A stretch of DNA of 64,000 nt, from contig VBBN01000027.1 of the NCBI GenBank assembly GCA_005888735.1, positions 10,969 to 74,968 on the forward strand. Reading direction: 5' to 3'. Positions 1-64,000 of this stretch are shown here, in pieces (positions within the stretch are counted from its first letter, which is position 1; every line of letters starts with the position of its first letter). The stretch comes from Candidatus Bathyarchaeota archaeon. Its GTDB lineage: Archaea > Thermoproteota > Bathyarchaeia > 40CM-2-53-6. The notes under the pieces are model-generated. The model was not told the origin of the DNA. It searched no databases and was given only the letters and a program-made list of their open reading frames with translations. A program made the translations under genes and the position numbers.

Positions 1-282
1 TGCGTTTCAGGCCGGGTCACACTAGAACAACTCTCGACCTACAAACGCTCCCTCCTTCTAACCTACACTCAGGACAAGTTCTTCCACGCCGAGTTCGATG
101 AGAACGAGTTGAACGTGCTGATGCAGACTCCACTCGAATCCCTCCCCCGGACAACTCCTATTCAGGAATTGAACCGCACATTCCAATCCCTTCTTGCAGG
201 AGCACGTGATGACGAGAAGCCTCTCGTCCAAGAAGCTTGGAAGATGACAACGGCCAGGCTTCAGGAGGAAGGCGTGAACTGA
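1..282 (+). CDS. C-terminal end of probable Mre11/SbcD-like nuclease (partial, runs off window)
   Basis: Frame 1 is open from base 1 to TGA at 280-282 (..VSGRVTLEQLSTYKRSLLL..ARLQEEGVN*). The stop overlaps the start of the Rad50-like gene. Identity is inferred from position only. Confidence 0.55.
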   Translation, partial: CVSGRVTLEQLSTYKRSLLLTYTQDKFFHAEFDENELNVLMQTPLESLPRTTPIQELNRTFQSLLAGARDDEKPLVQEAWKMTTARLQEEGVN

Positions 283-2666
283 AGCTCCTGAGCCTCTACG
301 CGAGTAATTTCAAGAAGCTCCAGCTCAAACAGCTCCTAACATTCCCCGAGGGCATAGTGCTCATCACCGGCCTGAATGAGAGCGGCAAGTCAACTGTTCT
401 AGACGCAATTCTCTACGCTCTCTACGGACGAATGATGCGGCCGAAAGAGCGACCGAGCAATGAGGACATCATAAGCTATGGAACCGGGGAAGCCCAGGTC
501 CGCCTCGAGTTCTCAGTTGGAGAAAACTCCTACAGGGTAGTCAGAGAGGTGCACAGGACACGACCCAGCCGAGCTATGCTCTACCTGCTGAAACCCGACG
601 GAGCCTCGAAAACGCTAGCGACGACCGTGAACGACACGACGAGCGAGGTCGAACGTCTTCTCGGCGGAATAACGTACAATGAGATTGTTGCTAGTAGCGT
701 CGTAGCCCAGAAAGACCTCGAACGGCTAATCAAGCAGAGGCTTGACGACAGGCGCAAGGTAATCAATGTATTCCTAAACCTTGATAGTTTTAACAAGGTT
801 CAGGACGAGCTAGACCAGGAAAAATCCCGCATCGAAGGAACGACAAGAAACCCTGGTCAGCTAGCTAGAGAAGAGAGAGAGCTCGAACTCCTGCTGGAGA
901 AGCTCAAAGAATACAAAGACAGAGAGTCTCAACTATCCGAACTGGATGAACGAACAACGAAGCTCGAAGCCGAGCTTGGCGAGTCTGAGAAGCGCTTTGC
1001 TCAGACCGACTCCCTTTATAAGACTCTTGGCCGATACGATGAGGCCCTCAAACTACAAGAATCATTGAAGAAAGAAATTCAGAGCCAAATAGCCCTCCGA
1101 GACAACCTCAACCAACAACTCACCAGTCTCTCCTCGAAACGAGCTGAGCTCGAGGAAGCACAACGAAAGCTACGGGAATTCGACGGTATCACGGATATCG
1201 AACCCCGCCTGTCTCAAGCTTCAAGATTGCTCGAAGAGATGAGAGGACACGAGTTTCAACAAGCGAAGTTTAAGGAAAAAGAAGCCCAGCTTGCTTCGGA
1301 GATAGCCGAGAAAGGCCGGCGTGTCACATCCTCCTCGGGAATATCTGAAAACCATGGGCTCCCGTCGAGACGAGTATGGACCTATCTAGCGACAACAGGG
1401 GCGCTAGGAGCTGGAACGGTTCTCTCCTACTTTCTCAGTCCACAAAACTCTATTCTGCTTGTGATGGCTGTGGTTCTCGGGTCTATAGCCAGTATCTCCC
1501 TCATCCTTCTCGCACGCCAAATCGCTTCCCTCTCGCAAGAAGCGGATGTGTCCGGGAAGAAACGGGAGGAGCTTGCTACCGTCCAACTGGTCCAATTGCG
1601 GGAGAAGGATCTTGGCGAGGTGAGGCAAAACCTTGCGAGCTTGGACCAGATGCTCGATAGAGAAAGCACTGAGCTTACTCAGCTTCTCAAGTCAATCCCG
1701 CAGTACTCGAAACCCCTCCAAGGTGGAGGGGAAGACCCAAAGTTGGTTCTCGAGCTGGCTTCTTCACAGTACGAGAAGGACCGACGGGCACAAGCAGCGA
1801 TTAGTGAGCGAATTAAACTGTTGAAAGGTCAGCTCGAAGAAGAAATCCAGGTCAAAGAGCATCTTCGCGAAGCCGAGGCACACGTCCAAACTTTGAAGGA
1901 AAAGTTTGGGAACGTCCTGCTGCCAGCCCTCCCTGCGGAGGTTGTCTTCTCCCAAGATCTGCTAGAAGAGGCCGGCCAGTTCCGAGACTCTTTCAACGAG
2001 AAAGTCTCTAGGATCCGCACACAAATCGAGGACGCCATCGAACGCAAATCAGAGTATAGACGGTTCTTGGAAGAAAACAAGGATGTTGAAGAAACAGTCA
2101 ATGCCCAACAACGCAAGGTGGGGCTGCTGGAAAAAGGTCTTGCGGTAGTCAAGTATTCGTTGAGGGGCTTAGAGCAGACTTCTGAATCTTTGAGGAACAG
2201 AGTCAAGCCTCAAGTCGAACGCTTCATGGGGCTAATCCTGCCAGTCATTACTTCAGGACGCTACAAGGCTGTGGAGTTGGACGATGACTATACCGTGAGG
2301 GTGTTTGATCCTGAGGCAGGCGAGTTCAGGCCGAAGGAGGTGTTCTCCGGAGGGACCGAGGATCAGTTGCTTCTCGCGATGAGGCTCGCCTTCGCACTGG
2401 CCTTACTGCCTCAGGCCAAGGGCAGGAGCCCGGAGTTCTTGTTCTTAGACGAGCCGCTAGGCAGTTCTGACAAGATTAGACGAGAGGGCATACTGAAACT
2501 TCTCCGCGAGCAGCTTGCTCAGAACTTTCGGCAGATATTTCTGATCAGCCACGTTGGCGATTTGGAAGCAGAGGCCGATACTGTAATCTTGATGGAAAAT
2601 GGTAGCGTGCGAGAGGTCCTGAGCCGGAAACCCTCTTTACCAGAACCCGTTCAGATTCGCGCCTGA
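279..2666 (+). CDS. Rad50/SbcC-like SMC-family ATPase with central transmembrane hairpin
   Basis: Walker A GLNESGKST, Q-loop VAQ, long coiled coils, signature FSGG, Walker B FLFLDEP, H-loop ISH. Typical N-terminus (M)KLLSLYASNFK begins at CTG 279; the ORF track start is 237. Confidence 0.9.
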   Translation: MKLLSLYASNFKKLQLKQLLTFPEGIVLITGLNESGKSTVLDAILYALYGRMMRPKERPSNEDIISYGTGEAQVRLEFSVGENSYRVVREVHRTRPSRAMLYLLKPDGASKTLATTVNDTTSEVERLLGGITYNEIVASSVVAQKDLERLIKQRLDDRRKVINVFLNLDSFNKVQDELDQEKSRIEGTTRNPGQLAREERELELLLEKLKEYKDRESQLSELDERTTKLEAELGESEKRFAQTDSLYKTLGRYDEALKLQESLKKEIQSQIALRDNLNQQLTSLSSKRAELEEAQRKLREFDGITDIEPRLSQASRLLEEMRGHEFQQAKFKEKEAQLASEIAEKGRRVTSSSGISENHGLPSRRVWTYLATTGALGAGTVLSYFLSPQNSILLVMAVVLGSIASISLILLARQIASLSQEADVSGKKREELATVQLVQLREKDLGEVRQNLASLDQMLDRESTELTQLLKSIPQYSKPLQGGGEDPKLVLELASSQYEKDRRAQAAISERIKLLKGQLEEEIQVKEHLREAEAHVQTLKEKFGNVLLPALPAEVVFSQDLLEEAGQFRDSFNEKVSRIRTQIEDAIERKSEYRRFLEENKDVEETVNAQQRKVGLLEKGLAVVKYSLRGLEQTSESLRNRVKPQVERFMGLILPVITSGRYKAVELDDDYTVRVFDPEAGEFRPKEVFSGGTEDQLLLAMRLAFALALLPQAKGRSPEFLFLDEPLGSSDKIRREGILKLLREQLAQNFRQIFLISHVGDLEAEADTVILMENGSVREVLSRKPSLPEPVQIRA

Positions 2667-2673
2667 TTCACAG

Positions 2674-3429
2674 TTGAGCCTCGAGTGGCTTTACACCTTC
2701 GACGAGCTTCGAGCCTACAGCGTCGATACGAAGCAAGGAAAGTTGAGGCTAGGGTCGACTATCAAACACATGCCGGATCTATTAGAGACAGCAGGAATAA
2801 GCCTCCCAGAGAATCCGAAGGTCCTTTGTCTAATGGCTGGCTCTTGCATCGAAGGACTGGCCTTCGCGCAACTCTACAAAGCCGAGGTGACATGTCTAGA
2901 CGTGCAGAAACGAATGCTTCTGAAAGGCGTCAGGGAAGCAAAACGACGAAAGCTGAGACTGAAAACCGTCGTGGCAGATGCAAAGGAGCTCACAAAGAAG
3001 GTCAAAGGCACATTCGACCTTGTTACAATACTCGGCTCTCCACTGGCTCACCTTGGAATATCCGACTTCGACGGTGTCGTGACCCAGGTCAAAGAAGTAT
3101 TACACCGAAAAGGAACTTTTCTCGTCGAACAATCAGATATGGTCTTCCGAATAATGCCGTACTACAGAGATGCCATGGTCCCCAACGTCAACCCGCCAGT
3201 CATAAACGTCCACATCAGCTTCAACCCAAAAGAGGGATATTTCGAACGACTGCTCTTTGGGAGAAACAAGCAGGAGGTCTCCAGAGTATTCCTATGGGGT
3301 CCTTGGATTATTGAGTACGTATTGAAAAAGAACGGGTTCTCAAGCGTCGAGGTTAATCCATACGCCGACCCCTACTTGACGGTACAACCATTTCTCTTTA
3401 CCGCTCGGAGTAGCTGGAGAATTGTCTAG
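2674..3429 (+). CDS. Class I SAM-dependent methyltransferase
   Basis: KVLCLMAGSCIEG motif-I variant, VTCLD, VADAKEL, FDLVTIL and GTFLVE Rossmann pattern. Confidence 0.75.
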   Translation: MSLEWLYTFDELRAYSVDTKQGKLRLGSTIKHMPDLLETAGISLPENPKVLCLMAGSCIEGLAFAQLYKAEVTCLDVQKRMLLKGVREAKRRKLRLKTVVADAKELTKKVKGTFDLVTILGSPLAHLGISDFDGVVTQVKEVLHRKGTFLVEQSDMVFRIMPYYRDAMVPNVNPPVINVHISFNPKEGYFERLLFGRNKQEVSRVFLWGPWIIEYVLKKNGFSSVEVNPYADPYLTVQPFLFTARSSWRIV

Positions 3430-3812
3430 GATATGTAGCACAACGGGGTGTTGCGCTGAAGTATTGTAAGAGCGGCGAGAAGTTTCTCCTCTGCGTAATG
3501 CTTCGTGTCAAGTAGCCCTAGTAGGGCTGAGGTCCAGAGAAAGTACACTGTTCCTTCGTCTTCTGTTGCTCGGAAAAAGCCCAGCTCTTCAAGTTGGCCA
3601 GCCAAGCTGGACATTCTGCTATTTTTCGTTGATAGCCCCAAGGTGATTGTCCAGTCTCCGGTCCGGTCTAGAAATATGCTCATTGTGGCTTCGGAGAAGG
3701 CGAGCATGACGCTAGACCCTGGTCTGATTGATGTTTCGACGAAACTGGTTATGGAGGCAGGGTCTGGAGGGATCTGTACGAGTCTATTGTCCGGTCTGGG
3801 CTTTTCCGTCAT
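3426..3812 (-). CDS. Hypothetical protein
   Basis: 128-aa ATG ORF filling the gap, divergent from dph2; no recognisable motif. Confidence 0.55.
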   Translation of the reverse strand: MTEKPRPDNRLVQIPPDPASITSFVETSIRPGSSVMLAFSEATMSIFLDRTGDWTITLGLSTKNSRMSSLAGQLEELGFFRATEDEGTVYFLWTSALLGLLDTKHYAEEKLLAALTILQRNTPLCYIS

Positions 3813-3947
3813 AGTTGCGCCCTTCGAACCGGAACGGGCTTAACGGTCGTGTTACCACGCTTAGAAGCGTGCTGGAACGGGCTGCTCTGTTTCAGATGTT
3901 TATATCGCCGTCCAGCCTTCCAATCTTTTCTCTCTGTGGCGTTTGCG

Positions 3948-4955
3948 ATGGACATGTTTGACCTAGAGGAGGACAGGCTCGTTGCTGAGATAATGGAGAG
4001 AGGTGCCCGAAGGATACTCATCCAGCTGCCGGATGGACTAAAGACGGAAGGACCCAGACTCTCCAAGCTGGTTCGAGCAAAGACAGGAGCAGAGGTCTTC
4101 GTGTCAGCTGCCCCCGCTTGGGGGGCCTGCGACCTATCTCTAGACGCAGCGGCTAGGCTGAAAGCCGATCTATTGGTCCACTACGGACATAACGAGTTCC
4201 TGAGAAACGGGTCAAACGGTATTCCAGTGGTCTACATTCCAGCCAGAAGCAAGCACAAGGTGATGCCCGTGGTAGAGAAAGCAGTCCCCTTGCTTCAAGG
4301 AAAGAGAATTGGGCTTGCAACCACCGTTCAGCATTTGCACGAGCTCACCACGATGGCCGTGTTTCTCGAGGAGAAAGGTTTCCGAGTAGAGGTTCCTGGG
4401 CGCGGGCCTTGGGCCCACGAAACAGGGCAGATTCTGGGCTGCGACTATTTCGGGCTACGGAGGGTGCAATCAGCGGTCGACTCGTTTCTCATCGTAGGCA
4501 GTTTCTTCCACGGTCTTGGTGCTGCCTTGTCTGTCGAGAGACCGGCTGTTCTCGCAGACCCGTATGATGGGACAGCACGTTCACTAGAGGAAGACAGGGC
4601 CAAGGTTATACGGCAACGATTCGCGATGATAGAGAAAGCGAGAAAAGCTGCCAACTTTGGAATCATCGTTTCCACCAAACCGGGCCAGTGTAACCCGCAG
4701 ATTGCTCTCTCGATTCTCTCGCAGCTGGAGGAGAGGGGGAAAACCGGCGTCCTGTTGTACGCCGACGAGGTCGTTCCCGAGAAGCTGATGGATTTTGCAG
4801 GTCTTGACGCCTTCGTTGATACTGCATGTCCCAGGCTGGCGCTAGACGATCCCGAGAGGTTTCCTAAGCCGATACTGACTAGGGACGAGATTATGGTAGC
4901 TGTCGGAGCATGGACGTGGGAGGAGCTACTGGAACGTGGGCTTGTCCGCCTCTAG
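3948..4955 (+). CDS. dph2: Diphthamide biosynthesis protein Dph2
   Basis: IQLPDGLK, WGACD, LVHYGH, GQILGC and DTACPR (three Fe-S cysteines). Start set to ATG 3948/3954, downstream of TTTATAT at 3899. Confidence 0.95.
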   Translation: MDMFDLEEDRLVAEIMERGARRILIQLPDGLKTEGPRLSKLVRAKTGAEVFVSAAPAWGACDLSLDAAARLKADLLVHYGHNEFLRNGSNGIPVVYIPARSKHKVMPVVEKAVPLLQGKRIGLATTVQHLHELTTMAVFLEEKGFRVEVPGRGPWAHETGQILGCDYFGLRRVQSAVDSFLIVGSFFHGLGAALSVERPAVLADPYDGTARSLEEDRAKVIRQRFAMIEKARKAANFGIIVSTKPGQCNPQIALSILSQLEERGKTGVLLYADEVVPEKLMDFAGLDAFVDTACPRLALDDPERFPKPILTRDEIMVAVGAWTWEELLERGLVRL

Positions 4956-5035
4956 ACGCCTCCTTAGTACTCTGCGCTGATATCCGTCGCCTTCGCTCCA
5001 CACTTCTTCTGACAACTCCGTAGTGGGGAACTGGG

Positions 5036-5656
5036 TTGATTGAAGGTAAGAGGACGTTGTCAAAACGCCAGCTGGAAATTAGGCTTGGAAAACTGAAAAT
5101 TCTCGAGTCCCCCAGGCTGAAGCTAGAGCAATACCCGGTCTCACCGGAGGTGGCGGCCGAGCTTCTCTACATGGCCGGATTCGAACACGACGACCTTCAC
5201 GGGAAGAAGATAGCTGAGTTGGGGACAGGAACAGGAAGGCTGGCCATCGGGGCCGCGCTGATGGGGGCCCAGTCAGTTCTCGGAGTAGATGTGGACGAGA
5301 GAGCACTGGTTCTAGCCCGGGAAAACGCCGCGGGACTCGGAGCTGTCGTGGACTGGGCCAATCGGAGCATGGAAGATGTGAAAGGAGAATTCGACACAGT
5401 AATCATGAACCCCCCTTATGGGACCAGGTTACGACACCACGATGTCAAGTTCCTGTTGAAGGGCTTCCAACTAGCCCCAGTTACTTACTCGATTCACAAA
5501 AGCTCAACACGCGACTTTCTCTCTGAACTCATCAAGAAACACGGGAGACGTGTCGATGAAATACGGTCGATGAGGATGGTCATTCCTCACCTCTTCAGCT
5601 TTCACAAGAGGAAGTGGGCAGGGATTGATGTAGACGTCTACAGGACAATGGCTTAG
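5036..5656 (+). CDS. METTL5-family rRNA m6A methyltransferase
   Basis: LEQY, ELGTGTGRLAIGA, MNPPYG, YSIHK and FHK motifs; adjacent to dph2. Confidence 0.9.
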   Translation: MIEGKRTLSKRQLEIRLGKLKILESPRLKLEQYPVSPEVAAELLYMAGFEHDDLHGKKIAELGTGTGRLAIGAALMGAQSVLGVDVDERALVLARENAAGLGAVVDWANRSMEDVKGEFDTVIMNPPYGTRLRHHDVKFLLKGFQLAPVTYSIHKSSTRDFLSELIKKHGRRVDEIRSMRMVIPHLFSFHKRKWAGIDVDVYRTMA

Positions 5657-5695
5657 TAATTTGCTGTTTTCTCTGCAGCTGGCCGGCGAGAAATC

Positions 5696-8600
5696 CTAGC
5701 TGTCCTTCGTGATGACATAGCGACTGGTGTGCGATTCATTTTGGCCTGTGGTTGGGTTAGAAACCTGTGCCTTGGAACTCGGGCCTTCAACTGTGGTTGA
5801 GGGTGATGAGACGGGTCTGGCTGGAGTGTTGGAAGCAACAAGCTCGTCCAGAAGAAGAAAGAATGCTGCGAGAAAGGAGACCGAGAGCAGAATAAGGGCT
5901 CCGAAAGCGTTGATTGTCTCCAAAGCAGTTTGAGTTAGTTGATTCAAATGAGACTGAACCCAAAGATTGGTTGTGTAGTCCAAGTAACCTGCTCCAACGA
6001 GAGCTAAGAGTACAAGCGTCTCAAGTGAAATCGCGAGTTTCGTCTTCAAAGGAATGCCTGGAATCAGCCTGTCCTCGGGACGGACTGGAACGCGCCTAAG
6101 TCGTCCGGGTGCCCACCAGTTCAGTCGTTTCATTTGAGTCATGATTGCTGGGACGAGGTAGATTCTGATCAGGCTGGCGTCAAGGAGGACAACGATGAAT
6201 ATTCCCAGTCCCAGCTGCTGCAGCATTGGGATTCGTGAGAGCGTCATTGTGCCGAAAGCGCCGGCGGTTACAAGGCCGCTTGCCGTTATGATGCCGCCAG
6301 TATGTTCTACCGCCCGCTCAATCGCATCTTCTTCCCTGGCTCCGCTGACTACGTATTCCCGGATTCGAGTGACTAGGAAAATGTCGTAATCAAGGCCCAG
6401 GCCGACCATTATAACGAGCAGCATGATGGGCAATATCCAGATTAGTTCTGACCCCATGAATGTCTCGGAGAATATGAGTACGCCAGCCATGGCCCATGAG
6501 ACGCTGAGGAGGATCGTGAAGATTAGTCTCAGTGGAGTGAAGACTGAACCTAGGGCGAGAAGGAGCGCTATGAATACTCCCATAAGGACGAGAGAGGTCA
6601 GGTTCACGTAGTCCTGCCCGCTTGCGCTGACTAGGTCGGCGACGGAGGCCGTTGCTCCGCCGACCATCATGGTCGATGAGCGGAGGAGAGAGTTCTGAGC
6701 TTGCATACTTCTCACGTTCTCTCTGATTCGCCCGAGAGTTTGTATTGCGACGTCCGAGTATGGCTCGGTTGCGAGGACTGCCCATACCATTCCTGATTTT
6801 CCGTCTGCTCCGACAAATGGCTTCATTGTCTGAATCATTGCCTGTTGCTCGGCTCGGCTCAGCTGGTCGAACGATGAGTAGGGTATGGCCTCGCCCGCCG
6901 GGTGGGTGATTCCATAAATCTTGATTACTCCGGAGATTTTTAGTGTTGAGTTTTCGGCGTAGGAGAGAGCGTGGAGGGCTGTTACGTTGATCCAGTTGTC
7001 CGTGACTAGGAGAGCAGGGGTTTCGACGATTGTGTAGGTTGGCGTAATTGTCCCGGGGCCGAATCCTCTGCTCAGCACGTCGTAGCCGGCTTTGCTGTCG
7101 AGCTGGCTCGGAATTTGGGAGATGAAATCGTGGCTCGTGTGAGACGTTAGGATTGTACTGGTGGCGGGGAGAGAGATTGCAAGTGCCACGAGGATAATGA
7201 GTTTCGAGTGGCGGATTGTGAACTTGGCGGCTCTCTGATAATAGCTCTCGCTCACAGTTCGCTTTCTCCTGTTGAGACCTACACCGCGGGGCCAGAAAAG
7301 CCTGTCACCGAAAAGCGATAGTGCCGCGGGAACGAGTGTGAGTGAGACTAGCAGAGCTATAGAGATTCCGAGCATCACCGCGATGCCGATCGAGCGGAGC
7401 ATACCAAAGCTGGCGATGGCGAGGCTTCCAAAGGCAATTACGACCGTAGCGCCGCTCGTGGCAATGCTCTCACCTGCCCAAGTGACAGCGTGTTCAACAG
7501 CCTCTTCCTTTTCTCTTCCATTCCTACGTTCTTCGGCGTACCTGCTCACGAGGAAGATGCAATAGTCGGACCCGGCTCCGAACATGGCGACGGGAAGAAG
7601 CGTCAAGACCAGAAAATGAATACCGGTGAAAAGCGAACCTATCAAATAGACGAGCCCGAACGATATCCCGACTGAGAGCCCGATGGCGGAGACGGGGACG
7701 AGCGGTGCGGTTAGGCTGGAGAAGAAGAGTCCGATGATTATGATGATGAGAAGAATGGTTATTGGGTCAATGCGTTCCACGTCTGCTACAGTTTCTGACT
7801 CGATATCGTAGTTGAAGGCTGGTGCACCGGTCACATATACCCCAGGGCTTAGGCCGGTCGACTGTTTTGTGGCTCCAATATCACCTCTCACCTGTTGTAT
7901 GCTGTTTCGCGGGTCGGTGCCACTCGATTTGAAATCCAGTATCACTAGCATCGTGTTGTTGTCGCTAGAAACGAACTGGGAGTAGACTGAGCGACTTGGT
8001 TGCACGGGATAAGCGTCCGTGGACGGGTCACCGATGTTGTACGCAGCGAGGGCCCGGGCGGCGAAGCCCCTAAAATCTGTAAGAGACGCGCCGGACCCTA
8101 GGTCGTAGATTTGGCCGATTAGAGCGGTTTGGGCAGAATGTATGTTCGGAAGGCTGACAAGCTGTTCCAGTTATTGCAGATTGCGCAAATGGGATAGAGG
8201 TTGAAGAAGCGTGCCGTCCCTAGAAACAGACTGCGTGTTTGATTGTCAAGTGGGAGAGAGTCTATGAATGGGAGTGTGATGTTGTAGAAGGGTGGTTGAG
8301 AAGGAAGACCTGGGTGGCCTTTCGTAACGTTTTGGGCTCGAAAACGTGGGCTGTCCGGGTTGGGCTGTGAGAGAAGTTGACCTTTGCTGTAGAAAGACGC
8401 GGGGAACGTCATGTTCCATGAACGGTAGAACATGTTCTGATATGCCAGAGCGATCGGCTGGAATGGCAACGGAACCTGCCCGGCGACGACAGCGCCTATC
8501 GAAGCGTTAGCCTGACTATTGAACATCGAGACCTGTGCCCGGCTGACATTATCAGGACCCGTATTCACAATGCTAGCCCATGTTGTAGCATAGATGCTAG

Positions 8601-9045
8601 GAATCCCAAACTCGATGAAAACAGCCAGAGATGTCGCGTTCTTCAGCTGGTAGAGCTGGGAATGGATGACACTCGTGTAGCCCAGTAGAAGCCGATAGTA
8701 GATATCGAATATGCTAGTAACATTGCTGAGATTGGACAGTGTCGAGTCCTGCTGTAAGGTCTTGTTGAGAGTTAAGGTGAAGTATCGAATGCCGTTTCCA
8801 CGGACATCGCCCGAGCTGATGACGATTACAACGCTTGAGCCCTGGTTGATACTGAATTGTCGGCCTACAATGTCCTGTGCGAGACTTGACTCGGAGCCTT
8901 TCGAGTTGAAAGCTGTCTCGGAGTAGACTATGACGCTTTGTACTTGAAGGATAGCCGGGACACTTACGACTAGGGAAAGAAGCCAAAGGACGAAGACCGC
9001 ACGATTGTGCCGGGTGATAGTACGGGCTAGTCTTACGAATACCAG
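5696..9045 (-). pseudogene. MMPL/RND-family membrane transporter split by a frameshift near 8135
   Basis: ORF 8119-9258 has the N-terminal TM and exocytoplasmic loop. ORF 5696-8005 has YVTG, GAGSDYCIFLVSRY and GLGLDYDIFLVTRIRE. The downstream frame stays open upstream to about 8140. Start uncertain (CTG 9045 or an upstream GTG). Confidence 0.8.
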
Positions 9046-9324
9046 TGTCGGCCTTTCCTCCAGAGGCTTGACGAGGTCGAGGGCCGAAGAGGCGGGAAAG
9101 CCGTGCTGTAACCACAAAACCAGAAGCCGAGTAATCACTCGTCCAACGACTGCGTCACCATTCTCAAAATCCAAGAAATCGGTGTGAGAACATCCGTAGC
9201 GTAGTGTCTCTCTTTGCGTCCGTCGCGCAGAGTTTAATTGGTTAGTAGCAAGCCTCAAAGGCTGACGATGCTGAGACCAGTAATCTTCTGCACTGACCTA
9301 GAAACCATGTAGGAAGATTATGGC

Positions 9325-10587
9325 TTGAGTATTGCGACAAGCATCACACTAACAGGTCTTGAACTGACCCGGTTCTTCTTCGCAATGGTTCTCCTCTTGT
9401 TCACAGCACACTTCTTCGGCTTTCTCTTCTACGAGTCCAAGCTTCCCCGCGTCATCGGTGAGATTTTCGGCGGTCTCCTTCTAGGGCCAACATTGTTAGG
9501 ATACTTTTCGCTGCCGGCAATGAACTGGCTGTTTGGCGCTTTTCCCGCCGAAGGCAAGTTGATCGCCTTAATCAGCAATTTTGGCCTCGTCCTTTTGATG
9601 TTTATCTCTGGCTTTGAAATCCAACGCTCCTTCTCTCGCGAAGACCGGAGAATAGCCACCGCGTTCCTACTCGGCGCTACTATCGTACCGTTCCTCGTCG
9701 GAGTCGCCATTCCCTACCTGTACAACCTAGCCGCGTATTCAGGACCAAACGGCAATCCGCTATCCCTTGCAATAATCGTCGGAATCGGGGTCTCGGTGAC
9801 ATCCATTCCAGTCATATCAAAGATATTCATCGACCTGAAAATCATCAATACTCGCTTCGCAAAGATCGTGCTTGCGATTGCCACGGTCGAAGACGTGATT
9901 CAATTTGCTGCTTTGGCAGTGGCTACCGGAATCGGAAGCTCGTCATTGACTCTGAACTTAATCCTTACGACTGTTTTTGTGACGACCGCTTTCTTCGCCT
10001 TCGGACTGGTCGCGCTCCCGAGAATAGTTGAGTTCACGAATAGGTCTAGGTTCGACGTTCTGATCAAGTATCACCCGTCCCGATACGCCTTGTTCGTCTG
10101 CTTCTCCCTAGTCGCCCTGGCAAGTTTGTTGAACGTCAACATCGTCTTCGGCGCCTTCCTGGCAGGAATAGCAATTGGAACTATGCCCGTGAAGGTTTTC
10201 GACGCCGCTAAGGCGCAAATAAAATCGATTTCGCTAGCCTTGTTCACCCCTATCTATTTCGCAGTCGTCGGCCTAAAGCTCGACCTAGTCCACCAGTTCG
10301 ACCCGGTATTCTTTCTAGGGTTCCTATTGCTCTCAACAGCGTTGAAAGGTTCCGGGGCATTGCTGGTAGGAAAACTGACACGACAAGGCTGGCTACCTAG
10401 TTTGAATCTGGCTATCGCATTGAACGCGCGGGGAGGACCCGGAATCGTCTTGGCGACAGTCGCGTTTGACCTGGGGCTTATTTCAGAAATGTTCTTCGTT
10501 GCACTGGTCCTGACAGCGATAGTCACCTCACTGGTGGCTGGTTACTGGCTGCGACTCGTCAAAGGGAAAGGATGGAGACTCCTGTGA
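9325..10587 (+). CDS. Cation:proton antiporter (CPA2/KefB-like)
   Basis: About 12-13 TM helices, LPRVIGEIFGGLLLGP, VTSIPVISKI, ATVED, NARGG. Confidence 0.9.
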   Translation: MSIATSITLTGLELTRFFFAMVLLLFTAHFFGFLFYESKLPRVIGEIFGGLLLGPTLLGYFSLPAMNWLFGAFPAEGKLIALISNFGLVLLMFISGFEIQRSFSREDRRIATAFLLGATIVPFLVGVAIPYLYNLAAYSGPNGNPLSLAIIVGIGVSVTSIPVISKIFIDLKIINTRFAKIVLAIATVEDVIQFAALAVATGIGSSSLTLNLILTTVFVTTAFFAFGLVALPRIVEFTNRSRFDVLIKYHPSRYALFVCFSLVALASLLNVNIVFGAFLAGIAIGTMPVKVFDAAKAQIKSISLALFTPIYFAVVGLKLDLVHQFDPVFFLGFLLLSTALKGSGALLVGKLTRQGWLPSLNLAIALNARGGPGIVLATVAFDLGLISEMFFVALVLTAIVTSLVAGYWLRLVKGKGWRLL

Positions 10588-10626
10588 TAGGCGGCGCAGC
10601 GCAAGATACATGCTTCAAGCCTATAA

Positions 10627-11490
10627 CCAAGAATTGTCCACGAGCTTACGGGCGACTCCACTACGAAACAAGTTACTCTCCTACTAGCCCAAACGGCCCC
10701 GAAACTTTGCGACAAGCAGCACAATCTCCAAAGCATCGCAGTCCAGGCGGGCAAAGCTAGAAGGAAGAACGTGGACTTTCTAGTCTTCCCGGAGCTTCAC
10801 CTAACAGGCTACACCATGAAGGATGAGGTCTACAACCAGGCCGAGCCAATACCTGGGCCAAGCGTGAAGAAGGTGGAGAAGGTCGCTCGTGAACACGGCC
10901 TCCACATTCTCTTCGGAATGCCGGAGGAGAGTGAGGTCAAAGGTGTTCTGCACAACACCGCTGTTCTAATCGGGCCTAAGGGTTTCGTTGGGAAATATCG
11001 AAAGATACACCTGCCAACGCACACTGTGTTTGAGGAGAGGCGGTACTACAGGCCGGGTCGGGACGCACCAGTGTTCGCGACTCCTCTCGGAACTATTGGG
11101 CTAACAATCTGCTACGATTTGTACTTCCCAGAACTGACCCGACTCTTAACCCTACAGGGAGCGCAGTTGATTGTCGCCATATCAGCCAGCCCCAGCCTCC
11201 GCCGGACCTTCTTCGAAGGCTTCTGCCTGAGCCGGGCGATGGAGAACGCTGTCTACCTCACATATGTTAACAGGGTCGGTGTTGAAGATGGGCTGCAGTT
11301 CTGGGGCGGCAGCAGAGTAGTCTCACCAGGTGGCTCAATCCTAGCCCAGTGTAAGTACGACGAGGAAGAATTTCAACTATGCAAGATTGACCTAGACGAG
11401 GTGTCAAGGTCACGCGCGTTCATCCCGACAATAAAAGACCTAGAACCAGCCCTCTTCGACCAGTTACGTATCAAAAGCCGAGAAGCATAG
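10627..11490 (+). CDS. Carbon-nitrogen hydrolase (nitrilase family)
   Basis: FPE, YRKIHL and ICYD catalytic triad motifs. The frame extends 5' of the GTG at 10771 (..KQVTLLLAQTAPKL..) to a TAA at 10624-10626. True start unclear. Confidence 0.9.
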   Translation, partial: PRIVHELTGDSTTKQVTLLLAQTAPKLCDKQHNLQSIAVQAGKARRKNVDFLVFPELHLTGYTMKDEVYNQAEPIPGPSVKKVEKVAREHGLHILFGMPEESEVKGVLHNTAVLIGPKGFVGKYRKIHLPTHTVFEERRYYRPGRDAPVFATPLGTIGLTICYDLYFPELTRLLTLQGAQLIVAISASPSLRRTFFEGFCLSRAMENAVYLTYVNRVGVEDGLQFWGGSRVVSPGGSILAQCKYDEEEFQLCKIDLDEVSRSRAFIPTIKDLEPALFDQLRIKSREA

Positions 11491-11494
11491 TCAA

Positions 11495-12037
11495 GTGTTG
11501 ACCAAGAAATATCCAAGGCTAACCCTGGCACAAGGAGCAAGCCTATCAGTCATCGGCCTCTTCCTTGGAACCATTACGTGGCTAGCGGCCCTAGTTCCCA
11601 GCCTCCCCTTGGCAATCAAGCTCCCGCTACTGCTGTTCACGTGGTTCGCGCTCTGGTTCTTCACCCACGATCTCACCCACCATATAGTGGGAAGTATTGT
11701 TGGCGTCAAATTCCAGTACTATTTTCTAGGAAGGTCGGGAATCACCAAGCTCAAGCTGCCTCTGGTTTCTAGGCTGATGAAACATGTTCCTGTTCTAGTT
11801 CTGAAAATAGACAAAGCTTCGCTAGACAAGATTTCAGTAGCCTCTCGCAAATGGATGCATGCTTCAGGAGCAATCGCTTCGATGGCTATGCCTGTTCTGA
11901 TTCTTCCAACCGCTTATACAACAGGACCCGTCTGGGTAGGAGTCCTCTTCACAATCATGGTGGTAGGGAGTGCAGTGTTCACCCTCTACTTCAGCCCTAA
12001 GTCAGGAGACCTATACAGGGCGAGGATTGCCAAGTGA
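11495..12037 (+). CDS. Membrane protein with HDxxH motif (M50-peptidase-like)
   Basis: About 4 TM segments, FFTHDLTHHIVG, and C-terminal SPKSGDL. Confidence 0.6.
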   Translation: MLTKKYPRLTLAQGASLSVIGLFLGTITWLAALVPSLPLAIKLPLLLFTWFALWFFTHDLTHHIVGSIVGVKFQYYFLGRSGITKLKLPLVSRLMKHVPVLVLKIDKASLDKISVASRKWMHASGAIASMAMPVLILPTAYTTGPVWVGVLFTIMVVGSAVFTLYFSPKSGDLYRARIAK

Positions 12038-12156
12038 GAACGTCGCGGCGAGTGGCCTGAATGGTTTTCTTTTGGAATACAGGTATTCCCAGAGGGGCCT
12101 TGAGGGAGAACCCTCATTAGCCCCTTCTGGCCAAGTCATCCACAGGCGTTTACTCC

Positions 12157-12762
12157 ATGAAGGGTCGCAACTATAGGTCAGCAGCGGGCCAACCCTACAC
12201 ACGGATGAAGTACATTCACGGGTCCCCCGCACCCAAGGTCTCCAAGTTCAACATGGGAGACCTAGCGGTCCAGTTTCCTCGACGGGTCCATCTCCTCGCC
12301 CGTGAGAGGGTTCAGATCCGACACAACGCGCTAGAATCGGCCCGGGTTGCGGCTAACAAGGTCCTCTTTGACAAGTACGGTGAGACAGGCTACAGGTTGC
12401 AGCTGCGCCCGTACCCGCACATTATTCTCCGGGAGAATAAGATGATCGCGACCGCTGGAGCGGACAGGTTGCAGGAGGGCATGAGAAGAGCTTTCGGCAA
12501 GCCCACAGGACGGGCGGCAAGAGTCATGGACGGACAGCCAATCTTCACTATCTACGTGAACGTTGACGGCGTGGAAACCGCGAAGAAAGCCTTGGACACC
12601 GCCTCGACAAAGCTCCCGATGAAAACCCGGGTTTTGGTGGAAACGGTTGAGATGAAACCGGAACCCGTTGAAAAAGTAGAGCTAGAGGCCGAAACGGGCG
12701 GGTCAGAACTGGAGCAGGCCGAGCCTGAAGCAGCAGCGGTACAGCAAGCCGCAGGAGCCTAA
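12157..12762 (+). CDS. rpl10e: 50S ribosomal protein L10e/uL16
   Basis: QIRHNALESARVAANK and RENKMIATAGADRLQEGMRRAFGKP, with an acidic C-terminal tail. Confidence 0.97.
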   Translation: MKGRNYRSAAGQPYTRMKYIHGSPAPKVSKFNMGDLAVQFPRRVHLLARERVQIRHNALESARVAANKVLFDKYGETGYRLQLRPYPHIILRENKMIATAGADRLQEGMRRAFGKPTGRAARVMDGQPIFTIYVNVDGVETAKKALDTASTKLPMKTRVLVETVEMKPEPVEKVELEAETGGSELEQAEPEAAAVQQAAGA

Positions 12763-12768
12763 CAAGTT

Positions 12769-15156
12769 ATGGTTCGCCCCGAAGACCCTATTGTAATCTG
12801 GCTTGAGAATGTCCGGAAGGGAGACGTCCACTTGGTCGGGGGCAAGTGCGCCAATCTAGGCGAGCTGACGGCTGAAGGCATACGTGTTCCACCTGGCTTC
12901 GCGGTCACTGCAAGCGCGTTCAAACGGTTCCTAGACGAGACGAAAATAGAGGAGGTCATTCACAAAACTCTCAAGCATTCTAACGGGTCCAAGGATCCAA
13001 GGATGTATGAGGAGGCGTCACAGAACATTCGCAAGCTCATCGAGTCCGTTCAGATGCCGGATGACATTGCTGTCGAGCTGAGAAAATCGTACAGGTCATT
13101 ATCAGAAAGAACTGGGGCGAAGGAGACGCTTGTCGCCATCAGGTCGTCCGCAACAGGCGAGGACCTTCCCGACGCCTCGTTCGCGGGACAGCAGGACTCG
13201 TATCTCAACGTGAAAGGTGAAGACCAGTTGCTACACTATGTTCAGAAGTGCTGGTCAAGCCTCTACACACCACGCGCAATCTTCTACCGTGAAGAGAAAG
13301 GCTTCCCCCATGAAAAAGTGCTCATCAGCGTCGGAGTCCAGAAAATGGTGGATTCTAAGTGTTCAGGCGTCGTGTTCACTCTCGACCCTGTTAACGGGGA
13401 CCCGTCCAAGATTGTTATAGAAGCCACGTGGGGCCTCGGCGAAGCCCTCGTCGCTGGGCACGTGAACCCTGATAGGTACATTGTAGACAAGGGGACATTG
13501 CAGCTCGTCCACAAAGACATCGTTCCCAAAACCGTCGAACACGTTCCCAACAGGGAGACCGGCTTAACTATGAAACGGGAAGTCGCCTCGGACCGTCGTA
13601 ATGTTGCCTGTCTATCCGACGAGGAGGCGGTCGAGCTTGCCAAACTCGCCCTCAACATCGAGGAGCACTACGGCGTGCCCCAGGATATCGAGTTCGCTTC
13701 AGAACAGACCAAGGATGGTAACGCCGTGTATATCGTGCAGGCACGTCCAGAGACTTTCTGGAGCAAGATGAAGACTCCGGTCGACGAGTCCTCCCGGCAC
13801 ATAGTAGCCCGAATAATGGTCGTCCAAGGGTTGCCCGCTAGCCCGGGGTTGCACGCTGGTAAAGCGAAGATTATCAACAGCCCACAGGAGGCTGGACGGT
13901 TGATGAAGGACAAAGACATTCTGGTTACTAGGATGACGAACCCGGACTGGGTCCCGTATATGAAAATCGCCGGGGCAATTGTAACCGAGGATGGGGGGAC
14001 GACCTGTCACGCGGCTATTGTTTCACGGGAAATGGGAATACCATGCATTGTTGGCGCGAGGAATGCCACCCGCTTACTCCAGACCGGGAGCGAGTACACC
14101 GTCGATGCCAAGGCAGGAGTTGTATACAGGGGGCTGGTTGAGGATATTCTCAAGCCGCCGACTCCGGCCCAGCAGATTCCTACCGTTATACCCATCACAT
14201 CGACGAAAATCTACGTGAACATATCACTCCCCGAGCTGGCCGAAAAGGTTGCACGCGAGACCCAAGCTGACGGTGTTGGCCTTCTCCGGGCCGAGCACAT
14301 GATGCTCTCGGTCGGAAAGCATCCGCGAATGCTGATCGAGGAAGGAGGAGGGCAGCACATGGTCGACGCGTTCGCCGAGGGGGTTCGAAGGGTCGCCACC
14401 CCGTTCGCGCCCAGACCTGTCGTCTACCGTTGTCTCGATTTCAAGCCCGACGAGTTCCTAGGACTACCGGGAGGTGAAAAATACGAGAAGGAAGCAGGCC
14501 ACGTCGGTCCCAACCCCCTCCTAGGCTACCGCGGCTGCTTCAGATACGTGAAAGAGCCGGACATTTTCCGGCTGGAATGCAAAGCCATACGAAAAGTCCG
14601 GGAAGAGTACAAGCTGACAAACGTGCACGTCATGCTGCCATTCGTCAGGACGCTGGAGGATTTCAGGAACGCGAAGAAGATTCTTGAAGAGGAAGGTCTC
14701 AAGCGAGGCCCCGACTTCAAGCTGTGGATTATGGTCGAGGTCCCAGCGACGGTTCTCTTGATCGACAAGTTTGTCCAAGAAGGAATCGACGGCGTATCAT
14801 TCGGGACCAACGACCTTACGATGCTCATCCTCGGCATCGACCGAGACGACGCGTCAATCCAGGAAATTTACGACGAACGGAACCTAGCAGTGCTCAGGGC
14901 GATGAGCCATGTGATTAGAATCTGCAACGAGCACGGCATCACAACCTCCATCTGCGGACAAGCCCCGTCAAACTATCCTGAAGTTGTCGAGTTCCTAGTC
15001 AGGGAGGGGGCTGTGAGCATGAGTGTCAACCCGGACAGGGTGATTGAGACGAAGCAGCTGGTCGCCTCTATTGAGCAAAAGTTGATCATGGAGGGCATGC
15101 GGAAGATGCGGCAGAGTCAGGACCCTGCGGTCTTCGAGCCCCGTTGGCCCAAGTAG
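12769..15156 (+). CDS. ppsA: Phosphoenolpyruvate synthase (pyruvate,water dikinase)
   Basis: GGKCANLGEL, RSSATGEDLPDASFAGQQ, QARPET, GGTTCHAAIVSRE (phospho-His), SFGTNDLT, SICGQAPS. Confidence 0.96.
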   Translation: MVRPEDPIVIWLENVRKGDVHLVGGKCANLGELTAEGIRVPPGFAVTASAFKRFLDETKIEEVIHKTLKHSNGSKDPRMYEEASQNIRKLIESVQMPDDIAVELRKSYRSLSERTGAKETLVAIRSSATGEDLPDASFAGQQDSYLNVKGEDQLLHYVQKCWSSLYTPRAIFYREEKGFPHEKVLISVGVQKMVDSKCSGVVFTLDPVNGDPSKIVIEATWGLGEALVAGHVNPDRYIVDKGTLQLVHKDIVPKTVEHVPNRETGLTMKREVASDRRNVACLSDEEAVELAKLALNIEEHYGVPQDIEFASEQTKDGNAVYIVQARPETFWSKMKTPVDESSRHIVARIMVVQGLPASPGLHAGKAKIINSPQEAGRLMKDKDILVTRMTNPDWVPYMKIAGAIVTEDGGTTCHAAIVSREMGIPCIVGARNATRLLQTGSEYTVDAKAGVVYRGLVEDILKPPTPAQQIPTVIPITSTKIYVNISLPELAEKVARETQADGVGLLRAEHMMLSVGKHPRMLIEEGGGQHMVDAFAEGVRRVATPFAPRPVVYRCLDFKPDEFLGLPGGEKYEKEAGHVGPNPLLGYRGCFRYVKEPDIFRLECKAIRKVREEYKLTNVHVMLPFVRTLEDFRNAKKILEEEGLKRGPDFKLWIMVEVPATVLLIDKFVQEGIDGVSFGTNDLTMLILGIDRDDASIQEIYDERNLAVLRAMSHVIRICNEHGITTSICGQAPSNYPEVVEFLVREGAVSMSVNPDRVIETKQLVASIEQKLIMEGMRKMRQSQDPAVFEPRWPK

Positions 15157-15614
15157 TGTTCGAAAACTTCGTTCGGTATATCAAAGAAAACTATTCTGGC
15201 GCGCGCAAAATTGTCGAGGTTGGAGTAGGCCATCGTATTGACGTTGCGTTGATGGTGAAGCTCTACATTCCGAATGCCGAGGTCATAGTGACGGACAAGG
15301 ATGAGAAGTGGATACGGACCAGAAAGACTCCGAAAGTGAGGGCTGTGGCTGACGATGTTGCATTTCCAAGCATGCCCGTGTACGAGGGGGCGGGATTGAT
15401 CTACTCACTCCAACCGCCATTGGAGCTCGTCCCATCCATGATTGAACTGGCAGGCAAAGTGAGCGCAGACCTACTCATTGCACCGTTACGCGATGAGCAG
15501 GAGGCGTTTCATAGAGCAAACTGGAGTAAGGTTGTGAGGGAGGGACGAACCGTCGGATGGGTCCTAGCCGCAAGACACAACACCCGTTTCTCACGTGAGG
15601 AATACCGCCGCTAG
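15144..15614 (+). CDS. UPF0146 family protein
   Basis: KIVEVGVG, VIVTD, DDV and YEGAGLIYSLQPPLEL pattern of archaeal UPF0146. Confidence 0.8.
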   Translation: MAQVVFENFVRYIKENYSGARKIVEVGVGHRIDVALMVKLYIPNAEVIVTDKDEKWIRTRKTPKVRAVADDVAFPSMPVYEGAGLIYSLQPPLELVPSMIELAGKVSADLLIAPLRDEQEAFHRANWSKVVREGRTVGWVLAARHNTRFSREEYRR

Positions 15615-15767
15615 CACCCTGGATTTTCTGATTAGCTGTTCGGGAATTTGGCCTTAAGGTGTGGGGCCATACAAGTCCAGTCTTAATCTCGTACCCTTCT
15701 CTTCCCGTCTCATTTGCCTTGATGGGGTTTGCGAAGGCCTGTGGATCGGTGCTGACGACCTGAGGAT

Positions 15768-16232
15768 TCACAGGTATCTGGCGCAGTTTATGCTCCTGGC
15801 GAAGTGCGAGATATGGGCCACGAGAAACAGGAGAGCTGGTATGACAAGACTGGTGGCTAGGATCCACGTGATCTGGTTTGAGGCTTGGATTTGCGGGCAA
15901 GCCCATTGAGCTGTGGGGTCAGCAGGGTAGAGTTTGGAGTATCCGCAAACATCGACTGTATGGTCAAGCTCAATCGCTGCTCCAATCCAACTAAAGACTC
16001 CTAAGACGCCGAGGAAGAAGCCCGAAACCATCAACGCGCCGACACGGTTGAAGCTAGCTCGTCCTCTAACGACCAGGCCACGGGCTGCGGTGACGATTCC
16101 TGTCTCTGCTACCAGCAACGATGGTACAATCGCCGTAGTTGCGAGGATGTAGACTAACGACATGCGAGTCCATGATAACATGGCAAGTCCTCCATCGGAC
16201 GATGCTCCTATGGAGACCAGACGCCGGTTCAA
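15768..16232 (-). CDS. Hypothetical membrane protein (C-terminus possibly frameshifted)
   Basis: Three hydrophobic segments with a two-Cys loop. Confidence 0.5.
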   Translation of the reverse strand: MNRRLVSIGASSDGGLAMLSWTRMSLVYILATTAIVPSLLVAETGIVTAARGLVVRGRASFNRVGALMVSGFFLGVLGVFSWIGAAIELDHTVDVCGYSKLYPADPTAQWACPQIQASNQITWILATSLVIPALLFLVAHISHFARSINCARYL

Positions 16233-16574
16233 AGTGGAATGGTCTAGTCCTATGTCGGAGATGCCTACACGCTTTGCGGAAAAACGAGTTGGATAGTTAT
16301 CGAAATCTTTCAGTCGAAATGCTCTCTTGGGCTACCTTTCCACTAAGTGTACTACGATGGATTGGAAGTATGGTATTGGCACCTGGTACAGCTACGCCAA
16401 CTGAGCTCGGTCGAGCGAATCAGGACAAGTCCCAAACCTGGAAGATGTCGTGCTTCTTCAGGTGACCCGAGAAGTGTCCGGACAGCTCGGCGTCCCCTAC
16501 TGGTATAAGCAGATTCTATGGGGAAGGTTTAACGCGGCGGCGTCGGGTCTGATCTGTCATAAACCCGAAACGTA

Positions 16575-17050
16575 ATTCCGGAAGAACGTCCCGTCCCGGC
16601 GCACGAATCGTTATTATTCTCACGTAAGCCCTAAACCACCTGGCCCGCAAACGAAATTGAGCTACCTAAAAAAGTGCGAAAAACATTTTTTTGGACTCCG
16701 CTATTGAAAATCGAACAAAAATTAGCGTTGCGAAACGGATAATCGAGAATCAATCGTCGAAATCACTATCTTGAAATCAGTCTTTGAAATCAGCCTTGAA
16801 AATGGGGTTTCGAAAACCAGCACCCGTGAATTTTTTCTAGCCTCCGGGGGGGCTACTCGAATCTTGTATGCCAGCCCCGGCATCCCACGCCCTAAGCCGC
16901 CCCCTTTGCGAACCCAGTGCCTCCCCCGTCTTGCCAGAACTCCTAGCAGCGGAGACCCGGAACAAAGCCGGTTAGTGATAACGGTTCCAGGCCCCATGGG
17001 TCTAAGAGACACGGTAGCCCTAAATCTGTCGCAGCCTAACAGTATAACTG
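16575..17050. repeat. Non-coding element A with periodic (T)TGAAATCA-like repeats
   Basis: TCGAAATCAC 16757, TTGAAATCAG 16771 and 16784, TTGAAAAT 16796; A/T tracts and a G7 run near 16846. Confidence 0.6.
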
Positions 17051-17057
17051 TGAGCGG

Positions 17058-17363
17058 GTGGGCTGGTTGGGAAGGCGGTCCTCTCTGCGAAGCGATGCTC
17101 TAGTATCCTTTCTCCGAATCATAGCCATCTTCCTAGTCCCGGTCCTCGTAGCCGCTGCCGGCCTGGTCCTCCTGACAAGCCTGCCGACTGCCATTCTATG
17201 GGTCGGAATCATCGCCAGCATTACCTACGTCTACGTCCGGTTCAACGCGAAGCACAACGAGCACCCAGAATACGACGACCATCCACCACCGGAAGCCTAT
17301 ACCCAAGGGCTCGAAAGCTACCTCCACCTCTTGGAAAGACAAAGAAGGCGTGGGGAAGATTAA
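17058..17363 (+). CDS. Small hypothetical membrane protein
   Basis: Two TM helices followed by a charged tail; coding-like composition. Confidence 0.6.
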   Translation: MGWLGRRSSLRSDALVSFLRIIAIFLVPVLVAAAGLVLLTSLPTAILWVGIIASITYVYVRFNAKHNEHPEYDDHPPPEAYTQGLESYLHLLERQRRRGED

Positions 17364-17512
17364 CCCGGGAGTCAAATGGACCCGGGCCCTTTCTCTGCGC
17401 CCACTAGGGCGTTTGGTCCAGGCCGTCTCCCGGTTGGTGTGCAACATCTTGCTTGAAATACAAGTATGCAGGACACATTGGCTCGCCTGGAGAGTAGCCG
17501 CAGACGCGCACT

Positions 17513-18031
17513 ATAGGAGTTCAAAAAGAAGCATACTCTAGAAGACAGCAGATACTAGAGTTTATCCAGGCAAACCCGGGCGCTCACCTTCGAAAGGTCA
17601 AGCGCGAGCTCGACCTCGCAATGGGAGTCATCCAATACCATCTCTACAAGCTGGAAAAAGATCGCGCCATTGTCTCATTGAGACGAGGCCTCTACAAACG
17701 GTTCTATCCTAACATGGGGCTCGGGGTTGAGGAGCAGGAGATTCTCAGCGTTCTCTCCCAGGAGACCGAAAGGGACTTGATGCTCTACCTGATTCGGAAA
17801 CAGCAAACGAGCCAGAAGGAGCTCTCGGAGTTCGCTCACATCTCCGCGTCCTCGACAAACTGGCACATGAAGAGGCTAATCGAGGCAGGGCTCGTTGAGG
17901 CCAGGCGCGAAGCGGGTTTCGTCCTCTACAGGTGCAGAGGAGACCCGGCCAGGATCGTGAAGCTCCTCAAGAACTACCATCCAAGGATCTGGGAGACTTG
18001 GGCCGAGAGGCTTGCAGACCTCCTCACCTAG
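17513..18031 (+). CDS. Double winged-helix transcriptional regulator (COG3398-like)
   Basis: Frame extends 5' of ATG 17621: RRQQILEFIQANPGAHLRKVKRELDLAMGVIQYHLYKLE, then a second wHTH (SQKELSE..STNWHMKRLIEAGLV). No ATG/GTG/TTG between TAG 17495 and 17621; ATA 17513 proposed as start. Confidence 0.85.
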   Translation: MGVQKEAYSRRQQILEFIQANPGAHLRKVKRELDLAMGVIQYHLYKLEKDRAIVSLRRGLYKRFYPNMGLGVEEQEILSVLSQETERDLMLYLIRKQQTSQKELSEFAHISASSTNWHMKRLIEAGLVEARREAGFVLYRCRGDPARIVKLLKNYHPRIWETWAERLADLLT

Positions 18032-18042
18032 CCGAACTCGGG

Positions 18043-18408
18043 ATGAGCTTGTATGGAAGCATAGGAGACTGGGCAGTGCTTTCAATAGGTCCCAGCGGGC
18101 AGCCTCTCACAGACCCGTTCGAGATTCTTGAGCTGGGGAGGGGAGTCTTCGCCCTCGTCCTCTTCTCAGTTTCACTCTACGCCTGGTACAAGCGAAGGCA
18201 GCCTGCGTTAATCATCGTCTCGCTGGCCTTTCTCCCTTTTTTCGTTAAATCGGCCCTCGACCTGTTGCCTCTATCATCACCTGCTAACGAGTTCACCCGG
18301 CTTTCAATGGACTTTATTGCCCTCGCCCTCTTTTTCATTGCCATTGTCCTGAGGCCGAGGAAAGATGACAGCAGTGAAACAGTTGTAAAGCAACCGCTCG
18401 ATACGTGA
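18043..18408 (+). CDS. Small 3-TM membrane protein
   Basis: Three hydrophobic helices directly downstream of the wHTH gene. Confidence 0.7.
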   Translation: MSLYGSIGDWAVLSIGPSGQPLTDPFEILELGRGVFALVLFSVSLYAWYKRRQPALIIVSLAFLPFFVKSALDLLPLSSPANEFTRLSMDFIALALFFIAIVLRPRKDDSSETVVKQPLDT

Positions 18409-18409
18409 C

Positions 18410-18850
18410 GTTATTGGTCGCATTGTAGTGTATCATTGTTTAGAGAACTGTACCACGACCCCTAATAATCCACGAGGCCGCGTTTTCACGCGACCTTCGG
18501 AGAGCAATGCCCTCTGTCGGACCGTTCGAATTAACCGATGCAGAACTAGTTGGGCTCGAGTTTTTGGGGCAAGAGGATGGGCGAGAGTTGAGACGGATGG
18601 CTTTGCAAGCGTCGTGGTGTGGTAGCGAGCTAACGATCAAGGTCCACATACCGTAGCGGGGTCTTTCCCCGTCCATTGGGCAGGGTCTAGCATCTTGGAC
18701 GTGTTATCGAGTCCGTTCAGCCAGGATTGAAGGGTTCTACGCGGAATGGTGGCGAACTTTGTTCGGATTCGCTGGCGATAGACTAGAACTCCCATGGGCC
18801 CTAAAAAAGAACGCTGAGATTTTTTCCGGTTCATTAACAATTACTCCGCG
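18410..18850. repeat. Non-coding element B (shares an approx. 75-bp block with element D)
   Basis: 18751-18826 aligns by eye with 43583-43653 in the same orientation. Confidence 0.6.
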
Positions 18851-18891
18851 TGGCTGAACTTAAACGCCAGGCCTACGCGGTCTCTCCCGCG

Positions 18892-20136
18892 ATGAACACT
18901 GCTAGTCCGCGCAACGACCAGACGATAGTTGATAGTCTCAAGGCATCGGTTTCCCCGAGACTACCTTCACGGGTCAAGTGGCTCATTGTCAGTAATGCGT
19001 TCACGAGCGCGGGTGTAGGATACCTGATCGTATACATTACCGGCTATATGCCGGAGGTTGGCTTCAGTTCTGGAACAGTCGGGTTGTTGGTCGGCGTTTT
19101 TGGGCTCGTGACCATAGTCACAGGGATTCCATTCGGCCTGATATCCGATAGAATGGGAAGGAAGTGGCTTCTGTTGCTCGGGTCCATAGGTGTCGGGCCT
19201 AGTTTGGCAATATTTGCTTTGACGAGCGGCTTGTCTTACCTCTTGGTGAGCGCTATTCTTCTCGGTCTCGCTGAGGCGGCATCTTTGACCACTTGGAATG
19301 CGATAATTGCAGATCAGACTGTGAAAGAGAATCGCAACAACGCCTTCTCTTGGTCGTTCGTGGTAGGTACCATATCCTTCGGTGTGGGGTCGGCAGTGCC
19401 TTTTGTCTTTCCCCAGCTTCAGACCGCGCTGGGAGTCAGTTCCGCGACTGTCCACCAGAGCTTCATGATGTTCTTCGCCCTTCTCTCGGTGGCCACTCCA
19501 GTGTTCCTGGTTCTGCTGCTCAGAAACTATGCCGAGGTTGTTCGCCCTGGTGCGAAGTTGCTGAAGTCGGGGCCAAGCATGAGATTGTTGCTGAAGTTTT
19601 CAGGCATCAACAGCCTCATCGGGCTGGGGGCAGGCTTCATCATTCCCCTCATACCAACATGGTTCTACCTCAAATTTGCTATTCCCGACACGTACAGCGG
19701 TCCGTTGCTTGCCGTCTCGAATGTCACGATAGGTCTGTCCGCATTAACTAGCTCACGTCTTGCCAAAACGTATGGGCAGGTGAACTCCATAGCGATGGTG
19801 ACAGGCTCTGCCACGGTCCTCATGCTCAGCCTGGCATTCGTCTTCAACCCGCTCCTCGCGGCCGGGCTGTACATTGCTCGGGCGGCTCTGATGAACATGG
19901 CCAGCCCGTTAATGGATTCATACCTGATGGGAATAATCACTGTTGAAGAGCGGGGTTTGGCGAGCGCGATCAACTCGATAATCTGGAGGCTCCCAAACAG
20001 CGTCAGCACAGTGCTGGGCGGGTCAATACTCGAATCTGGAATGTTTGACCTTCCGTTCTACTTGGCCGCAGGCTTTTACGCAGTCTCGGTCACACTGTTC
20101 TACACGGTCTTTCGGAAAGTGAGCCCAAAGAACTGA
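18892..20136 (+). CDS. MFS transporter
   Basis: About 12 TM, motif A GLISDRMGRK, EERGLASAI. ATG 18892 lies about 30 nt after CTTAAA. Confidence 0.92.
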   Translation: MNTASPRNDQTIVDSLKASVSPRLPSRVKWLIVSNAFTSAGVGYLIVYITGYMPEVGFSSGTVGLLVGVFGLVTIVTGIPFGLISDRMGRKWLLLLGSIGVGPSLAIFALTSGLSYLLVSAILLGLAEAASLTTWNAIIADQTVKENRNNAFSWSFVVGTISFGVGSAVPFVFPQLQTALGVSSATVHQSFMMFFALLSVATPVFLVLLLRNYAEVVRPGAKLLKSGPSMRLLLKFSGINSLIGLGAGFIIPLIPTWFYLKFAIPDTYSGPLLAVSNVTIGLSALTSSRLAKTYGQVNSIAMVTGSATVLMLSLAFVFNPLLAAGLYIARAALMNMASPLMDSYLMGIITVEERGLASAINSIIWRLPNSVSTVLGGSILESGMFDLPFYLAAGFYAVSVTLFYTVFRKVSPKN

Positions 20137-20441
20137 CGATTCGGCGAGTACCACTCTTTTGCCCCCTCAATTCCCCGTAAAGGTCGCGGGGGGTCGAAAC
20201 ATAGGTCTCTCCCACTCGCGTGTTCAACCAGAAAACTTTGTGGTTTCCAGCCTTCTTTGTTTCTAGTGCGCCCAGCGACAAGGTCGTTGATATCTACCTC
20301 AATTGACTCGGCCTTTCTTCCAATTCGTAAAGCCACGCCTTCTAGGCTATCCATGATTTCGGGGTTTTTGGTGGAAGAGTGCCAAAATGTCTCCTCTCGC
20401 CTCTGTGCGAGCAGTCTAGCTACAACATCCGATCCGATCAT
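20100..20441 (-). pseudogene. Degraded winged-helix-like small protein
   Basis: KNPEIMDSLEGVALRIGRKAESIEVDINDLV resembles an HTH core; the flanks look out of frame. Confidence 0.35.
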
Positions 20442-20701
20442 TTTGACCTGCCCATAGGGCTTTTCAATTTCTCTTTGGCCATGAGGACCATTGGTTCGAA
20501 TTCGAACGCACTCCTCTCGTCTTGAGCCACGTTCAACTCACGATAGAGGGTTTTTACAATCAGCTTCTCTAGAACGAGGGCCCCGTTGTTGAACACCTTC
20601 CAGAGAATTCTGTGGACCTCTCCAGCGGTCTTCGCCTGCTCGTCCAGATGATAGCAGGAGACCAGTGCCCCTAGTGCGGGTTTGCCAAGGATGTTTTGCA
20701 A
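20438..20701 (-). CDS. DUF3227-like small archaeal protein
   Basis: ILWKVFNNGALVLEKLIVKTLYREL resembles the archaeal DUF3227 pattern; ATGA overlap with the next ORF. Confidence 0.5.
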   Translation of the reverse strand: MQNILGKPALGALVSCYHLDEQAKTAGEVHRILWKVFNNGALVLEKLIVKTLYRELNVAQDERSAFEFEPMVLMAKEKLKSPMGRSK

Positions 20702-21003
20702 AGTGCGAAGAACGCATTCACCAAAAGCGCGGGAAAACCATCGGTCGACGTGAGCACCGCTAGTGTTTTCGCCCTGAGCATACGACTCTGTACCACCTTT
20801 GTTTCTGGTCCTGATGCTCGTTTACTGGACCCAGCTACCTTTTCACGTCTCTTGAGAATATGATTTGAAAAAGCTGTAACTCGGGGTCACCTAGCTGGAG
20901 GGGCTCCGCTAGGTCAAACGGCGCTTTGCGACACGGGAATCCTCGTTGGACGCTCAGTCTGCTTGATTCCGCTTTATCGGGGACTTGTGGGGCTGAAGAG
21001 TAC

Positions 21004-22731
21004 CTAATTCTTTGAGGGGGATGCTGCTCGCAGTACGTACTGCGGCACAAGCTCTTCGCCGAACCTACGCCAGACCGGGTAGCTTTGGTAGTTGCCAGCA
21101 GTGAACAGGACTACGAGGTCGAGTTGGGGAATGACGATCACGAGCTGGCCCCCATTGCCTTCAGCAGAATGCCCTTTGTACACAATGCCTTGCGCGTGGT
21201 ATTCGTGTATGTGCCATGCGTACCCGTATCCGTGCTCTCGGTCGTAGCTTGAGTGTCGCTTTGTCGACTGGTCAACCCAGCTCCTGCTCAAAACTCGGGT
21301 TCCATTCCAGGTTCCCCCGGACAAGTACAGCTGTCCCAGTTTTAGAAGGTCCCGGGGACGCATGTAGACTCCCCCGCCCACGTATCCCTCGCCGGTCGGC
21401 ATGAGATTCATGTGATAACGACGAATCTGCATCGGTTTCGCGTAGTGTTTGTGGAAGAACTCTGGAATCCAAGTTCGCATGGTATTCTTGACGACGCCGC
21501 CGAGCAGGTTGATCGTGGCCGAGCAGTAGACGGCCTGACTCCCTCCCGGCTCGTGCGATACGGGCAAGCCGAGCGTGTACTCGTACCAGTCTGGCTGGAG
21601 TCGCTGGCCTTGCATCACGCCCTCGTTTCCTGGGGAGTCGTCATCGTTGTCGTCGCACGCCAGTCCCGTGGTCATTGTGAGGAGGTTTTCGACAGTCAGG
21701 TGCATCTTTCTAGGGTCCATGTTGGGAAACTTGTACTCGGGAAACAGGGGATAGACCGGAGAATTCACGCCGAATTTGGCGCCACTGTCTATGGCGATGC
21801 CGACTAGTACTGAGGCGAAAGTCTTTCCGGCAGAGCGCGTGTCGTGCGGCCTGTCTTTGTCGAAGCCGTTGAAGTACTCTTCGAGGACTAGTTTTCCGTG
21901 GCGGGCTATGAGGAGTCCTTGAACATATGGAGTTGTGTAGTCTGTAGGTTCAGTGTTGAAAATGTGTTCGACCAGTGACGTGATGGGTTTGGAATCTAGC
22001 CCGACACTAGTGAGTGACCCTGTTGTCCAGCCATCATCTTCAGAGATGGGCTGTCGGTAAGCGTATCCTGCATTGTTGGGTGTTCGGGGGTAAAATCCAT
22101 AGGCATTGTTCCTGTCCCGTCGTGTGAGTTCAAGCGATGCTCCCCAGTCAGGAAGGGCGAAATGCAGCCGGTCGTTTTTCCGGTCATAGTTGCCATGGAG
22201 CCTGTCGTTGGGGTTCCGCTTGTTCGAGAATGTGATAAGGTCGGCATCGACGCTAATGGCGAAAGGCCGGCCTACTCCCAGGTTGAATTCTGGGTTGCGT
22301 ATGAAACCGCCGAGCGAGCCATCGGCATTCTTCCGAATTGCCAGGTAGATTGTGAGCGTGTCGTCTAATGGGACGACTTTGCCCCTCCAAACGTTCTCTT
22401 CTAATCGTGTGAGAGTGAGAGGGCTTGCGTATCGGTCGCTTAGAGTAACGCCAGCGGGTTGAATCCAGTGTCCCTCGATACTATTCGCGGTCCGGCCGAC
22501 GTGTCCCCGAAACTCGCCATGGCCGCCAGGCAGCGTGAATGATGTGGAGTTGTCTTTCTGTTCGACGATCGCGTCAAATCCTTTGACGCTCGCAATCCAT
22601 TCTTGTCCACGGCCGTCAATGGTCAGCTGACCGCGTATAAGGGGTCCAAAGACAATCTCACCGCCCCACAACCCGAGAAGCTGCTCCAACTCGGTCTCCT
22701 GCTGCGGGTTTTCCGTGTTTTGCTGTTGCAA
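21004..22731 (-). CDS. Serine hydrolase, class C beta-lactamase family, with N-terminal beta domain
   Basis: GLLIARHGKLVLEEYF, SxxK (RSAGKT), LLTMTTG, YCS, RPRDLLKLGQL, GNGGQ. Confidence 0.92.
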   Translation of the reverse strand: MQQQNTENPQQETELEQLLGLWGGEIVFGPLIRGQLTIDGRGQEWIASVKGFDAIVEQKDNSTSFTLPGGHGEFRGHVGRTANSIEGHWIQPAGVTLSDRYASPLTLTRLEENVWRGKVVPLDDTLTIYLAIRKNADGSLGGFIRNPEFNLGVGRPFAISVDADLITFSNKRNPNDRLHGNYDRKNDRLHFALPDWGASLELTRRDRNNAYGFYPRTPNNAGYAYRQPISEDDGWTTGSLTSVGLDSKPITSLVEHIFNTEPTDYTTPYVQGLLIARHGKLVLEEYFNGFDKDRPHDTRSAGKTFASVLVGIAIDSGAKFGVNSPVYPLFPEYKFPNMDPRKMHLTVENLLTMTTGLACDDNDDDSPGNEGVMQGQRLQPDWYEYTLGLPVSHEPGGSQAVYCSATINLLGGVVKNTMRTWIPEFFHKHYAKPMQIRRYHMNLMPTGEGYVGGGVYMRPRDLLKLGQLYLSGGTWNGTRVLSRSWVDQSTKRHSSYDREHGYGYAWHIHEYHAQGIVYKGHSAEGNGGQLVIVIPQLDLVVLFTAGNYQSYPVWRRFGEELVPQYVLRAASPSKN

Positions 22732-22884
22732 TCTCAGGGTCGCGTCTGCTAGGGCGATTTAAGGACAAGGGGACAATCAGTCAGTACGAGGGGCCCGTCA
22801 TTCAGATCTGACAGGAACTCAAAGCTCGAGTGATTCTCGAAGGCTTAAGGCAAACCATAGCGGAGAGATACCGAGGTCTGCGCT

Positions 22885-23070
22885 TTGGCCGTCTGCGCCT
22901 TCCGTCACGAATACGTCCCAGAGAATTGGCTAATTGTATTAGAGACAAGAGGGGCCACCGCACCTGTGTGTCCTCGCTGCCTCACCCTAATCATAGTTCA
23001 CCGGCGGGTTCATCACATGAAGCTTGAGCAGGTCATACCCCAAATGGCAATGTCCGACGAGACCAGTTGA
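22885..23070 (+). CDS. Small putative zinc-binding protein (61 aa)
   Basis: CxxxH...CPRC; GAGGT upstream; CTTAAG box near 22844; TTGA overlap with the LLM gene. Confidence 0.5.
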   Translation: MAVCAFRHEYVPENWLIVLETRGATAPVCPRCLTLIIVHRRVHHMKLEQVIPQMAMSDETS

Positions 23071-24146
23071 CCAAGCACAGGCGACCTGCTCGTTTCGGAG
23101 TACGAATCTTCCAAGCAGCCGATGAATCCTTCCAACAGGTCGTCCACAGAACCTACTTTTTGGAGAAGGCTGGCTTCGACTCTGCGTTCTTGGACGATCA
23201 TCTTCTCTATGGGACCGGTCAAGCGGCCGCCCCTGAACCGTTCACAACAATCGCCAACCTCGCGGCCCAGACTCGAACGATCAAGATGGGAGTCGCAGTC
23301 ACCGACCTGGTTCGACGACACCCAGCCATCGTCGCCCAGACCGCGGCGACCCTGACTGCGATGTTTCCCGGACGCGTCTTTCTGGGTCTTGGAGCTGGCG
23401 ACCCGATGAACCAAGCCCCGTTCGGCATGCCCACCGATTATCGATACGGTAAACTCGAGGAAGGACTCACAGTGATGAAGATACTCTGGGACTCGACAAT
23501 TGAGCGTCCTGCTACTTTCAAAGGCCAGTTTTACAGCCTAAAAAACGCGCACCTGCAGATTCCTAGGAGCAGCCCTGTTCCAATCTACCTTGCAGCCTTC
23601 GGGGACAAAATGCTCCGACTGACAGGAGCACAGGCAGACGGATGGATCCCACACTGCCACAACACAGAGACCTACAGGGAAGACCTAGCGAAAATTCGAG
23701 AGTCGGCCAACGAGGCCCAACGGCAACTCCGCCTGTTCAACCCAGCCTACTACACTCTCGCCAGCGTGTCAAAGCAGCGGGCAGAGGCGGACAAGCAGAT
23801 TCTCGGCCCCGCAAGATACTTTCTAGCGCTCATACCTGAGGCCTTGAGGAAAGTGGACCCTTCGGCTCCGCATCCTGGACGAATTTGGGAACGCCTCGAT
23901 AACCCAAAGGCGCAACGGAGGGTAATTCACAAAATTGCCCAGTCCATACCCGAACAAACAGCGTTCGACACAGTGATCCATGGCACGCCTGACGATTGTA
24001 TTCAACAAGTAGAACGATTCCAAAAGGTAGGGTGTAGAGAGCTTATGCTAACCTTCGTTCCCGAGGGAGGACTGTGGTCAACGAAGGGAATCCTCCCACA
24101 AGCGCGCGTTTTCATAGAGAAAGTGGCTAGCTACTTCAGAGAATAA
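23067..24146 (+). CDS. LLM-class flavin-dependent oxidoreductase
   Basis: EKAGFDSAFLDDH, RHPAIVAQTAATL, GRVFLGLGAG, ADGWIP, GTPDDC. Confidence 0.92.
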   Translation: MTKHRRPARFGVRIFQAADESFQQVVHRTYFLEKAGFDSAFLDDHLLYGTGQAAAPEPFTTIANLAAQTRTIKMGVAVTDLVRRHPAIVAQTAATLTAMFPGRVFLGLGAGDPMNQAPFGMPTDYRYGKLEEGLTVMKILWDSTIERPATFKGQFYSLKNAHLQIPRSSPVPIYLAAFGDKMLRLTGAQADGWIPHCHNTETYREDLAKIRESANEAQRQLRLFNPAYYTLASVSKQRAEADKQILGPARYFLALIPEALRKVDPSAPHPGRIWERLDNPKAQRRVIHKIAQSIPEQTAFDTVIHGTPDDCIQQVERFQKVGCRELMLTFVPEGGLWSTKGILPQARVFIEKVASYFRE

Positions 24147-24161
24147 CACGGCGGCTAACTA

Positions 24162-24899
24162 TCAAGACGTTTTCTCAATAACTGCGACGTACGAGGGTCC
24201 CCTTCCGAGAACCCGCCGAGCCTTCCAACCGGTGCCCTGCAAGAGCTTTTCCATTTCGTCCCGAGAGACGAAGAGATAGTCGAACCACGGTGTTGCAATC
24301 TTTCGATAAAGGATCCGCATTCTGATTTGGCCTCCCATTCTGCCACGTCTCCTGTTTCGTCGGTGGTAGGCGAGATGGTCAGGGTCCCTCGTATCGTAAG
24401 GGTCTAGGGTCTCCGCCACAATACGCCCGCCCGCTCCGGTCACCTTGTGAAGCCTGCGTAACATGAGACGTGCTCTTCTGAAGCTGTGAAAGAGCCCGAA
24501 GTTGTTGCCCATCATGATAACGGTGTCAAAGGTTCCGAGCTTTGAAGAAACATTCTCAAATGACATGACCTTAACCTTCTTCAAACCTCTCCGCTTGGAG
24601 ATTTTCACAGCGAACGGGGAAGCGTCTATTCCGATGACATCGAGCTTTTTCTTCTGCTGAAGATACAGCGAATGCCTCCCGGCTCCACATCCGACATCCA
24701 GAACTCTTCCCCTGACATAGTTCATAGCGTCCCTCTCGATTCTAGGCCATTGACGGAATGTCCTGAAGTACATCGAAACGGGGTTGGCTTCGATGAAGCC
24801 GTCGTCCCGCTGGATGATTTCGGAAACGTCTCTCCCTTTGAAGAAGTCATTCATCAAACGACCCTGAGCATCCTGGGTTTCCGTGAGGCTCTTGGGCAT
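24162..24899 (-). CDS. Class I SAM-dependent methyltransferase
   Basis: RDDG, GRVLDVGCGAGRHSLYLQ, FDTVIMMGNNFG. Start set to ATG 24899. Confidence 0.88.
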   Translation of the reverse strand: MPKSLTETQDAQGRLMNDFFKGRDVSEIIQRDDGFIEANPVSMYFRTFRQWPRIERDAMNYVRGRVLDVGCGAGRHSLYLQQKKKLDVIGIDASPFAVKISKRRGLKKVKVMSFENVSSKLGTFDTVIMMGNNFGLFHSFRRARLMLRRLHKVTGAGGRIVAETLDPYDTRDPDHLAYHRRNRRRGRMGGQIRMRILYRKIATPWFDYLFVSRDEMEKLLQGTGWKARRVLGRGPSYVAVIEKTS

Positions 24900-24942
24900 A
24901 CGAACGCCTCTAGCGCTAGGCATATAGGCAAGATTTGCAGTC

Positions 24943-25293
24943 ATGGAAATGGGCGTTTCACTCGTGGAAGAACAGGCACGAGCTCGCCAAGCTGGAAGCA
25001 CGCGTTCGGAGATGGCAAGGGCGACCGTTTTTGTTGGTGGGATGTATTGCGCGAAGTGTTCAGACGCTATTCGGGACAGCCTATCTAGGGTAAGAGGGGT
25101 CGTCGAGGTCCTCGTCACCAATTACGTCGAATCACCGTACGGAATAGTCCAGGTCTTCTATGACTCGCGACAGGTAAGAACTGACGAGTTCCTAGCGCAC
25201 CTCAGAACTCCGTACTGGGCAACTCTCATAGAAGACAGGGACCCGAAAAGGGAACAGACGCTTCAGAGATACACCGAAATCTACGTCTGCTGA
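24943..25293 (+). CDS. Heavy-metal-associated (HMA/CopZ-like) protein
   Basis: GMYCAKC metal-binding motif; alternative start ATG 25012. Confidence 0.8.
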   Translation: MEMGVSLVEEQARARQAGSTRSEMARATVFVGGMYCAKCSDAIRDSLSRVRGVVEVLVTNYVESPYGIVQVFYDSRQVRTDEFLAHLRTPYWATLIEDRDPKREQTLQRYTEIYVC

Positions 25294-25421
25294 GAATCGG
25301 GCCGGGACCAACCGAAAGTATTACTAGGATGCCGGCTGAATTGCAGACCCTCGATTTGAAGGGTCACAATTGTTCAGGTCGCGAGACTCGGTAGGAAGCG
25401 GCTCTAGGGTTGAGCCAACTC

Positions 25422-25682
25422 TTACTGAGTAAGACCGCCGCTCTTTCGAGCGATGCTCAGAGCGGGTACGAGTTGAGGTCTGTGGTTGCTGTTGCTCTGA
25501 ATCCCTGTCCGTGATGTTGAGAAAGATGAGACTGCTTGGTTTCTGGTGAATGTGCTTTGTCTTGCCCAGTCCGGAATTATGACGGCACGGATGAGCTCTT
25601 GAACGCTTATTCCTCGATCCTCAGCTTCATTCGATAAGAGTCGAAAGTTTTCGTCGCGGAGAGAAAGCATGAATTTTGCCAT
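25422..25682 (-). CDS. Small ribbon-helix-helix-like DNA-binding protein
   Basis: MAKFMLSL..EAEDRGISVQELIRAVII; GGTGA RBS and TTTATA box upstream on the minus strand. Confidence 0.7.
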   Translation of the reverse strand: MAKFMLSLRDENFRLLSNEAEDRGISVQELIRAVIIPDWARQSTFTRNQAVSSFSTSRTGIQSNSNHRPQLVPALSIARKSGGLTQ

Positions 25683-25858
25683 TCATTCACCAACGAGTCG
25701 CGGAAGAGTTGGTATGATGAGCAGGTCATATAAACATTTTTGGAAAAAGGTAAGGAATCTTTTGTCGGAACACGGTGAATTTAGTCACAAGGGAATGTCT
25801 ATCAACACGCTCAGAACAAGGAAATCTATTCAGAGCCTCGCCTAATGGAGTGTGATTC

Positions 25859-26605
25859 TTGAGAAACCCGATCGACATCCACCTTAACGAAGCTCCGAAG
25901 CTGCGAAAGCCGATCATGATCGCTGGACTTCCCGACAGCGGCCGTGTTGCCAAGATAGTCCTCGATTTTCTCATTAAAACACTCAACGCCCAGCCAATGG
26001 GCCATCTATACTCTGACTATCTGCCACCACGGGTCCTTCTGGACTCTGACAGCTCGCCAAGCCTGATGAGACACGAAATCTATTATTGGGTCAACACAAA
26101 CGCAGAGCAGGACCTCATTCTATACACCGGAGACGCGCAGCCGATACTGCCGGAAGGCGCCTTTCGATTGTCGGAGGCCGTCGTGAACCTTGCTGAACAG
26201 CTCGGTGTTGACACGATCCTTACTGTCGGTGCGTTTATCACGGGAAAGATTGCTGAGAAGCCTAAGGTCTACGGGGCCGCAAGCGATCTTGACCTTGTCA
26301 AGGAACTGCAGCAGCTCGACGTGAGCATCATCGATAGCGGTGCGGTGACTTGGATGAACGGTCTGATTCCGGGTCTGGCGAAGGTCCGCAAGTTGAAAGG
26401 TCTCTTCCTGTCAGGGGAGACATCAGGGTTCATGGTTGATCCACGAGCCGCCGTCATAATTCTAAAGGTCCTAGCTAGAAAGTTTGGCCTACAGATTGAC
26501 ATGGACGAGCTGGAAAAACAGGCGAAAGAGATTGAAGAAGCCTTGCGGAAGAGCGGCGAAAAATTCGGCCGACAAGCAACAGGAAGCTCTGAGTACATAG
26601 GATAG
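25859..26605 (+). CDS. PAC2-family proteasome assembly chaperone
   Basis: AGLPDSGRVAKI, GDAQP, GETSGFMVDPRAA, C-terminal EYIG. Confidence 0.88.
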   Translation: MRNPIDIHLNEAPKLRKPIMIAGLPDSGRVAKIVLDFLIKTLNAQPMGHLYSDYLPPRVLLDSDSSPSLMRHEIYYWVNTNAEQDLILYTGDAQPILPEGAFRLSEAVVNLAEQLGVDTILTVGAFITGKIAEKPKVYGAASDLDLVKELQQLDVSIIDSGAVTWMNGLIPGLAKVRKLKGLFLSGETSGFMVDPRAAVIILKVLARKFGLQIDMDELEKQAKEIEEALRKSGEKFGRQATGSSEYIG

Positions 26606-26612
26606 TGGGTCC

Positions 26613-27476
26613 TTGGGAAAAACGGCTGATTACCGCGTCATTCTCGGGGACAGCCGTTGGATGCGAGAACTGGCTGACGAGTCTATTCACTTGGTGGTCA
26701 CCTCGCCCCCGTATCCGATGGTCGCGCTCTGGGACGGTTTCTTCGCGCAGGAATCATTTCACAGCTATGACAGCATGCACGGTTACTTAGACCAGGTTTG
26801 GAGAGAGGTATCGCGTGTCCTCGTCAACGGAGGACTTGCTTGCGTCAACATCGGAGACGCGACCAGAACGGTCGATGGCACATTCCGCCTCTACCCGAAC
26901 CATTCACGTGTCATCGAAGCCTTCGAGCGACTCGGCCTCGCTACCCTTCCGTACATTCTCTGGAAGAAGCCGACTACGAAACCCCATTACAAAGGGAAAG
27001 GCGCATTCCTCGGCTCAGGCTTCCTCCCGCCAAACGCGTATGTCACGTTGGACATGGAGTATATCCTGATTTTCAGAAAAGGCGGGCTGCGCTCGTTCGT
27101 CCCGAAGGACCCCGTACGTTACCGGAGCGTATTCACAAAGTCAGAACGGGACAAGTGGTTTTCACAGGTCTGGACAGTGACTGGGGCGAGGCAGAACGTC
27201 GACGGTGTAGAGAGAAGAATCGCCGCGTTCCCAGAGGAGATTCCGAGAAGACTGATCCGAATGTTCTCCGTTCTGGACGACATGGTTCTAGACCCGTTTC
27301 TCGGGTCTGGGACCAGCCTCAAGGTCGCGCTTGACCTTCAACGAAGATTTGTGGGGTATGAGCGAATGGCGGAGATGGAAACTCTGATCAGAAAGAGACT
27401 AGGTGGAATGTCAACAAATGTCTTGTTCGAAAAGCAGCCACCAATCGATATTTCAACTTCTCAGGTTGAAAATTAG
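26613..27476 (+). CDS. Orphan beta-class N4-cytosine DNA methyltransferase (M.MthZI/Zim-like)
   Basis: VTSPPYPM, NIGDATR, LYPNH, GSGFLPPNAYVT, EYILIFRK, DPFLGSGT; no adjacent restriction endonuclease. Confidence 0.88.
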   Translation: MGKTADYRVILGDSRWMRELADESIHLVVTSPPYPMVALWDGFFAQESFHSYDSMHGYLDQVWREVSRVLVNGGLACVNIGDATRTVDGTFRLYPNHSRVIEAFERLGLATLPYILWKKPTTKPHYKGKGAFLGSGFLPPNAYVTLDMEYILIFRKGGLRSFVPKDPVRYRSVFTKSERDKWFSQVWTVTGARQNVDGVERRIAAFPEEIPRRLIRMFSVLDDMVLDPFLGSGTSLKVALDLQRRFVGYERMAEMETLIRKRLGGMSTNVLFEKQPPIDISTSQVEN

Positions 27477-28181
27477 TGGTTGGACCTCTCGGAGCGAGCG
27501 GACCTCGTAGTCTGGGTGTCCCATGTTGTTGCCGTCTCGTCTGACCCTTATCATAACCATGCCAGCAGCTTTCGCCCCATCGATGTCTGTCCTAGGATTG
27601 TCGCCGACATAGACGCAGTTTTTTGGGTTCAGCCCTAGACGACGTGCGACCAGCATGAACGGGGTTTTGCTGGGTTTCACTTTTGGCGTGTCCTCTCCCG
27701 CAACAACAATTGTTTCGAGTAGAGTTCTGAAACTTTGCAGGCGTATCCTCTTCCTCTTCATTCCTGGTGTTCCGTCGCTATCCGAGACCACTCCTATTTT
27801 GAACCCCGCCTTCTTGAACACCTTCAGGGTGGGCTCTGCGTCTTTGAAAGGTGGGCTTTCTGCCGCGTAGATTTTCCAGTAGTGAAGGGTTGTTTGGTGA
27901 ACCCAGGTACCCGAAAGATGTGATAATCCCAGCTCTCTCAGGAGGGTCTTCCACCAAACATCTCTGTTGTACAATCGTTTCTTGCCCAGCATGAACTGGT
28001 CGATTAGACGGAGCTGTCTAAGTAGCTCGGCCTTCCCGTAGACATAGCCCTGTTTCGCCAGGTGTTCGTGAATCATTTCAGAGGCTGACTTGAGCGCTCT
28101 CAGCGCACCACGTCTCGATCTAAGCAGTGTATTGTCAAGGTCGAAAATGACCCCTTGAACTCGCTGCTTTACGGTTCTCAA
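27453..28181 (-). CDS. HAD-superfamily hydrolase
   Basis: FDLDNTL, VVSD, KP, YVGDNPRTDIDGA. Confidence 0.92.
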   Translation of the reverse strand: MRTVKQRVQGVIFDLDNTLLRSRRGALRALKSASEMIHEHLAKQGYVYGKAELLRQLRLIDQFMLGKKRLYNRDVWWKTLLRELGLSHLSGTWVHQTTLHYWKIYAAESPPFKDAEPTLKVFKKAGFKIGVVSDSDGTPGMKRKRIRLQSFRTLLETIVVAGEDTPKVKPSKTPFMLVARRLGLNPKNCVYVGDNPRTDIDGAKAAGMVMIRVRRDGNNMGHPDYEVRSLREVQPLIFNLRS

Positions 28182-28184
28182 CCT

Positions 28185-28961
28185 CTACTGGTAAGTTTCG
28201 GGCCGCCTGTCTGCGAATCGAAGTTTCCTCAGACGGTTGTGCAAGGGGAGGTCGATGTTTTCAAGAATGATTCCTTCCGACTGTTGCGTTATGGTCCTGA
28301 TCCTAGGGTGCGCAATCTTTCTCACCGGGTCTTGACGGAGGCTAACGATGGTAGTTCCCCCTATGAACAGGGGAGGGGCGTAGACGTTGGGGGCGATTAT
28401 TGGAATGCGGTTCTCCAGTGCGCGGACTGTTAGGTACTGTTGCCAGGGCCGGTTTCCCCCCTTGATGATCCGGGACGGGCAGAGGATGATGTCTGCTCCG
28501 TTTAGGGCGTAGATTCGGGAGGGCTCCGGAAAGTCAACATCGTAACAGACGAGTATTCCCGCTTTGTAACCATCAAGCTTGAAGACTTGGTAGGTGTCCC
28601 CGGGCTTGGCGAGCTTCTTCTCTCTCCAGAACAGGTGGACTTTGAACTGGCGACCCAGAAGCCTTCCTTTTGAATTGATGATCGGGCTGCTCAGCCAGAC
28701 CTGACCCTTGACGCGTTCGAAGAACGCGCCGGCTACAATGGTGACCCCGTAATCCTTTGCAAGAGACTGGAAGTATGGGATTGGGTCGACAGGTGTCGGA
28801 ATTATTTCTTCTGGAAGCCAGTGTTCCGGGAGACAGATAATGTCAGCTCCTCGCTCCGCAGCTCTTCCCGCAAGTTTGACCCCTTGGTCGATGGTCTTGT
28901 CTATAGCTCGGGAGACGGGCCTTACTTGCACTGCTGCTGCGATGAGCTTGTTACGGGTCAT
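28185..28961 (-). CDS. Carbon-nitrogen hydrolase
   Basis: LPE, FKVHL, VCYD, RALEN. Confidence 0.9.
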   Translation of the reverse strand: MTRNKLIAAAVQVRPVSRAIDKTIDQGVKLAGRAAERGADIICLPEHWLPEEIIPTPVDPIPYFQSLAKDYGVTIVAGAFFERVKGQVWLSSPIINSKGRLLGRQFKVHLFWREKKLAKPGDTYQVFKLDGYKAGILVCYDVDFPEPSRIYALNGADIILCPSRIIKGGNRPWQQYLTVRALENRIPIIAPNVYAPPLFIGGTTIVSLRQDPVRKIAHPRIRTITQQSEGIILENIDLPLHNRLRKLRFADRRPETYQ

Positions 28962-28976
28962 AGAATGAGCGCCAGT

Positions 28977-30236
28977 CTAGGAGTTCAAGTGCTTGACTAC
29001 AATGTCGACAAGCTGGCGGGCTACCTCTCTCTTGTCAGCGAGGGGAATATGCGTGACCCTCTTCTCTCCATCTACCACGTAGAGTTCGTTTGTCTCGGTT
29101 TGAAAGCCTACCCCTTCGTGTCCGACATCGTTTGCCGCAACGAGGTCAGCTGTCTTCTCGCTCAGTATTTCGAATGCCTCGTCTACTAGCTGGTCGTTGG
29201 ATACGTTGTACTCGGTCTTGAAGGCGACGATGAAGGCGCCGGGCTGGGCTTTTCGAACCTCAGCAATCACTTTCGGGGTTGCCTCTAGGTCAATGGTGAC
29301 GATTTTTTGTTTCCGGGTCTTGAGCTTGGTCGGAGAAGCCTTGGCTGGCCTATAATCGCTGGGCGCGCCCGCGGCGAAGACGATCTCGTGGCGGCCCTGT
29401 TTCAGCTCTCTGACTGCCGCGCTGAGCATGTCCTCCGTGCTCTCGACTCTAATGGTTTTAACCCCCTGTGGTGGTTCGGCGCTTCCCGGCCCGAGAATTA
29501 GCGTAGTCTCAGCTCCCCTCTCTACGGTTTCCTTCGCGATCGCGGCACCCATCTTTCCGGAACTGCGGTTCGTGATCACCCGGATTGGGTCTATGTGCTC
29601 AATTGTCGGGCCAGCGGTCACGAGGACCCTGCGCCCCTTCATGTCTTTTTTCTGGGCCGCAAGCCTTGCGATGACCGCTCTGACAATCTTCTCGGTTGGG
29701 GCGATCTTCGCCTTTCCCTCTACGACTTCAGGCTGGATGAACTCAATGCCGGCTTCTTCCAGACGGGCAATGTTCTGCTGTACGATTGGATGATCGTATA
29801 GGGGCTCGTGCATTGCCGGTGCGACTAGAACGGGAATCTTCGACCCGATTGCCGTAGCGGCGACGGTCGTAACGGGAGTATCGTCAATCCCAGACGCCAT
29901 TTTCCCAATGGTGTTAGCTGTGGCAGGAGCGACAAGGACCAGGTCAACCTTCCCGGGGCTGTTACCTGCAAGAGTGATGTGTTCGAGCTGGCCTGTGAGC
30001 TTCGTCACGACCGGGTTCCCGGTCGCCCACTCTAGAAGGTCAGCGCCGACCAGCTTCTCTGTTGCAGGGCTTATGACAGCGTAAACATCTGCTCCATGTC
30101 GCATGAGTTCCCGGGCGACCTCTGGCGATTTGACAGCTGCTACACTGCTTGAAATTAGTAGCGCGATCTTCCTCTCCGCCAGCTCGCCTCCTTTGCTCCC
30201 AATAATGTCCTTGGATGGATGAGTCAGAATTCCCAC
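28977..30236 (-). CDS. coaBC: Bifunctional phosphopantothenoylcysteine decarboxylase/synthetase
   Basis: APATANTIGK, PAMH, VTAGPTIEHIDPIRVITNRSSGKMG, AFKTE, AANDV. Confidence 0.95.
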   Translation of the reverse strand: MGILTHPSKDIIGSKGGELAERKIALLISSSVAAVKSPEVARELMRHGADVYAVISPATEKLVGADLLEWATGNPVVTKLTGQLEHITLAGNSPGKVDLVLVAPATANTIGKMASGIDDTPVTTVAATAIGSKIPVLVAPAMHEPLYDHPIVQQNIARLEEAGIEFIQPEVVEGKAKIAPTEKIVRAVIARLAAQKKDMKGRRVLVTAGPTIEHIDPIRVITNRSSGKMGAAIAKETVERGAETTLILGPGSAEPPQGVKTIRVESTEDMLSAAVRELKQGRHEIVFAAGAPSDYRPAKASPTKLKTRKQKIVTIDLEATPKVIAEVRKAQPGAFIVAFKTEYNVSNDQLVDEAFEILSEKTADLVAANDVGHEGVGFQTETNELYVVDGEKRVTHIPLADKREVARQLVDIVVKHLNS

Positions 30237-30241
30237 GACTC

Positions 30242-30493
30242 CTATCGCTTGAGGTGGCCGTTCTCGTAAGCCCAGTCAAGCAGGATGATTATTTCGTCAA
30301 GCGTGTATTTTCCCGCGCTGGGAGGGATGCGTTTCAAGACTTCGGGAAGGCTGGGCAGCATCGACCGGAAGAGCGCTGGCACGCGGTCGTACATAGCTTG
30401 AACCCCCGCGATAATTTCCTTCGCATCTCTCTCGCTGATGTTTGTCCCCTTCAAACCGGCCTTGATGCCCTTACTCATTTCCTTGACTTCCAC
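30242..30493 (-). CDS. Hypothetical protein
   Basis: 83-aa helical ORF 5 nt upstream of coaBC on the same strand. Confidence 0.65.
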   Translation of the reverse strand: MEVKEMSKGIKAGLKGTNISERDAKEIIAGVQAMYDRVPALFRSMLPSLPEVLKRIPPSAGKYTLDEIIILLDWAYENGHLKR

Positions 30494-30751
30494 GTATACT
30501 CCAGCCTAACCCGACGCCCGTACTGCGCCATATATCAGGTTCATGAACGAGACAATCAACTGGCCCTAAGCTCTGTTGTTAGGGCTCAGTAGTCTCCGAT
30601 GAGCCCTGGTTGGAAACTCGATATGCTAGAGCCTATTACTCAGTCTTCTCTCCTTATCGGGAGAAACGAAACTTGAAGCCTTGCACAACTTGGAGCAAGT
30701 TTCTCCGGGAAAACGAGGTCTCCAACTAGCACGAGTGGTGGATGCGAAAGA

Positions 30752-31612
30752 ATGACCCAGAAAGATCCAACTCCTCCACCGCAAGTCCCTTTCAAGCGCG
30801 GCAAGGTCAAGGACGTATACGACATTGGAAATGACCAGTTGCTCTTCGTCTTCACGGACCGGGTTTCAGCATACGACGTGGTCCTTCCGTCGACAATACC
30901 GAAGAAGGGCGAGGCGTTGTGCAAAATGGCCGCGTTCTGGTTCGACTATCTCAAGACACCCCACCACATGGTTCGCCTAAAGGATCCGCAGCGGATGATC
31001 GTCCGGAAGCTGAAGATGATACCGGTCGAGTGTGTCGTCCGAGGTTATCTCTACGGAAGCCTCTACGAGAGATTCACGAAGCACGAGATATTTCTCCCAT
31101 CGGTGGAGCCAGTTCTCGCCGCCAAACTCCCAGAACCCATCTTCGACCCGACCACAAAGTCGGAGAAAAAGGACGAGCCGATTACGGTCGAGCAGATTGA
31201 AGATGAAGGGTGGCTCGATGCAGAGCAGATTGCGGCCCTTAAGGAGAGAACCGTCAGCATCTACAAGACAATCCTGGACCGTGCGGACAGCGCTGGTTTC
31301 ATCCTCGCTGATTTGAAATTAGAGTTTGGCTTTGATGAGGAGGAGAATATCATCCTCGCGGATTCAGTTGGACCCGACGAGTTCAGGCTCTGGCCTAAAG
31401 AAAGCTACGCGCCGGGTAAGGTACAGGAGAGCTATGACAAACAGCCTATACGTGATTGGCTCTCGAAGGTAGGCTACAAGAAGAATCTTGACCAAGCGCG
31501 CAAACAGGGTATGACGGTTCCGAGGCCTCCGGACATTCCAGAAGACCTAATTTCCGAGACCAGCAGACGCTACATCATCGCTTATGAGCGCTTGACTGGG
31601 CTGAAGCTGTAA
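30752..31612 (+). CDS. purC: SAICAR synthetase
   Basis: GKVKDVY, TDRVSAYD, PVECVVRGY, DLKLEFG, DKQ. Confidence 0.96.
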   Translation: MTQKDPTPPPQVPFKRGKVKDVYDIGNDQLLFVFTDRVSAYDVVLPSTIPKKGEALCKMAAFWFDYLKTPHHMVRLKDPQRMIVRKLKMIPVECVVRGYLYGSLYERFTKHEIFLPSVEPVLAAKLPEPIFDPTTKSEKKDEPITVEQIEDEGWLDAEQIAALKERTVSIYKTILDRADSAGFILADLKLEFGFDEEENIILADSVGPDEFRLWPKESYAPGKVQESYDKQPIRDWLSKVGYKKNLDQARKQGMTVPRPPDIPEDLISETSRRYIIAYERLTGLKL

Positions 31613-31613
31613 G

Positions 31614-32663
31614 ATGCCAAGGCCTCGGACGTCTTATTCGCACGCCGGGGTCAACTTAGATCAAGTCAGCAAGTCTCATCGAATAGTAGCCCGGAAACTA
31701 GCTGTTACTTTCCAGACCAGGAAGGGAAAACTCGGCCGACCAATCTTCCCAATAGGGCACTACGCGGGACTCGTTGATGTAGGAAACAATCGCGTCCTTA
31801 GCCTGCACACAGACAGTGTCGGAACTAAAGTCCTCATTGCACGTATGATGGGAAAGTACGACACTATCGGCATCGATTGTGTGGCCATGTGCGCTAATGA
31901 CATCATCTGCACAGGCTCAGAACCCATTAGTTTCCTCGACTATCTCGCAGTATCGAAGCCAAACCCCACGATGGTCGCTAGTATCGCAGAGGGAATCGTG
32001 GTGGGGGCGAAACAGGCGGGATTGGCCGTGGTTGGAGGGGAGACTGCTGTTGTGCCGGATCTACTTTCGGAGGCAGGAATCGACCTAGTCGGAATGGCTG
32101 CTGGAATCTGCTCGAAAGGTGACTTGGTCTTAGGCGATAGGATTCGTAACGGAGATGAGCTAATCGGAGTAGCTAGTTCTGGAATTCACTCCAATGGGCT
32201 GACCCTTGCCCGGAAGGTTCTGCTGAAAAATCACCCTGTCAGAGAGGTAATCCCAGACTTGGAACGAAGCATCGGAGAGGAGCTGCTCGAACCGACTCGA
32301 ATCTACGTCAAACCGGTCCTTGAGACCTTGAAGCAGGCAGAAGTCCACGGCCTCGCACACATAACTGGAGGCGGCTTCTCCAAGCTCAACCGAATAGTCA
32401 GCCAAGCCAAGCTTGGAGCCGACCTCGACTACATGCCGACCCCTCCAGTAATATTTCGCATGCTGCAAAGTGAGGGGCGGATTGCAGAAGCTGAAATGTT
32501 CCGAACGTTCAATATGGGAATAGGATTTGTGGTAATCTGCCCAGAGGGACAATCTGCCGCTGTCTTCCGAGTTTTTCGGCGACACAAACAGGGAGCGTTT
32601 AGGATAGGGAGCGTCCAGAAGACGCGAGGAATAAGAATATTCGGAAGGCTCGTGAGCAATTAG
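31614..32663 (+). CDS. purM: AIR synthetase
   Basis: SYSHAGV, DSVGTK, GGETA, SSGIHSNG, AHITGGG, TFNMGIG. Confidence 0.96.
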   Translation: MPRPRTSYSHAGVNLDQVSKSHRIVARKLAVTFQTRKGKLGRPIFPIGHYAGLVDVGNNRVLSLHTDSVGTKVLIARMMGKYDTIGIDCVAMCANDIICTGSEPISFLDYLAVSKPNPTMVASIAEGIVVGAKQAGLAVVGGETAVVPDLLSEAGIDLVGMAAGICSKGDLVLGDRIRNGDELIGVASSGIHSNGLTLARKVLLKNHPVREVIPDLERSIGEELLEPTRIYVKPVLETLKQAEVHGLAHITGGGFSKLNRIVSQAKLGADLDYMPTPPVIFRMLQSEGRIAEAEMFRTFNMGIGFVVICPEGQSAAVFRVFRRHKQGAFRIGSVQKTRGIRIFGRLVSN

Positions 32664-33445
32664 GAAGGAGCAGCGAGAGCATCGTATAGTCGGACCAGCG
32701 TTTGATGTCGTGATGAGAAAGACGCTTCATTAGGAAAGTCTTCTCCCGCTCCTGCACCATAGCTTGACCGAGGTCTATGTCCCCGTACGCGACTGTTGCG
32801 GTCGCGGAACCTGCGGTTCCCCATGCGATGGCCAGTTTTTTTGGTTCAGATAGCCCCCGCGACGAGTCTGTTCAGTTTATCGACCTGGGTCTAATTTCCA
32901 AGTGTTTCATAGATTTCAGCCGCTTTCATGAACTGTTCTCCCGCCTCCTTGGTGAGGCCTCTCGTCAGTGCGGCCTCTCCGAGCTGGGTGCGGGCGAGAG
33001 CTTCGTGCAACACTCCCCAAGATGTTCCGCGATAAAACTCGATACTTTGCAAGAATAGCCCCTTGCCTGTTGGTCCAATCTCCCTTCGCATCCATCAGAT
33101 GCGCTTGGGCAAGAACGGACAAGATTGAAAGTGGCGAGCGCATATCCGCAAGCTTCCCAAGGGATTTCAACAGTTTAGAACCTTTTCATACCATTTCTCT
33201 CCCTCGGCGATCCGGTTCAGTCTAATCTCTGCTATGGTAAGCAGGAAACTGGCGTGTGCTTGCCAATAGGCAGAGTTGGCCTTTAGCCCGTTCTCATGCG
33301 CCCTCAGAGCCTCTGTCCGGGTCGACTCGAAATCGTCAATGTCGTCCCGCACCCGCCGTCGATGTATATGCGCCGAAATGGTGCAACACCGTCGAGTCAG
33401 GGAGGCCCAATAGCCTAGTCGACGTGACCATGGTGCTTGAAACAA
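32664..33445 (-). pseudogene. Fragmented TPR-like helical protein
   Basis: Three consecutive minus-strand ORF pieces in different frames with TPR-like helices (EGEKWYEKVL, LFLQSIEFY, EAGEQFMKAAEIYETLGN). Confidence 0.6.
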
Positions 33446-33635
33446 TCTTACAAAGCTACATTATTAGTGAAATGACAAACGCGGCTACGTCCCTATCAAC
33501 GAGAAAAGTCCGATCGTCACCGACGTGCTGGAACTGCCTAGATGTGAACGTTCAGTTCTTGTTACTGGCTGTTCAGTGTAACCAGTTACGGGACGTTTAC
33601 CCCGTTCCTGGAACGAGGACTCTATCGAGCCGGCT

Positions 33636-34163
33636 ATGGCCTCCGAAACTCGCCAGCACTACGCCAAATTTATCGTTCTAGCCGGATTGATACTCACAGG
33701 CATTGTTCTGATTGCTCTGCCTACTCCTGTGGAGCAGAATGTTCAAGTGTTCTCTGCACCGCAAGTTACCACGAATGAGCTTCCAGCTTCGATAGGTTTC
33801 GCGCCTCCAGGGTATTATGCGGACGCACACGTCACCACGAACAACGCGGTTACGGTGAAGCTTGTTCTAGTCGGTTCTGCCGTCCTGTTTTCACAGTCCT
33901 TTCCAGGAGGAACCTTTGATATTCCGCGGGTCCAGATAATCGGGGGAGGGAATCTCTTCCTTACAATTTCGTCCACGAACGGTGCTTTTACACAGATGAA
34001 CGTGTTCGCGAGGATCTTTCATGATGTCTCGACTTACCAATACGCATGGATAGGAATCGGAGTTCTAGGTGTTGCAGGCTTGTTCACTCTTGCTATTCTT
34101 CGTCCTGAGACAGGGCTCGGACGGCTGGTCTACAAGATTCTCCCAGTCATAGGACGATACTGA
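33636..34163 (+). CDS. Hypothetical membrane protein (TM, beta domain, TM)
   Basis: N- and C-terminal hydrophobic helices flanking a beta-rich domain. Confidence 0.75.
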   Translation: MASETRQHYAKFIVLAGLILTGIVLIALPTPVEQNVQVFSAPQVTTNELPASIGFAPPGYYADAHVTTNNAVTVKLVLVGSAVLFSQSFPGGTFDIPRVQIIGGGNLFLTISSTNGAFTQMNVFARIFHDVSTYQYAWIGIGVLGVAGLFTLAILRPETGLGRLVYKILPVIGRY

Positions 34164-34164
34164 G

Positions 34165-34530
34165 TTTTTCAGCGCATCCATCTCTAATCCGTCAAAACTA
34201 ACCCGGGTCTGACCCTTTCCAAGATCGGCCAGAACAAGCCCCGACTCACGATCTCTCAAAGATTACTGAGAACCCGACCGTGAGCAATGGGAGAACGAGA
34301 AAAAATGACCGGCCAAACGAGTAGCCAAACGAGAAACGAGCGAGAAACGAGCGAGCGCTCAAAAACAGCGGCCGTGGGCCTAGGTAACGGTCCCGGAATT
34401 GGGCAAACCTCGTGAGAATCCAACTCAGGCACACTACGCCCGTGTTACAGGTCTACATGATTTGCAGCTTAAGACAAAACGATGAGACCGGCGAGTCGCC
34501 TGAATCAAGCCCCAGTTTTTTGCTTACTCG
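34165..34530. repeat. Non-coding element C with AAACGAG repeats and a 35-bp block shared with element D
   Basis: AAACGAG at 34315, 34327, 34334 and 34345; 34224-34258 matches the reverse complement of 43850-43884 at 30/35. Confidence 0.65.
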
Positions 34531-37080
34531 CTAAACCTGTTCGAGCGCCCTTGTAACGTCCATTCTCGAAGCTCGAAGGGCAGGGTACAAGCTCCCTGCA
34601 ACAACAGCCAGCATCGCAAGAACAAGAGACTGGACAATTGCATTCCACGGCACGATGAAAGGCAGCCAGAATCCAGCAATCGTCGTGCTGTTAGTAGCTC
34701 CCACGAGCAGGAGGAGTCCTCCTGGAATGGCCAGTAGAAAGCCGAAGAGGCCTAGCGTGACACCCTCGCCAAGAAAGAGCCCGGTTATCTGTCCACGGCT
34801 CATCCCTTGTGAGCGCAGCAGGCCAATCTCACGCCGCCTATCTGCGACACTCATGATCATCGTCGCAGCGATTCCTAAAGTCGCAATCAAGAGCGCGAAG
34901 TAGAGAATCAAGAGTATCAAGGCGAAGATTCTATCAATAGTTCCTCGCACCAGCGAGAGAAGCTCTGAAAGTGTCACCGAGTTCTCAGCAAGATCATATT
35001 TTGGATACGCGATAGCAATATCATGCGCTATTGCCGCTGCCTGCGACTTGGTCTCAGGCTTTAGGTTAACGAGGAAGATAGGGGCGTGCATGTTTCCAGC
35101 GAAGTATTTCAGCTGGGAAGCAAAGGATACTACAATAGACTCGCTGGCGAAATTCTCTCCGAACCGGAGGTACTGAAGAACGGGCCCTGTGAACACTCCT
35201 GCGATCTTGAACTGAACGATCTTCCGAAGGCCCTGCTGGATTGCTGTTAGGCTAACATTGTCCCCTACTCCAACCCTCAGTCTGGACGCGAGTCCGGCTA
35301 GCTGGCCGTAGACATGCTCCGGGGTGGGCGAGTTTATGAAGGCATACGATATTATCTTCGGAAAATTTGCAGGGTCAACCGCGAGAACCCCAATCTGAGA
35401 TGTTACGTTAGGGTTCAGTGGGTTCACCGCCCTGACATTGGTGAAGTTTTGGCCTGGTGATAGCGGAGTCGCCACTGATACTTGTGGAAGCTGCGCCAAA
35501 TTGCTGGTGAAGCTGATAGGTATGGACTGGTTAGCCACTAGAAAGATATCCGCCCCCAGGGCCTCCCTGATGCCCTGCTCAATTGCCTGCTGGGTACCCG
35601 CCTGTATACCGCCGAGCATCACCACGAAGCTGAGAGTAATCGTGATCATTCCGAAGCAAACGGCGTTCCTGACAAGCCTCCGCCTTCCACTCCTCGAGGC
35701 CACATAGCCAACGCCACCGGAGAACTTGACGAGCGGCGCGGTGATGTACTGACTGGCTCGAGAGAAGGCTAGTCCGCCTAACACTATGAGTCCGAGCGGA
35801 ATCAAAGCGACATCAAGGTACGATATGTGGACCGGTGTTAGCCTGAACGCCTGCAACGAGCCGTACAGCAACATCACCCCGCTAGCTACCCCAATTGTCG
35901 AGTCGGAGACCCGCCTTGGCTTGTCTCTGGCACTTGGCCTTATCGCGCGAATAATGTCAATTCGACTGGCTGAAACCGCGGGATAGAGTGCGCCTGCGAC
36001 GACCGCTCCAAGCCCAGCCGCTATGCCGGTCAAGACTATGTATGGAGTAAGCTGCGTGACGGGTAGGCTGGGGATCTCAAGCAGTTGCTCTGCGACTCTT
36101 GTGAAAAGTCTTGAGAGGCCCCATCCGGCAATGAGGCCGGCACTCGCACCAACCAATCCTATTAGCAGTCCCTCGCCGAAAAATATTTTGAAGACCTGTC
36201 GTCGGGACGAGCCTACAGCCCGCATCACGCCGATCTCGTAGGTCCGCTCGTTAACTGTCATGTAGAGAGTGTTGAAAACGATGAAAGAACAGACAACGAG
36301 TGAGACCGCGACCATCGCGTTAAGCCCCAGGTTAAACCCGGTCATCTGGCCCTGAATCCTATGGACGGCCTCCGCTTTCGGCGCGGAGACGTCGAAAGCA
36401 GGCATCAGGTGCTGAAGGTCCCTCTGGACCTCCAGCGCCTTCGAAGGGTCGCTGATTGTGGCGAAGATGTGGGTTATCTTCCCCTGGAGACCGAGAGCTG
36501 TCTGCAGCTCGGGAAGAAACACGTACACAGTGCTCCCGATGTTGCGAAGCGGATTGTTGATTCCGATAACCGTAAGGCTGAGCGCAACTGTTCTCGGAGG
36601 CAGTGACGGGGTCTCGCTGAGTACCTTGATTGTTGAGCCAAGGGCAAGTCCGTACTTTGTTGTTAGAGTGTTCCCGACAACTGCAGAGCCGGGTGAGAGG
36701 GGGGCTGTGCCGGTGATGTTGAAAGTGGAATAGTCGAAGTCTGTCCGGTTAACTCCAATGAGCTGAAAAACTGTCATGTTATCTAGCGAACCGAACCAGT
36801 CTAATCGTTGGACTGTCTGGCGAATCTCCGGGACCTGGTTGACGATGCTGAGATTTCCATTTGCTTCAAACGGAAGGGGTCCTATTCCCGGGTACCGGAC
36901 AATAATGTCGGTCGCCCCCCAGAACCTGTTGATGTATCCTGTGAACTCACTGCTCGCGGCAGCGGTTGCCAGGTTTATGCCGACAAGCAGGGCAACGCCT
37001 AGCATCACGGCGACAATTGTCAGAACAGTTCTGGCTTTCCGACGTGGAAGGTTGCGGTAGGCAATCTTGGCTGAGAGCAT
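34531..37080 (-). CDS. ABC transporter permease, FtsX/MacB-like (duplicated)
   Basis: RNLPRRKARTVLT, ERTYEIGVMRAVG, DRRREIGLLRSQG, YPALRASR. Confidence 0.93.
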   Translation of the reverse strand: MLSAKIAYRNLPRRKARTVLTIVAVMLGVALLVGINLATAAASSEFTGYINRFWGATDIIVRYPGIGPLPFEANGNLSIVNQVPEIRQTVQRLDWFGSLDNMTVFQLIGVNRTDFDYSTFNITGTAPLSPGSAVVGNTLTTKYGLALGSTIKVLSETPSLPPRTVALSLTVIGINNPLRNIGSTVYVFLPELQTALGLQGKITHIFATISDPSKALEVQRDLQHLMPAFDVSAPKAEAVHRIQGQMTGFNLGLNAMVAVSLVVCSFIVFNTLYMTVNERTYEIGVMRAVGSSRRQVFKIFFGEGLLIGLVGASAGLIAGWGLSRLFTRVAEQLLEIPSLPVTQLTPYIVLTGIAAGLGAVVAGALYPAVSASRIDIIRAIRPSARDKPRRVSDSTIGVASGVMLLYGSLQAFRLTPVHISYLDVALIPLGLIVLGGLAFSRASQYITAPLVKFSGGVGYVASRSGRRRLVRNAVCFGMITITLSFVVMLGGIQAGTQQAIEQGIREALGADIFLVANQSIPISFTSNLAQLPQVSVATPLSPGQNFTNVRAVNPLNPNVTSQIGVLAVDPANFPKIISYAFINSPTPEHVYGQLAGLASRLRVGVGDNVSLTAIQQGLRKIVQFKIAGVFTGPVLQYLRFGENFASESIVVSFASQLKYFAGNMHAPIFLVNLKPETKSQAAAIAHDIAIAYPKYDLAENSVTLSELLSLVRGTIDRIFALILLILYFALLIATLGIAATMIMSVADRRREIGLLRSQGMSRGQITGLFLGEGVTLGLFGFLLAIPGGLLLLVGATNSTTIAGFWLPFIVPWNAIVQSLVLAMLAVVAGSLYPALRASRMDVTRALEQV

Positions 37081-37100
37081 ACGCGAATCCTAGGGCATTG

Positions 37101-37874
37101 CTAGTTAGGCTGGAACAGTGATTGTTGGCGTTCCGGAGGAACAGATTCTACTGCTCTAATCAAGTGCTGTTCTACAGAGGGTCTCGCAGGCTTTCCCTCA
37201 TTGATCACCCCGTCTCGCATCTCGAAGAGCCGGTCAGCTCTGCTCGACACAACCGGATCGTGTGTGACCACCATCACCGTGGCGTTCTCTTGCTTCGCAA
37301 GCTCGTACATCACCTGGACAACCGCTGAGCCTGTCTTGGTGTCAAGGTCGCCTGTCGGCTCATCGGCAAGTATGACCTTGGGACTGTTCGCCAAAGCTCG
37401 TGCAATCGCGACACGTTGCTGTTCTCCACCGCTAAGCTCGTCGGGCAAGTGATCCGTTCGATCTGCAAGCTCTACCCTTCCCAGTAGCGAATGGGCGCGC
37501 TCCCTAGCCTTTTTCGATTTCACACCAGCGGTCAGAAGGGGAAGCTCCACGTTCTCCAAGGCTGACAAGACCGGAATCAGGTTGTGGAATTGGAAGACGA
37601 AGCCGATTTTGTGCCGGCGCAGCTTGGTTAGCTGTCCATCCTTCATCCCAGAAAGGTCTTGTCCATCGATGAGGACTCTTCCACTAGTTGGCTTGTCAAG
37701 GGTTCCGATGATGTTGAGCAGTGTTGTTTTTCCTGAGCCCGAAGGTCCGGTTACAACGACGAACTCTCCCGGATGAAGTGTAAGACTCACTCCGCGAAGA
37801 GCCTTAACAACGTTCTTGCCTAAGCGGTAGCTCTTCTCCAATTTTTCTGTCTGAACAACCGCTGGAGCCTGCAA
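37101..37874 (-). CDS. ABC transporter ATP-binding protein (LolD-like)
   Basis: [30 protein letters not shown]. Confidence 0.95.
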
Positions 37875-37968
37875 CAGTCTCTTACTTGTACAGGCCTCTG
37901 TCGTATCCGGAATATGTTCCTTTGCCGGGGATGAAGCCTTAAGCCATCAGGTCTATCTCGTGAATCGT

Positions 37969-38505
37969 ATGGCAGTCAGAGCCGTCATTCTCGACATTGA
38001 AACCTCATCACTGGAAGCAGATGGGGGAATCGTCGTCGGCGCGGGACTCGCCCCAGAGAAGGGCAGGAGCGAATACTTTCAGGTCAAACGGAGTCGTGAA
38101 GAGGGGACAGTTCTTTCAAAGCTGGCCCAGCGGATTCAATCATACGACGTCTTGGTGACTTGGAACGGGCGTGGCTTCGATATTCCGTTTCTCACTACTC
38201 GATTTCTCAAGCATGGGTTAGACCCGAGGCCGATTAGCTCCAAACGACACATTGACTTGAATGAGGTCGTGAAGAACCGGTTGAGGCTCACCTTCACCTA
38301 CTTGGACCACGTCTGCGATTTCTTCGCGATCGCCAAGAAGAAAGGGCCAATGGGAATGGACGTGCCACAGCTCTACGTTCGCGCACTGGAGGGAGACACC
38401 AAAGCCCTCGGAGCGATCCGGGACCACTGCCTCGATGACTTGCAAGCCACTAGGAACGTGTATCTCCGACTCAAACCTCTGATAGAACAATGGATGACCC
38501 AGTGA
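37969..38505 (+). CDS. RNase H-like 3'-5' exonuclease (YprB-like)
   Basis: LDIET, VTWNGRGFDIPFL, HIDL, HCLDDL. Confidence 0.85.
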   Translation: MAVRAVILDIETSSLEADGGIVVGAGLAPEKGRSEYFQVKRSREEGTVLSKLAQRIQSYDVLVTWNGRGFDIPFLTTRFLKHGLDPRPISSKRHIDLNEVVKNRLRLTFTYLDHVCDFFAIAKKKGPMGMDVPQLYVRALEGDTKALGAIRDHCLDDLQATRNVYLRLKPLIEQWMTQ

Positions 38506-38518
38506 CGCCTGCTCCGTT

Positions 38519-39300
38519 TCAGAATCTAAGCAAAAGGTAGGCGATCGGAGCCACGCAGAGAAGCGCCAGCCCAGTACCCACTAGGGCCCCGAACAACGGA
38601 AACACGAGCCCCGCGATTATACTGTATGGAAGGGCTGTTGCAAGGGCCGCGGTCATAAGAGGCTTGACGATCGCGCGAGAAAATTCCTCTCCTTCGGTCC
38701 TGTAGGTAAAGAGAAGTGTCAGGCTGAAAACAGCCGGAAAGGCGGCAAATATTCCGCTCCATATCGGGCCCAGCTCTTGGCTCAACAGTACGACTGTGCC
38801 CACGACCGCGCCTCCTGATAGGCCACGCCGTAGGATTTCTCGCTTGGCAGGCCTTGCACCTCCTCCCCTGATGGGAGCCAGTTTCATCTTTCGAAACAGT
38901 AGGATTGCGAGTGTGGAAACTACGGCGAGGACAACTATCGCAAGCGAAGAGTCCTTGAAATTGTAGGCTGCCGCTGGGACGGAAAGTCCAAGCCAGACTA
39001 GGATTGAGGTCGACAATGCGAATCCTGGGCCCTTTCGCACAGCGTAAGCGTACATGATGAAGAATAGGATTGTGAAGCTAAGTGCCAGTGGAAAAGAACG
39101 GGTTGCGTCGGCAGCCGCTTGAGGAGACTGATCTAGGCTGATGAATAGAAAGGAGAAGGCGGAGATTGACGGAAGGCCTCCTATCGTACCCCCAAGCCTG
39201 GTTCCACGGCGACTCGCTATTGCTGTAGCAAAGCTAATCCAGGACCCGCGGTCAGTGCCGCAAGGCCTACTCCAAGAATGCTGAGAAGAAGGTCAGGCAT
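38519..39300 (-). pseudogene. Multi-TM membrane protein with internal repeat; 1-nt frameshift near 39248
   Basis: The ATG 39300 frame (MPDLLLSILGVGLAALT) shifts to GSWISFATAIASRRGTRLGGTIGGLP, which continues into ORF 38519-39055 (second repeat LGPIWSGIFAAFP). Confidence 0.7.
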
Positions 39301-39349
39301 GGTCTAGTCGCACCGCTATGTCGAACAGTGTGTAAACCCAGATTACGTA

Positions 39350-42300
39350 CTATGGTAAGTTGACCTTGATCACTATGCCGGTGGCGTCGTAGACGACTGA
39401 TATCTGGCCAGAGCCAACAGCAGTGCTAACAATTTTCGCTCTTTCTGGTTCGGAGAGGGTTTCCACCTTCGCCAAAACAGTCACCGGGGGTCCGCTGGTT
39501 GGTGTAATTGTCAACAGCCATCTGGTGTTTCCCCCGAGCTCATACTGGTATCTGCTGGTAAGGGTTCCATTGATAGTGGTCTGCCCCGTTGGGATGGTTC
39601 CCAGGCTTGCCACTGCGTCCGCGGTGGCGCCTTGGACCTCAACCGGGTCGTTTGGATTGCTTAGGAAGTGGGCACCGACCTTCTTGGTTTGGCCGTCCAC
39701 CACTGCCACCATCTCTGGGACGGTAAGATTGCCCTGTGATCCGTAGTATGGGATTACGTAGGTCCATTGTCCGTTGATTACGTATAGGAGTATGTTTCCG
39801 GGGATCCAGTTTGGGTTCAGGGTGAGCTTGGCCCTCACATTAGGATCTGTAGCTACCGCTGAGACGGCTGATTGAGGCCCGATTACCGTGAATCCTTCTG
39901 GGAATTTGATTAGGAAGACTTGCCCCGTGTCCTTTCCGGCTGGAGCTATGTAGAGTCCCGCGAGGTTCTGCGACGGGCTCTGGTAGATTTCGACTAGGCG
40001 AACAGCGGCCCAGGTCAAGTTGCCGTTGATGGGTACTATTATGAAACGGGTGTCTTCTGTGTTCAGAAGGAACTGGTTTCGTTGCCATTGTAACGGGTCT
40101 GTTTGGAAGTAGAAGTTGTAAACGCTCTGTTGGGTGTTGAAGTATTGTTCGGGGTATCGTAGCTGGGGGACGAGCCATGATGGAATCCGCTGGTTCCATT
40201 GTGGATACATTGTGCGGTAGAACGATGTGACATAGTCGTTTCTCAAGCCAGGGTAAAGGTAGCCAGTGACTTCTCCCGTTTTCATGTTAGTCAGGACTGT
40301 AGCGAATAGTCTCAGGATTGACGTGTCTTGGTGGTCGGGATAGTCAGCGAAGTCGTGCGGACTAGTCCAGTCAATCCATGTCCAGTGTAACAGGTAGATG
40401 TTGCCCATGTCATCGACGACCGGGTAGGGGTCCGAGTCGGTTGCCATTCGGGGAAGGAGGAGTTTTGAGACGCGCGAGTCGACGTCACGGTCAACTAGAG
40501 CTTTGATGTCGCCATAGTTGCCTTGTGCGAAGTCTAGTCTGCCCTGCCAGAAGAATTTCCAGTATCTCCAGAAGCCCGAGTAGGTATAGTCTAACGCTCC
40601 ATTGTAGGAGGGGGGACCAACGTACCCTGTCAGGTGGGTCTCGTTGAATGATGGTATGTTCAAGTAGACTTCGTCAACCGAGCTCCAAAGGCCACCTTCG
40701 CCATAGTAGAGTTGAGGTGTCTGGTTCAGGTTCCAGACCTTGCTTATATCAACGGTCTCTGTGGTGGCAGCGTTTACTGCTAGGACTTTTTCCGAGTGGG
40801 TCAAGAGGAGATGCTGGGTCCGCCATGTGTCAACGTCTCCTGAGATCGTTGGCTGAACTAGCTGGAGTGCTGAGACCCAGTATTCTGTTCCCTTGATGAA
40901 GATGATATCGACGCCTGCATTTTGGATGGACATCCAGTTTACCCCGACGAGGGGCTTCATGTTATTCTTCGCCGAGTCCGCTGTGAAAATTCGAATGTGG
41001 TCTAGTACGTTTGTCTGGTTGGTTGAGGCTGTTATGATCGCTTTGTCAGCGCTGGTTATAGAGTCAACTCCGTAAGCCCAGCGTGTGTAGTCGATTGTTG
41101 GAACGTAGGCGGGAGTCCACTGGTATTCGATGTAGCGTCCTGACTGTCCGCGTAGGAATGCGCTGTAGGCGGGGAGTGTGAAGATGGAGACTATGACGAT
41201 GGCTAGGATGATGATGCCTCTGGTTCGGGTTAGGGCTCTGGTGTGGAATATTCTGCGTGTGCGGGTGAGGACTGTGAGGAATATGGTGCCTCCCATGAGC
41301 AGGATTGTTGTCCAGAGGACTAGTGGGGTTCCTACGTCGTAGACCATTGTTCCTGCGTTGAGGAATACGTAGACTACTGGTAGGACGATGATTGCTAGGA
41401 TTTCGCTTAGTGCTCTCCTGGACATGCCCATTGCGCCGATGTTGGTGGTTCCAACGGCTAGGTTGGCTACGGCTGATAGTCCTAGTCGTAGGCCGAAGAG
41501 GACGAAGGCTAGTGAGAGGAATGTCTGTAGGAACCTGAAGACTTCGAAGGTGAAGGTGTTGTCGATTCCGAAGCTTGCGGGGACGGTGTACGCTCCTCCG
41601 ATTCTCATCCCGAGGATGCCGAAGTAGCTTCCTAGTTGGGCTTGCCAAGTGCTGCCTGTCTGGCCGAGATAGTTCTGAATCGTGACGAACCTCAGGGCAA
41701 TGTCGCCGGCGAGGGTTGCTGCTATTGCGAGGCCGACTAGGAGCTTGAAGGCTGTCCAGGCGAGGAAGGATGGTGATGATACGCGGAAGCGGTCGTTCCA
41801 TTGCATCTTGCCGTTCTTGTTGATCATGGCGTGGTCCGGGTTGGTTCCAACGTCCCACTCTACCTGTTTCGGAGTGGAGGCAGTCGGCATTTCCCAGCGG
41901 CGTCTTCTCCCGGCCGCGAGGAACTGTCCGAGGTTGGATTTGGCGAGGAGCCGGAGTAGCCCGAGGAATTTGCTGTGCATGTAGAAGCGTCTTACGCCGT
42001 CATCGCCGGTGGCAGGGGAGACTCGAGGGTCGCTGAACATGAAGAGTGCTGTTAGGATGAATATTGTCCAGATGACGGAGCCGTTGAGATAGAGCAGTCC
42101 AAGATAGTTGAATCCTGACTTTGTCAGAAGGGTGGTGTATCTCACGTCGCTGCCGAGTCCGAAGTTGATGCCGTCTCCGAAGCTGCCGAATGTTGCTAGG
42201 CCGAGGAGGAGGTAGTAGATTATCCAGTAGCGTTTCTCTCCGCCTCGTCTTTTCTGGACTTGGGAGAACAGGTAGGAGCCGGCTACCGCGAAGATGAGTA

Positions 42301-42478
42301 TGGGGGCGGCGTCTTGGAGGAACTGGATGAGGAGGAGCCAGCCGCCTATCGGGGTCTTGAAGACTGAGAGTTGGACTAGGAGGGCGAGTTGGAGAGTGAT
42401 GCTGATGAGGATGGCTGCGAGTGCGGCGATAACTCCGATTTTGAAGAGTCTGCGGGAGGTGTCTTTGGGCTGGTTCAC
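39350..42478 (-). CDS. UPF0182-family membrane protein
   Basis: N-terminal multi-TM region, IDYTRWAYG, HLLLTH, PQLYYGE, DSDPYPVVD, LRYPE. Confidence 0.82.
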   Translation of the reverse strand: MNQPKDTSRRLFKIGVIAALAAILISITLQLALLVQLSVFKTPIGGWLLLIQFLQDAAPILIFAVAGSYLFSQVQKRRGGEKRYWIIYYLLLGLATFGSFGDGINFGLGSDVRYTTLLTKSGFNYLGLLYLNGSVIWTIFILTALFMFSDPRVSPATGDDGVRRFYMHSKFLGLLRLLAKSNLGQFLAAGRRRRWEMPTASTPKQVEWDVGTNPDHAMINKNGKMQWNDRFRVSSPSFLAWTAFKLLVGLAIAATLAGDIALRFVTIQNYLGQTGSTWQAQLGSYFGILGMRIGGAYTVPASFGIDNTFTFEVFRFLQTFLSLAFVLFGLRLGLSAVANLAVGTTNIGAMGMSRRALSEILAIIVLPVVYVFLNAGTMVYDVGTPLVLWTTILLMGGTIFLTVLTRTRRIFHTRALTRTRGIIILAIVIVSIFTLPAYSAFLRGQSGRYIEYQWTPAYVPTIDYTRWAYGVDSITSADKAIITASTNQTNVLDHIRIFTADSAKNNMKPLVGVNWMSIQNAGVDIIFIKGTEYWVSALQLVQPTISGDVDTWRTQHLLLTHSEKVLAVNAATTETVDISKVWNLNQTPQLYYGEGGLWSSVDEVYLNIPSFNETHLTGYVGPPSYNGALDYTYSGFWRYWKFFWQGRLDFAQGNYGDIKALVDRDVDSRVSKLLLPRMATDSDPYPVVDDMGNIYLLHWTWIDWTSPHDFADYPDHQDTSILRLFATVLTNMKTGEVTGYLYPGLRNDYVTSFYRTMYPQWNQRIPSWLVPQLRYPEQYFNTQQSVYNFYFQTDPLQWQRNQFLLNTEDTRFIIVPINGNLTWAAVRLVEIYQSPSQNLAGLYIAPAGKDTGQVFLIKFPEGFTVIGPQSAVSAVATDPNVRAKLTLNPNWIPGNILLYVINGQWTYVIPYYGSQGNLTVPEMVAVVDGQTKKVGAHFLSNPNDPVEVQGATADAVASLGTIPTGQTTINGTLTSRYQYELGGNTRWLLTITPTSGPPVTVLAKVETLSEPERAKIVSTAVGSGQISVVYDATGIVIKVNLP

Positions 42479-42553
42479 GCGCTTCTCTTCCTAAACTGGT
42501 CTTCGCTTTCAGGGAGACTACGGGATAAACCCTTGACTGGAGGCTTTTCGTGC

Positions 42554-43453
42554 TTAGGCTGGGATGCTTTGATAAGATGTCTCTCTCAGCCGTGTGAGTT
42601 CTTCGCTTACCTGCCAGAGCCGGTGGGCTGCCGCCTCGTCGTATGAGCACCTTGAGGACTTGGCTTCGTTCATTTTCGCATAATACTTTCCGGTGACGCC
42701 TTCCACTTCGGCTGACGTGCAGAGATATGTGACTGACTGGGCGGCCGTTCCCGGGTTTGTATAGAACAGTTTCAACGTTCGGAAGACCTTCGGGAAGAGG
42801 CCAGGTTCTCCCTCGCCGAGGTGTGAGGCTACGGCGCCGGGGTGGAGCGCGTTCGCGGTTACGCTTGTTCCTCTCAGTCTCCTCGACAGCTCATAGGTGA
42901 ACAGGACATTGGCCAGTTTTGATTGTCCGTAGGCGCGCAGTCCGCCGTACTTCTTCTCGCCGTTGAGGTCGTCGAAGTAGATTCTGGCTCCGTTGTGAGC
43001 GTCTGAGGCGAGGTTGACTATGCGGGAGGGTGCGCTTTTCTTGAGGAGGGGGAGGAGTTGGTTGGTTAGGAGGAAGGGTGCGAGGTGGTTGACTTGGAAT
43101 GTTTCCTCGTAGCCGTCTTTGGTTAGGTATCGTTTTGTCCGTAGGACGCCTGCGTTGTTGACGAGGATGTCTAGTCTTCCGTATTCTTGTTTGAAGTCTT
43201 GGGCGAGATGGCGGACGGAGTCGAGGCTACGGAAGTCTGCTTGTAGCTTGTTGATGCTGCCGGCGCGATCCATTATGCCGTAGAGTCGTTCTTGGATGTT
43301 GTTGACGGCTCGTTGGCCCTGTTCTAGGTCGCGGCAGGTTAGGACTACGTGTCCGCCCTGGGCGGCGAGTTGGAGGGCGGCGCTCCAGCCTATTCCCCGG
43401 GTTCCGCCGGTGACGAGGCAGGTTTGGCCGGTGATCCGGCCCATCATCTTCAC
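42554..43453 (-). CDS. SDR oxidoreductase (retinol-dehydrogenase-like)
   Basis: TGGTRGIG, NNAG, VNHLAPFLLT, YGQSKLAN, LHPG. Confidence 0.93.
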   Translation of the reverse strand: MKMMGRITGQTCLVTGGTRGIGWSAALQLAAQGGHVVLTCRDLEQGQRAVNNIQERLYGIMDRAGSINKLQADFRSLDSVRHLAQDFKQEYGRLDILVNNAGVLRTKRYLTKDGYEETFQVNHLAPFLLTNQLLPLLKKSAPSRIVNLASDAHNGARIYFDDLNGEKKYGGLRAYGQSKLANVLFTYELSRRLRGTSVTANALHPGAVASHLGEGEPGLFPKVFRTLKLFYTNPGTAAQSVTYLCTSAEVEGVTGKYYAKMNEAKSSRCSYDEAAAHRLWQVSEELTRLRETSYQSIPA

Positions 43454-43499
43454 GCCTCCATCACGTCTCCTAGGGATGATGCGGTTCTATGCAGGGTCT

Positions 43500-44105
43500 C
43501 GTCGCTTTGATGCTCTTTAACCTGTCCTAAGCCAGCGAGTCTGGCTGTGCTGCGTCCCCGTGTGGATTGTTTGTTCGGGGTCGACGGGTTTTGTTCTGGC
43601 TCGCCGGGAGAGACAAGGGGCCCCTCGGGCCCATAAAGAATGTTTGATTTTTCTTTTGGGACTCGGCTCTTTCACGTCTCAAATAGCCGCGTCCGTACCC
43701 GGTCGAAAAATCGAGGGTCGTTTCTTGTCTGGCGGTAAGAACGGGCGATTTCAGGCTGATAGGGGCGAGAATAGGCGAGTCTAGGATCTTGGCAAAGTGG
43801 ATTCGTTAGCGTTTTCCTTCACACGATGGAGGCGAGCATTCTTGGTCGCTGACAGATTGTGATTCAGGGCTTGTTCTGGGCGATTTGTCGTGACTCTATT
43901 CTCCGTCTCTCCGGTCTTGTGTCTCGAGAAGGCCACACGATTACACATTTCTCCTGGAGAGGTCTGCTGTCTGGGCGTGATTCTGGGCTTGTTTCCCGCT
44001 GATTAGCCTGTTACGGGCTTGTCCAGTGTTTTGGGACCCATGCGTATTCCCCTAGGGTTAGCTGTGGAATAGGCGGGTCTGGAAATCTCGGGCTTATTTT
44101 GCAGA
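43500..44105. repeat. Non-coding element D (approx. 600 bp) with repeated GGGCTTGT motifs
   Basis: GTGATTC(A/T)GGGCTTGTT at about 43859 and 43977; further GGGCTT copies near 44015 and 44090; blocks shared with elements B and C. Confidence 0.65.
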
Positions 44106-44504
44106 TTAGGCTTGATTCTGGACGATTTGATAGGCGGGGACCCGCTTGGAGCGGCGGGCGGCGTTCTCAGCCACGCGCGCTTTCACGATGCGCGTGACTA
44201 GGCGGGTGGGCAGGGGGTGGTCGGGCGTGAAGCGCAAGGTTCCTTTCCCCGTGTCGAACGGTTTCAGTTCGCGCGAGAACTGGCGGCGGACTTGGGCGCT
44301 TCCCGGGAAAAGGCTACAGTGTTCTTTGAACGCGGCATAGTAAACGAGTATCCCCTTCTGCCGGAACGCTGGCATGTTGTAGCTGATGACCTCTTCCGCG
44401 TCGGGGGCGGCGGCCTTGATTGTCTTACGAAGCTTGTTAATAGCCGTGCGCATTTCTTTCGGCACTGATTCTAGATACTCGTCTACTGAATCGACTTTTT
44501 TCAT
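44106..44504 (-). CDS. DUF1801/YdhG-like protein
   Basis: VDEYL, LRKTIKAAAPDAEEVISYNMPAF, YYAAFKEH, GKGTLRF. Confidence 0.88.
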   Translation of the reverse strand: MKKVDSVDEYLESVPKEMRTAINKLRKTIKAAAPDAEEVISYNMPAFRQKGILVYYAAFKEHCSLFPGSAQVRRQFSRELKPFDTGKGTLRFTPDHPLPTRLVTRIVKARVAENAARRSKRVPAYQIVQNQA

Positions 44505-44618
44505 GACAATACCTCTTTGCTTATCCCTCTGTCAAACACAGACTATAGCGTCCAAAAAAGGCCGAAGAGGCAATAAAGCTGATGTAGTCTACAGGACGAC
44601 GATGAAAAATACGGAGTT

Positions 44619-45209
44619 ATGGCAATGAGAAAAATAATCCTAGCGATGCAGGTAACCCTCGACGGCTTCGTTGCTGGTCCGAAGGGCGAACTAGACTGGC
44701 TTGCGGACGACGAGGAGCAGGGGAAAGACCTTTTCAGAATGCTGAGGTCGGCGGACACTTTTCTATTGGGACGCGCCATGTATCCTGGTTATGCAAAATA
44801 CTGGCGTAGCGTGCTTGCAAACCCGGCGGCCAAGAAGGGCGAACTGAAATTTGCGCGTATCGCCGAAAAAACGCCGCACATTGTTTTTTCGCGGACGATG
44901 AAAAAGGCCGACTGGAAGAACACAAGGATCGAGAGAAGAGGCGCCTCGGAAGCGATTCGAAGACTGAAACAAAGGGCGGGCAAGAACATGGTCGTATGGG
45001 GAGGCGCCCGCTTTGCGTCCAGTCTCATCGGCCTTGGTCTTGTGGATGAATACCGGCTACTTGTGAATCCCGTCATACTTGGCAAGGGAAAACCCTTGTT
45101 CAGAAGCATGAATGAGAGGCGCAGGATTAAGCTGGTGGACGCGAAGAAGTTCAGGTCAGGGATCGTCCTGCTCCGCTACAAGGCCTTGAAAAAGCCGAGA
45201 AAGGAATAA
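44619..45209 (+). CDS. Dihydrofolate reductase-family (RibD C-terminal-like) protein
   Basis: VTLDGFVAGP, LLGRAMY, WGGA, LVDEYRLLVNPVILGKGKPLF. Confidence 0.9.
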   Translation: MAMRKIILAMQVTLDGFVAGPKGELDWLADDEEQGKDLFRMLRSADTFLLGRAMYPGYAKYWRSVLANPAAKKGELKFARIAEKTPHIVFSRTMKKADWKNTRIERRGASEAIRRLKQRAGKNMVVWGGARFASSLIGLGLVDEYRLLVNPVILGKGKPLFRSMNERRRIKLVDAKKFRSGIVLLRYKALKKPRKE

Positions 45210-45290
45210 GAGAGTAGTTCAGAGAAACATAGGAAGGTGAGGCACGCTCTCCATTAAAGGCCGGCGGCGTCGGGGCCGTAGCGTTGTAGA

Positions 45291-45663
45291 ATGTCTACCT
45301 CCTTGGTTTGTCCCCATTGTGGATATGCTAATCCTGAGGGGGCCAGCTTCTGTGCAGACTGCGCTGGAGTCCTCTCACCCGCCGACCATGCTGAGGTATC
45401 ACCTGGCGAATGTGTTAGACCTCCAGATACGCAGGAGGCAGGTGGTCCAGTGCAATGTTCTTCTTGCAAGATTCCAATGGAACAAACAAGGGACGTTCCC
45501 TTCAGGATTGGCGGTTATGTTGGCGCAAGAAGATTTGCTATGGGGGACGTGGCTGAGGCTTGCAGAATACCTCATGCTCGTGGATCTCTACATTTGTCCA
45601 AAGTGCGGGTCCATTCGCCTCTATGCAAACCAGAAGACAAAGCAGGCTCTGCCTCGACGCTAG
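45291..45663 (+). pseudogene. Zinc-ribbon protein, frameshift near 45557
   Basis: CPHCG..FCADCA and CSSCK in one frame; LAEYLMLVDLYICPKCGSIRLY in another. Removing one G at GAGG joins them. Confidence 0.65.
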
Positions 45664-45724
45664 AAATTGTCTGTAAGAACGGAACCTGGGTTCATTATGA
45701 CCACCCGTCCCCAGTTTGGCTTCG

Positions 45725-46111
45725 CTAGCCAAGCTGAGTTATCTGTATCAGGTTGCCGCACGTATCATTAAACCTAGCGATTGTTGAGCCGGTTGTTTTT
45801 GTTGGCTCCATGGTGAATTTCACGCCGAGTCTCTTCAGTCTCTGGTATTCTTTCTGGATATCGTCAACGAAGAACATTGATGCGGGGATACCTTGCTTGA
45901 GGATGGATTCTTGGTATGATTTGGCGGCGGGGTTGTCGTTAGGCTCAAGGACCAGCTGGGGCCCGTTTGAGTCTTCAGGGGAGACAACTGTTAACCAACG
46001 GAACTTCCCCGCGGTGAAATCGGCCTTTTTAACAAAGCCCAGGATCTTCGTGTAGAACTCAAGCGCCTTGTTTTGATCGTCGATAAATACACTGGTCAGC
46101 TTGATTTTCAT
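45725..46111 (-). CDS. VOC/glyoxalase-family protein
   Basis: DDQNKALEFYTKILGF, RWLTV, DTCGNLIQI. Confidence 0.92.
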   Translation of the reverse strand: MKIKLTSVFIDDQNKALEFYTKILGFVKKADFTAGKFRWLTVVSPEDSNGPQLVLEPNDNPAAKSYQESILKQGIPASMFFVDDIQKEYQRLKRLGVKFTMEPTKTTGSTIARFNDTCGNLIQITQLG

Positions 46112-46183
46112 AAATCGTCATCAGCTGGAATCCACTACTTAAGCGATGATCTTAGACCTTGAAAATAGTTCGGGCATCTAGAA

Positions 46184-46945
46184 ATGATTCGCATCGACCA
46201 TCATAATCACATACTCCTCGCGGAAATAACGGAGATGGTTGCTGCAGCGAAGGCGAGCGAGGTCCGCGAATTTTCTATCACGGAGCATGTTTCCCAGTTC
46301 GGAGAGCCGAGAATGTCCGTCGGGTTCGGCTCAGTGCATTCTAGCGGTAGGATCTTCGAGACTCTGAAGGAGTACCGTGATGAGTTTAGGAAGGTGGACG
46401 ATCGAGCGGGGTTGGGGATGAAGGTCAATCAGGGCCTCGAGGTCGATTTTTCCCCGCGTTACGAGAAGAAGGTAGGAGATTTTGTCAACCAGGAGGAGTG
46501 GGACATGCTGCTCTGCTCTGTTCACGAATTCGAAGATGGGAGGGACATCGAGAAAGGTGCTGGCCCGGTTGACCCGGCTCTGGCGAATGAACGCTGGCGC
46601 GATTATCTCAGATTGGAACGGATGGCGCTCGAGAGCGACTTTGTCCCTTTCACGGTGCTCTCTCATCCAGTTAGATTGTCGAGGGGGACAAAGACTGTTC
46701 CTCCCGAACTTGACGAGCTATTGTTAGACCTCGCGAGAATTGCCCAGAGACGGAATAGGGCCCTTGAACTGAATGGGAACGATATCGACAACGCCCCAGG
46801 ACTTGTTCATAGACTCGCGACAGCCTGCTCAATGGCTGGCTGCAAGGTGAGTCTCGGGTCGGATGCTCACCACCCGAGGGACGTGTTCAGAAACATGCGA
46901 GTCGCCATGGCTCTAGTTAACGAGTTCAATTTGGAAACCATCTAG
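46184..46945 (+). CDS. PHP-domain phosphoesterase (histidinol-phosphatase-like)
   Basis: DHHNH, ITEH, GLEVDF, SVH, SHP, GSDAH. Confidence 0.88.
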   Translation: MIRIDHHNHILLAEITEMVAAAKASEVREFSITEHVSQFGEPRMSVGFGSVHSSGRIFETLKEYRDEFRKVDDRAGLGMKVNQGLEVDFSPRYEKKVGDFVNQEEWDMLLCSVHEFEDGRDIEKGAGPVDPALANERWRDYLRLERMALESDFVPFTVLSHPVRLSRGTKTVPPELDELLLDLARIAQRRNRALELNGNDIDNAPGLVHRLATACSMAGCKVSLGSDAHHPRDVFRNMRVAMALVNEFNLETI

Positions 46946-47006
46946 ACACTTCTCGTCGAAGCTCGTGAAGTTGAGGTTTCTTGAGGAGCTAGGAAGTGGG
47001 CTTTGA

Positions 47007-47810
47007 TTATTTCAGTCGGTTGATGTTTGCTGCTTCCAAGAAATGTTTCAGGACATCGGCGAGCAATGTCCCGTAGTTGTCTTCCGTGAGGTCTTGTCTG
47101 AGATTGGTGAGTAGATTCTCGAAGTATGGGTAGTGTTCTGCCATTTTTGGTGGAATGCTGGCAAGAAACTTCTGGTTGGCCAGTTTTGCCCGATTGTCCA
47201 CGTCTTTGACCCCGTGTCTGTGCATCTGGGCTAGTGCGCGAGCATTGTGTTCCATGATGCTGGCGTTTGTCCAATTGTCCTTCTTGACATCGTCAGTTTT
47301 AGCCGGCTTGTCTTTGACCCATGACTGCAAGAAGTCTGTCGCCTGAGAGTCGTTCATTATCTTGTTTTTCCGGATAACCTGAAACGAAATATCGTCAGCA
47401 TACAAGTCCTGAATGTCATTTAGAAGGTCGAACAGTATCTTCTCTTGGTAAGGCCGCATTTTTCCAAGATTCCCGACTGCTTCCTGCAGTATTGTCCCGT
47501 TGTGGGATGGGTGCTGTGTTCGTATGCGGTAGACGTGTGACATTTCATGAACAAGCAATCCTTCTAACAATCCAGATTCTACTGACCCGCCTGAGACGAC
47601 TATTTTGAAGCCCCCGCGCTGTGGAGCGGTGTATCCCATGAACGGGAGTTTTGGATCAATGACAGCGTCCACATTGTTGCCAATGTCGTAGCCCGCATCA
47701 CGGAGCATACGCGACGCGTTCTCACGGGCCTTTCTGACTATTTCCGTTGTCTCAAGATCTTTGTTTGCAGTCTGAGTTTCCGCTCGTGGATTCATGTTCC
47801 GTGAACCCAC
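47007..47810 (-). CDS. HExxH zinc-metalloprotease-like protein (DUF5781-like)
   Basis: DPKLPFMGYT, LLVHEMSHVYR..HPSH, DLYADD. Confidence 0.75.
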   Translation of the reverse strand: MGSRNMNPRAETQTANKDLETTEIVRKARENASRMLRDAGYDIGNNVDAVIDPKLPFMGYTAPQRGGFKIVVSGGSVESGLLEGLLVHEMSHVYRIRTQHPSHNGTILQEAVGNLGKMRPYQEKILFDLLNDIQDLYADDISFQVIRKNKIMNDSQATDFLQSWVKDKPAKTDDVKKDNWTNASIMEHNARALAQMHRHGVKDVDNRAKLANQKFLASIPPKMAEHYPYFENLLTNLRQDLTEDNYGTLLADVLKHFLEAANINRLK

Positions 47811-47863
47811 GCGGTCTTACTTATATACTTAGTAGTGCAACCTTACTGGACGGGCCAAGTACT

Positions 47864-48865
47864 ATGGTTAGTGCGACCCTTACGAAATCCGCCGCGGCTG
47901 TGAGTAGGTCTCGGAGAGACTTCTCGGGTCTAGCTCACAGAGAGCCTGTTTTCGGATTGAGCATTACTCCTGACAATGTGGAGAAAGCCTTCACCCTGGC
48001 GAAGGAGGCGGATGAGCTCGGGTTGGACATGATCGGCGTTCAAGATCATCCCTACAATGGGAGTTTCCTCGACACCTGGACTCTCATCGGCGCTCTTGCC
48101 GGGTCGACAAGGAAGATTCGTTTCTTTACTGACGTGAGTGACCTTCCAATGAGGCCGCCGGCTATGCTCGCAAAAGCGTCAGCCTCTCTTGACATCATAA
48201 CAAGGGGACTTATTGAACTGGGCCTGGGAGCAGGCGCGTTCTGGGACGCGATTCACTCGTACGGTGGGCCCAGGAGACGGCCTGGGGAGGCTGTTGCTGC
48301 TCTTGAGGAGGCAATGCAGGTGATTCGTCTCATCTGGAATTATGGAGGTCCTCGAAGGCGCGTCAGTTTCCCGGGAAAATACTACCAGCTGGAAAATGCG
48401 CAGGCGGGTCCAAGCCCTCACCACAACATCGGCATCTGGCTCGGGGCAAAGCGGCCGGGGATGATGGAGCTCATCGGACGGTCAGGTGATGGATGGGTAA
48501 TTCCACTGAGCTCGTACATGTCCGCTAGCGAGATGAGGGCCGCGCAGGAGCTAATCAACGCTGCGGCACAGAAAAGCGGCCGATCGCAGGACTCGATTGC
48601 CCGGATTTCTAACATAATCGGTGTAATCGACGAGGAGAGCGGGTTGAATAGATCCAGTGGTGAGAAGACTACGTTCGTGGGCTCGTCCTCTCAGTGGGTA
48701 GACTGGATTGTATCTTCCTACAGGGATCTTGGTGTGGATACGTTCGTCTTCTGGCCGGCTGCCCAGGGACAGGAGGAAAGCCAGCTCCGTCTTTTTGCCG
48801 AGCGAGTCGTCCCTAAGGTCCGCGCCTCTATCAGGGAGAAACCAACGAAGTCCAAGGTGACTTAG
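47864..48865 (+). CDS. LLM-class flavin-dependent oxidoreductase
   Basis: QDHPY, LDTWT, RPPAMLAK, ELGLGAG, DGW. Start set to ATG 47864, after TTATATA at 47821. Confidence 0.92.
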   Translation: MVSATLTKSAAAVSRSRRDFSGLAHREPVFGLSITPDNVEKAFTLAKEADELGLDMIGVQDHPYNGSFLDTWTLIGALAGSTRKIRFFTDVSDLPMRPPAMLAKASASLDIITRGLIELGLGAGAFWDAIHSYGGPRRRPGEAVAALEEAMQVIRLIWNYGGPRRRVSFPGKYYQLENAQAGPSPHHNIGIWLGAKRPGMMELIGRSGDGWVIPLSSYMSASEMRAAQELINAAAQKSGRSQDSIARISNIIGVIDEESGLNRSSGEKTTFVGSSSQWVDWIVSSYRDLGVDTFVFWPAAQGQEESQLRLFAERVVPKVRASIREKPTKSKVT

Positions 48866-48910
48866 ACATGAGAGGGCTTCGGGGAGGAAGGTACTGTTAT
48901 AATCGAACTA

Positions 48911-49465
48911 TCAACCTGGGGTTATGCGACCGACCCGCATTTCCTCGGTGACAATCCATGTCTTCCCCATGTCCCGAGATTCAACTGCTCGCCAGCGGAA
49001 GGATAGAGGGGTAATCTCGGAGAAGATCCAGTGCTCAGGATACCCTTCCCTCGTCTTGCCCCTCAGCACAATCTCGTCGCTCTCTTTCCGTGCCACGAAA
49101 GTTTGCAGAACGCCTTGTTTGGGTGAGATCCAGATATTGTGCCAAGCGTCTATCTTGGGGTCGTAGTACCTGACAGTCGTCCCGGATGGAATCGCCTTTC
49201 CCGTTCGCTCATCTTTGCTCATCCAGACATCCTGTACGGCTCTCCCGTTGAGAATCCAGCCGAAGTGGATCTCGCCTTTGGTTTTGATTTCGGTTCCATC
49301 GGGTTGAGCATAGCGAGCATCCATTTCCCAATCTCCCACGAACTGACCGAAGAGCATCAGCTTCTCTTTGAGTTCCGGGAATGGACCTTCAGCTCCCAAT
49401 CCCTTGATTGTCCAAACCTGACCTGGCTGGAGCGAACCAACGACCTCCTTCATCATGAAGCCCAT
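48911..49465 (-). CDS. Lipocalin-like beta-barrel protein (DUF1579-like)
   Basis: FGQFVGDW, FGWILNGRAVQDVW, GTTVRYYDP, WIFSEIT..SFRW. Confidence 0.7.
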   Translation of the reverse strand: MGFMMKEVVGSLQPGQVWTIKGLGAEGPFPELKEKLMLFGQFVGDWEMDARYAQPDGTEIKTKGEIHFGWILNGRAVQDVWMSKDERTGKAIPSGTTVRYYDPKIDAWHNIWISPKQGVLQTFVARKESDEIVLRGKTREGYPEHWIFSEITPLSFRWRAVESRDMGKTWIVTEEMRVGRITPG

Positions 49466-49636
49466 CTCGCTTTCGACTGGTTGAGTAACGCGTGGCCTGT
49501 CCTCATTCTAATTCGCCTACGAATTGGAGTGCGCGCTTTTCAGATAAGCGGTTCGCTGTCAAACACCGGCACTTTCGGGACAGAGAATTGTAATCGTCTG
49601 ACCTTTCTGCCCTACCGGTCTGAAGCCAGTTGGTTT

Positions 49637-49670
49637 TTGACGGCACGCTGATAATACCGTCAATTGACGG
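49637..49670. promoter_or_regulatory. Palindromic operator CCGTCAATTGACGG plus extra half-site
   Basis: Perfect 14-bp palindrome 49657-49670 and a TTGACGG half-site at 49637, just upstream of GATATATC at 49678. Confidence 0.65.
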
Positions 49671-49708
49671 GTATCGAGATATATCCTCCCGGCTCCGTGT
49701 TCTGGACA

Positions 49709-50407
49709 ATGACCCACTACGAGGTAGCCTTCAAGCTCCAGCACGAATGTCCCTACAACGCCTTCTCTACAAAATATCCCAGCGTCATAATCTCCCACTG
49801 GTGTAACTGGAGCAGAGACGTGCTTGAGATTGCCCACAAGGACTTGGAAAATCAGACAGTAATCAAGAGTATCCGGGATTTGGTCAGTCAGCTCGGGACT
49901 AAGGTCATCCGAAAATCTCAGGCGATGTCAAACTTGCAAGTAGTGTTGCAGCACTGCGCTTGTGACAAGCTGCCGCCACCTACCCTTCCAGTGATTGAGC
50001 GGCGCAACTGTCTCGAAATCCAGCCCGCAGTCTACACGGGAGGTTGGGAATGGTACCGCGTCGTGGCCTTTTCCGAAAGGGACCTAAGGAGCCTCTTCAA
50101 AGATCTGGACAAAGATTGCATTGTAGAAATCATGTCTAAGAGAGCAGTCTCCGATGAATCAGTTCGTGAAACCTTTCCTGTTTCGACAGCCACGTTGCTG
50201 GGCAAACTGACCGGGAGGCAGCTACAAGCATTGGTGGTGGCACTTGACAACGGCTATTATAACATCCCGAGGACCGCTACCGCTGGAGAGATTGCTCAAA
50301 GGCTTCGCGTTCCGCGCACAAGCTTTGTCGATCATCTTCGGAAGGGAGAGAACAAAGTGCTCCAAGGCATCGGGCCATACCTCCGCCTCAAACCAGCGGA
50401 GATTTGA
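49709..50407 (+). CDS. Bacterio-opsin-activator-type (HTH_10) transcriptional regulator
   Basis: LTGRQLQAL..ALDNGYYNIPR..EIAQRL..HLRKGENK. N-terminal HECP/HWC/HCAC. ATG 49709 preferred over TTG 49664. Confidence 0.9.
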   Translation: MTHYEVAFKLQHECPYNAFSTKYPSVIISHWCNWSRDVLEIAHKDLENQTVIKSIRDLVSQLGTKVIRKSQAMSNLQVVLQHCACDKLPPPTLPVIERRNCLEIQPAVYTGGWEWYRVVAFSERDLRSLFKDLDKDCIVEIMSKRAVSDESVRETFPVSTATLLGKLTGRQLQALVVALDNGYYNIPRTATAGEIAQRLRVPRTSFVDHLRKGENKVLQGIGPYLRLKPAEI

Positions 50408-50438
50408 CCTGTCTCGAAGGCTGGATGTTGGACAGAAA

Positions 50439-50452
50439 CCGTCACTTGACAG
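50439..50452. promoter_or_regulatory. Second copy of the operator (CCGTCACTTGACAG)
   Basis: 12/14 match to 49657-49670; precedes GATTATGT and the mini-gene at 50518. Confidence 0.55.
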
Positions 50453-50517
50453 CTAACAGATTATGTCGCAGGATCGCATGTAAGAGATGAGTGAGGACTG
50501 CAAGGGAGGTGGAGTGT

Positions 50518-50604
50518 ATGGGGCAGTACAAATGCGAGGTTTGTGGTGACTTTTCCAGTCAGCCAGGACAGTGTTGCGGACAGGAAATGAAGAAGGTAGC
50601 CTAG
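50518..50604 (+). CDS. 28-aa desulforedoxin-like metal-binding mini-protein
   Basis: MGQYKCEVCGDFSSQPGQCCGQEMKKVA*; GGAGGTG RBS; below the ORF-track size cut-off. Confidence 0.85.
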   Translation: MGQYKCEVCGDFSSQPGQCCGQEMKKVA

Positions 50605-50769
50605 AATCACAGCTCTTGGGTTAAGAGGATTGACCGGCCACTTTTCTCACCTCTTGGCCCCAAGGCTGGATTTCAAGCCCCTCTTTTTCAGACGATGAAC
50701 ATACCGGTTGCAATTCGGCTAGTTCAAGTCCACGCAAGATTATACGAAACATGAGACGTGTGATTTTTC

Positions 50770-51513
50770 ATGTTCACAGTTGAGGAGCGCGATCGGGTCC
50801 GCAACCGCCTCGTGGAAATGAGCCGTAAGGACCCTCGACTAGTCGCAGGCGCACTAATCGGGTCTACTGCGGCAGGTGGTGGAGACCGGTGGTCGGACTT
50901 GGACCTCACTTTTGGGCTGGTCGACGGTGCGACTGTGGAGAATGTGCTTGCCGATTGGACGACTCATCTTGTGAGCGAGTTCGGGGCTGTTCACCTGTTC
51001 GATCTTCCGTATCTGTCAACAGTGTACAGGGTCTTCCTCTTGCCGGGCAATATGCAGGTGGATTTGTCGTTCACTCCGGGGAACAAGTTTCTCGCTCGGG
51101 GTCTCAAGTACGACTTGCTCTTCGGGAACGCTCTTGAAAGGGACCAGGCCAAACCCCTCTCCCCTGGACATGCCTTCGGGCTTGCTGTGGTCTATTTGCT
51201 CCACGCGTGCGCCTGCGTTGCCCGGGGGAGGATGTGGGAGGCTGAGTACTCTATCAGTGCAGCCCGTGACCAGGCGCTCTTGCTCGCGTGCCATCATCGG
51301 GGTCTAAAGACAACCTACGGTAGGGGTTTCGATGATTTGCCCCCAGAAGTCCTAGAGCCCTTCAATAGAGCTCTTGTAGGTTCACTCGAAAAAGCTCAGT
51401 TATTACGTGTACTTGGCAGAAGCGTTGACGTGCTTCTGTGCAATTCACAAGATGTTTCGGTGCTTGCTTCGAATCTCGAACCGCAGCTTCGCGAGCTCGA
51501 GTCGTCCCAATAA
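50770..51513 (+). CDS. Pol-beta-superfamily nucleotidyltransferase
   Basis: GS..GGGDRWSDLDL, QVDLSF, helical C-terminal domain. Confidence 0.82.
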   Translation: MFTVEERDRVRNRLVEMSRKDPRLVAGALIGSTAAGGGDRWSDLDLTFGLVDGATVENVLADWTTHLVSEFGAVHLFDLPYLSTVYRVFLLPGNMQVDLSFTPGNKFLARGLKYDLLFGNALERDQAKPLSPGHAFGLAVVYLLHACACVARGRMWEAEYSISAARDQALLLACHHRGLKTTYGRGFDDLPPEVLEPFNRALVGSLEKAQLLRVLGRSVDVLLCNSQDVSVLASNLEPQLRELESSQ

Positions 51514-51555
51514 GGCTCGCGAGAAGAACGGACTGCTAATAACCTTGGCGTCCGC

Positions 51556-51693
51556 AGACTCGCGACGGCACGCACAAGGGCTGGTTGCAAGGTGAGCCTT
51601 GGATCGGACCCTTACTAAACCGAGGGATGTGTTCAGAAACATGCGAGTCGATATTGGGTCTAGTCCAACGAGTTCAACCTGGAACCTATCTGA
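51556..51693 (+). repeat. Degenerate direct repeat of the PHP gene 3' end (46811-46945)
   Basis: Shared blocks AGACTCGCGAC, TGCAAGGTGAG, CCGAGGGA, GTGTTCAGAAACATGCGAGTCG and AACGAGTTCAA. Confidence 0.9.
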
Positions 51694-51774
51694 ACAATCG
51701 CATTCGGAGTTCGAAGAGGTTTGGTCGCTTGAAGGGTTGGTCGGCTCAGAGCCCATAATTAGTTCATCCCCTCG

Positions 51775-52826
51775 TTGAGGTTGAGTTTCGTCCTAAGAAT
51801 GGGTATTCCCGAGAAATCTACGCTAATAGAAAGATTCGTACAGCTGATACCGCTAAGGTATCCGCTAGCTGCCCTTGCCTGGGCGATCATTCTGGGAACA
51901 CCCGGCTACCGTCTCTTTGAATACATTGACCATAGCTCAACCGGGTTCTCGCTTGAGCCTGCACGTCTTTTCAACGACTTCCTCTACTGCCTCGTCCCGT
52001 TCTAGGCGCTTTACGTTGTGCGATATCTCCGGCTCAGAATTGTAAAAGTGGAACCGCAAATCACTCCTATCATGCTGGGCGGGGAAACCGCGTATCATTC
52101 AGCGTTCGGACGCGTCAGCAATACTCTTGCCACCTGTCACTCTTGTCGTAATCCTTTCAGCAGTAGCCCTTCTGCAGCAATTCCCGACATACACCTTTCA
52201 ATCCTTGTGGTCGAAAATTTCATCGCCTTGTTCATCAATACCTTGGCCATAGCCACACTTCTCTGGGCATACACGGTTTCTAGCTGGGGTCTCCACAGAC
52301 TTGGAGAATCTCAGATCAAGCTGAAATTCTTCCTTGAAGATCGCATGATGGGAGCAAAACCGATCGGGAATTGTTGCGCCATCATTGACCGTCGCATATC
52401 TTGGAGGAGTACTGCTCGTCTTCTTGCTCTTTCCATCGTTCTTCCTCACCAACCCTTCCTTCCAAGGCCTGATGGCTTTCTTCCTGGTTATCGGGATTAT
52501 CATGTTCTTCCTTCCACTGAACAGCTTACACAAGAAGATGCAGGCAGAAAAATCCGACAATCAAAGAGCACTTGGCCACCAATTCTTAAGGATGAAACAG
52601 GCGAGCCAAGCTCATTCCGGTGATGGTCCCGTGTCTGTTGACAAGGTTGAGAATCCGATTGTGGAACTGTTACGACTGAAAGACTTTGAAATCACAGACA
52701 GGAAGCTTGCCAGTATCACCTACATGGCCCTTTGACGTTCAGCTCCTGGCCAAACTGATAACAATCGTCCTACCTATCACGGCAGTCCTTCCCTCCAGAA
52801 TCATCGTCAACTTTCTCGAGATCTAA
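51775..52826 (+). pseudogene. Disrupted multi-TM membrane protein
   Basis: In-frame TAG at 52003 and several frameshifts; pieces FFLPLNSLHKKM and WPFD..LLAKLITIVLP..NFLEI*. Confidence 0.7.
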
Positions 52827-53042
52827 CAGGTCCGTCCACCGCCCTTCCCCACGTCGCCTTTCAACGCATCTAAGTTGTAATTGGAATCCCCGAATCCGAG
52901 GAAAGGACGCTTCCGCGCGCGGGCACCCGCTGGGAGGCAGCATCTGAGAATTTCTAGGCACTATGCCTTCCCTGCCATTTAGATGCTCGTGTCAAGAAAG
53001 GGCTTAAGACCCTCGTAAAGTGAAGCGTATTTGTAGTACACG

Positions 53043-54545
53043 ATGAGCGGCCGCCCCGAAGGCCAAGACGACGAAGTGGCCCGCGGCCTAGAGTTCCGTG
53101 GAGACTCTCCTTCCTTGAGAGAGCATTGTGGAGTTATCGGAATCTACTCGATGAGAGGGGAGCCTGTGGCTGAGCGGATCGTCAAAGGGCTCTCTGCGCT
53201 CCAACACCGGGGCCAGGAATCCTGGGGCATAGCTGTCCAAGGTGAGCCGATTCTCAAAGGAATGGGCCTCATGGGCCAAGGCGTTGATGTCAACGCGAAG
53301 AAGATTCTCAACTATCAGAGCAGCCAGGGAATAGGCCACGTCCGGTACTCGACCAAGGGGCGGACGAACATGGAGAACGCCCACCCATTGGACATTAAGG
53401 GAGAGTTCAGCATTGCACAGAACGGGACAATTGCGAATACGGAAGACCTTGAGCCGTTGGTCAGACAGGACTTTCAACTTCTCGAATCGAACACTGACAC
53501 GAAGCTGGCAGGGCTGCGGCTCCTCCAACATTACCGCGGGGAAAAGGATTGGACCCGCGCCTTCACCAGGCTCAGCCGGGAACTCAGCGGGTCTTACTCC
53601 TTCGTCATCCTCACAAAGGACGGGACGGTTCTCGCGGCCCGGGACGAAGCTGGGTATCGCCCCCTCTGCCTCGGCTTCGACCAAGAGGAACAGACGCATG
53701 TCGTGGCTAGCGAGAGTTGCGCTCTGTCAGCTCTGCATACTGAGTTTGTTCGGGATGTGGAGCCGGGGGAACTTGTCAGGCTTGACAAACACGGGGTAAC
53801 AATCACGCGATTCGCGGACTCGCCTCGTCACTACCACTGCCCGTTCGAGTACACCTACTTCGCACATCCTAGCAGCACTATCGACGGGCACAATGTGTAC
53901 GAAGCACGCCGCAAACTAGGCCATGTTCTGGCTCAGAAGTACCCGTTCAAAGCAGACGTGGTCATACCAGTCCCGGACTCTGCTCGGCCCGCAGCTCTCG
54001 GCTACAGCGAGGAAAGCCACATTCCCATGGAGGAGGGTTTGATGAAGGATCGGTACCGGCGTAAGGGAAGTCTCCGCAGCTTCATAGAACCTACCGACAA
54101 GAGCCGGGAGGAGATTGTCAAGGAAATCATCACTATCAAACCAGTCATCCAAGGTAAACGGGTCATCGTGGTCGACGACAGCATTGTCCGTGGGACGAGC
54201 AGCAAGAACATCGTCAGCGCCCTTCGCGAAGCAGGCGCGACCAAGGTCTACATGGTCGTAACCTTTCCACCGATACGCCACCCGTGCTACATGGGAATCG
54301 ACTTCCCCACGCAGGGGGAGCTGCTGGCGAGCAAAGTGGACGGGCAGGATACACCGATCAGCGAGATCAACAAGCGCGTGGCCGAGGAGATTGGCCTAGA
54401 CGGGCTTGGGTATAATGACATTGTCGGGCTCAGCCAGGGAACAGGCCTACAGGAGAGCGAGATGTGCTACGCCTGTGTCAGTGGGGTCTATCTAGGGCTG
54501 AAGAAGGACCCGGTTATTCGAACACGTGAAGAGATGAAAGCGTAA
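53043..54545 (+). CDS. purF: Amidophosphoribosyltransferase
   Basis: Propeptide then CGVIG, LQHRGQE, GHVRYST, PVPDS, VVDDSIVRG, PCYMGID. Confidence 0.97.
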   Translation: MSGRPEGQDDEVARGLEFRGDSPSLREHCGVIGIYSMRGEPVAERIVKGLSALQHRGQESWGIAVQGEPILKGMGLMGQGVDVNAKKILNYQSSQGIGHVRYSTKGRTNMENAHPLDIKGEFSIAQNGTIANTEDLEPLVRQDFQLLESNTDTKLAGLRLLQHYRGEKDWTRAFTRLSRELSGSYSFVILTKDGTVLAARDEAGYRPLCLGFDQEEQTHVVASESCALSALHTEFVRDVEPGELVRLDKHGVTITRFADSPRHYHCPFEYTYFAHPSSTIDGHNVYEARRKLGHVLAQKYPFKADVVIPVPDSARPAALGYSEESHIPMEEGLMKDRYRRKGSLRSFIEPTDKSREEIVKEIITIKPVIQGKRVIVVDDSIVRGTSSKNIVSALREAGATKVYMVVTFPPIRHPCYMGIDFPTQGELLASKVDGQDTPISEINKRVAEEIGLDGLGYNDIVGLSQGTGLQESEMCYACVSGVYLGLKKDPVIRTREEMKA

Positions 54546-54631
54546 CTCCTCACAAGCAGCGATGGGCTCATTGTTGGATAGAAGATGAGGGTGGAAAAAT
54601 GAACCGAGAACAGTTCGGCGATGCCTAAGCA

Positions 54632-55024
54632 ATGAACACCGAGCAGAAGAAGGAATATGACCGGCTGAGATATCTAAGGCTAAAGCCGAGAATAAACGCA
54701 CAAGTGAAGAAATATAATCGTGATAATAAGAAGGAGAAGTTGAAAGCAAGTGCTCGTAGGTGGTATAACGCCCACCGGAACCAACTGAAGAATTCCGAGT
54801 TGATGCGACGGTATGGTATTGCTCTTGTAGAGTATCAAAGGATGGCTCTTGAGCAACGCGGGCTTTGCAAGATTTGTCATAAACAAAGGAAATTACACGT
54901 TGAGCATAATCACAAGACCGGAGTGGTAAGAGGACTCACTTGTAACGGATGCAATTCAAAGACGGCTTGGTTGGAGAATTATCGGACGCACATATTCCAG
55001 TATTTGGGATGGAGTTTGTCCTGA
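54632..55024 (+). CDS. Endonuclease VII-like (His-Me finger) protein
   Basis: RYGI..EY..M..EQRGLCKIC, LHVEHNHKTGVVRGLTCNGCN; basic N-terminal helix; low GC. Confidence 0.88.
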   Translation: MNTEQKKEYDRLRYLRLKPRINAQVKKYNRDNKKEKLKASARRWYNAHRNQLKNSELMRRYGIALVEYQRMALEQRGLCKICHKQRKLHVEHNHKTGVVRGLTCNGCNSKTAWLENYRTHIFQYLGWSLS

Positions 55025-55389
55025 ATAAGGAACAGAGCATGGTTCTCGATTTCCACAAGCGTTTCTCGGTGAAAATTCAGACTTCACCCAGATTGCTCGA
55101 TGAGAAAACTACCAAACTCCGGCATGACCTAATCGCAGAAGAACTCGATGAGTTCAGAATGGCGGCTCACGAAAGAAATCTTGTCAAGGTGGCTGACGCA
55201 ATAGCGGATATGCTCTATGTCGTTTATGGAACGGCAGTTTCCTATGGAATCGATATCGAGCCAGTCTTCGCAGAGGTTCATCACTCTAATATGAGCAAAA
55301 GTGACCCAGAGGTCATTCGAGCCCCTAATGGAAAGGTCCTGAAAGGGGCGAATTGGAGTCCTCCAAATATTGAGGAGAAGTTGCGGTGA
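55021..55389 (+). CDS. MazG-like all-alpha NTP pyrophosphohydrolase (DR2231-like)
   Basis: LIAEELDEF, ADAIADMLYVVYG, EVHHSNMSK, GKVLKG..W.PP. Start is ATG 55009, CTG 55021 or ATG 55039. Confidence 0.88.
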   Translation: MNKEQSMVLDFHKRFSVKIQTSPRLLDEKTTKLRHDLIAEELDEFRMAAHERNLVKVADAIADMLYVVYGTAVSYGIDIEPVFAEVHHSNMSKSDPEVIRAPNGKVLKGANWSPPNIEEKLR

Positions 55390-55411
55390 ACCGCAGCCTT
55401 AGGAGGCTCCA

Positions 55412-56707
55412 CTGGTTCCAGCGCCTCTGAAGGTCCTCATTATCGGAAGCGGAGGAAGAGAACACGGACTCGTCCTAGCACTGTCCCGAGACCCAGAGGT
55501 AGACAAAATCTACGCAGCGCCGGGAAACCCGGGTATCTCAGAACAAGCAACCTGCGCTCCAATTGAACCGACAAGCATCCAACACCTTAGAACATTCGCA
55601 ATCGAACAGCACATCGACTTGACGGTGGTCGGTCCCGAAGCCCCGCTGGGACTGGGAATCGTGGACTCGTTCCGAGCGCACAATCTCAAGATTTTTGGGC
55701 CCTCACAGAACGCGGCGCGGATCGAGACATCGAAGAGCTTCGCCAAGGACCTCTGCACACAGTTCCATATTCCCACTCCGAGGTGGAAGATGTTCACCAG
55801 CGAGAGTGAGGCGATTGGTGCGCTTGACGGGTTCGGCCCTCCATGGGTGGTCAAGGCCGACGGACTCGCGGCGGGTAAAGGTACGACCGTCACACGGAAC
55901 AAGCGGGAGGCGGAAGCGGCTATTCACCGGGAGCTTCAGCGCGAGCCGGGACGAATTGTTCTAGAGGAGTTTATCGATGGTTGGGAGGCGACATTCATGG
56001 CCACCGTGTCTAAGGGCCAGGTCCAGTGGTTGACCCCGGTTTTCCAGGACTACAAGCCCTTGTCTGACGGTGATGCGGGTCCGAACACCGGGGGAATGGG
56101 CTGTTTCACACCTATTCCGACTGTTACCCCTAGCCTGGTTGAGAAGGTCCGGGGGTCCATCTTGTCGCCTGTTGTTGCGGCGATGGAGAAGGTTGGTGTT
56201 CACTATCAGGGGGTTTTGAACTTGAACGCTATTGTTCGTCGTGGATCCGAGGAGCCGTTCATGCTCGAGTTCAACGCGCGTTTCGGCGATCCTGAGGGCC
56301 AGGGCGCGGTCATGCTTGTCGAAAAGGGATTAGCGTCACATCTCTCTTCGGTTGCGGAGGACTTGGACGTGGCGGAGCCACCTCAGTGCCGGCAAGGTGT
56401 GTGTGTCGTTGTTGTTTTGGCGTCGAAAGGCTATCCTGCCTCCCCGACGACTGGGGACAAGATTATGATTCGCCCAGTTCCAGACGAGAACGTGACATTC
56501 CTCCATGCTGGGACCTCCAAGAACTCTTCTGGAGAACTGGTGACTGCGGGGGGGCGGGTGCTCAACGTGGTCGCGACGGGAGATAGTGTTGAGAGGGCTC
56601 GCAAAGCGGCTTACTCGACGATCAAAAGCTCGGTCCAGTTCAAGGGAATGCAGTATCGAACGGACATCGGGGCGCACAGGGCCCGGCGGAGGGAGCTAGC
56701 ATCTTGA
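55412..56707 (+). CDS. purD: Phosphoribosylamine-glycine ligase
   Basis: Frame extends 5' of the track start to LKVLIIGSGGREH; VVGPEAPL, KADGLAAGKG, GPNTGGMG, EFNARFGDPE, YRTDIG. CTG 55412 follows AGGAGG. Confidence 0.96.
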   Translation: MVPAPLKVLIIGSGGREHGLVLALSRDPEVDKIYAAPGNPGISEQATCAPIEPTSIQHLRTFAIEQHIDLTVVGPEAPLGLGIVDSFRAHNLKIFGPSQNAARIETSKSFAKDLCTQFHIPTPRWKMFTSESEAIGALDGFGPPWVVKADGLAAGKGTTVTRNKREAEAAIHRELQREPGRIVLEEFIDGWEATFMATVSKGQVQWLTPVFQDYKPLSDGDAGPNTGGMGCFTPIPTVTPSLVEKVRGSILSPVVAAMEKVGVHYQGVLNLNAIVRRGSEEPFMLEFNARFGDPEGQGAVMLVEKGLASHLSSVAEDLDVAEPPQCRQGVCVVVVLASKGYPASPTTGDKIMIRPVPDENVTFLHAGTSKNSSGELVTAGGRVLNVVATGDSVERARKAAYSTIKSSVQFKGMQYRTDIGAHRARRRELAS

Positions 56708-57060
56708 GAAGACTGGTTGAGGTGACACTGTTCACCTCGGATGTGAAAGGCACGGTGGCATTCTACAGAGATTTTCTCGGTGTCAGCCCAGCTTGGGAAT
56801 CCGAAGAGTTCGTTCAGTTTGAGCTAGATGGTGTGAAGCTCTTGATACATGTCAAAGGAGACTCAGGTCCTTCCCTGGGTTATCCTCCGGACGTGGACCA
56901 CATTGCGTTCGGGGTCAAGGATGTTGACGACGCCTGCAGAGAGCTTCGACAGAAAGGTCTGAAGATGGAATACGGACCCAAGGACTTCGAGTGGGGACGC
57001 TCGGCGTACTTCAAAGACCCTGCTGGAAGGATGGTAGAGCTACACCAAATCACGGGATGA
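56704..57060 (+). CDS. VOC/glyoxalase-family protein
   Basis: FYRDFLG, HIAFGVKDVD, WGRSAYFKDPAG. Confidence 0.9.
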   Translation: MRRLVEVTLFTSDVKGTVAFYRDFLGVSPAWESEEFVQFELDGVKLLIHVKGDSGPSLGYPPDVDHIAFGVKDVDDACRELRQKGLKMEYGPKDFEWGRSAYFKDPAGRMVELHQITG

Positions 57061-57073
57061 GTGAGTTAAGAGA

Positions 57074-57697
57074 TTGGTTCCAATCAGCGTCCTCGTCTCG
57101 GGTCGAGGCTCAAATCTGGAAGCCATCCTGGACGCCGTTGACAAGAAGTGCATCACTAAAGGACAGGTCAAGGTCGTCATCAGCAACAAGCCCGGTTCCT
57201 CCGGTCTCGACATCGCGAAGAAACATAAGGTTCCAGGAATCACAATCGACGACAAGGGTTTTCCGAAGAAGAGCTGGGAGTACGACCAGAAGACGGTCAC
57301 CGCTCTCAAGTCCTATGGGATCACGGCCGGCGATGGTCTGGTCTTAATGGCGGGATATTTTCGGATTCTTAGCGATGAGTTCATCGAGGCGTTTCGTCAC
57401 AGAATCATGAATGTCCATCCGGCGCTCTTGCCGGCTTTTCCCGGGCTGGAGGCGCAGAAACAGGCCTTGGACCATGGGACGAAGGTTGCGGGTTGCACGG
57501 TTCATTTTGCCGAGAAGACGGTCGACGCGGGTCCGATTATTCTCCAGGCGTCTGTGCCGGTCGGGGAAGAGGACACTGTTGAATCTCTCTCGGCCCGGAT
57601 TCTGCGAGAGGAGCATCGAATCTATCCTGAAGCAGTCCGACTGTTTACCGAGGGAAAGTTGAAGGTGGAAGGCAGGAGGGTCCACGTGCTACCATGA
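57074..57697 (+). CDS. purN: GAR formyltransferase (folate-dependent)
   Basis: SGRGSNL, NVHPALLPAFPG, GCTVHF, DAGPII, EH..YP. Confidence 0.96.
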   Translation: MVPISVLVSGRGSNLEAILDAVDKKCITKGQVKVVISNKPGSSGLDIAKKHKVPGITIDDKGFPKKSWEYDQKTVTALKSYGITAGDGLVLMAGYFRILSDEFIEAFRHRIMNVHPALLPAFPGLEAQKQALDHGTKVAGCTVHFAEKTVDAGPIILQASVPVGEEDTVESLSARILREEHRIYPEAVRLFTEGKLKVEGRRVHVLP

Positions 57698-58551
57698 CTG
57701 CCACAATCTTGGATGGCAAACTGGTCGCGGCCGAGGCCAAGAAACACGTCAAGGTCGAGGTTGAGAGGATGAAAGCCTCCGGGACAAACCCGCACCTCTC
57801 AACAGTCCTCGTCGGCGATGAACCGGCTTCCGCGTCCTATCTCAAATCGAAACACAAAGCATGTCAGGAGGCTGGGATCGGCAGCGAAAACCACCACCTG
57901 CCAGTGGAGACGACGCAGAAGGAATTGGAGAATCTCATCTTCAAGCTCAACGTGGACCCGAAGGTCAACGGCATACTCGTCCAGCTTCCCCTCCCAGGCC
58001 ATCTGGACGAGAACACGGTGATCGAGAGGATTGTTCCATACAAGGATGTTGACGGGTTGCATCCTATGAACGCTGGCAAGCTGGCGTCAGGTATTGAGGG
58101 TCTTGTTCCCTGCACGCCTAAAGGTATAGTCAAGCTGCTTGAACATTACAAGGTCCCGCTTAGAGGCCAGAGAGCCATGATTGTTAACAGGAGCACGCTT
58201 GTGGGTCGGCCTCTTGCCATGCTGTTTCTCAACAGGGACGCTACGGTTACGATGGCTCATTCGAAGACGCTGAATCTGCCGGAGGTGTCGCGGTCCGCGG
58301 ACATTCTTGTCAGCGCGGTGGGACGGTCGAATTTCCAGGTCGAGGCTAAGCATGTTAAGCCTGGAGCCGCGGTGGTTGATGTTGGCTTGTCGCGTGTTGA
58401 TGGGAAGCTTCGGGGCGATGTGGATTTTGGCGAGGTTAGCAAGGTTGCCAAGTATCTTACGCCTGTTCCGGGAGGAGTTGGACCGATGACGGTGGCAATG
58501 CTTCTAGAGAATACTGTTATGGCTGCGATGATTCAGTCGGGCAAGAATTGA
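57694..58551 (+). CDS. folD: Methylene-THF dehydrogenase/cyclohydrolase
   Basis: ILDGK, GILVQLPLP, KDVDG, PCTP, TPVPGGVGPMT. Confidence 0.96.
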   Translation: MTATILDGKLVAAEAKKHVKVEVERMKASGTNPHLSTVLVGDEPASASYLKSKHKACQEAGIGSENHHLPVETTQKELENLIFKLNVDPKVNGILVQLPLPGHLDENTVIERIVPYKDVDGLHPMNAGKLASGIEGLVPCTPKGIVKLLEHYKVPLRGQRAMIVNRSTLVGRPLAMLFLNRDATVTMAHSKTLNLPEVSRSADILVSAVGRSNFQVEAKHVKPGAAVVDVGLSRVDGKLRGDVDFGEVSKVAKYLTPVPGGVGPMTVAMLLENTVMAAMIQSGKN

Positions 58552-59132
58552 CAGAGTCTAACTTGGCGGTGGAGAAGAAGAAGCTTCGGGGGCGGATGCT
58601 GCACCAGCGGGACGCTTTGACTCCTGCTGAGATTCAACGCAAGAGCCTCCGGGTCGTCGGTAACGTGTTGACTCTTCCGGAGTTCCAGACTGCGAAGATT
58701 GTCGCGTGTTATGTGAACAAGGGGAGTGAGGTGGAGACGAAGCCGATTATCAGGAACGTACTCACCTCTTCAAAGAAGGTTCTTGTCCCAACGGTAACGG
58801 GGGAGCGGGACCTGGTCTTTTCCGAGTTGAGGAGTTTGGAGGAGCTTGTCCCGGGGACGTTTGGCATTCTGGAGCCACAGCCGGACTTGACGAGGCCTAG
58901 GTCTCTGGAGACTGTTGACCTCGCGTTTATTCCGGGTATCGTGTGGGATTCTCAGGGCTACCGGGTGGGCTGGGGGAAGGGCTACTTTGACGCGGTCTTG
59001 GAGAGGCTACCGAGCTGGGCGACCTCGATAGGCTTGACCTACGATCAACAGGTCGTCGAGCGTGTTCCAAGGGAAGAGTTTGATCTACCGGTCGACCTTA
59101 TCGTGACTGAGACCCGAGTGATTCGCCTGTGA
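58548..59132 (+). CDS. 5-formyltetrahydrofolate cyclo-ligase
   Basis: EVET, FGILEP, PG..WD..GYRVGWGKGYFD, DLPVDLIVTE. Confidence 0.93.
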   Translation: MTESNLAVEKKKLRGRMLHQRDALTPAEIQRKSLRVVGNVLTLPEFQTAKIVACYVNKGSEVETKPIIRNVLTSSKKVLVPTVTGERDLVFSELRSLEELVPGTFGILEPQPDLTRPRSLETVDLAFIPGIVWDSQGYRVGWGKGYFDAVLERLPSWATSIGLTYDQQVVERVPREEFDLPVDLIVTETRVIRL

Positions 59133-59560
59133 GGAGTGTTAGTATCCTGATGGGCTCCGAGAGTGACCGTGAGGTAGCGCGGAAGGCTGAGACGATTCTT
59201 GAGAAACTGGGAATCCCGTTTGAAACAAAAGTGATCAGCAGCCACCGCAACCACCGCGACCTCGACAAGTACATTGAGACAGCAAAGTCGGATGTTTTCA
59301 TCGCCATAGCTGGTCTAGCGGCAGCCCTCCCAGGCCACCTGGCCTCTTTGTCGACTAAACCGGTTATTGGCGTGCCTGTGTCGGGCAAGGTGAACCTTGA
59401 CTCGATTCTCGCCATGGTGCAACTTCCATCAGGTGTCCCCGTAGGGACCGTGGGCCTGGATAACGGGACGAACGCTGGGTTGCTAGCGGCAGAGATTCTG
59501 GCCATATCGGACTCGGAGATTGCCAAGAAACTGGCCAAGTACCGAAACGGCACATTGTGA
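59129..59560 (+). CDS. purE: N5-CAIR mutase / AIR carboxylase
   Basis: MGSESD, SSHR, AGLAAALPG, PVIGVP, QLPSGVPVGTV. Confidence 0.94.
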   Translation: MRSVSILMGSESDREVARKAETILEKLGIPFETKVISSHRNHRDLDKYIETAKSDVFIAIAGLAAALPGHLASLSTKPVIGVPVSGKVNLDSILAMVQLPSGVPVGTVGLDNGTNAGLLAAEILAISDSEIAKKLAKYRNGTL

Positions 59561-59884
59561 GGCAAGCCGGTCGGTAGATCTCAAACGCATCCTTTTTCCC
59601 TTTCATCAATCGCCAATATTCTCTGCCCATGTTCTTTGATTTACAAACATTTCTCAGAGCTCATCTCTCGAACAGTAGAGTTGTCGATAAGAAGGAACAG
59701 CAGCGGCGGTGGAATGTTCAGAGCGACCTCAGGAACATCACCCTGATCTACGAGCTTCACCTCCTTCTCCACCCTCGGAGGCGCGTGTTTGGGCTCTCTA
59801 CTGCGAGCATTATTCACGATACGAAAAGCAAGACCTTGCGACCGTCCTTCTGACACCAAAATTCACTGAGCGCGTTTTGATTCC

Positions 59885-60178
59885 TCATCCGACATCCCCC
59901 TTCCTTTCCGCAAGATGAGAGACGCAGCAGTAGCACTCGACCGTTTGGGCGAGCCGTCCCCTCTTCGAGACCTCTTCGTAGTAGGCCATCCCGGGAGCAA
60001 CAGAATCCTCCATGACAACCCGCGAAACACCGAGCTTTCCCCGAGGCATTATCGTCAACGCACTACTTGTGTGACGCGTCAGGCATTTTCTGCGATGAAC
60101 CCATGCGCCACACTTGTAACATTTCACCCATTGAGACTTGCTCTCCTCAGGCAGTGAGTTGAGGGTCCGTTGGGACAT
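59885..60178 (-). CDS. Small Cys-rich hypothetical protein
   Basis: CYKCG and CYCC pairs; ATG 60178. Confidence 0.5.
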   Translation of the reverse strand: MSQRTLNSLPEESKSQWVKCYKCGAWVHRRKCLTRHTSSALTIMPRGKLGVSRVVMEDSVAPGMAYYEEVSKRGRLAQTVECYCCVSHLAERKGDVG

Positions 60179-60237
60179 TTTCCGTCTGGACCTAACGGCC
60201 CGTAACACCTCGTGGTGAAAACGTGCAAGTCAGTGTC

Positions 60238-61482
60238 CTAACACGAACTTGGCCACGACGCAGTACTCTTGAGGTCCACGAATGCTATCGTCTGTCCTTG
60301 AGACTGTCCCCTGTACTCGTAATAGAAGCCAATGAAAGTAATCCAGTTGTTGTCCTGACCCATGGCCACCGAACCCACTCCATTTTGACTAGTGGCGCTG
60401 AACTTGAGGACGGCGTAGACTGCAGGGCCGTTCGGGTTGGCGGCCGGAAGCACGTAAGGGTTCGTCGTCTCATTGTACGCGACAACAGTGTTAGGGTTAA
60501 GTGTTGAGGGATCGTCAATCCAGACTCTGACCAACACTCCGAACCCGTTCGCAGTGTAAGGCTGCATCTGCATCATGGTCGGCGATCTTAACTTGACACT
60601 GCTATCCGTCGCAATGTTCGAGGCCCTTATCCAGAACACCAAGCTGCTGGTTGAAGGAACACAAAACGCCGATTGAGATGCTGTCTGTGACCCCTGGGTG
60701 AAGTTGAACGATTTGAAGTCCAGGAATATCGCGAGAGGACCAACACTTGCCACAAACCCACCGTTTCCACTACTTGGCGGGGTCAGGGGCCATGGGAAGT
60801 AGAACCCATACGCTCTCCCGTTCGCCGACGTGAGCCCCACCTTGTAGCCGCTTCCATCATTAATCGTCAAACCGTTCACTTTGATCATATGACGGGAATC
60901 CGTAGTCTTCACAATTTGGTTGGAAATCCCCGGGTTGCTGGTGCCGGTGAGGATGCAAGGATTGCTGATAGGACACTGGACGGACCCCGTCGGCGAGATG
61001 TTCGTAATCGTAACCTGGGTTATGTTGACCGGGACCGCGCCCGTGTTTGTCACGTTTATGTCGAATCCTTGGACCGTGAAATTCAGAGCTCCGGGCTGGT
61101 TGACCACCAGACTTTCAGAAAGGGACTGCTGAAGCAGAGAGATCTTGGTCTGCAAACTTGCGATCTGGGCACTCGTCTGCGCACTCAGACTTGTAAGTTG
61201 GTTAAGGGTTGATTGGAGTTGAGAGAGTTGAGCATTAAGCCCTAATATCTGCTGGTTATCAAGGTTGGAGTTCTGATCGATTTCAGTCTGGAGCCGCGTT
61301 ATGTTCGCGTTTAGCATCGTAATCTGGCCGTTGAGAACCGAGAGCTGGTTGTTGAGGGTCGACAGCTGATTCCTTAGCTGTGTCAGTTGCGTCTCGTAGT
61401 AGTAGAAGCTCGCTCCGGCCGAGGTGGGAAAGGCAGCAAGTAGAATGAGAAATGCGGCTTTTGATGTGACTAGCGACGACGT
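60238..61482 (-). CDS. Membrane-anchored surface protein with coiled-coil stalk and beta domains
   Basis: Frame extends from track start 61317 to 61482 and adds a hydrophobic anchor (AAFLILLAAF..FYYY). Q/N/L heptads, INVTNTGAVPVNI, many NxS/T sequons. Confidence 0.75.
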   Translation of the reverse strand, partial: TSSLVTSKAAFLILLAAFPTSAGASFYYYETQLTQLRNQLSTLNNQLSVLNGQITMLNANITRLQTEIDQNSNLDNQQILGLNAQLSQLQSTLNQLTSLSAQTSAQIASLQTKISLLQQSLSESLVVNQPGALNFTVQGFDINVTNTGAVPVNITQVTITNISPTGSVQCPISNPCILTGTSNPGISNQIVKTTDSRHMIKVNGLTINDGSGYKVGLTSANGRAYGFYFPWPLTPPSSGNGGFVASVGPLAIFLDFKSFNFTQGSQTASQSAFCVPSTSSLVFWIRASNIATDSSVKLRSPTMMQMQPYTANGFGVLVRVWIDDPSTLNPNTVVAYNETTNPYVLPAANPNGPAVYAVLKFSATSQNGVGSVAMGQDNNWITFIGFYYEYRGQSQGQTIAFVDLKSTASWPSSC

Positions 61483-61687
61483 TTATCTGCTCCGGCGTAT
61501 CTGCCGCTTCCGGCAGGCCGTGTCTTAGCTTTCACGTAACCTGTTGTTCATCTTAGGAGATACCAAGATGTTCTAGGCCATTGGCTGCTTCAGGTGCCAC
61601 GTATCGCTGAAGGATTGCTCATGAAAATCAAGAATAGAAATTCTTAATTACTCAATTCCCCCGAGACCCGCTTGGCGATTTCTAGAA

Positions 61688-62779
61688 ATGGCAACCGCTT
61701 CTATAGCCAAGAAAGTCATCAAGGAAACCCTACAGGTCAGAGAAGACGAGCAGGTCTTGATACAGACCTGGGACCACACACTGGACCTTTCCAACGCCCT
61801 AGCATTCGAAACCTACCAGGCCGGAGCAATACCCCTAGTGACCCTCAGCACTGATGAACTCTACCTAAACTACGTCACCAACGTGCCAGAGGAATACTAT
61901 GGAAAACAGCCCAAAGCCTTCCTATCACTACTAGACAAAGTGGATGCTCAAGTCTTGCTCTTCGGACCCAGAGACCCGAAGATTCTCAAAGCCGCTCCGG
62001 GAGAGAGGATGGCCAAGAGCTTCGAGTCCGAAAAACCCATCATGGAAAAAATCCATGACCGTAAGATCCGAACAGCCCTTCTCCCAATCGGATACATAAC
62101 ACCCGAGCGGGCCCAGACCTACGGCTTCGACCTGGCCAGCTGGCGGAAGAACTTCGACGAGAGCCTCGACGCAGACATGAAGAAAGTGTCAGAGCTGGGC
62201 AAGAAGGTAGGCCTGAAAATGCAGAACGCGAAAAACCTCCATGTCACAGACGACAACGGCACCGACCTAACCTTCTCTATCAGCGACAGACCCGTTCTGG
62301 TCCGAGACGGCATCATCGACCAAGAAGACATTTCCAAGGGAAACTACACCGAGAGCCTCCCCTCGGGAACAGTCACAATCGCACCGGTCGAGACCAGCGC
62401 TCAAGGCACAGTGGCCTTCGACAGGGCCACGGCCTTCATGGGCAAAATGGTGAAGGGCCTGAGGCTCATCTTTCAAAACGGCAAACTCTCCTCTTTCGAC
62501 GGTAAAGACAACCTAGATGCCTTCGCCAACATGTACAAGGGCGCAACAGGAGACAAAGACAGAATCGGCCTCTTCTCCATAGGCCTCAACCCCAACGGCA
62601 CGTACATGGGCATAAACACCGACGAGCTGGTTCAGGGCGGAGTGACCATCGGAATAGGCTACAACAAGGAAATCGGAGGAGACAACGATACAGCGTTTGG
62701 CTACGCGCAGGCGCTAACCAAGGCCACCGTCAAGGTAGACGGAAAGCCCCTAGTCTCTGAAGGCAAGATCCTGATCTAG
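61688..62779 (+). CDS. Aminopeptidase, M29 (AmpS-like) family
   Basis: GTDLTF, LPSG, IGLFSIGLNP, IGIG, VDGK..EG. Several usual metal-ligand positions look substituted. Confidence 0.8.
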   Translation: MATASIAKKVIKETLQVREDEQVLIQTWDHTLDLSNALAFETYQAGAIPLVTLSTDELYLNYVTNVPEEYYGKQPKAFLSLLDKVDAQVLLFGPRDPKILKAAPGERMAKSFESEKPIMEKIHDRKIRTALLPIGYITPERAQTYGFDLASWRKNFDESLDADMKKVSELGKKVGLKMQNAKNLHVTDDNGTDLTFSISDRPVLVRDGIIDQEDISKGNYTESLPSGTVTIAPVETSAQGTVAFDRATAFMGKMVKGLRLIFQNGKLSSFDGKDNLDAFANMYKGATGDKDRIGLFSIGLNPNGTYMGINTDELVQGGVTIGIGYNKEIGGDNDTAFGYAQALTKATVKVDGKPLVSEGKILI

Positions 62780-62787
62780 CCCTCGAC

Positions 62788-64000
62788 CTAAACTTCCACT
62801 TTTCTTCGGGTCCTCAGGATTCCTCCAGGCCCTCTCCACGACGCGAACGCGAGCAGACCGACGATTCCCACAAGAGCCAGGCCTGTAACAGTAGTCCTCG
62901 GAGACTGACTCGGAGGCCATGGGGGCTTGACTTCGAAGGATCCGAGAGCTGTAGCGTTCTCTCCGTTCAAACTGGCGGAGGCAACGATTGCATACGTGCC
63001 CGTAGAGCTGGTTCGGGGCAGAGTGTAGGTTGCCTTGTAGGTCCCGGTAGACACTGACGCCGCGTTCAGGGTCACGCTCGTCCCGTCGGGCCGGATAAGC
63101 TGCAATTGTACAGTAGATGCTACAGGAGAACCGTTCTGAACTGTGTTAACATAGATGACAACCGTATCGGTTGGGAAATAGATGGGCCCGGTTGACACGC
63201 TGATGCTCAGAGCGGTTGGAGCACTGGGCTCCGGCAAGAAGGTGAAATCCGTCTGAACGTCTATACTCAATGGGAACTGATCGACAGCGTGGATATGGTG
63301 CAGCTTCGTCGGGTCCGCGTGTGGAATGTTGAAGGTGAAGTCGAAGCTGCTGTTCGTCAGGAAGACGAAGCCGATGAACTGGTCGTCGAAGGTTATCTCG
63401 ACCTGTACCGGGAAGCCGAATGGTGGCTGCGCACCGGGGAAGCCTGAACCGTGAACCGTAACCAGTGATCCCAGCGTTCCACTTGAAGGACTAACTGTCA
63501 GGGTGGGAGGTGCTAGAACTCTAAGCGGAACCTGCACAATGTGGACCAGTGTTCCCGAGGTTCCGGTAATCGTGATGGTGTAGTTGCCCGGAGGAGTTGA
63601 TGTTGTCGTGGACGTTGTAAGAGTTGAGAAGGATTGGCCGGGTGGGATGAGGCTAATCTGTGTCGGGTTGAACGAGGGGTTGGGTCCGTTGGGGACCGAG
63701 GGTGATATCTGAGCTGTCAACGTGACTGTTCCGTTGAAGAAGGCTCCAAACGGCGTGCTCATCAACGTCACTCCTATGGTCGAGGATTGTCCGGCAAAAA
63801 TCGATGTACTCGAGGTTGAGAGCGAGAGAAGGAGGTTGAAATCGGTAGGCGGCGGAATGACTTCTAGCCTCACGATTAGAGAGTGAGACACGCCCCCACT
63901 CGTCCCGGTGACGTTGACCTCGTAACTGCCTGGTGCTGCTCCAGCATTAGACACGAGCAAAGTAGCATTGGCCACAGAGCCCGATGTCAGACCTACCATG
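62788..64000 (-). CDS. Large cell-surface protein with Ig-like repeats and C-terminal TM anchor (partial)
   Basis: Repeated PGxYxxxxTGTSG..H motifs, S/T/P-rich, C-terminal TM plus basic tail; start lies outside the window. Confidence 0.8.
   Translation of the reverse strand, partial: MVGLTSGSVANATLLVSNAGAAPGSYEVNVTGTSGGVSHSLIVRLEVIPPPTDFNLLLSLSTSSTSIFAGQSSTIGVTLMSTPFGAFFNGTVTLTAQISPSVPNGPNPSFNPTQISLIPPGQSFSTLTTSTTTSTPPGNYTITITGTSGTLVHIVQVPLRVLAPPTLTVSPSSGTLGSLVTVHGSGFPGAQPPFGFPVQVEITFDDQFIGFVFLTNSSFDFTFNIPHADPTKLHHIHAVDQFPLSIDVQTDFTFLPEPSAPTALSISVSTGPIYFPTDTVVIYVNTVQNGSPVASTVQLQLIRPDGTSVTLNAASVSTGTYKATYTLPRTSSTGTYAIVASASLNGENATALGSFEVKPPWPPSQSPRTTVTGLALVGIVGLLAFASWRGPGGILRTRRKVEV

Follow-up and report, generated by a model that had tools for sequence, protein, structure and literature searches.

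The locus raises a simple question: why should the same short palindrome lie in front of several neighbouring promoters, and which protein might read it there? The window, that is, the whole stretch of DNA analysed here, comprises 64,000 nt from Candidatus Bathyarchaeota archaeon (assembly GCA_005888735.1, contig VBBN01000027.1, positions 10,969-74,968 of the forward strand), a soil archaeon with a genome of 2.39 Mb. By its sequence, the window appears to hold a set of three genes, encoding a regulator, a 28-aa mini-protein with four cysteines and a 184-aa beta-barrel protein, with one such palindrome before each promoter. At the level of sequence, comparison of genomes establishes that the operator exists, that its placement relative to the promoter is fixed and that it accompanies all three genes; that the protein binds there, whether it activates or represses, what signal it answers to and what both targets do are what we infer from these patterns. 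The reading that we favor, at somewhat better than even odds (a probability of roughly 0.55), is that of a compact local regulon with three promoters, in which the regulator would most likely be an activator gated by a thiol-reactive signal. The statements of the first-pass annotation on the sequence itself all hold when checked on the letters of the window.

The regulator gene (49709..50407, plus strand) encodes a protein of 232 aa, as delineated by Pfam matches, the start shared with orthologues, whose proteins begin MTHYEV, and an AF2 model. In Pfam, the N-terminal part matches PF24280 (HVO_A0563_N; residues 5-151, which score 82.2 bits where 27 is the cut-off and cover 140 of 145 profile positions, with 83.2 bits in the whole-genome scan), and the C-terminal part matches HTH_10 (residues 167-218, 54.9 bits against a cut-off of 23.1). 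When the regulator is compared with Pfam at E values of 1 or lower, its other matches, HTH_20 and HCR, are weak and under their cut-offs, and GAF, PAS and BAT domains are absent. The label "Bat-type", attached to this protein in the first-pass annotation, is therefore apt for the HTH_10 domain only, the N-terminal part being PF24280. Both domains are present in all of the best 120 homologues of the regulator, and six cysteines (Cys14, 32, 83, 85, 101 and 137) as well as two histidines (His12 and 30) are conserved in 114-120 of 120 orthologues; across the whole PF24280 family, Cys83 is the sole invariant cysteine. The AF2 model (pLDDT 86.3) consists of two ferredoxin/ACT-like repeats and a sigma-region-4-like HTH. 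Foldseek with the whole regulator yields poor matches only (TM at most 0.42), and VIA-align retrieves Ta1207 (Z 9.5), for which a literature search found no paper, along with ACT-like domains (Z 6-7); no solved structure related by sequence was found with the regulator profile. Prediction of a homodimer gives a score of 0.38 against a mark of 0.42, which counts neither way.

Operator O1, the perfect palindrome CCGTCAATTGACGG (49657..49670), ends 7 nt before the TATA box of the regulator promoter (GATATATC, 49678..49685, plus strand), which is kept at the same distance in orthologues; the spacer between them, GTATCGA (49671-49677), lies where the BRE is expected. Because the TATA box is located 24-31 nt before the ATG (49709) and a Shine-Dalgarno sequence is absent there, the regulator mRNA is probably leaderless. 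The first-pass annotation staked its proposal on the conservation of this palindrome near orthologous regulators, and here the comparison gives a clear answer: CCGTC-N4-GACGG, with at most 2 mismatches, is found at -51 to -60 from the ATG in 82 of the 82 orthologous loci for which the upstream DNA is long enough, a set that spans 65-100% protein identity and includes 57 unique upstream sequences. Given that these loci share ancestry, the count overstates the number of independent observations. The site is perfect in 30 loci, with 1 mismatch in 50 and 2 mismatches in 2, and the flanks diverge; across the 57 unique sequences, positions within O1 and the TATA box are high in information content and those on either side are low. 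An auxiliary half-site, TTGACGG (49637..49643, plus strand), lies 13 nt upstream of O1 and is followed by CACGCTG and ATAATA; most loci in the group with about 90% identity carry TTTGACGGCAC, or a variant differing by one letter, with the same spacing. Together with the downstream box, this half-site resembles a tandem copy of the half-site-spacer-box unit.

The divergent, DUF1579-like gene for the 184-aa protein (48911..49465, minus strand, with the start probably at Met4 or Met5) had been tentatively attached to the regulon through the half-site at 49637. Its membership stands, and the assignment of the site does not: the gene has an operator of its own, O3 (49556..49569, minus strand, reading CCGGTGTTTGACAG and then CGAACCG), and a TATA-like box (CTTATCTG, 49541..49548, minus strand), with CTTATCTG kept in the group with about 90% identity. 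O3 had been missed in the first-pass annotation. Of 55 loci, 52 have an operator with at most 3 mismatches and then, after 6-8 nt, a TATA-like box upstream of the 184-aa orthologue. Six loci place the 184-aa gene downstream of the regulator, and there a separate copy of the operator accompanies it. In the group with about 70% identity, a single palindrome is located 7 nt from the TATA boxes on either side, with AATATACC at this distance from the shared central palindrome on the 184-aa side. Judging by these gene neighbourhoods, it is the barrel gene, rather than the mini-gene, that is the most widespread partner of the regulator.

The 184-aa protein is modelled as a ten-stranded beta-barrel of the calycin/nitrobindin type (AF2 pLDDT 88.6). 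Its Foldseek matches include OlmO (5e-7, TMq 0.68), nitrobindin 2a13 (2.6e-5, TMq 0.62), 3ia8 (TMq 0.62) and Rv0813, with the OlmO/OssO spirocyclases outscoring nitrobindin. DUF1579 (PF07617) does not match the protein of the window at E up to 1 and is matched weakly by 13 of 27 relatives (best E 3.1e-4); in one atlas cluster, 17% of the members carry DUF1579. In nitrobindin/THAP4 barrels, a conserved proximal histidine ligates haem; among 27 sequences of the 184-aa protein and its relatives, His67 is the only nearly invariant histidine. No function names appear among the 120 listed of 880 homologues. Short contigs cover the body of the 184-aa gene in 2 soil metatranscriptome runs at a depth of about 2, which contaminating DNA could explain; the regulator and the mini-gene yielded no contigs in the same 2 runs, and contigs can't show transcription starts.

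Downstream of the regulator, operator O2 (CCGTCACTTGACAG, 50439..50452, plus strand), a 12/14 match to the palindrome, is separated by 7 nt (CTAACAG) from the TATA-like box of the mini-gene promoter (ATTATGTC, 50460..50467, plus strand), an xTTAT box that is found at the same fixed 7-nt distance in orthologous loci. A Shine-Dalgarno sequence, GGAGGTG (50505..50511, plus strand), lies 6 nt before the ATG of the mini-gene (MGQYKCEVCGDFSSQPGQCCGQEMKKVA, 50518..50604, plus strand, 28 codons) and is kept both among orthologous loci and among homologues that are more remote. The proposal that the mini-gene shares the operator of the regulator is borne out: a site resembling C[CG]GACA-N2-TGACGG is present at -71 to -90 in each of the 43 mini-genes for which 100 nt or more of upstream sequence is available (1 mismatch in 11 loci, 2 in 31 and 3 in 1). 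Mini-genes that are relocated or strand-flipped, in five loci, still carry the operator, as does one located beside a regulator fragment with 60% identity.

The main weight of this case lies on conservation in other genomes; counts within the genome are only moderate or weak. The operator with at most 2 mismatches occurs in 2 copies in the window against 0.23 expected, a number reached in 3 of 100 shuffles; at up to 3 mismatches, there are 3 copies against 2.67 expected. Across the 2.39-Mb genome, there are 1 perfect copy, 6 copies with 2 mismatches and 64 with 3. The genome-wide motif scan proposed in the first-pass annotation did not rise above shuffled sequence: the combination of site, spacer and TATA-like box is observed 2, 1, 1 and 24 times at 0, 1, 2 and 3 mismatches, respectively, with mononucleotide-shuffle means of 0.4, 2, 13 and 40, and we therefore make no claim of further targets. 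TTGACRG-N8-WTAT has 3 occurrences in the window, where 0.04 would be expected, and these coincide exactly with the three promoters; the genome has 6 occurrences, of which 3 are within about 900 bp around the regulator; these counts are descriptive only because the pattern was derived post hoc from the same sites. In a PWM scan, O1 and O2 rank first, and the remaining matches are devoid of a TATA box at the right distance. Two other roles of the dyad are ruled out, namely, that of a terminator or RNA hairpin by its location upstream of the inferred transcription starts, and that of a mobile-element end by its fixed position relative to the TATA box in about 80 loci.

How might such a system work? 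The regulator would bind, presumably as a dimer, to the 14-bp dyad CCGTCA-N2-TGACGG, the promoter-proximal half of which ends exactly 7 bp upstream of the TATA box, beside the expected BRE. From there, it would recruit TFB/TBP and activate its own promoter, that of the mini-gene and that of the 184-aa gene; the presence of O1 on its own leaderless promoter implies autoregulation. Activation is suggested by the position of the operator, upstream of BRE/TATA and not over or downstream of these elements, and by the weaker xTTAT boxes of the two target promoters. The cysteines and histidines of the double ferredoxin-like N-terminal domain could gate this activity on metal, oxidant or reactive sulfur, the conserved cysteines being what points to a thiol-reactive signal.

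Repression is the strongest competitor, and we consider it possible though distinctly less probable than activation. A regulator bound beside the BRE might block TFB/TBP or RNA polymerase at the three promoters until a signal releases it. O1 sits a mere 7 bp from the TATA box, which speaks for such a blockade, but the dyad is clear of the TATA box itself, overlaps the expected BRE by at most one base and, in the bidirectional versions, is placed exactly between two TATA boxes. The latter position is the usual place of archaeal activators, such as Ptr2 and TFB-RF1, and the weak boxes of the target promoters also argue against a repressor. Conversely, local regulons that are autoregulated through a dyad operator very often turn out to be under repressor control, the half-site at 49637-49643 and the tandem sites in the 44% identity group would permit cooperative promoter occupancy, and the contexts of the closest haloarchaeal homologues resemble repressor-controlled bacterial operons, in particular, cst.

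With activation remaining the preferred reading, the more remote members of the family extend the picture beyond the window's lineage. At 33-44% identity, the same arrangement is observed, CCG[TG]C-N4-G[AC]CGG and then a TATA box; in the 44% identity group, two or three sites stand in tandem. Haloarchaeal homologues, with 36-40% identity to the regulator over 97-99% of its length, have a related central dyad (CCGGCCATGACCGG in Halobacterium and CCAGTTATGACCGG in Natrialba), after which comes an A/T-rich box. The closest of these homologues adjoin genes for a rhodanese-metallo-beta-lactamase and an MFS transporter, and the neighbourhood on pNRC100 additionally includes genes for TusA, DsrE, YeeE and TauE. 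One could imagine that the PF24280-HTH_10 proteins with the cysteine cluster make up a family of thiol-based sensors of reactive sulfur, metal or oxidant that stretches from Halobacteria to soil TACK archaea and employs one dyad, CCGNC-N4-GNCGG, between or just upstream of TATA boxes. Such sensors would control persulfide dioxygenase-type genes in haloarchaea and, in the lineage of the window, a minimal 28-aa desulforedoxin together with a ligand-binding barrel, with the mini-protein acting as a metal/redox relay that feeds back on the sensor. Taken jointly, these propositions are speculative, and we would be inclined to bet against the full set. HVO_A0563, for which a full-text literature search found no paper, adjoins hutUGI and is devoid of most of the conserved cysteines (Cys14, 85 and 101 are absent), so the PF24280 domain may bind a small ligand instead of sensing thiols.

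It would be surprising if the dyad were recognised by some other factor, be it another transcription factor or a specialised TFB, with the HTH_10 protein merely adjacent. The link between protein and site comes from sequence, and the genome encodes at least one paralogue of the regulator (C62:149510-150202) as well as other HTH_10 proteins, which would supply candidates; however, the site travels with the regulator gene over the 82 loci and across phyla. Moreover, the half-site variants of paralogous subfamilies track changes in the recognition helix: PRST pairs with GC[CT]GG in 7 of 7 loci and PRT[TS] with [GTA]ACGG in 15 of 18, among related sequences that do not represent independent events. 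Finally, the operator (within 2 mismatches) is absent from 9 more distant mini-gene homologues that do not adjoin the regulator, as expected if the site belongs with the regulator.

The mini-gene itself is, by the pattern of its sequence conservation, a genuine conserved coding gene. Its product looks like a shortened desulforedoxin-like protein with four cysteines (Cys6, 9, 19 and 20). The mini-protein of the window matches Desulfoferrod_N with 22.2 bits, against a Pfam cut-off of 23, and all 15 scanned relatives match this profile at E up to 1 (best E 1.4e-5). Homologues with identity down to 52% are found in several genera and in varied contexts. The gene lies directly downstream of the regulator solely in the group of 82% identity or more (38 of 38 loci). 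Of these close loci, 9 have a broken or changed version: 5 contain an in-frame TGA, 3 combine an 8-nt insertion with a mutated Shine-Dalgarno sequence, and 1 has Cys9Tyr. The gene is therefore dispensable in some lineages. It is highly improbable that the 28-codon ORF is non-functional and that O2 serves the downstream gene for a 247-aa nucleotidyltransferase-like protein, or nothing at all: although such damage and the conservation of the 247-aa gene in this same group would fit, nine residues (M1, Y4, C6, C9, G10, C19, C20, G21 and M24) are invariant in 15 homologues, each preceded by a strong Shine-Dalgarno sequence, third codon positions vary most (11, 12 and 21 variable sites at codon positions 1, 2 and 3, respectively, in 18 unique mini-genes), there are T-runs after the stop codon, and a separate A/T box is present for the 247-aa gene.

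Assigned operators are rare among archaeal transcription factors outside model species, and literature searches found none assigned to any member of the PF24280 family. Here, genome comparison yields a precise, testable candidate operator, its exact spacing to the TATA box and a putative regulon of three genes. Because the same architecture is present in genetically tractable haloarchaea, Halobacterium and Haloferax mediterranei, the family can be studied without culturing the soil archaeon, and the neighbouring rhodanese-metallo-beta-lactamase gene in haloarchaea suggests a candidate signal. The mini-protein would rank among the shortest desulforedoxin-type modules, and its gene is a clear example of an apparently regulated archaeal micro-protein, of the kind that gene callers often miss.

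Among the known systems, the HVO_A0563-type regulators share with the regulator of the window the same pair of domains, PF24280 and HTH_10, and literature searches found no published function for any protein with this combination. The neighbours of HVO_A0563 are hutUGI, whereas those of the closest haloarchaeal homologues of the regulator are the rhodanese-metallo-beta-lactamase and MFS genes. Bat and Brz of Halobacterium likewise bring together an HTH_10 protein and a tiny protein with a cysteine motif in the same regulatory neighbourhood. Bat carries GAF and PAS domains (PMC11218638), and Brz is described as a small zinc-finger protein that regulates bop (PMC2253796, PMC3184054), whereas the mini-protein looks like a target and is desulforedoxin-like, with a CxxC...CC motif; nothing in the analysis pointed to a relationship with Brz. 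NarO and DmsR are described as haloarchaeal Bat-like anaerobic HTH_10 regulators without PAS/GAF, with NarO termed an oxygen sensor (PMC11218638, PMC10062603). Their likeness to the regulator of the window is one of functional analogy only. NarO reportedly has four essential N-terminal cysteines. If narO resides on the Haloferax volcanii plasmid pHV3, as we assume, its N-terminal domain comes from another family, given that a search of pHV3 for PF24280 gave no match with an E value of 0.01 or lower.

CstR, SqrR and BigR are bacterial thiol-based persulfide sensors, repressors that are released by the signal. Conserved cysteines are likewise present in the PF24280 regulators, but the fold and the family differ. 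The rhodanese-metallo-beta-lactamase fusion beside the closest haloarchaeal homologues, joined on pNRC100 by TusA, DsrE, YeeE and TauE, resembles what bacterial cst-type operons contain; unlike these, the regulon of the window includes no sulfur-metabolism gene, and the likeness to persulfide sensors is a lead and not a classification. With regard to the placement of the operator, the closest parallels are Ptr2 and TFB-RF1, archaeal activators with binding sites directly before BRE/TATA: the operator of the window is similarly located immediately upstream of the BRE position, and the protein families are unrelated to the regulator. The mini-protein, in turn, compares directly with desulforedoxin and the N-terminal domain of desulfoferrodoxin (PF06397), with which it shares the signature YKCxxCG...CCGxxM and its four cysteines. 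Profile positions 3-26 of the mini-protein align with residues 6-35 of desulforedoxin 1cfw, the solved chain of which consists of 36 aa, compared with 28 aa in the mini-protein; with 9 residues between the cysteine pairs, as opposed to about 15 spanned in the alignment, the hairpin of the mini-protein appears to be a shortened version of the one in desulforedoxin.

The 232-aa regulator (49709..50407, plus strand) combines a PF24280 domain (HVO_A0563_N; 82.2 bits, Pfam cut-off 27) with a C-terminal HTH_10 domain (54.9 bits, cut-off 23.1). The first-pass annotation had called it Bat-type: the DNA-binding domain is common to Bat and the regulator, but a Pfam scan detected no GAF, PAS or BAT domain, and the regulator itself is not a Bat. 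The AlphaFold model of the regulator (pLDDT 86.3) contains two ferredoxin/ACT-like repeats and, by structural comparison, a C-terminal sigma-region-4-like HTH; the top match is the uncharacterised Ta1207 (Z 9.5, rmsd 4.4, 146 residues aligned), with ACT domains and the C-terminal domain of NikR at Z 6-7. Cys14, 32, 83, 85, 101 and 137, together with His12 and 30, are retained in 114-120 of 120 orthologues, suggesting metal binding or thiol chemistry; Cys83 is the sole invariant cysteine over the entire PF24280-HTH_10 family. In HVO_A0563, the namesake of the Pfam domain (L124; Haloferax volcanii pHV4 564329-572892), most of the cysteines that the window's regulator shares with its orthologues are missing. 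HVO_A0563 is divergent from hutU-hutG-hutI (histidine utilisation), and given this adjacency PF24280 may be an effector-binding module of a general kind; a literature search found no paper on HVO_A0563. By the names that public records give to close homologues, the source organism falls among soil TACK archaea, the labels being Candidatus Bathyarchaeota in some cases and Thaumarchaeota or Nitrososphaerota in others.

The predicted operator of the regulator, O1, is the palindrome CCGTCAATTGACGG (49657-49670), with the TATA box GATATATC (49678-49685) seven bases 3' of it and the ATG at 49709. No Shine-Dalgarno sequence precedes this ATG, so the mRNA is probably leaderless. All coordinates in the first-pass annotation proved right when re-read. 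The count of the palindrome inside the window (C62:10969-74968 of a 2.39-Mb genome) is only moderately unusual: two copies with at most two mismatches against 0.23 expected, equalled in 3 of 100 shuffles, and a chance-level number at up to three mismatches. Scanning the whole genome for the motif, as had been proposed, yielded one perfect copy and six with two mismatches, but no convincing further targets.

The palindrome is conserved near orthologous regulators, for which we compared 88 loci whose regulator proteins are 65-100% identical (8 genomic, 80 metagenomic). CCGTC-N4-GACGG lies at -51 to -60 from the ATG in all 82 loci that matched from residue 1 and had at least 100 nt of upstream DNA (no mismatch in 30, one in 50, two in 2), a count that overstates the number of independent events because the loci share ancestry. 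The background is 4.8% of 5418 tiled 65-nt windows from the same loci, true sites included. The flanking sequence has diverged and the operator has not; in a set of 57 unique upstream sequences, the dyad and the TATA box have high information content and the flanks little. The same layout, CCG[TG]C-N4-G[AC]CGG with TTATA about 8 nt further on, is present in family members of just 33-44% identity. Recognition helices with PRST go with the half-site GC[CT]GG in 7/7 loci and those with PRT[TS] go with [GTA]ACGG in 15 of 18, a pairing that fits the adjacent regulator as the binder of the site. Members at 40-44% identity (L008, L010, L013, L015 and others) have two or three dyad-like sites upstream, about 22-27 nt apart, which suggests cooperative binding, and many of these loci have universal-stress-protein-like and glyoxalase-like genes downstream. 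In the window, the half-site TTGACGG (49637-49643) stands 13 nt upstream of O1 and is kept across the ~90% group; it resembles a tandem duplicate of the unit made of half-site, spacer and box.

The operator predicted for the mini-gene, O2 (CCGTCACTTGACAG, 50439-50452), is a 12/14 copy of the palindrome, followed by CTAACAG, the TATA-like box ATTATGTC (50460-50467), a strong Shine-Dalgarno GGAGGTG (50505-50511) and the 28-codon ORF (50518-50604). Of the 41 loci of at least 82% identity, 38 have 250 nt or more of sequence downstream of the regulator, and in every one of these 38 the mini-gene lies within 300 nt. Below 82% identity it is directly downstream of the regulator in 0/47 loci, and lies upstream or on the other strand in 5. 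All 43 mini-genes with at least 100 nt of upstream sequence have a C[CG]GACA-N2-TGACGG-like site at -71 to -90, 7 bases before an xTTAT box (one mismatch in 11, two in 31, three in one). Mini-gene homologues occur in 11 of 61 related genomes. The copy in L128, beside a fragment of a 60%-identical regulator, has the site, and nine homologues away from regulators have a different promoter and no site within two mismatches; the operator thus tracks closeness to the regulator, not the mini-gene as such.

Judged by its substitution pattern, the ORF behaves like a coding gene: 18 unique 84-nt mini-genes have 11, 12 and 21 variable sites at codon positions 1, 2 and 3, and 15 homologues, with identities as low as 52%, all keep M1, Y4, C6, C9, G10, C19, C20, G21 and M24. 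Desulfoferrod_N is matched by 15/15 homologues (best E 1.4e-5), the window's own protein scoring 22.2 bits against a Pfam cut-off of 23. Desulforedoxin alone can be aligned across the two cysteine pairs (mini-protein positions 3-26 against residues 6-35 in the 36-aa chain 1cfw); on these alignments, the mini-protein is a module of the desulforedoxin type whose hairpin is shortened. Three kinds of damage to the mini-gene occur within the ~90% clade, and the upstream operator is kept in all the affected loci: an in-frame TGA at codon 10 (Gly10) in L036, L050, L051, L053, L060 and also genome G010; an 8-nt insertion that shifts the frame, with a mutated Shine-Dalgarno, in L045, L047 and L048 (about 3335-3345); and Cys9Tyr in L058. 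With five TGA, three insertion and one Cys9Tyr loci, the mini-gene is dispensable in some lineages. More distant homologues of the mini-protein, in other genera of the same family (L130-L136), have no CCGTC..GACGG operator and are arranged tail to tail with the gene for a conserved protein of ~276 aa (as in L131, at 1498-1584 with a minus-strand ORF ending at 1584). That protein bears a CPLCG...CNHCD zinc ribbon at its N-terminus and a P-loop that by eye looks KaiC/RecA-like. In the window, the mini-gene is followed by a 247-aa gene (50770-51513, plus strand), kept in nearly all loci of at least 82% identity, with an A/T-rich box of its own and weak nucleotidyltransferase similarity (MntA-like, E 1e-3, far below cut-off).

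The divergent 184-aa gene (48911..49465, minus strand) had been proposed to be reached through the half-site at 49637; instead, it has its own minus-strand operator and box (49541-49569). This predicted operator, O3 (CCGGTGTTTGACAG, 49556-49569), is followed by CGAACCG and the TATA-like box CTTATCTG (49541-49548), with the same geometry as the regulator and mini-gene promoters. Such a unit (site with at most three mismatches, 6-8 nt spacer, TATA-like box) precedes the gene in 52 of the 55 loci whose orthologue is 50% or more identical and has 150 nt or more of upstream sequence. When found downstream of the regulator, the gene carries a separate copy of the site (L007, L038, L114, L116, L118, L119), and in the ~70% group one palindrome, exactly 7 nt from the TATA boxes on either side, forms a compact bidirectional promoter. 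Compared with the mini-gene, this gene is found with the regulator in a broader range of loci. The window's protein has no Pfam match; 13 of 27 relatives weakly match DUF1579, and the label DUF1579-like was fair. Its model (pLDDT 88.6) is a ten-stranded barrel resembling OlmO/OssO spirocyclases, nitrobindin and Rv0813. The closest relative has a second, shorter barrel-gene paralogue in tandem (L004 166-492, minus; G010 C85:6556-6951), and genome G017 has two copies. In two soil metatranscriptome runs of one study, four contigs (151-207 nt, depth ~2; window 48904-49413) are 98-100% identical to the body of this gene; the same runs gave no RNA contigs for the regulator or the mini-gene.

TTGACRG-N8-WTAT has three occurrences in the window, which coincide exactly with the three promoters, and six in the genome; these counts describe rather than test because the pattern was derived from these same sites. 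On another contig, at C51:53920 (L141 about 2372-2440, minus), a perfect CCGTCGTAGGACGG is followed by CCCAGAC and TTTATC and precedes, by ~45 nt, a permease-like ORF of 438 aa rich in membrane helices; this site could be a further target of the regulator or of its paralogue. That PF24280-HTH_10 paralogue (37% identity; C62:149510-150202, L002 1459-2328, outside the window) is itself preceded by a dyad, CCGGCGCACGCTGG, and then TTATA.

A shared operator, autoregulation and the mini-protein as a target are thus well supported by genome comparison. A regulator dimer would bind the dyad, the proximal half of which ends where the BRE should begin, and would regulate the mini-gene and the barrel gene as well as its own, leaderless gene. 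We infer rather than observe both the direction of control and the signal. The main rival, that the regulator represses and a signal releases the repression, appears less likely to us: the dyad lies off the TATA box, and between the TATA boxes in the bidirectional versions, and the xTTAT boxes of the targets are weak. For these reasons we lean, with a probability of about 0.55, to activation at the three promoters.

Plasmid-borne haloarchaeal homologues, 36-40% identical over the full length, adjoin a ~370-aa rhodanese and metallo-beta-lactamase fusion and an MFS transporter in 5/5 cases examined (L121, L122, L138, L139, L140); Pfam confirmed the domains in the Halobacterium pNRC100 and Haloferax mediterranei proteins. 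The pNRC100 neighbourhood (L121, 45308-53970) also has YeeE/YedE, TusA, DsrE and TauE/SafE genes. In L121 and L122 the homologue is divergent from the fusion gene, and the intergenic region has a central dyad, CCGGCCATGACCGG, with A/T boxes on either side. This gene content resembles that of bacterial persulfide-detoxification (cst) operons; for genes of this type, a literature search turned up no description of an archaeal regulator. By analogy, the haloarchaeal homologue may be a regulator of reactive-sulfur detoxification, and the context suggests reactive sulfur as a candidate signal; the window's regulon includes no sulfur gene.

A literature search found no description of a regulator/operator/mini-protein module of this kind; the module is uncharacterised, the kind of system is familiar, and the predicted operator is directly testable. 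A Pfam profile search did not find PF24280 on pHV3, which we take to be the narO plasmid, so the parallel with NarO is functional and not one of family membership. In the parts of the literature available to us, the systems that come closest are Bat together with Brz, a small zinc-finger regulator (PMC2253796), and NarO and DmsR, Bat-like regulators without PAS and GAF domains (PMC11218638, PMC10062603).
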